Shown here in pieces: positions 1 to 10,756 of a stretch of 10,756 nt of DNA. The stretch covers positions 1 to 10,756 of the forward strand of contig CAZJUB010000041.1 of assembly GCA_964549075.1 (NCBI GenBank). Direction: 5' to 3'. The position numbers and the translations under genes are program-made. The first letter of the stretch is position 1; each line of letters begins with the position of its first letter. Below the pieces are notes generated by a model. The model searched no databases. It was not told the DNA's origin and saw nothing but the letters and a program-made list of their open reading frames with translations. Source of the DNA: an uncultured archaeon (lineage in GTDB: Archaea > Asgardarchaeota > Heimdallarchaeia > Heimdallarchaeales > Heimdallarchaeaceae).

Positions 1-857
1 TTACCAGCCCTGATCAAATCCAAGCTTTCTTAGACAACGAACATGATATGCTCAAGGAAATGTCTGATAAAATTATCGCTTCTGGAGCTAACTTAGTTCT
101 TTGCCAGAAAGGTATTGACGACATCGTTCAACACTACTTAGCTAAGAACAAGGTTTCAGCTGTTCGTAGGATTAAGAAGAGCGATATGCAAAAACTCGCT
201 AAACCTACTGCAGCAAAAATCACTACCAGCTTAGATTATTTAGAGAATTATTTAGGAAAAGCCAATTTTGCTGAAGAAAAATCAATTGGTGATGACAACA
301 TGATTTTTGTTACAGGTTGCGATTATCCTAAAGCTGTATCAATAATCATTCGAGGTGGAACTGAGCTTATAGTTGATGAAGCTGACAGAGCAATCCATGA
401 TGCCCTTTGTGTTATTCGTCAAGTAATTCATGATAAGAAAGTTGTCCCTGGCGGTGGAGCACCTGAAATTCGTATTAGTCAAAAATTAAATGAATTTGCA
501 ATGGGACATGGAAGTAAAATTCAACTTGCTATTGAAAAATTCGCAAAAGCAATGGAAATCATTCCAAGAACTTTAGCTGAGAACGCTGGTCTTGACCCAA
601 TAGATGTTCTCTCAGAGTTACATGGAAAGCACTCCCAAGACGGTCATGTATATGGAGTAAATCCATTCAAAGCAAAAGTAGATGATATGGCAAAACTTAA
701 TGTCTTTGAACCCATTTCAGTAAAGAAGCAAGCTATCAGTAGTGCTGCAGAAGCTGCAGAAATGATTCTCAGAATTGATGATGTTATTGCTGCCAAAGAA
801 CTATCTGGTGGAGGAATGCCTCCAGGTGGTCCAGGCGGAATGGATGAGGATATGTAA
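1..857 (+). CDS. ths: Thermosome (group II chaperonin) subunit, 5'-truncated by the window edge
   Basis: The frame is open from position 3 (TSPDQIQAFLD...), so ATG 48 is internal. Motifs CQKGIDD, AVRR, IIIRGG, DEADRAIHDA, VPGGGAPE, IPRTLAENAGLD, EPISVKKQAISSAAEAAEMILRIDDVI and a Gly/Met-rich tail GGGMPPGGPGGMDEDM are present. The alpha/beta subunit type cannot be assigned. Confidence 0.97.
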   Translation, partial: TSPDQIQAFLDNEHDMLKEMSDKIIASGANLVLCQKGIDDIVQHYLAKNKVSAVRRIKKSDMQKLAKPTAAKITTSLDYLENYLGKANFAEEKSIGDDNMIFVTGCDYPKAVSIIIRGGTELIVDEADRAIHDALCVIRQVIHDKKVVPGGGAPEIRISQKLNEFAMGHGSKIQLAIEKFAKAMEIIPRTLAENAGLDPIDVLSELHGKHSQDGHVYGVNPFKAKVDDMAKLNVFEPISVKKQAISSAAEAAEMILRIDDVIAAKELSGGGMPPGGPGGMDEDM

Positions 858-882
858 TATCCTTATTCTTCAATATTTTTTT
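846..882 (+). terminator. Putative terminator after the thermosome gene
   Basis: Short inverted repeat (aggatat-gta-atatcct) overlaps the stop codon and is followed by a T7 tract at about 876-882, in the gap between convergent genes. Confidence 0.35.
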
Positions 883-896
883 CAAAAACTAAAAAA

Positions 897-1115
897 TTAG
901 AGCCTATAAGTTTTCAAGGCACTTGTAACTTTTTGGAGCATTTCATCAGTGACTTTATCTGATTCCAACTCCACTATTGCTACCCAAGTTGAGTAAGCTG
1001 CTTCTCTCACTTCTTTGTTATTGTCTTTCATTCCATCTACGATAATGTCAACTACCTCAGAATTGAGTGTAGAGATTTGACTTTCTTTCTTTGTTCTGAT
1101 AGGAGTGTAAGACAT
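897..1115 (-). CDS. Small HEAT-repeat-like protein (72 aa)
   Basis: IIVDGMKDNNKEVREAAYSTW matches the HEAT consensus (L..lL.D.n..VR.aA...L). It has an ATG start and an upstream BRE/TATA-like element on the minus strand (gaaaaaacttttTAAA, about 1145-1159). Confidence 0.7.
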   Translation of the reverse strand: MSYTPIRTKKESQISTLNSEVVDIIVDGMKDNNKEVREAAYSTWVAIVELESDKVTDEMLQKVTSALKTYRL

Positions 1116-1249
1116 TTTCCCCGTGAGAAGTAGATATAGAATCTTTAAAAAGTTTTTTCAAAATCGTCAAAAACAAATGTTTTACCGACAAAAATAGCTT
1201 GTTATAGTTAAAAATGTAATGCAATAAGGAGAAGAAAAAAAAGAGTGTA

Positions 1250-2425
1250 TTACTCCTTTACTTTTTGTGCGACTTTTTTACCTAACTCTTTTGCTTGTTG
1301 AAGAATTTCGTCGGTCGGTGCACCTCTGAATTCAAGTAAAGGTTCCACTACTTCCCAATCCAACTCTTGCACATGGTCTGCTGCTTGTTGTAAGGCTCTA
1401 CCACTCCACATCGAAGAACCAAAGAATCCTACGATCCTCTCTCGCAAATCTTTTCTCTTTATCAAATGAAGATAATAAGAGGTGTTCAGAAACGGACCTC
1501 CATCATAAGTTGGAAAACCTAAAATTACTCCTTTATGTTTCCAAGTTTCTTTTATAAGATAACTAAGATGATCTTTTGAAAAATTAAGAACAGTCATAGG
1601 AACACCTTCTTCTTTGACCCCTTCAATTACACTATTAACGACTTTAGCTGTGTTACCATACATAGAACCCCAAATAATAGTTACTCCAGGTAGTGCCATC
1701 CTTTCAGATAAGCGAATGTAAAGATCAATTATTCTCTGAGGATCTTTTCTCCAGATAAGTCCATGAGCAGGTGCAATTATCTTGATATCGAGTTGGCTAA
1801 GTTTATCCATCGCTTTTTTAACATATTTAACATATTTTGCAACTATATTACTAAAATAACGGATGGTTTCTTCATAAAATATATCGGGATCACATTCATC
1901 GTCAAACAGACCAAAATCAAGTGCTTTATATGAGCCAAAGGCATCACAAGCGAAAAGAATTTTCTCTTGATTATCATAGGTTATCATCGTTTCTGGCCAG
2001 TGAACTAAAGGATCCATATAGAAAGTTAAAACTCTTCCACCTAAATCAAGAGTATCGCCTTCATCAACTGTTCTGATATTATCGGTTATACGATAAAGTG
2101 TATCAAGCATTCCAGAAGCTTTGTTTGAACAGATTATTTGTGCATCAGGAGCTTTTTCAAGAAGTCTAATAATAGAACTGCTATGATCCGGTTCTATGTG
2201 ATTCATAACTATATAATCGATTTTAAAATCTGTAATTTCTTCCACTTTTTTTAGAAATTCATCGACAAAAGGGATTTTCACTGTGTCTATTAAAACTGTT
2301 TTTTCTCCTTTTACAATGAAGCTGTTATAACTAATACCCTCTGGTATAGGCCAGAGGCCTTCAAAAAGTTCTGTTAAGTGATCATTCACTCCAACATAAT
2401 AAACATCAGGTGCTACTACTTGCAT
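1250..2425 (-). CDS. fprA: Flavodiiron protein, class A (FprA/NorV-like O2/NO reductase; metallo-beta-lactamase plus flavodoxin domains)
   Basis: Di-iron ligand motifs NHIEPDH, VHWPET, CDAFG and IAPAHG; N-terminal GISYNSF..LIDTV; flavodoxin phosphate loop SMYGNT and FGSSMWSG. Confidence 0.95.
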   Translation of the reverse strand: MQVVAPDVYYVGVNDHLTELFEGLWPIPEGISYNSFIVKGEKTVLIDTVKIPFVDEFLKKVEEITDFKIDYIVMNHIEPDHSSSIIRLLEKAPDAQIICSNKASGMLDTLYRITDNIRTVDEGDTLDLGGRVLTFYMDPLVHWPETMITYDNQEKILFACDAFGSYKALDFGLFDDECDPDIFYEETIRYFSNIVAKYVKYVKKAMDKLSQLDIKIIAPAHGLIWRKDPQRIIDLYIRLSERMALPGVTIIWGSMYGNTAKVVNSVIEGVKEEGVPMTVLNFSKDHLSYLIKETWKHKGVILGFPTYDGGPFLNTSYYLHLIKRKDLRERIVGFFGSSMWSGRALQQAADHVQELDWEVVEPLLEFRGAPTDEILQQAKELGKKVAQKVKE

Positions 2426-2560
2426 TTTTATTCACTCATATCATTTTTAATTATTAAGAATTTGAAGACAATCTCTTTAATTTAATCATGTAAAATCTCA
2501 GTAAATTTGTTTAAAAACATTAGGTTTTCTCGAACATTTAGGTAAAAATCTTCTTGTAAA

Positions 2561-2588
2561 CCAAAATTCTTAAAGTGTTTAATATAAA
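2561..2588 (+). promoter_or_regulatory. Putative archaeal BRE/TATA promoter of the radA paralog, in the divergent region shared with fprA
   Basis: ccaaaattcTTAAAg (2561-2575) and tTTAATATAAa (2578-2588) lie 17-35 nt upstream of ATG 2605. Confidence 0.4.
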
Positions 2589-2604
2589 TCTATCTTTGTA
2601 GAAA

Positions 2605-3552
2605 ATGGAACTCAAGGGAATAGATAAGAAGATAATTGAAAAGATTGAGAAAAAAGATCTTACTATTGAAATGGTTGCTGTATCCACTGCAGAAGAGCTT
2701 TCTACTCAAATAGAAATTGAAGAAAAAGAAGCTAAAAAAGTCATAAAAACTGCACAAGAGGAATTGGGAATTCAACCGATGACTGCTCTTAAATTTCTAG
2801 AACATGAATCAAAACGAGGGAAGATTACTACTTCCTCTACTGAATTCGATTCAATTCTAGGAGGAGGTATTTGGACTCAAGAACTTACTGAAGTTGCAGG
2901 TTCTTTCGGTAGTGGAAAAACTCAGTTATGCTTTCAGCTCTGCTTAAATGTTCAATTACCCGAAGAAGAAGGCGGTTTAGACGGAAATGCGTTTTTTATA
3001 GATACAGAAAGAACATTCTCACCAAGAAGAATTGTTGAAATCGCATCTTATCGAGATTTTGATGTGGAAAAAGCTTTGAGCAACATCTATGTTGGATCAG
3101 CTCTCAATACTCACCACCTCTTCAGTATTGTCGATGAACTTGAAGAAATTATTCCAGAAAAAAATATCAAACTCCTAATCGTTGATTCTTTTGCTTCACA
3201 TTTCAGATCCGAGTTTATAGGTAAGGACCGATTAGTTGAGAGACAACAAAAAATCATGCAAATAGCAGAAAAATTAACTGCCTTAGCAGTGAAATTTGAT
3301 TTAGCTGTGGTAGTTACAAACCAAATTATTGCTAATGTTGAAGAATTTCTTTTTGGAAGTCCAGAAGAACCAGCTTTGGGATTTGCGTGGGCACATAGAC
3401 CTCAGCAGAGAATATTCGTGAGAAAATCGAGAGGAAGTTCTAGAATCGCACGTTTATTCGATAGTTCTAGAATGCCTGAAAGAGAAGCTCTCTTTTATGT
3501 AACAGAAAGTGGTTTATCTGATGCACCATTCTCATCAGATTTTTATTCGTGA
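2605..3552 (+). CDS. radA: RadA/Rad51-family recombinase, divergent paralog with N-terminal helical domain
   Basis: N-terminal HhH-like domain; ITTSSTEFDSILGGGI; Walker A GSFGSGKT; EEGGLDG; IDTERTF with the catalytic Glu; Walker B LLIVDS; FRSEF; VVVTNQ; RIARLFDS. Polymerisation and L2 motifs are non-canonical (see findings). Confidence 0.9.
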   Translation: MELKGIDKKIIEKIEKKDLTIEMVAVSTAEELSTQIEIEEKEAKKVIKTAQEELGIQPMTALKFLEHESKRGKITTSSTEFDSILGGGIWTQELTEVAGSFGSGKTQLCFQLCLNVQLPEEEGGLDGNAFFIDTERTFSPRRIVEIASYRDFDVEKALSNIYVGSALNTHHLFSIVDELEEIIPEKNIKLLIVDSFASHFRSEFIGKDRLVERQQKIMQIAEKLTALAVKFDLAVVVTNQIIANVEEFLFGSPEEPALGFAWAHRPQQRIFVRKSRGSSRIARLFDSSRMPEREALFYVTESGLSDAPFSSDFYS

Positions 3553-3608
3553 AAAGAGGTTCATGAAAACTAACTCAGAAAATGTTAAAAAAGTAAATGT
3601 GTTATAGA

Positions 3609-3893
3609 TTACTTACTAATAGCAGAGTAAACTTTAGTACGTCTAGATTTGCTTATATTTTCTATAATACTGTTTGCTTCTGCTTCTTTCAGAATCTTCT
3701 TTGCTGTGCTAACTCTTATATTATACTTATCTGCTAAATATGCTGGAGTAATCCCTTTAGCTCGTTGTAGCTCAGCGTCAATTTTTTTCTTAGTTTCTTC
3801 ATCAGGTGTTAAATCTCGAATTGTAGGTGTAAATTCTACGACCAAACCGAATTTCTTTTTCTTCCTGACAACTTTTTTCTCTTGTCCAGACAT
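3609..3893 (-). CDS. rps25e: Small-subunit ribosomal protein eS25 (S25e)
   Basis: Basic N-terminus, then the winged-helix signature ITPAYLADKYNIRVSTAKKILKE...SKSRRTKVY; 94 aa fits archaeal eS25. Confidence 0.9.
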   Translation of the reverse strand: MSGQEKKVVRKKKKFGLVVEFTPTIRDLTPDEETKKKIDAELQRAKGITPAYLADKYNIRVSTAKKILKEAEANSIIENISKSRRTKVYSAISK

Positions 3894-3921
3894 TTCTCTC
3901 GATTTTGCGATTATGTGCTGA

Positions 3922-3936
3922 TTTTTAAGTTATTCG
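3922..3936 (-). promoter_or_regulatory. Putative BRE/TATA promoter of rps25e
   Basis: Minus strand reads cgaataa-cTTAAAAa about 29-43 nt upstream of ATG 3893. Confidence 0.45.
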
Positions 3937-4003
3937 ATTGAATGCTTTTTTAAAATTTGAAATCCATAGCATTTCCTTTAGAATTGAATTTCCCTTGAAC
4001 CAA

Positions 4004-4023
4004 AATCTTGATATTTCAAGGTT
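4004..4023. promoter_or_regulatory. Imperfect palindrome (possible operator) over the promoter of the URO-D-like gene
   Basis: AAtCTTGA-TATT-TCAAGgTT ends 12 nt before ATG 4036. A further half-site ccttgaa (3993-3999) is also complementary to ttcaagg (4015-4021). Confidence 0.3.
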
Positions 4024-4035
4024 AAAAGAAACCTC

Positions 4036-5028
4036 ATGGATAAGCTTGAATTACTTTTAGATACACTCAAAGGCAATAATTCTGATTATCCCCTTTTTAG
4101 TTTATGGAAGCATTTTCCCATTATCGACAGAGAACCTAATCAATTAGCTGAAGCACATGTGGAGTTCTATAATAAATATGATTTCGATTTGATGAAGATA
4201 TCTCCACACGGGAGATATCCAGTTGTTGATTATGGTTGTATTATAGACAAAGAATATGATCCTATCACTGGTAGTACAAGATGTTCAGATTGTTGTATTA
4301 AAGCAATAGAAGATTGGCAAACACTAGATTCTGTAAGTGCAAGTGAAGGAGAGCTAAGCAAGCAAATCGAGACGGTAAGACAAATTCAAAAGAAATTAGA
4401 ATTTCTCCCAAAAATGATGACAGTATTTTCTCCTCTAATGGTCGCTTCAAAAATGGATCCAAATTTAGTAAAAAACATAAGATCACATCCAGATACTATA
4501 GTCGAGTCTATGCTTATCCTTTTAGAAGATATTACTGAATATGCTGAAGCAGTAATAGATGCAGGGGCAGAAGGGATATTTCTAGCATCGCAGCATTTTA
4601 GAAAAACTGAGTTTTCGTTTGAAGAGGTTCAACGTTTTGAGATAAAATTCTTGAATAAATTTCTATCTAACATAAAAGGGAAAGCAGAATTCATAGTTGT
4701 TCATGTCCATGGTGAAAATATACAATTCAAAGAAGCAGCAAAACTTCAAGTTGATGCTTTAAATTGGCATGATAGACTAACTTGGCCGTCTCTTTCTGAA
4801 GCTTCAGAAATTTTTCCAAAAGGACTTTTAGCAGGTCTAGATGAAACCAGAACACTAGTCGATGGAAAACCAGAAGAGATTCAGAATAACGTTTTAGATT
4901 CTGTTAATCAATCGAAGAAAGCGAATAATAAAATAATTATTGCACCAGGATGCGTAATTCCTATAACTGTTCCAGAGAAGAATATAGAAATCATCACTAA
5001 AACAATAAAGAAATCTAGAGAAGGTTAG
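4036..5028 (+). CDS. Uroporphyrinogen decarboxylase (URO-D)/MtaA-CmuA superfamily TIM-barrel protein, probably not true HemE
   Basis: Motifs TVFSPL, EAVIDAGAEGIF, VVHVHG, ALNWHD, LLAGLD and IIAPGCVIP..VPEKNI. The HemE W.MRQAGR motif is absent (LWKHFP instead). Confidence 0.85.
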   Translation: MDKLELLLDTLKGNNSDYPLFSLWKHFPIIDREPNQLAEAHVEFYNKYDFDLMKISPHGRYPVVDYGCIIDKEYDPITGSTRCSDCCIKAIEDWQTLDSVSASEGELSKQIETVRQIQKKLEFLPKMMTVFSPLMVASKMDPNLVKNIRSHPDTIVESMLILLEDITEYAEAVIDAGAEGIFLASQHFRKTEFSFEEVQRFEIKFLNKFLSNIKGKAEFIVVHVHGENIQFKEAAKLQVDALNWHDRLTWPSLSEASEIFPKGLLAGLDETRTLVDGKPEEIQNNVLDSVNQSKKANNKIIIAPGCVIPITVPEKNIEIITKTIKKSREG

Positions 5029-5032
5029 ATAG

Positions 5033-5692
5033 ATGGATAAGGAAAATCAAGAGGAGAATGTAATACTTTTCAAACAACCTGAGAGAACAGGATGGAAGGA
5101 TTTCATACTCAATCTAATTTTCAGTCTCATTATGATAGCTAGTATTTATGTTTTCTTGATAGCAGATATTCTCCGTCCGGAAAATATTTCAGATTGGCTT
5201 ATCCGAAGTTTTGTTACTGTACTTCCTCTTTTAATCTTTGGAAATAGAACAATTAAAGAGATCTTCTACACTAAAGATTTCATTAAAATTGTAAATACTG
5301 AGATTCAATATAGATCAACTCCTTTTGTAATGACTGGCTTTAGAGTAAAGAAGGGGAGCATTCCAATAAAGGAGATAAGAAAATATGGTTTATCAAAAGT
5401 ACCAAGAAAACTTTCCTTAGATTTCTGGAGGCAAAAAACAAAAGCCATGCTGATTGTTCAGCTTAGAGATGGGAAAGAATACTTTATCGGAGAGTTCTTT
5501 ACAAATCAAGATTTAGCAGAAGTGTGTCTTAATATTAGAATTATCTACCCAAAAGCAAAATTCACCACTAATGTTCCGGATGAATTTCCAGAACTACAGA
5601 AAAAAGAGAAAGAGCTTTCTAAGTCCAAAAAAATACAAAAAATAACTGACACTGATGATGAACCTGAAGGTGTAGGAGTTCGTAAACGCTGA
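5033..5692 (+). CDS. Hypothetical membrane protein (two N-terminal TM helices, soluble beta-rich PH-like region, charged tail)
   Basis: Hydrophobic segments FILNLIFSLIMIASIYVFLIA and WLIRSFVTVLPLLIFG. It starts 4 nt after the URO-D-like stop, so it is likely co-transcribed. The PH-like call is a pattern inference. Confidence 0.75.
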   Translation: MDKENQEENVILFKQPERTGWKDFILNLIFSLIMIASIYVFLIADILRPENISDWLIRSFVTVLPLLIFGNRTIKEIFYTKDFIKIVNTEIQYRSTPFVMTGFRVKKGSIPIKEIRKYGLSKVPRKLSLDFWRQKTKAMLIVQLRDGKEYFIGEFFTNQDLAEVCLNIRIIYPKAKFTTNVPDEFPELQKKEKELSKSKKIQKITDTDDEPEGVGVRKR

Positions 5693-5705
5693 GGAGAGAA
5701 TACTA

Positions 5706-5720
5706 GCTTTTATTAATTAA
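5706..5720 (+). promoter_or_regulatory. Putative TATA box for the MfnF-like/longin-V4R pair
   Basis: gcTTTTATTAattaa is centred about 27 nt upstream of ATG 5740, typical spacing for a leaderless archaeal transcript. Confidence 0.45.
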
Positions 5721-5739
5721 AAAAAGAGATACTATCAAG

Positions 5740-6798
5740 ATGGAAGCTAATAACCCAGCAAGTTTTTCTGTTACTAAAAGAAATATAGCAGTATTAGATT
5801 TTGGTGTTACATCTCTTAAAATTGTTATTGTGGATCCTGTTCATCCTGAAGAACCTTTACATTTCAAACGCATATATCTCCCAATCAGAACAAAGAAAGA
5901 AGAGGTTGAAAGTGTTCTTAAAACACTCTTGCGTTCTTATGCAGATTATCACATTCGTAAGTTTATTATAACAACAACTAGTCCTCTATTTGCTTCTGCT
6001 CAAGAGACTGTAGAATTTATTGTTTTATCTGTTACTAAATTCATTCATCCTGCAAATATTACTTTCTATACACATGATGAAACATTCGTAACAGTTAATG
6101 ATGCATTAGCTAATCCAACCAAGGTAGTTTCTGTGGGTTGGAAAGCTTTAGGTAAAGGTCTCTGGCAAATGTTGAAAAAAGACGGTTTAGTTGTAGATTT
6201 CTCAACAAGGACTACAAGTTTTATTCCAATAAGAGATGGAAAGATTCTTTCTGAGTCTCAAAGTGATTTTGAAAGAATTAAAAATGATGAATTGGTTTTT
6301 TACGGTTTTCTTGAAACTAACGTTGCTTTTATACAACCAAAATTCGATTTTGATGGAGAAACATACAATCTTCCTTTCGAACCACATGCAATAACAGCTG
6401 ATCTCTTCCTCATTACAGAAGATATGCAACCGAATGATTATATTACAGACACTCCAGATAAAAAAGCAAAATTCAAAGAAGATGCAATGGACAGATTGAA
6501 GAGGATGCTCTGTATTAGTGATGATGGTTTTAGTGAGAATGATCTTGAGAAAATTGCACACTTACTTAAATTGAGAATGTTGGAAAAAATCAATCAAATT
6601 ATTAAAAAGAAACTAGAAGAATATGACCTTAATAGGATTATAATTACAGGAATGGGATCGGATTTACTCTACAAGTTTTTGTTTGATAAAAACGAATATA
6701 TAGATATTATTCAAGCTTCCGATATCCTAAAAACAGCAGAAATAAACCCATCGTATAGTTTAGCGTATATATTTGCCACAAAAAAAGATGATGAATAA
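5740..6798 (+). CDS. Hydantoinase A/oxoprolinase family (ASKHA actin-like fold) protein, degenerate homolog of methanofuran biosynthesis protein MfnF / H4MPT-linked C1 pathway protein
   Basis: Colinear resemblance to MfnF-family blocks: AVLDFGVTSLK, IYLPI, VVSVGWKA, VVDFSTRTTSFIPIRDG, SDFERIKNDELVFYGFLETNV, EPHAITAD, YITDTPD, RLKRMLC, IIITGMG. The conserved Gly/Asp motifs are altered. Confidence 0.8.
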   Translation: MEANNPASFSVTKRNIAVLDFGVTSLKIVIVDPVHPEEPLHFKRIYLPIRTKKEEVESVLKTLLRSYADYHIRKFIITTTSPLFASAQETVEFIVLSVTKFIHPANITFYTHDETFVTVNDALANPTKVVSVGWKALGKGLWQMLKKDGLVVDFSTRTTSFIPIRDGKILSESQSDFERIKNDELVFYGFLETNVAFIQPKFDFDGETYNLPFEPHAITADLFLITEDMQPNDYITDTPDKKAKFKEDAMDRLKRMLCISDDGFSENDLEKIAHLLKLRMLEKINQIIKKKLEEYDLNRIIITGMGSDLLYKFLFDKNEYIDIIQASDILKTAEINPSYSLAYIFATKKDDE

Positions 6799-8033
6799 TG
6801 GCTGAAAGAGCTGATTTGAGAAATAGAATCAATGTTATGTTGTTTCACTTCGACCAAAGACTGGGTCCAAGGTTATTATTCAATGTGGCAGAAATTCAAG
6901 ATACTCGAATTACAGCTTCTTTAACTAGACTTATGGATTTCAATTTTCTCGAGGAGAATAAAGCTTTCGTAAATGCAATGGCAAATGTTGTATATTCAAG
7001 TATGTTCTTTTCAATTCCCAATCCAATTGCAAGGGGAGGAGTGGAGCAGTTCATGCTTTCTTTTGTCATCTTTGATCCCACAATTACAGAATACCTTACT
7101 ATCTCTTCTTTAGAAGAAGAAATGTCAAAAGTAATTAGCAAACTTGTTCTCCTTTCTGAGATGTTTATAATTATAACTTATACCAATCCAGTGTTGGAAG
7201 ATTTTCCTGAAGTTGAAAATCTGCTGAAATCATTAAAAGACAATACTATCAGTATTTTTCAAGAAGTCTTTATTGGACAGATGGAGGGAACTAAAGATGC
7301 CATTTCCCAAGTTTTAGGAAAAATTGGTTTTGAAGCAGGAAAGCAAATTGCTCAAGATCTTAGAGTTGATGAGGAAGGTTCAGTTAGATCTTACACTGCT
7401 GCTTTAACTAATTCTCCAATTCTTAAAAGATGGGGAAATATTAACATTCTCCATTTTGATCCAGGAGAAAAAGTAGCTACAGTCTCAATTGACAGCTCAA
7501 TTTGGACTGAATCATTAGGAGTTATTGCCACAAAAACTTGTGCATTCATAGAGGGAATGTTAGAAGCAATATTTAGTAAAATCTTAGATGAACCCATTAT
7601 TTGTGATGAAATGAGATGTGCATCAGAGTACAGTTATGTGAAAGATTGTATATTCCAGATTGCTCCAGGAGGGAACAACAGAGAGATAAGGTCTTACAAG
7701 GAAGATCAGACAATAAAAGATATGGGGATGAAAGAAAGAGGAAAAACAATAGATGCCATTCATGCTGATATTGGAGAACAATTCTATTATGATTTAGATC
7801 CTATGATTAAGTTAATACAACTTTTCAACAAAGCTCCCTTTATTTCAGACCATTTCATAGAGCAGTCTGAAGAAGAAGTAAAGTTCCTTGTAGTATGTAA
7901 TTACTGGCGTTATCCTAATGAAATTATGTGTAATAGCTGTGAGAAATGGATAAGAAAAACTAGCAAAGTTCCAGTTAATCTACTCAAAAGTAAACACAGA
8001 ATATGCGAAATAACGTACGAAGCAGAGGATTAA
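6798..8033 (+). CDS. Multidomain protein: N-terminal uDENN/longin (folliculin/SMCR8-like) domain, V4R domain and C-terminal Cys4 V4R-like domain
   Basis: N-terminal VMLFHFDQRLGPRL and FFSIPNPIARGGVEQFMLSFV. Central GFEAGKQIA..RWG..C248..FIEGMLEAIFS..E271xxC274..C284. C-terminal C367, C378, C381, C403. The start overlaps the upstream stop (TAATG). Confidence 0.75.
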   Translation: MAERADLRNRINVMLFHFDQRLGPRLLFNVAEIQDTRITASLTRLMDFNFLEENKAFVNAMANVVYSSMFFSIPNPIARGGVEQFMLSFVIFDPTITEYLTISSLEEEMSKVISKLVLLSEMFIIITYTNPVLEDFPEVENLLKSLKDNTISIFQEVFIGQMEGTKDAISQVLGKIGFEAGKQIAQDLRVDEEGSVRSYTAALTNSPILKRWGNINILHFDPGEKVATVSIDSSIWTESLGVIATKTCAFIEGMLEAIFSKILDEPIICDEMRCASEYSYVKDCIFQIAPGGNNREIRSYKEDQTIKDMGMKERGKTIDAIHADIGEQFYYDLDPMIKLIQLFNKAPFISDHFIEQSEEEVKFLVVCNYWRYPNEIMCNSCEKWIRKTSKVPVNLLKSKHRICEITYEAED

Positions 8034-8041
8034 TCTTGGTT

Positions 8042-8314
8042 CTATCTAGTATCAAAAAAAATTTTGAGTTTAGTCTGAACAACTTTTGTTTCCACTTTTT
8101 TCCGAATACTTTTACCAGATTTATATTGATTTACCCACCAGGTTTTTATTCTAAGATCCTTTCCAACAGCGCTTTTAGGTATCCAAACAGGTTCTAATGT
8201 TAAACCATCAACTATGCCATAAAAGGATTTTATAGAATCGACAAACAGATAATCTATCCTGTAGTCTGATAATTCTTCCTCTTCTCTTATTTGATGAATA
8301 ATTTGCGACATCAT
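8042..8314 (-). CDS. Hypothetical 90-aa protein with WxPKS motif and C-terminal PIP box
   Basis: ATGA overlap with the upstream TPR gene; VWIPKSAV...KTWW core; QTKLKIFF at 8054-8077. Confidence 0.75.
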   Translation of the reverse strand: MMSQIIHQIREEEELSDYRIDYLFVDSIKSFYGIVDGLTLEPVWIPKSAVGKDLRIKTWWVNQYKSGKSIRKKVETKVVQTKLKIFFDTR

Positions 8315-8763
8315 AGTTTCTCCAGTAATCTTCGAGTAAAGTCAATAATGAGCAATTCATCACAGCTATATGTTTGAAGGAATCTTTCTGCCCTATTCAA
8401 CCATAATTTAAGAATTTCTTTATCTGGATTGTCCATAGAAGCTAAAGTAAAAAGAACCTTAGAAGGTAGACGTGGAGCTAAATCTGGATTGGAATTTGTT
8501 TCCCATGCAAGAGAAAAATAACCTAAAGCGATATCTAATTCATCACGAATTAAGTGTAAATTACCTAAGTAGAAATAGGTCAGATTAGATGACAAATCTG
8601 AGAGAGATAGTTCTTGAAAGAAACGTATGGCAGAATCGATTTTTCCTTGTTGAATCAGGTTGAGACCTATAGTGAGGAGTTGGTTATATTCAAAATCAAA
8701 TAAAGGAGAGGAATTGTGTTTCTTTTCTTTTTTTGATTCTAAAGTCAACATGATTACTTTCAT
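8311..8763 (-). CDS. Tetratricopeptide-repeat-like protein; start probably ATG 8763 (or 8751) rather than TTG 8799
   Basis: TPR-like helices LLTIGLNLIQQGKIDSAIRFFQE and TYFYLGNLHLIRDELDIALGYFSLAWE. A minus-strand TTTTATAC at 8783-8790 lies inside the called 5' extension and fits a promoter for the downstream ATGs. Confidence 0.75.
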   Translation of the reverse strand: MKVIMLTLESKKEKKHNSSPLFDFEYNQLLTIGLNLIQQGKIDSAIRFFQELSLSDLSSNLTYFYLGNLHLIRDELDIALGYFSLAWETNSNPDLAPRLPSKVLFTLASMDNPDKEILKLWLNRAERFLQTYSCDELLIIDFTRRLLEKL

Positions 8764-8853
8764 TAAAGAGTCTAGTAAAATAGTATAAAAACCCAACAAG
8801 AATCGCAGGACAATCTTTTGTTAATTAAGTTTGTTTTTGAAGAAAAATCACAT

Positions 8854-8869
8854 CGTAAAAACTTATAAT
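8854..8869 (+). promoter_or_regulatory. BRE + TATA promoter of the first DUF1624 gene
   Basis: cgtaaaaa-cTTATAAt ends 25 nt upstream of ATG 8895. Confidence 0.55.
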
Positions 8870-8894
8870 CTACACGTTAAAACTGTCTCTATCA

Positions 8895-10427
8895 ATGAAA
8901 AGAATAGTCACTATAGATGTCCTTAGAGGAGTTGCTATTTTCCTCATGACCATTTTTCATACTTGGACAAATGTAGTTGACTTAAGTCCTTACTTTAATG
9001 CGGATATATCTACATTGAATCCACTTATTTTAATCCCTGGAGCAATCTTTTACATACTAGGACATTCCCGAACATTTTTTCTCTTTATATCGGCAATAAT
9101 TCACCAATACAATTTCATGAAGAAATTAGAAAGAGGAGATAATCCAGAAAAACTCCTATCAACGAATATTTTCAAAGGTTTTGTTGTTTATTTATTAGGA
9201 ATAATTAGAGAAGGATTTCTCAGCCCTTGGGGAACAATCAACGACCTTATCTTAACAGGTAAAATTAGAGCGACCGATTTAAGGTTAGCTTATCTTTTTG
9301 AAACATTACAAATAATTGGATTATCTATTATAGCATTAACTATAACAAGTTATATTTTCTTTAAATTAGGAATACATAATAAATCGTGGATTTTCTTCAT
9401 CTATTCAGCTGTATTGGCAGCTATTTTTATCTTTTCTGCACCATATCTTCATCAAGCAATAGTCGATTATCTAGGTTATGACATACGAAAACAAGGATCG
9501 CATGCAAGAGATTTTCAAAACGTTTCTGAATACTTTACGCGTTTCTTCTGGATGTCAATGGCTGGTCCTGAAAGTCCAATTTTTCCAAATTTCGGAGTGA
9601 CTTTCATAGGAGGAATCTTTGGTTACTTTTTAGCTAAACCTAAACCTTCTAGAAAAATCTTAGACTATGGAGCAATTGCAGCTACTATGCTTTTGATTGG
9701 TGGAATTTTGATGTTTATTTATGTCTATGATGCTCAATTTAACATCAACATGCGTATTCATGAAACCTGGTATATGCTAGCAAATATGGGTTTGCAGATT
9801 TTTTATTTAATTACGCTTTTAGCTATATTTGAATTTAGGCCAAAGGCAGATTTAGAGAAATATGCACGTCGAACACGATTTATACGTAGATGGTCTATAG
9901 TAGCTTTGACAATCTATATGATACAGTTTGTAGATGTCTTTATGCGTATTTATTGCACAAGAACTGTTGGTTTTAATTTTACAATTTGGCACAATATAGG
10001 AAGAGGTTGGTCAATCGTAGGGCAACCAATACAACCTCCGTTGTATGGAGGATATTTCATAATCAATTTTATAACTAGGCATCAAGTAGGTATGGCTTGG
10101 TCTATATTCATGATGATAGTTGTAGCAGTAGGTTTTGATATTATCATTCGCTTATGGGAGAAAATCAGATTTATTGGAACTTGGGAATGGTTTTTGATTA
10201 AATTCATACGATTGGTTGCAGGTAAGAAGAACTATGATTCAGCTAGAATAAAAGTTCAAGAATCTCTTTACGATTTAGAACCTATCTCCTTTGCGTTACC
10301 AAGAAAAAAGAGGTTACAGAAGTTATTTAAAAAACTGATAAAAAAATTAAAACAGAAAATGCAAAAGCCAATAAAGATAGTAAAACAATGGTTAATGAAA
10401 TTAAAATTAAAAATAAAGAAAAAATAA
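8895..10427 (+). CDS. DUF1624 / heparan-alpha-glucosaminide N-acetyltransferase (HGSNAT)-like polytopic membrane acyltransferase
   Basis: N-terminal signature KRIVTIDVLRGVAIFLMTIFH; FFLFISA; ETLQIIG; PIFPNFG; ALTIYMIQ; GTWEW; many hydrophobic helices. The last ~40 aa may be out of frame. Confidence 0.85.
   Translation: MKRIVTIDVLRGVAIFLMTIFHTWTNVVDLSPYFNADISTLNPLILIPGAIFYILGHSRTFFLFISAIIHQYNFMKKLERGDNPEKLLSTNIFKGFVVYLLGIIREGFLSPWGTINDLILTGKIRATDLRLAYLFETLQIIGLSIIALTITSYIFFKLGIHNKSWIFFIYSAVLAAIFIFSAPYLHQAIVDYLGYDIRKQGSHARDFQNVSEYFTRFFWMSMAGPESPIFPNFGVTFIGGIFGYFLAKPKPSRKILDYGAIAATMLLIGGILMFIYVYDAQFNINMRIHETWYMLANMGLQIFYLITLLAIFEFRPKADLEKYARRTRFIRRWSIVALTIYMIQFVDVFMRIYCTRTVGFNFTIWHNIGRGWSIVGQPIQPPLYGGYFIINFITRHQVGMAWSIFMMIVVAVGFDIIIRLWEKIRFIGTWEWFLIKFIRLVAGKKNYDSARIKVQESLYDLEPISFALPRKKRLQKLFKKLIKKLKQKMQKPIKIVKQWLMKLKLKIKKK
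9975..10106 (+). repeat. Degenerate in-frame internal duplication with a 90-nt period in the DUF1624 gene
   Basis: 9975-10016 (NFTIWHNIGRGWSI) versus 10065-10106 (NFITRHQVGMAWSI): 29/42 nt identical by hand count. Confidence 0.7.
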
Positions 10428-10454
10428 GTTTATGTTAAAGAAATTATATCTATC

Positions 10455-10473
10455 TCTAAAAATTTTTATAAAA
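10455..10473 (+). promoter_or_regulatory. Putative BRE/TATA promoter of the second DUF1624 gene
   Basis: tctaaaaa-tTTTTATAAAA lies about 22-40 nt upstream of ATG 10495. Confidence 0.5.
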
Positions 10474-10494
10474 GACTTCAAATGAAATCTCCAT

Positions 10495-10756
10495 ATGAGA
10501 AGATTAACATCTATTGATTTTTTACGAGGAATAGCTATATTCTTCACTCTTGTTTTTCATTTCCTCTTTACCAACTGGGATGCATTTGCTAATACTAATA
10601 TCGATGTGATTCTAAACAAAGGAGGAGTTCCTCTACTTATTGTTGCGATACTTATAGCTATATTTATCCATTGGAGAGGATTTTTCCTGATGATATCAGC
10701 CATTGTCAACTTCTATGCAATGGAAAGAGCATTGAAAAAAGGCAAGAATATCTGGG
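10495..10756 (+). CDS. Second DUF1624/HGSNAT-like membrane protein, 3'-truncated by the window edge (not in the ORF track)
   Basis: Hand translation gives MRRLTSIDFLRGIAIFFTLVFHFLFTNWDAF...IFIHWRGFFLMISAIVNFYAMERALKKGKNIW, colinear with the N-terminus of 8895..10427 (RIVTIDVLRGVAIF..FH; HSRTFFLFISAI; MKKLERG). Confidence 0.9.
   Translation, partial: MRRLTSIDFLRGIAIFFTLVFHFLFTNWDAFANTNIDVILNKGGVPLLIVAILIAIFIHWRGFFLMISAIVNFYAMERALKKGKNIW

Follow-up and report, generated by a model that had tools for sequence, protein, structure and literature searches.

A narrow, multi-copy family of small Heimdallarchaeaceae proteins joining an unannotated beta-barrel to a predicted PCNA-interacting tail

Introduction

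Among the small eukaryotic regulators of the sliding clamp PCNA, p21(CIP1) and PAF15/p15 each carry a single PCNA-interacting (PIP) box and are largely disordered. For archaea, the PIP box is defined as QXXhXXaa, and the proteins that carry it have been listed as core and non-core clients of the clamp (PMC4929162). Several of these clients, namely Fen1, the RFC large subunit, PolB, the Y-family polymerase, NreA and NucS, bear QXXhXXaa at the very C-terminal end, preceded by a basic flank (PMC4929162), which is also the arrangement of the protein described below. The characterised non-core partners named in that review comprise only NucS, NreA/B and TIP (PMC4929162).

TIP is a protein of 64 amino acids that occurs only in Thermococcales and inhibits the PCNA-stimulated activities of PolB and Fen1; it is proposed to have a PIP motif at one terminus, joined through a short unstructured linker to a small domain rich in beta structure (PMC4929162). 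By architecture it is the closest analogue of the family reported here, as a very small, non-enzymatic and lineage-restricted archaeal PCNA partner, with the qualification that the clamp partnership of the new family is a predicted one. The PIP box is C-terminal in the new family, whereas the one proposed for TIP is N-terminal (PMC4929162). TIP belongs to Thermococcales, whereas the new family belongs to Heimdallarchaeaceae, is present in multiple copies and has no detectable sequence relation to TIP. Unlike p21(CIP1) and PAF15, the new proteins have a conserved folded domain, and no homology with these regulators is implied. The named archaeal PIP clients belong to known families and are either enzymes or proteins of larger size, whereas members of the new family measure 73-108 aa and consist, apart from the tail, of an unannotated beta-barrel.

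The window, by which we mean the whole stretch of DNA that was analysed, comprises 10,756 nucleotides of a contig from an uncultured member of Heimdallarchaeaceae, the archaeal group nearest to eukaryotes. The source genome has 3.2 Mb and a G+C content of 32%. This DNA is met with in salt-marsh or marine-sediment habitats, and a look-up of RNA data sets that carry it returned none. In addition to the gene of interest, the window carries a thermosome fragment and RadA-like, ribosomal S25e, URO-D-like and hydantoinase-like genes. A preliminary description, made from the letters of the window, had drawn attention to a reading frame of 90 codons with a perfect PIP box near its end and had proposed that its product is a sliding-clamp-associated factor. 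Here, we describe what a computational analysis indicates about this gene, its relatives and their possible role.

The gene and its reading frame

The gene and its neighbours are placed in Table 1. The frame closes with a TAG stop at 8042-8044, and the protein ends in ...KKVETKVVQ80TKLKIFF87DTR, the Q80 codon occupying 8075-8077 and the F87 codon 8054-8056, followed by D-T-R. The preliminary description had located the Q80-F87 octamer at 8054-8077, three residues before the C-terminus, and these coordinates are exact. It had also read from the sequence a basic linker and a core with the pattern VWIPKSAV...WW, and both are as it described them, the basic stretch covering residues 65-77 (KSGKSIRKKVETK) and the core pattern being present in the 90-aa protein.

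Table 1. Positions of the gene, its parts and its flanking genes within the window
Feature	Position	Strand	Basis
90-aa gene of the new family (beta-barrel, linker and predicted PIP box)	8042..8314	-	ATG-started ORF, stop included
PIP box Q80-T-K-L-K-I-F-F87 (by motif)	8054..8077	-	sequence
Flexible basic linker, residues 65-79 (KSGKSIRKKVETKVV)	8078..8122	-	low pLDDT, variable among paralogues
Folded core, residues 15-66	8117..8272	-	AlphaFold2 block with pLDDT 83-94
Upstream TPR-like gene, 149-162 aa (start uncertain)	8311..8799	-	weak TPR_2 and TPR_1 matches
Convergent gene of a 411-aa V4R-domain protein	6798..8033	+	Pfam V4R, E 4.5e-7

A short ORF whose product matches nothing in Pfam, PHROG, NCBIfam or PADLOC, and whose final codons contain a run of eight adenines, could be no gene at all, or could owe its end to an assembly artefact at the homopolymer. 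The two phenylalanine codons indeed sit within an A8 run (plus strand, 8054-8061), as the preliminary description had cautioned when it pointed out that an indel at this place would remove the motif. Such an indel was looked for, and in the contigs from all four of the four other public runs the A8 run is free of indels. Two of these contigs (X6 and X7) match the window letter for letter across the part that they cover. The other two (X9 and X10), which come from a separate study, represent a strain of about 96% identity, in which an I85N change falls on one of the motif's x positions and the Q80 codon differs synonymously; their indels are confined to 8035-8049, past the motif. Orthologues of the 90-aa protein, at 73-99% identity, form 8 protein clusters, and they include a record labelled Candidatus Heimdallarchaeaceae archaeon and one MAG labelled 'Candidatus Heimdallarchaeota archaeon'. 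Seven orthologues gave dN/dS values of 0.04-0.29, indicating purifying selection, in the 16 of 21 pairs for which the ratio was computable, the remaining 5 pairs having saturated dS. Dozens of paralogues are likewise in frame. The ORF at 8042-8314 is thus a real gene, because of its dN/dS of 0.04-0.29 and because the frame is confirmed in the contigs of four out of four other runs; the same selection and the indel-free A8 run refute the reading as a non-gene or artefact, to which we attach a vanishingly small probability.

A narrow, multi-copy family

That the protein belongs to a multi-copy, lineage-restricted family was absent from the preliminary description. A profile search of 1.84 billion cluster representatives returned only 37 matches at E <= 1e-3, all of them 35-156 aa in length, a size range in which fused forms, a candidate that was considered, do not appear. 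With the single protein as the query, matches were found in 24 of 30 genomes of its own family and in none of 30 that represent other families within the order and class. The profile built from 41 sequences matched 22 of 28 genomes of the one family Heimdallarchaeaceae versus 1 of 272 elsewhere in the phylum, and within the family it matched 20 of 22 genomes of one genus, 2 of 2 of a second and 0 of 4 from three further genera. Up to 8 matches occur per genome, several with internal stops. The source genome itself has three intact copies, one being the 90-aa gene (contig C41) and two lying on another contig (C57), with tails ending in QTKLSLFS and QSDLDQFF, and three decayed copies on contigs C108, C161 and C141, one of which still ends in QSSLDHFY. 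In another genome (G005), a 248-aa ORF consists of a small GTPase running into a truncated barrel and is probably a decayed copy.

Beyond the family itself, a distantly related protein of 67 aa, from another Asgard family, ends in QRKLEEFF, and a metagenomic relative with an added Cys-rich N-terminal module (P0032) ends in QKSVDEFF. A search of full-text literature found no paper that describes the family, supplements lying outside the coverage of that search. By sequence and by modelling, this is an undescribed, narrow, multi-copy family that is new within the known class of PIP-box PCNA partners, with clamp binding as its predicted property.

Conservation of the C-terminal tail

The octamer Q80-T-K-L83-K-I-F86-F87 conforms to the definition QXXhXXaa, with Q at position 1, L at position 4 and aromatic residues at positions 7 and 8. 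For the family as a whole, an HMM made from 9 sequences was run against all ORFs of 63 loci and gave 67 family ORFs, 62 of which terminate in a stop, extend into the C-terminal third of the model and were taken as full-length. The pattern Q..[LIMV]..[FYW][FYWLIVM] occurs within the last 25 residues of 54 of these 62, a count that overstates the evidence because family members are related and not independent. When position 8 is left free, the motif is found in 56 of the 62. Among distinct full-length members, 53 of 61 have it, which exceeds chance: when each tail was shuffled 2000 times, the count averaged 0.47 of 61 and never rose above 5. The 8 full-length ORFs that lack it mostly have an early stop and look truncated.

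The tails themselves are diverse, with 37 different octamers followed by 0-7 residues to the end of the protein, and the linkers differ in both length and sequence among paralogues. This variety of octamers and linkers argues, despite the kinship of the sequences, for selection on the motif itself. When the tails are anchored on the glutamine, the information content is 4.32 bits for Q, 3.78 for L and 3.44 for F/Y, and 1.5-2.1 bits at the x positions, and K/R prevail at -4, -3 and -1 relative to the motif Q. Whether the terminal QxxLxxFF is conserved was a check that the preliminary description had suggested: a terminal QxxLxxF[F/I/L] is kept in orthologues, and the conservation extends to paralogues down to about 25-30% identity. 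Some paralogue tails (QKTMTDFL, QKTMTDYF) resemble the box of p21.

Clamp clients of the host and a model of the complex with PCNA

Of the 3421 ORFs of at least 70 aa in this genome, only 24 carry a strict PIP motif within their final 16 residues. Ten of these 24, chosen as long and with polar x positions, were scanned with Pfam; the other 14 lie outside that scan and include ORFs of 569, 560 and 544 aa with the motif in hydrophobic tails. The scanned proteins include PolB (with an intein), which ends in QKSLDNWF, Fen1 (QKSLDSYF), NreA (QTKLDMFL), a Y-family polymerase (QKTLSQFF), an RFC/Rad17-like AAA+ ATPase (QSSLESFI) and a Hel308-like C-terminal fragment (QKQLDDFF), the remainder being a DUF72 protein, a DUF2797 protein, an RMMBL protein and an HNH_repeat protein. 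Judging from this scanned list, most proteins of this proteome that end in a PIP box are therefore genuine clamp clients.

PCNA itself is represented in the genome by one gene (contig C98, 261 aa). The complex with the genome's own PCNA, a model for which had been suggested in the preliminary description, was built from PCNA (20-row alignment) and residues 56-90 of the 90-aa protein (41-row alignment). It gave ipSAE values of 0.80, 0.79 and 0.80 versus 0.01 for the best control, a high score that may reflect likeness to solved complexes, because this is a textbook PIP-PCNA pair, and that measures such likeness and not binding. Of 80 solved complexes, 58 attain the mark used for ipSAE, as do 2 of 110 mismatched pairs. 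At least 93% of contacts are shared between the runs, and the pLDDT of the partner is at least 58. In the model, residues 72-87 of the partner contact PCNA residues 42, 45-49, 127-133, 232-233 and 249-260, with the lowest errors between residues 80-86 and PCNA 42-49, 233 and 249-254. This site is the canonical PIP pocket of solved complexes, and the modelled pocket of the 90-aa protein is the same one used by the archaeal PIP clients named above. The proposal of a sliding-clamp-associated factor gains support, as a prediction, from the conservation of the motif together with the docking model.

The tail could instead be no PCNA motif but a conserved, amphipathic helix at the C-terminus, one that packs on the barrel of its own protein or binds another partner. 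In 31 of 53 members, position 8 of the motif is an aliphatic residue (V, I, L or M), and one intact paralogue ends in QTKLSLFS, two points in favour of such a helix. Against this, the spacing of Q, L and aromatic residues and the K/R flank match those of the host's own clamp clients, the AlphaFold2 monomer leaves the tail off the barrel with the linker disordered, and the complex model scores far above its control. A helix of this kind is therefore quite improbable in our estimation, and docking of the tail onto PCNA is, on motif and model together, likely. The identification of the family tail as a PIP box is supported by the motif and by the modelled docking, clamp binding being the prediction that follows from them.

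The folded core

An AlphaFold2 model made with a 41-row alignment has a mean pLDDT of 77.9. Its core comprises a long beta-hairpin (residues 15-26 and 30-35), two further strands (43-46 and 55-57) and a helix (58-66). Residues 71-77 fall below a pLDDT of 50, and a short terminal helix spans residues 83-89, so that in this model the motif belongs to a flexible end of the chain, apart from the folded domain. The signature of the family is W44-x-P46-K47-S48 together with K57-x-W59. Across 41 sequences, W44 and P46 never vary, and conservation is at least 90% at K47, V50, K57 and W59; the members of this alignment (A2) were picked for the motif, except for one (L002), and the invariance of Q80 in it is by construction.

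The relatives of this fold are distant at best. Foldseek against the PDB returned nothing at E <= 0.001, the best E being 1.0, and a profile search against PDB chains returned 5 weak matches, the best with E 0.38 (an irrelevant AP-1 sigma subunit) and none of them TIP, a chain of which is in the PDB. The highest Z in a VIA-align comparison with 48,161 chains was 3.3 (1sf9, 38 residues, rmsd 1.9), which is weak, and rows for SH3, chromo and KOW domains stood at Z 2-3, a generic small-barrel likeness. The barrel is a member of none of the named families tested.

The preliminary description had likened the aromatic pattern of the core to that of small uncharacterised beta-barrel proteins of viruses and prokaryotes. 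In favour of this, the best fold matches in BFVD are uncharacterised phage proteins (E 0.008-0.05, probability 0.96-1.00, TM 0.41-0.56), among them models from Ochrobactrum phage vB_OspP_OH and Xanthomonas phage RiverRider, and distant metagenomic relatives of the family (P0041, P0044 and P0042 among them, these three at E 1e-4 to 3e-3) weakly match PHROGs 8389, 12732 and 29577, all uncharacterised, at E 1e-4 to 5e-3. On the other side, the 90-aa protein itself matches 0 PHROG families at E <= 0.1. No PIP tail is known for these small phage proteins. The suggested kinship may thus serve as a weak lead and not as a finding. Neighbours in the ESM Atlas are unnamed and mostly hypothetical clusters of Uroviricota, with scores of 0.84-0.91, and are likewise leads only. 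A viral origin was considered for the family and rejected: tblastn against 50,697 phage records gave no match with the 90-aa protein or with P0041, and no relative was found among IMG/VR contigs.

The fold neighbours bear on the idea of a nucleic-acid-binding module tethered to PCNA, in which an SH3-like barrel and the basic linker would bind DNA behind the clamp. Such a module can be likened to Sul7d or Cren7. It would suit the SH3, chromo and KOW-type small barrels among the fold neighbours, the conserved tryptophans and lysines, and the net charge of +7 over residues 65-90 in this copy. Nevertheless, the barrel is neutral: its net charge is 0 here, and among 41 members it runs from -6 to +4 with a median of 0. 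In the same 41, the median charge of the tail is just +2, and the matches to known folds, at Z <= 3.3, are weak. Judged by its charge, the barrel probably does not bind DNA, and we hold a DNA-binding module of this kind to be very improbable. A protein or peptide ligand is likelier than DNA, because one surface motif is conserved in all paralogues and the charge of the barrel is neutral.

Gene neighbourhoods

The start ATG of the 90-aa gene overlaps the stop of the 162-aa ORF upstream (ATGA), and because of this overlap the TPR-like gene and the 90-aa gene are probably co-transcribed. The TPR assignment stems from matches to TPR_2 (E 2.7e-4) and TPR_1 (E 4.9e-3) that are both below the Pfam cut-offs, and the V4R match of the convergent 411-aa protein, at 30.3 bits, compares with a cut-off of 31. 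Homologues of the TPR-like gene adjoin a family member in 7 genomes and in one fragment. The TPR-like gene precedes the family gene, with overlap, in G000, G023, G020 and G001, and follows it in G019, G007 and G004, and a TPR remnant is seen in G011. These arrangements hint at a functional link between the TPR-like gene and the family. An obligate partnership was also considered and is ruled out, the TPR-like gene being unlinked in at least 8 other genomes.

Across the 63 loci, the gene contexts of paralogues differ widely. The recurrent neighbours are MsrA (9 loci), the TPR-like gene (7), an AAA_15-like ATPase (6), an uncharacterised 235-aa protein (6), the V4R protein (5), an uncharacterised 304-aa protein (5), NosD/beta-helix proteins (5), subtilase (4), HEPN_AbiV (4) and YaaC-like proteins (4). 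One of the five loci of the V4R cluster contains a distant paralogue (L062). Beyond the ORF itself, DNA similarity is found mainly between orthologous loci of different genomes, with a few short matches, of 54-280 nt, between loci that otherwise differ. Because the flanking similarity is mostly between orthologous loci, the copies appear to sit in stable chromosomal places. A mobile cassette was among the candidates rejected, no long shared flanking repeat having been seen. In the large neighbours of both paralogues on contig C57, strings resembling Rx4H were noticed by eye; these neighbours have no Pfam or PADLOC match.

Some of these neighbours have a bearing on whether the proteins could block or regulate the clamp in the manner of TIP or p21, by occupying the PIP pocket or destabilising the ring and so slowing replication or displacing clients. 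On this view, the paralogues would serve as brakes whose expression differs with conditions, and some might be tied to defence or stress loci. The small size and non-enzymatic nature of the proteins, a canonical tail modelled in the pocket that the polymerase and Fen1 use, and a lineage restriction like that of TIP are all in keeping with this idea, as are the location of some paralogues beside the HEPN_AbiV, YaaC-like, AAA_15-like and subtilase genes counted above, the turnover of the genes and the presence of decayed copies. Yet a strongly conserved folded domain would be superfluous for a pure plug, many copies lie in stable syntenic chromosomal loci under purifying selection, and the orientation relative to defence-like neighbours varies, so that co-expression with them is not implied. 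Of nine neighbours scanned with PADLOC, only the AbiV-like protein matched clearly (E 3.1e-5), the AAA_15-like protein having a weak match to AriA (E 0.0088), and the family protein matched none. We consider a clamp blocker or regulator of this kind, the main rival of the adaptor account given below, rather unlikely. Another candidate, in which the family protein is the antitoxin of a HEPN protein or another defence component, was rejected, in view of the lack of a PADLOC match and of AbiV or YaaC-like neighbours at 8 of 63 loci in mixed orientation.

Possible role at the clamp

As a whole, the best explanation of these observations is, in our judgement, that the 90-aa protein is a non-enzymatic adaptor tethered to the clamp, an account that we regard as evenly poised between right and wrong. 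As the model suggests, QTKLKIFF of such an adaptor would insert, as a short helix, into the hydrophobic pocket that lies beneath the interdomain connecting loop of a PCNA monomer, while the stretch just ahead of the PIP box would pair with the C-terminal tail of PCNA. A flexible and mostly basic linker of about 14 residues would join the box to a domain of about 50 residues, predicted to be a beta-barrel plus a helix. The W-x-P-K-S / K-x-W surface, which is kept across all paralogues, may bind one common protein or peptide ligand, and the adaptor would thereby hold the ligand of the barrel at PCNA-loaded DNA, the putatively co-translated TPR-like neighbour being one candidate for that ligand. 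The family would have arisen and multiplied within two genera of Heimdallarchaeaceae, to reach the present 1-8 matches per genome. The adaptor role itself, inferred from the combination of a predicted clamp-binding tail with a conserved barrel surface, is put forward tentatively, at slightly less than even confidence.

More speculatively, the paralogues might be a set of small replication brakes or clamp adaptors that act at distinct stress, defence or housekeeping loci, sharing a common PCNA hook and a conserved barrel surface that reads a shared mark, which at the fork could be a peptide or a modified protein. We consider this broader picture unlikely as it stands. If it were true, such a set of brake or adaptor paralogues would be a prokaryotic precedent for the regulator-rich PCNA interactome of eukaryotes.

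The archaeal PCNA interactome beyond the core enzymes is poorly known, and the family adds to it a group of small, non-enzymatic proteins that are tagged with a predicted PIP box. The presence of several paralogues per genome represents an unusual expansion. If the barrel recruits a partner to the clamp, or if the protein blocks the clamp, the family may give insight into how replication is controlled, or coupled to other processes, in Asgard archaea.

Other relatives of the barrel

Among the 272 genomes of the phylum searched, the sole match outside Heimdallarchaeaceae is a 67-aa ORF in a genome of another Asgard family (G208), which has FWVPKS...RWFVE and ends in the PIP box QRKLEEFF. Four of the distant metagenomic relatives of the barrel (P0035, P0037, P0039 and P0043) carry a Cys-rich module fused to the barrel and are without the PIP tail. 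This N-terminal module is kin to a 98-aa Cys-rich protein encoded on a metagenome contig (L119), which contains the stretch CCLNC...CLCYNCKCKNC and has QITLNKFE near its C-terminus. A 444-aa P-loop protein comes next, and the arrangement resembles a replication module from some small mobile element.

The PIP tail is also missing from a 248-aa ORF in the Heimdallarchaeaceae genome G005, in which the C-terminus of a small GTPase continues into a truncated family barrel (...TEKAFQALIEEFTDKPIWIPKSVVDPETKLIKQ...). A second small GTPase gene adjoins this ORF, which is probably a decayed family copy, fused by read-through.

Neighbouring genes

The 411-aa V4R-domain protein adjoins a family member in five loci. 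In one of these (L062), the family member is a distant paralogue (23% identity, tblastn), and what is left of the TPR-like gene is present with the order swapped. The locus thus seems to have exchanged its family copy.

The two tandem membrane proteins of the window have similar N-termini (MKRIVTIDVLRGVAIF... in the first vs MRRLTSIDFLRGIAIFF... in the second); the first matched HGSNAT_cat alone, and weakly (E 0.079). For the large unannotated proteins beside paralogues in the same genome, Pfam and PADLOC gave no match. R-x4-H strings, reminiscent of HEPN motifs, were seen in them by eye.

Coordinates of family relatives, neighbouring genes and other PIP-tailed proteins
Feature	Location	Strand	Remark
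Large unannotated protein	L002 46-1464	+	beside G000 paralogue
Large unannotated protein	L004 63-1397	-	beside G000 paralogue
Large unannotated protein	L003 1-225	-	beside G000 paralogue
Multi-pass membrane protein, first	window 8895-10427	+	tandem paralogues
Multi-pass membrane protein, second	window 10495-10755	+	tandem paralogues
98-aa Cys-rich and 444-aa P-loop proteins	L119 1241-2849		metagenome contig
67-aa ORF	L122 1607-1810	+	G208
V4R-domain protein, 411 aa	window 6798-8033	+	counterpart at L062 519-1757
Ras/Rab-like small GTPase ORF, 248 aa	L121 1358-2104	-	G005 contig C100
HNH_repeat protein, 630 aa	L105 5080-6972	+	G000 contig C57; weak Pfam matches to HNH_repeat ("homing endonuclease associated repeat")
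Family-B DNA polymerase, 1332 aa	L095 (G000 C2:20194-24192)		C-terminus QKSLDNWF
DUF72 protein	L104 (G000 C74:500-1366)		strict PIP-type terminus QQKLADFF
DUF2797 protein	L102 (G000 C50:4014-4931)		strict PIP-type terminus QQSLSEFF
RMMBL-domain protein	L101 (G000 C9:48329-49345)		strict PIP-type terminus QTLLESFF

Other PIP-tailed proteins of the genome

Divergent to one family paralogue on contig C57 of the window's genome (G000) lies the HNH_repeat gene, whose product consists of many ~60-aa repeats closed by the PIP-type tail QKTLDFWL-GKN; giant HEAT-repeat proteins of 1730 and 1000 aa come after it. An intein with a LAGLIDADG domain lies inside the family-B DNA polymerase of this genome. 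Its DUF72, DUF2797 and RMMBL-domain proteins are candidate non-core clients of PCNA.
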